From the NCBI GenBank assembly GCA_001179505.1, contig CDMY01000970.1, positions 1 through 7,596 of the forward strand: a DNA stretch of 7,596 nt. The letters run 5' to 3'. This document shows, piece after piece, positions 1-7,596 of the stretch; positions within the stretch are counted from its first letter, which is position 1, and every line of letters begins with the position of its first letter. Source of the stretch: Vitrella brassicaformis CCMP3155 (lineage: Eukaryota; Protista; Chromerida). The notes under the pieces were generated by a model. That model had not been told where the DNA came from. It saw only the letters and a list, made by a program, of their open reading frames with translations, and ran no database searches. Both the position numbers and the translations under genes were made by a program.

Positions 1-101
1 CGCTGTCTCGATCGTTGTGATGGCTGCAGCCTCACATCAGCAGCATTGATAGCACGCGGCTGAAGAACACTTCACGGGGTGACAGCATGACGGTCCATCC
101 T

Positions 102-758
102 TCATAGTTTTCGTATTCTTCCTTCCAATGCTTTGTGACGAGAGAGATGCAGTTGGCTGTCGCAATCATTGGCAGCAGAAGGAAGGAAAAGACACGAGTG
201 GCCTGACAGAGAGGGGAAATCTCTCGTGTGGGTAACTTGTGTGAGGACAGAGAGGGGCTCTGCCGACTCCAGCAGCAAAAACCACTTTTTTTGTTTGCCT
301 GCAAGTGAGTCTCGGAAGTAGACCTCTGCGGTGTCGCTGCAGAAATTGGCTGTGAGCGCCTGCACCGAGTGGACAATCAATGCGACAGTGAAGCCTGCTG
401 TGTCTTTTGGTCATTATTTACCTCCTGCCAGTTGGAAACCTTGGACAGGTCACTAAAGTTATAGAAGAACAAAAGACAAGCGATGTTCGGATGCGTGTGA
501 CATCCGATATTCTCGATTTTACTCTGTGAGGGAGTCCTTCGGTCGTGTCTTCATCAGCTTGCGGAAGACGGCACAGCAGCGAAGACTGTCGAGGCCCACC
601 GACTCAGAGTGGTCCTTTAGGAATCTCTTCGTGGAGGGCACCGCCTCCTTAAGGATCTCCAGAGAGACAGAAAGCACTATGTCTTGTTCCTCTCCTTTCA
701 GAACCACCGCCCCAGTGCAAACAAGAAACCGCACTGATCCCGCAAACTTCGACATCAG
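102..758 (-). CDS. Putative spliced host gene of unknown function, 5' end unresolved; exons 758-600, 523-422, 359-102
   Basis: Manual splicing with two short phase-0 GT-AG introns (599-524, 76 nt, GTGGGC..CTCACAG; 421-360, 62 nt, GTAAAT..GGTGCAG) joins ORFs 519..755 and 102..380 via a middle exon into one stop-free frame (LMSKFAGSVRFLV...DHSES|SKIENIGC...SNWQE|ALTANFCS...GRIRKL*). No domain recognised. Confidence 0.4.
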
Positions 759-993
759 CTGCTCAATATGACAACGTCAAGCGTATCAGAAGCGAGACCG
801 TTGGCGGGGATAGGTTCATTGTGCGGACCATTCCGATGTTTGCATAACGTCAACGTCGGCCGGGGGGAAGTGGAGCAATATCATTGTCGACTTGTCTTGA
901 TTCTGCTGCAGACCCGCCATTTGAGACAGACTTGTCGGCACCGTGCGGTGCGGGTGGCCAGGAGACATCATCGCCGTCGGCGTGTCCCTGAGA

Positions 994-1446
994 CCTGCAT
1001 GAGTTATGATGAATGTCTGTGTGCGCACACCTGCGCATGCACGTGGGGACTTGGAGTGTGTGTATATGATGAATGTCTGTGCGCACACCTGGAGTCATGC
1101 ACGTGTGGACTTGGAGGGCGTGTATATGATGAATGTCTGTGTGCGCACACCTGGAGTGCGTGTATATGATGAATGTCTGTGTGCGCACCCCTGCGCATGC
1201 ACGCGTCGACTTGGAGTGTGTGTATATGATGAATGTCTGTGTGCGCACACCTGCCTGGAGTGCGTGCATATGATGAATGTCTGTATGCGCACCCCTGCGC
1301 ATGCACGTGTGGATGTCGACACGGAGTGTGTGTATATGATGAATGTCTGTGTGCGCACACCTGCGCACGGACGCGTCGACGCTCGGCTCTGAGTGTGTGT
1401 ATTTGATGAATATCTCTGTGCGCACACTTTGTCTCTGTGCGCACAC
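994..1446 (+). repeat. Satellite array 1: about 8 units of the ~60-bp monomer
   Basis: The TATATGATGAATGTCT anchor (or a close variant) recurs at about 1003/1005, 1063, 1123, 1163, 1223, 1267, 1333 and 1400. Unit lengths are ~60, 60, 40, 60, 44, 66, 67 and a partial unit. The left border is uncertain (994-1005). Confidence 0.95.
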
Positions 1447-2664
1447 CGCTGCTCTCGCTATGTGTTCAACACCTACCGAGGATTCGCCGCCCTTCACCCG
1501 CAAGACTCAGCCGGCTGTCTGTGGAGCTGTGAAGGCGTCACACAGGGCGACTCCGTGGCAATGTTCGTCTACGCCTGCGGCAGCCTTCCCCTCATTCATG
1601 CCCTGCGGGCTGCCTTCGCTGAGGAGGGATATGATATGCCGTCGAGTGGGGCACGGGACGACTCGGACAGCGATGGGTCTAGATCAGATAAGGGCGAGCA
1701 CGAAAATGCGCCATCAGAAGGGCAAGAGAGGCCAGAAGAAGCCTGTGACACGCCACCAGAAGCACGGGGGGATGATGCGGGTGTGCGGGTGTGTTCTGGT
1801 GTAGAAGGTGTTGGTGTTGGTGAGGAGGAGAATTCGTCGGCCTCGTCGGCCTCTTCATCTGGCGCTTTACTGCGACACTGCTGGTATGCAGATGACTCGT
1901 CGGCGCTCGGCAACCTTCACGGCATCCTGGTGTGGTTTCGAGCCCTGCGCCGCATCGGCGCCTCATACGGCTATCACCCGGAGGCCGCCAAGTGCTTCCT
2001 CATCGTCAAACCCGAGCTCGAGCAGATCGCAAGGGAACTTTTCGAGCCCGAGGGGATGCAGATCGTCACGGGCAAGAGGTTTCTGGGCGGCTATGTAGGC
2101 GATGAGGAAGGGACGGCGGCCTTCCTCTGTGAGAAGGTCGAGGGATGGGTGCACGGCGTGCGCGCGCTCACGTCTGCTGCCCGCAACTTCTCGCACACCG
2201 CCCACGCGGCAATGACGAGGTCTCTGCAAATGGAGTTGGACTACGTCTTCCGTGTCGTGCTCACCGACGAGTCTGCTCTCAGCCCCCTCCACGAGGCCAT
2301 CGCTAAGAAGCTGCTGCCGGCCCTCCTCGGCGGCCCTGTGACGCCGTCCGAGGTCGACCTGATGCTGCTGCCTGCCCGCTTTGGCGGTACCGGCATACGT
2401 GACCATCTCGACCGAGCCGCAGCCGCATACCCCGCTTCCCGCGCGGGCACCAAAGTGGTCTCCAAGTCCATCCAAGGCAAGGCCCCTTTCCACCCTGGCG
2501 ACCATCGTGCCACCATCCGTCACGCCCTCACCCAGAGCCGGCAGCAGCAGGACATCGACCACAAAGCCAAGAGAGAAGCCGCCCTTCCCCACATCGACCG
2601 CCAGCCTCATCGCGTCCTCTCCCGCAGCGCCGAATACAAGACGTCCGGCTGGCTGACCACCCTG
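1447..2664 (+). mobile_element. CRE-clade-like non-LTR retrotransposon RT fragment (RT palm plus downstream region), truncated at both ends
   Basis: ORF 1393..2706 from codon 19: RCSRYVFNTYRG, EGVTQGD (QGD 1543-1551), WYADD (1882-1896), YGYHPEAAKC, RFLGGYVG, LPARFGGTGIRD, SGWLTTL. This motif order matches CRE-like elements as I recall them. The N-terminal RT motifs (RPIA, DxxNAFN) and the C-terminal CCHC/restriction-like endonuclease are absent. Confidence 0.85.
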
Positions 2665-2925
2665 TGCGAAAAAAGGCCGGTGAGGACCTTTCCTGTACTT
2701 AGCTGAATAGAGGATCTGCTGGGGGGTAAGTCCCAGAGTAAGAGTGCTTTTACTTTGATAAGACAGATGGACTGGCCAGTCAGTCAAAGTTGTTTCTGTC
2801 CATGTATGGCATCATGAAGGGTGGTCAACACAGATCTCACTTCGGTGATGGCTGATAAGATCGTGTCTCCTCAGAATGCTTTCCTTGTCTTTCCTTGTCT
2901 TCTCCTCTCTCCACCCGTTACACAG

Positions 2926-3077
2926 CAATATACCCTAGCTCACAAGCTCGCAGTGGTTCGTCTTGCCAAGCTGGCAATCCTGACACCCCCTCTCAAGACG
3001 AACCAGCACGGCGTGTACTCAGGAAAAGAAAATCACGAAGAAAGCACAAAGGCATCCAGAAAATGACCATTGGGTAG
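2926..3077 (+). CDS. Possible terminal exon of a host gene fragment with a basic NLS-like stretch (RRVLRKRKSRRKHK)
   Basis: A polypyrimidine tract (~2876-2913) precedes ACAG at 2922-2925, with a GTAAGT donor upstream at 2726. The reading frame is ambiguous because two frames are open. Confidence 0.2.
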
Positions 3078-3454
3078 CGAACGCGCACACACAGTGGACA
3101 AGTGCACAGATCAGCATAAGCATGAGCACGAATGGTGTGGTGTGTGCACAGATGGAACAGTTACAGCATATCACAACACATCCACGATGGCCTTCCTTCC
3201 CAAGTGACCACAACACACCAAGGAGGTACACAGATGCAGACTCATTCATCCCTTGTTGCCCTTCCACGTTTCAACAAACTCACTGCCATCTAACCCTGCC
3301 TGTAACTCTCTCACTCAGGTACTTGTGCGCTTCACGCCCAAGTCCCTTCGTGAGTATGTCAGCTATGTTCTCACTGGTACGTACGTATCGAACAGCGAGA
3401 AAGCCTGACTGAACTAGCTGACGTATGTAGTGATAACGCACGTCAATGTGTTTC

Positions 3455-3754
3455 NNNNNNNNNNNNNNNNNNNNNNNNNNNNNNNNNNNNNNNNNNNNNN
3501 NNNNNNNNNNNNNNNNNNNNNNNNNNNNNNNNNNNNNNNNNNNNNNNNNNNNNNNNNNNNNNNNNNNNNNNNNNNNNNNNNNNNNNNNNNNNNNNNNNNN
3601 NNNNNNNNNNNNNNNNNNNNNNNNNNNNNNNNNNNNNNNNNNNNNNNNNNNNNNNNNNNNNNNNNNNNNNNNNNNNNNNNNNNNNNNNNNNNNNNNNNNN
3701 NNNNNNNNNNNNNNNNNNNNNNNNNNNNNNNNNNNNNNNNNNNNNNNNNNNNNN
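3455..3754. other. Assembly gap (300 N)
   Basis: Run of N. Array 2 emerges directly from it, so the array's true size and the linkage across the gap are unknown. Confidence 1.
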
Positions 3755-4302
3755 GATCATGAATATCTCTGTGCGTGCACAGGTCGACTTGGAGTGGGTG
3801 TATATCATAATGCCTCTGTGCGCACACCTGCGCTTGCACGTTTGGACTTGGAGTGGGTGTGTATCATGAATATCTCTATGCGCACACTTGCGCATGCACG
3901 TGTCGATTTGGAAGTTGTGTATATCATGAACATGTACATGCACGTGTCGACTTGGAGTGGGTGTATACGATGAATGTCTCTGTGCGCACACCTGCGCATG
4001 CACGTGTCGATTTGGAGGGTGTGTATCATGAATGTCTCTGTGCGCACCTGTGCATGTGTGTATCATGAATATCTCTGTGCGCACACCTGTGCGCACACCT
4101 GTGCATGAGTTGTGTATATCATGAACATGTACATGCACGTGTCGACTTGGAGTGGGTGTATACGATGAATGTCTCTGTGCGCACACCTCTGCATGCACGT
4201 GTCGATTTGAAGGGTGTGTATCATGAATGTCTCTGTGCGCACCTGTGCATGTGTGTATCATGAATGTCTGTGTGCGCACCCCTGTGCGCACACCTGTGCA
4301 TG
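3755..4302 (+). repeat. Satellite array 2: same family, with its own variants
   Basis: Units carry TATCATGAATGTCTCTGTG and TTGGAGTGGGTG or ATTTGGA instead of array-1 TATGATGAATGTCTGTGTG and TTGGAGTGTGTG. Same orientation as array 1. Confidence 0.95.
3913..4302 (+). repeat. 195-bp higher-order repeat, two copies (3913-4107 and 4108-4302)
   Basis: Hand alignment gives 6 mismatches in 195 nt and no indels. Confidence 0.9.
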
Positions 4303-4304
4303 TT

Positions 4305-4320
4305 CTAAACCCTAAACCCT
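4305..4320 (-). repeat. Short telomere-type (TTTAGGG)n tract
   Basis: The plus strand reads CTAAACCCTAAACCCT, a 16-nt perfect match to a CCCTAAA array, lying between array 2 and the RT2 fragment. Confidence 0.65.
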
Positions 4321-4975
4321 TCGGCAGAGCACTTGACACCAGAAGCGGCAATCTCAGCGGGGACGTCACAGGGCTGTCGCCAATGAGGGCTCCAGGCAGC
4401 GCTCTTGTCTCGACGCAGCTTCAGCTTCTTCTCGGCCAGAAGCTGTTCAGCTCTGTCCACATACCTCGTCACACGTGTCTCGTATACTCCTCCATAGATG
4501 TCATCTATGAAAGCACCAGTGAAGTCGTCCAGGAACTCTTCCTGCAGCTTGACGAGGGCCGGATGGAGACCCAGACAGAAAAGGAATGGTCCTGCAGCGT
4601 CGCCCTGCTGAGTCCCCTCTTGACTGAGGATGGTATCAATACACGATACCACAGCTTAGCCGGGGTGCCGTAGAACTGCCAGAAGAAATCGACAAGGGAG
4701 GGCCACTTTATGCCGAGCTCGTCCAGGATCGCCTGGCGATCAATTGACTTGAAGGCCTTCTTGCAATCAAAAGTCACCAAAACACGCCGGTCCGGGCCAC
4801 CACCTTGTGTCTCGACGAACGTTTGGCATGCACGGAACAGCTTCTCACTCCCTGCCGAAGTCCCCACAGCAAACTGCAAGGGAGAGAGGTCGTCTTCGAA
4901 GGCGAGTTTGTTGTCCATGCAGACAGCTTTTGTCACCCAACGCCGCAGCACGTCACCCACAGCAATAGGTCGAAC
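4308..4975 (-). pseudogene. Second CRE-clade-like RT fragment, frameshifted and truncated
   Basis: VRPIAVGDVLRRWV (from 4975), LSPLQFAVG, FDCKKAFKSIDR (degenerate DxxNAFN, 4768-4748), FFWQFYG. A frameshift near 4640 (apparent small deletion after LWYR) leads to EGTQQGDAAGPFLF, AFIDD (FIDD at 4511-4500), LKLRRDKS and EGFRV*. The last four codons overlap the telomere-like tract. Confidence 0.85.
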
Positions 4976-5450
4976 GGAGGGATAGTTGGATTACTGCACC
5001 AGATAAAGGTGGCGATGAGGGGCAGATGCAGAGTGTGAATGGGGCGCACGACCAATGGGAGGCATCCTCGTGTCTGTCCCGAATGTGAAATGGTTGCAGG
5101 CTATGTTGGCTGTGGTTCGGAACATATGATCGTGTATTTGCTAATAGAGTCTACATAGTGTCGGGAAGGGTGGACGCCAGGAGCCTGAATCGCGCGGAGC
5201 TGACGCCCGAACAGCAGCTATCTCAGACATCTGACACGTATGAAAAGTTCAAGGGTGTCCAAATCCGCACGTACGAGGTGAGCACGACGGCAACAGGCAG
5301 GGGTACCTAAGAAGGGGGGGAGGGATCATGTGTTCTCTGATGTTATGTTCAGCGAAAGGACGACGATTAGATTCACACCGGTAAATCGCAGAGACTTGCA
5401 CTTGGGAAGACAACGGGGCACAAGGCGACTGTCTGTTTTGTTTTCATCAG

Positions 5451-5830
5451 GCGTGATAGGGCAGGAGCTGCGGGAGATTTTCGCTGACACCATTCTCGAA
5501 GAGACAGTGACAATCGAGGGCGGCGAGCCTGAGACAACCCTCTTCCTGGACGAAACGGCCCTACTCTACAGGGTAGATAACACACACCTGATGCATGGAT
5601 GTTGGGTGTGGTGGCCCTCTGTGCTTCTGGCTATGGTCCCTGCTTGTGTGATGACGTGTTGCATGCAGACAATCATTGTGGCTCAAGGCCTGCAGAAAGA
5701 GGCTGAGATCTTGCGACAGAAGGCCGATAAACAGGAGGCAGATATTGCGGCGCTTCACGGAAAGCTGAAGGCCATGACGAGGCAAATGGAGAAGATGTCT
5801 AGACAGCGGACCGCTCCCTGCACCAAGTGA
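5451..5830 (+). CDS. Putative spliced gene fragment with a coiled-coil-like C-terminus
   Basis: Within ORF 5330..5830, an in-frame 96-nt GT-AG intron (5573-5668, GTAGAT..GCATGCAG) removes an intron-like stretch to give ...DETALLYR|TIIVAQGLQKEAEILRQKADKQEADIAALHGKLKAMTRQMEKM. There is an acceptor at 5450. A possible upstream exon (~5148-5277, ending at a GTGAGC donor) could not be joined in frame. Confidence 0.35.
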
Positions 5831-6351
5831 TCGATTGATGCTCTCGTAAAGATACCTCTACTGCCCGCTTCCCGAATGCATTCATTTCTTCCCGCTACTT
5901 GTCGATTCATGTATGCATCCATGTATGCCCTTTTTTCCCTCAATGGTCCTACTTTTTCTTTTGCACGTATCATTTGTCGAGAGTGACGGTTGGAGCGTAC
6001 TTGAGTCGTCGGGGTTGACAGAGAGCTACAAAGACACCAACAGAGTGATAAGACATGTGTCTGATGTGCGTTTGGCTGCTGACTGTCCATTCAGTCGGAC
6101 AGCTATCTGCTTGATGCACACAAAGCGGCCTAGAGTCCTACTGATGGCCAGACTAATCTTCGCTTTGTGGTGGCCTGCGTCTCGTCTCGTCTCCGTTTCA
6201 AAGTGGTCGCCCCTCATGCGAACCGTGCATGTCTGTGTGGTCGCTGTCACGATGGCTGGACGTCAGGGCGGGAAGGAATTTCTTTCAGACGCACCTGTCG
6301 TTGCTTGCAGCTAGTGCCTTTTGCTTTCTCGATCTATATCTGCTGCTGCAT

Positions 6352-6927
6352 ATGAACACTAACATTGAATGTACAACCTCTGGTGAGGAACCAGGCACGA
6401 ATGCGTAGTGGGTGCAGTGTTTCTGGTTGTCATGCTTTCTTGGCATGTATGGATGCATCCATTCGTGCAGTGCTCATCTTTCAGTATCGCTTGAGTGAGC
6501 CTTGCTTTTTCACCGCTGCCTACTTTGTATCACAGAGGCGGGACACTAAGGTGAGTGCACTCAATTGATGAGGAAAAAGCGGATGAATGATGAAGCTCGA
6601 GTCAAATATGCCACGCCGTACATACATCGACAGACAGGCGCGTCTCTGTGCATGTATGCACGGACGAACGCACGCACACATGTTTATACGTGGGTATGTA
6701 TGTTGACGGCTGTCGGGGCAAATGTTGCGTTGGGGCCAGGCTTGGGTGCTGATTGTCATCGCTCAAACACACAACAAGTGCGCCGGCATGTATTCGAGCG
6801 CATAGGTACGGATGCTGTGTGTCTGCATACGACAGAAAAGCTCATGTGACTACAAGCACTCGAAGCATCGAAAAAGCACACAACGGACAGATGATGCATA
6901 ACGGACTGACTGACACCAAGACAACCA
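6352..6927 (+). CDS. Possible 5' part of a micro-exon gene running into satellite array 3
   Basis: Exons 6352-6382, 6485-6494, 6536-6550 and 6836-~6927, with donors GTGAGG, GTGAGC and GTGAGT and CAG acceptors, give the open frame MNTNIECTTSVSLEGGTLRKAHVTTSTRSIEKAHNGQ... No homology recognised. Confidence 0.25.
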
Positions 6928-7596
6928 ATACACACACTCCAAGTCCAAACGTGCATGCGCAGGTGTGCGTATACAGACATTCATCGTATACTCCAAGTCG
7001 ACGCGTGCATGCGCACGCAGGTGAGAGACATTCATCATATACACGCAGGTGAGAGACATTCATCATATACACACACTCCAAGTCGACGCGTGCATGCGCA
7101 CGTGTGCGCACACAGACATCAGGTGTGAGCAAATAGACATTCATCATATACACAGTGGACAAAAGACATTCATCATATACACACACTCCAAGTCGATGTG
7201 TGCATGAGCAGGTGTGCGCACTGTAATATTCATTGGATACACACTCAAAGTGCAGGTGTGCGCACAGTAATATTCATCGGATACACACTCCAAGTCGACA
7301 CGTGCATGCGCAATTATGCGCGCAGAGATATCTGCACACAGTAATATTTATCGGATACACACACTCCAAGTCCACACCTGCATGCACAGGTGTGCGCACA
7401 GAGACATTCATCATATACATCCACTCCAAGTACACCTGCGCATAGAAACATTTATCATCTCAACACACTCCAAATCGACACGTGCATGCGCAGGTGTGCG
7501 TACATAGACGTTCATCTTATATACCCATTCCAAGTCCAAATGTGCATGCGCAGGTGTGCGCATACAGACATTCAACATGCGCAGATGTGCGCATAG
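6928..7596 (-). repeat. Satellite array 3: reverse orientation, runs off the window end
   Basis: The plus strand repeats ATACACACACTCCAAGTCGACACGTGCATGCGCAGGTGTGCGCACA(C/G)AGACATTCATCAT, the reverse complement of arrays 1 and 2. It is more heterogeneous and contains a 28-bp duplication (7014-7069). Confidence 0.95.

Follow-up and report, generated by a model that had tools for sequence, protein, structure and literature searches.

A 60-bp satellite joined to truncated retroelements and duplicated segments on a scaffold of Vitrella brassicaformis

The window, meaning the whole 7,596-nucleotide stretch analysed here, is the entire scaffold C970 of Vitrella brassicaformis, and it is a mosaic of cut mobile-element and duplicated pieces joined to satellite DNA. 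We favor, with moderate confidence, an account in which nested insertions, joins at short homologies and one break healed by telomerase produced this repeat-rich mosaic, and in which the satellite has no capping function. On this best reading the scaffold is heterochromatin-like, with satellite interleaved with broken retroelements and recently duplicated low-copy segments. The features, in order along the window, are as follows.

1–1002, no strand assigned: fragment X, a cut copy of a duplicated low-copy segment
996–1446, plus strand: satellite array 1, 60-bp monomers with 40-, 44-, 66- and 67-bp variants
1447–2663, plus strand: RT1, an internal piece of a probable divergent reverse-transcriptase retroelement, cut at both ends
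2664–3454, plus strand: start of a young high-copy mobile element, its first ~322 bp LTR-like, whose insertion cuts RT1
3455–3754, no strand assigned: assembly gap of 300 N, inside the young element
3755–4302, plus strand: satellite array 2, holding a 195-bp higher-order unit (TRF, repeat finder)
4303–4320, minus strand: interstitial telomere tract of ~2.3 repeats, with the G-strand GGGTTTAGGGTTTAG on the minus strand
4318–4975, minus strand: RT2, a frameshifted RVT_1 retroelement fragment, cut at both ends
4976–6927, no strand assigned: low-copy block Y, with a diverged, rearranged paralog on C899 and without protein evidence
6928–7596, minus strand: satellite array 3, in reverse orientation to the other two arrays, truncated at the contig end

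The satellite family and its borders

TRF and a repeat finder resolved the three arrays of degenerate 60-bp satellite, array 3 being 79–97% complementary to arrays 1 and 2. The irregular unit lengths that an earlier sequence-only reading had described (spacings of 60, 40, 44, 66, 67 and 28) were found as claimed, and the higher-order unit of array 2 is present in two copies (3913–4107 and 4108–4302; 97% identical). A consensus 60-mer derived from 81 exact-length monomers is more than 80% conserved at most positions. Genome-wide, at least 266 matches are spread over at least 28 contigs in head-to-tail arrays, which establishes a tandem repeat family. The arrays seen reach 3 kb at most, lie mostly at contig ends or beside gaps, and frequently flip head-to-head (L010, L018, L011, L063). 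Their breakpoints are distributed over all 60 monomer positions, and the flanks of 46 other satellite junctions mostly bear no relation to one another. A transposon-borne tandem array, such as a Helitron- or MITE-derived satellite, was considered and rejected on this spread of breakpoints and the mostly unrelated flanks. No description of the 60-bp satellite was found in the full-text literature searched, with searches that were not directed at the satellite itself.

Satellite is involved in four of the window's six truncation junctions; the remaining two, RT1 at 2663/2664 and RT2 at 4975/4976, are free of it. The sequence-only reading had placed the satellite at truncation points of unrelated sequences, and three borders are indeed cut relative to copies elsewhere (X at 1002, RT1 at 1446 and RT2 at 4318).

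Fragment X matches ~40 places over its bases 3–653 (65–78% identity), which makes its first ~650 bp a member of a ~40-copy family. Two copies that are 98% identical (C929:1-968 and C738:281245-281433) run on beyond 1002 with tgggcaggaagcg... The breakpoints at which two 98%-identical X copies meet satellite are separated by 150 bp and have opposite orientation, and the joining to satellite has therefore recurred. The X–satellite junction on C929 has 7 nt in common, TCATATA. This left flank of array 1 had been read as a putative gene, a suggestion we do not retain, none of its open reading frames having Pfam support.

Array 1 does join directly to a cut RT1, as proposed, since the paralogs on C807, C534 and C622 have coding sequence upstream of 1446; RT1 paralogs, ~90% identical, extend past both ends of the window copy. 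The satellite–RT1 junction shares CC, and the corresponding RT1–satellite junction on C622 shares CA or an imperfect GCAC(C)A. Two-nucleotide homologies at junctions are close to chance. RT1 itself gave no Pfam match, either for the window reading frame or for a 796-aa paralog reading frame, so that neither reaches the RVT_1 gathering score, and no match in a PDB sequence search. An Atlas feature search returned 0.98 to RVT_1 clusters, and the reading frame shows QGD and YADD motifs; from these features and motifs we regard RT1 as a probable divergent reverse transcriptase. Copies of RT1 lie together with satellite on small contigs (C622, C743, C659, C1029, C687), as do copies of RT2 (C630, C703, C899).

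At its right end RT1 is interrupted by the young element in a nested transposon insertion at 2663/2664. This element has at least 183 candidate places at 94–99% identity, many covering bases 1–322 only, and base 2664 is its exact start, five other copies beginning there with unrelated upstream DNA. Its visible reading frames have no Pfam match. On C952 the copy carries on beyond the position at which the gap begins, and on C234 a gap opens 7 bp after this position. No reading frame spans the 300 N. Because the gap sits within the young element and its right side begins mid-satellite, linkage across it is unproven and continuity is unsupported. Arrays 1 and 2 run in one direction. They may be a single array, split by a 5′-truncated RT1 insertion that was itself struck afterwards by the young element, a possibility whose test the gap conceals.

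Beyond RT2, the C899 paralog of block Y begins at the same base with a different neighbor. Homology to this nearest paralog is lost at 6843, 85 bp before array 3, and a Pfam search of block Y returned only DUF1003 at E=0.015. Array 3 had been thought to begin inside a putative exon; the open reading frames there lack Pfam support, and the claim is not confirmed.

A telomere-repeat tract at the cut end of RT2

The window fragment of RT2 scores 27.8 bits against RVT_1 (E=2.4e-6), under the cut-off of 29.6 bits. Since full paralogs score 45.6 and 49.1 bits, the family is assigned by sequence to RVT_1, with a partial domain in the window. The closest copy is C899:9254-9576 (98% identical). More than 12 paralogs read through 4318, where the window has tTCTAAACCCTAAAC and then satellite, and RT2 paralogs extend past 4975 too. 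The junction of array 2 with the cut end of RT2 through a TTTAGGG tract is thus borne out, with 2.3 telomere repeats at the cut. The tract shares CC(T) with RT2, whose sense strand reads ...GCCGAAGG then GTTTAGGGTTTAG, and CCT/AGG is common to the repeat. This match to the telomerase template, where repeats would have been added, comprises 3 nt only and is weak on its own. The 16-mer GGGTTTAGGGTTTAG followed by a non-G base occurs at only 11 sites in 72.7 Mb (0 for the reversed control), and none of the others shares the flanks of the window tract.

A related arrangement is found on C1017, where a (CCCTAAA)17 block splits one monomer between consensus positions 31 and 30, with nothing lost; judged by this phase, the block is a clean telomere-repeat insertion at a break inside satellite. 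At both RT2 and C1017, telomere repeats thus stand exactly where the sequence is interrupted, and related copies show no such break. In mammals, telomere repeats are known to be inserted where double-strand breaks have been repaired (PMC2246262, PMC7215372). The evidence supports a resemblance of the array 2–RT2 junction to a healed break, with a telomerase-type tract at a 3-nt homology site.

The repair pathways and the order of events that we infer from these junction sequences can be outlined. Broken satellite would have been joined illegitimately, through short homology, to any available end or template, whether by end joining or by template switching during replication. A break inside RT2 may have allowed telomerase, priming on ...AGG, to start a telomere; this end would then have been joined to satellite, leaving the 2.3-repeat interstitial scar. 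Under this account the satellite is nothing other than abundant, break-prone or recombination-prone DNA in such regions.

Telomeres, polarity and alternative explanations

The sequence-only reading had proposed a candidate break-capping or patch satellite, placed on broken ends by addition or recombination and later internalized by fusion; in its full form this would be a dedicated repeat of fixed polarity, an alternative or adjunct to telomerase. In its favor, satellite takes part in most of the truncation junctions of the window, three of the four window borders read CATTCAT... outward, paralogous X copies meet satellite at two breakpoints, and telomere repeats accompany the satellite at three loci (the window, C1017 and C743). 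Against it, 24 contig ends terminate in canonical (TTTAGGG)n with the G-strand outward, which is evidence that TTTAGGG telomeres cap Vitrella chromosomes; the text of the genome paper does not contain the word "telomer" (PMC4501334). No satellite array lies distal to the telomere tract at any of these 24 ends, nor does any contig finish in satellite beyond such a tract. In a sample of 25 telomere tracts, with 2.4 kb taken for each, satellite was present at one alone (C743, 830 bp from the true telomere). The predicted enrichment at chromosome ends is thus contradicted, and the other 24 satellite-free subtelomeres do not identify the family as a telomere-associated satellite; the sampled subtelomeres have other repeats in common. 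The outward polarity seen at the window borders is not general either, with 26 S+ and 20 S- among the 46 other junctions (p=0.46). On C1017 the relative polarity of satellite and telomere repeat is opposite to that in the window and on C743, and it is the telomere block that is inserted into satellite, not vice versa. The arrays are randomly oriented and interstitial, one pattern that the sequence-only reading had said would speak against it; the intact flanks with target-site duplications that it had named alongside were not what we found. With canonical telomeres, no fixed polarity and some truncations that lack satellite, we consider a Chironomus- or Drosophila-like capping system highly improbable.

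A different possibility is that the satellite is a resident matrix, for example centromeric or pericentromeric, into which retroelement cDNAs and ectopic segments were inserted as patches, trapped at breaks or copied by template switching. The shared orientation of arrays 1 and 2, which flank RT1 and the young element, the perfectly in-phase insertion of the C1017 telomere block, and the co-clustering of transposable elements with satellite on small contigs are all in keeping with this, as are three of seven other spacers between same-orientation arrays that fall within 9 nt of in phase. However, most spacers are out of phase, and the near-in-phase fraction (four of eight with C1017 included) does not exceed chance; array 3 is inverted relative to array 2, and nothing places the arrays at centromeres. 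We regard this matrix reading as quite unlikely.

The preferred mosaic account also has observations set against it. Copies of X (98% identical) and the RT2 pair (98%) differ in the points at which they meet satellite or are cut, and such recurrence exceeds what a purely passive picture predicts. It would be expected if the satellite were a preferred break-repair partner, a genome-specific "repair sink" that ties together satellite DNA, telomerase healing and segmental duplication, in which broken ends, even telomerase-started ones, are recurrently joined to satellite or copied from it by template switching at short homologies; recent duplicates would then end in satellite at different breakpoints. 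The only long internal telomere blocks of the assembly lie inside satellite. We hold this stronger role to be improbable.

Piece order through the arrays and across the gap may be unreal because the assembly derives from short reads (velvet k=75, with SSPACE scaffolding on short inserts; PMC4501334). Even if individual junctions exist, C970 could be a chimeric path stitched together through shared satellite and the 300-N gap. That gap lies inside a repeat of at least 183 copies and borders satellite, the family as a whole favors contig ends and gaps, C234 is broken at the matching position in its copy of the young element, and on C571 a telomere array is followed by a gap within the scaffold, a probable mis-scaffold. 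Yet a k=75 graph needs spanning reads to join satellite to non-homologous sequence, the arrays have not collapsed because their monomers are only ~80% alike, and comparable junctions recur, each at its own site, on independent contigs (C622, C929 and C703:21458). An artefactual origin is therefore unlikely in our estimation. The mosaic account draws on ~46 junctions outside the window and on a contig not placed on a chromosome, and for arrays 2 and 3 neither side of any empty site was seen.

For a relative of apicomplexan parasites, these results add to the annotation a repeat family, a putative telomerase-healing scar and evidence for canonical TTTAGGG telomeres, and they show where the short-read Vitrella assembly is untrustworthy. 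They reveal no new mechanism of end protection; the mosaic account amounts to ordinary decay of repeat-rich DNA. The satellite would gain in importance if long reads made it a centromeric repeat or a recurrent repair partner.

Comparison with known systems

The closest parallels to the telomere tracts are mammalian interstitial telomeric repair sites and chromosome healing with rejoining (PMC2246262, PMC7215372; reviewed in PMC6410037). There, as in the window, a few repeats stand exactly at the junction, tract-free paralogs are uninterrupted, and the addition point has a short homology to the telomerase template (AGG/CCT); on C1017, likewise, the interrupted satellite unit resumes beyond the inserted block exactly where it left off. 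The host here, by contrast, is a chromerid alga with TTTAGGG repeats, the window tract joins unrelated RT2 and satellite rather than interrupting one sequence, and the block on C1017 is a long one (~17 repeats), later duplicated along with ~0.9 kb of satellite.

Primate pericentromeric duplication mosaics are comparable patchworks of satellite, transposons and duplications. C970 resembles Drosophila and plant heterochromatin mosaics (reviewed in PMC8909793) in its short satellite arrays among truncated, nested retroelements, its duplicated pieces, 91–98% identical to sequences present elsewhere, its orientation flips and its poor assembly. C970 is likened to them by content, independently of chromosomal position, and the arrays seen of its satellite are no longer than 3 kb. 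Vitrella differs in having a compact genome, for which just ~1.5 Mb of transposable elements has been reported (PMC4501334).

The junctions in and related to the window share further signs with template-switching and end-joining repair, although the pathway is read from the junctions and 2-nt homologies are weak. As with MMBIR/FoSTeS and microhomology-mediated end joining, the junctions carry 2–7 nt of shared sequence, orientation inverts across them, and near-identical copies have independent breakpoints.

In Chironomus, complex repeats stand in for telomerase repeats at the physical ends of the chromosomes, with a fixed polarity. To these and to the HeT-A/TART/TAHRE telomeres of Drosophila (PMC6581046) the likeness is superficial only, consisting of a non-canonical repeat beside broken or terminal sequence together with retroelement pieces. 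The Drosophila system replaces telomerase repeats at physical ends with fixed polarity, whereas Vitrella has terminal (TTTAGGG)n and a satellite that is interstitial and randomly oriented.

The satellite and its scaffold

The window spans all 7596 bp of scaffold C970, one of 1064 scaffolds in an assembly of 72,700,666 bp. Its DNA is not of human origin and includes no virus or toxin, and the order given for the pieces of the short-read scaffold is putative. Illumina reads were assembled with velvet (k=75), SSPACE, GapFiller and IMAGE to give the V. brassicaformis CCMP3155 sequence (PMC4501334). The satellite occupies three arrays:
996-1446, plus strand, array 1
3755-4302, plus strand, array 2
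6928-7596, inverted, array 3, reaching the contig end

Across 81 exact 60-bp monomers from all fetched loci, the consensus is ATGATGAATGTCTCTGTGCGCACACCTGCGCATGCACGTGTGGACTTGGAGTGTGTGTAT, conserved at more than 80% at most positions. The irregular unit lengths noted from the sequence alone (28, 40, 44, 60, 66 and 67) are real and stem from deletions and duplications internal to the monomer, and array 2 contains a higher-order unit of 195 bp in two copies (97%). Genome-wide, at least 28 contigs carry a total of at least 266 matches; the arrays measure 0.2-3 kb, and most of them stand beside contig ends or gaps. A structured DNA or RNA was rejected: the dimer folds with z=-1.8, and no Rfam family and no tRNA was found. 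The family appears to be undescribed, and the mosaic of repeats that hosts it is of an ordinary kind.

A young mobile element of high copy number begins at 2664 and fills the segment up to 3454 (plus strand). Its candidate places number at least 183 (94-99% identity), and many of its copies span the first 322 bp alone, as expected of solo LTRs. Its terminus is sharp, GTGCGAAAA(A)GGCCGGTGAGG, and five other copies start at the same base (GTGCGAAAA...) after unrelated upstream DNA:
C952:6248, copy of the young element
C234:106829, copy of the young element
C515:46994, copy of the young element
C511:86497, copy of the young element
C458:19947, copy of the young element

The copy on C952 extends beyond the position where the window's Ns (3455-3754) start, that on C234 meets a gap 7 bp past the equivalent point, and the right edge of the window's gap falls in the middle of the satellite; the gap is thus a repeat-induced break. 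Linkage across it is unsupported, and no reading frame crosses it. In two scaffolds, assembly gaps begin at one and the same internal point of the young element. Transposable elements were put at 1.5 Mb in the published estimate (PMC4501334), which may be low because copies of this type break the assembly.

Truncation of the flanking sequences

Wherever a comparison exists (paralogs of RT2, RT1 and X), the flanks abutting the satellite are truly truncated. The retroelement fragment RT2 (4318-4975, minus strand) has more than 12 paralogs of 71-98% identity that run through the 4318 site as '...gacagtgatg/CCTTC...', where the window reads 'gcatgtTCTAAACCCTAAAC/CCTTCGG'. The paralogs also extend past 4975, where the window changes to the low-copy block Y (4976-6927); this extension on both sides rules out natural family boundaries at 4318-4327 and 4975. 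The window fragment scores 27.8 bits for RVT_1, just below the cut-off of 29.6, and full paralogs pass at 45.6 and 49.1.

RT1 (1447-2663, plus strand) has no Pfam match and is called a putative reverse transcriptase on two grounds only, its QGD/YADD motifs and a match of 0.98 to RVT_1 clusters in Atlas features. On C807, C534 and C622 the paralogs extend upstream of its cut as '...LLVDASNAFNRISRPAAIWNTRVLWP/RCSRYVF...'. On C622 the copy is cut elsewhere, at the equivalent of window position 2452, and is joined to the satellite there. A reading of position 2663 as the natural 3' terminus of a LINE truncated at its 5' side was rejected, as the paralogs on C807 and C534 continue past it and 2664 is the terminus of the young element. 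A simple transposon insertion into RT1 made the cut at 2663/2664, and at 4975/4976 RT2 abuts Y directly; of the window's six truncation junctions, two thus lack the satellite.

The left-flank fragment X (1-1002) is 98% identical to C929:1-968 and C738:281245-281433 up to 1002, after which both continue 'tgggcaggaagcg...'. After a further 150 bp the C929 copy runs into the satellite inside a shared heptamer, with the orientation reversed, and the C738 copy has no satellite at the corresponding place. Both X and RT2 have such 98%-identical copies, and these are cut at differing places. Window positions 3-653 belong to a family of ~40 copies (65-78% identity; e.g. C209, C247, C225, C485 and C544) that cluster several to a scaffold, match no Pfam family and have a variable stretch at 452-523 resembling an intron or indel.

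Y has a diverged paralog on C899 that loses homology at 6843 and, after ~950 bp more, meets the satellite in the reverse relative orientation. This paralog (91%), at C899:6653, and the window at 4976 start at the identical base (GGAGGGA...) beside differing neighbors, and a mobile or duplicated unit may end there. The flanks had been taken for a putative gene and exon; Pfam supports none of the open reading frames in either X or Y.

Distribution and polarity of the satellite

The sequence-only reading had proposed that the satellite may cap broken ends, and named enrichment at chromosome ends and a fixed strand polarity as tests. Neither is borne out. Sampling 2.4 kb beside each telomere array placed the satellite near only 1 of 25 arrays (C743, 830 bp away), which rules out a general subtelomeric repeat. 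(TTTAGGG)n with its G-strand outward terminates 24 contigs, the 25th array lies beside a scaffold gap, and subtelomeres other than that of C743 have different repeats in common. Outward orientation was 26:20 (p=0.46) over 46 satellite/non-satellite junctions in the fetched loci, and arrays commonly flip head-to-head. What stands of the proposal is that truncations at the satellite are real, with one probable healed break; a capping system and polarity do not.

Array breakpoints occur at all monomer positions beside mostly unrelated sequences, which rules out carriage by a fixed-end transposon as well as site-specific cutting. In-phase insertion of the fragments into arrays was likewise rejected, being exact in C1017 only and not beyond chance in the remainder.

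Many true subtelomeres share other repeat blocks at 66-91% identity (e.g. C802 with C697, C720, C591 and C1000), and these are candidate telomere-associated sequences of Vitrella. Additionally, a 220-bp telomere array lies within a 332-kb scaffold (C571:263400-266300) with a gap directly after it, and is probably a mis-scaffolded chromosome end.

Telomere repeats and probable break repair

The window, C1017 and C743 are three independent loci where the satellite meets telomere repeats, and elsewhere internal telomere tracts are rare. Within C1017:1-3000 there are two blocks, the only long internal ones found in the assembly apart from the gap-adjacent C571 array:
C1017:1005-1123, telomere block
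C1017:1926-2100, telomere block

A (CCCTAAA)17 block (~17 repeats) precisely separates two neighboring bases of one monomer (consensus positions 31 and 30), so telomere repeats were inserted into the satellite. Its telomere/satellite polarity is the reverse of the window's. The satellite-plus-telomere unit (~0.9 kb) is duplicated, with identical junctions and a CCCTAGA variant common to both copies. At C743:22244-25232, a true terminal telomere stands directly on unique gene-like sequence beyond a 1.3-kb satellite array; a break close to the satellite may have been healed there.

In the window, the telomere tract (4303-4320, G-strand on minus) is not a chance sequence: the whole genome has only 11 places where a non-G base follows GGGTTTAGGGTTTAG, and a reversed control has none. 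A mobile element ending in telomere-like sequence was also rejected as its source, since none of six other TCTAAACCCTAAACCC sites compared shares a flank with it. C725:11760-12030 and C749:23390-23660 share a repeated element with head-to-head telomere-like repeats (GTAGGGTTAGGGTTG...TCTAAACCCTAAACCC), and sites on C340 and C347 also have inverted telomere-like motifs.

Homologies at the other junctions are CC at satellite/RT1, TCATATA on C929 and, on C622, CA or GCAC(C)A. At 2-7 nt, the short ones near chance, they agree with either homology-mediated joining or template switching. The small contigs that carry the satellite also have clusters of RT1 and RT2 copies. This clustering, the meetings of satellite and telomere repeats and the differing cuts fit break-prone, repeat-rich DNA with occasional telomerase action, and the satellite has a small probability of being a favored repair partner.

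The sense strand of RT2 reads ...GCCGAAGG/GTTTAGGGTTTAG/AACATGCACAGG. Telomere synthesis would have been primed on the terminal AGG of RT2, and the end would then have been joined to the satellite. Short interstitial telomere tracts laid down in break repair are a known class (PMC2246262, PMC7215372), and the tract in the window matches that class.
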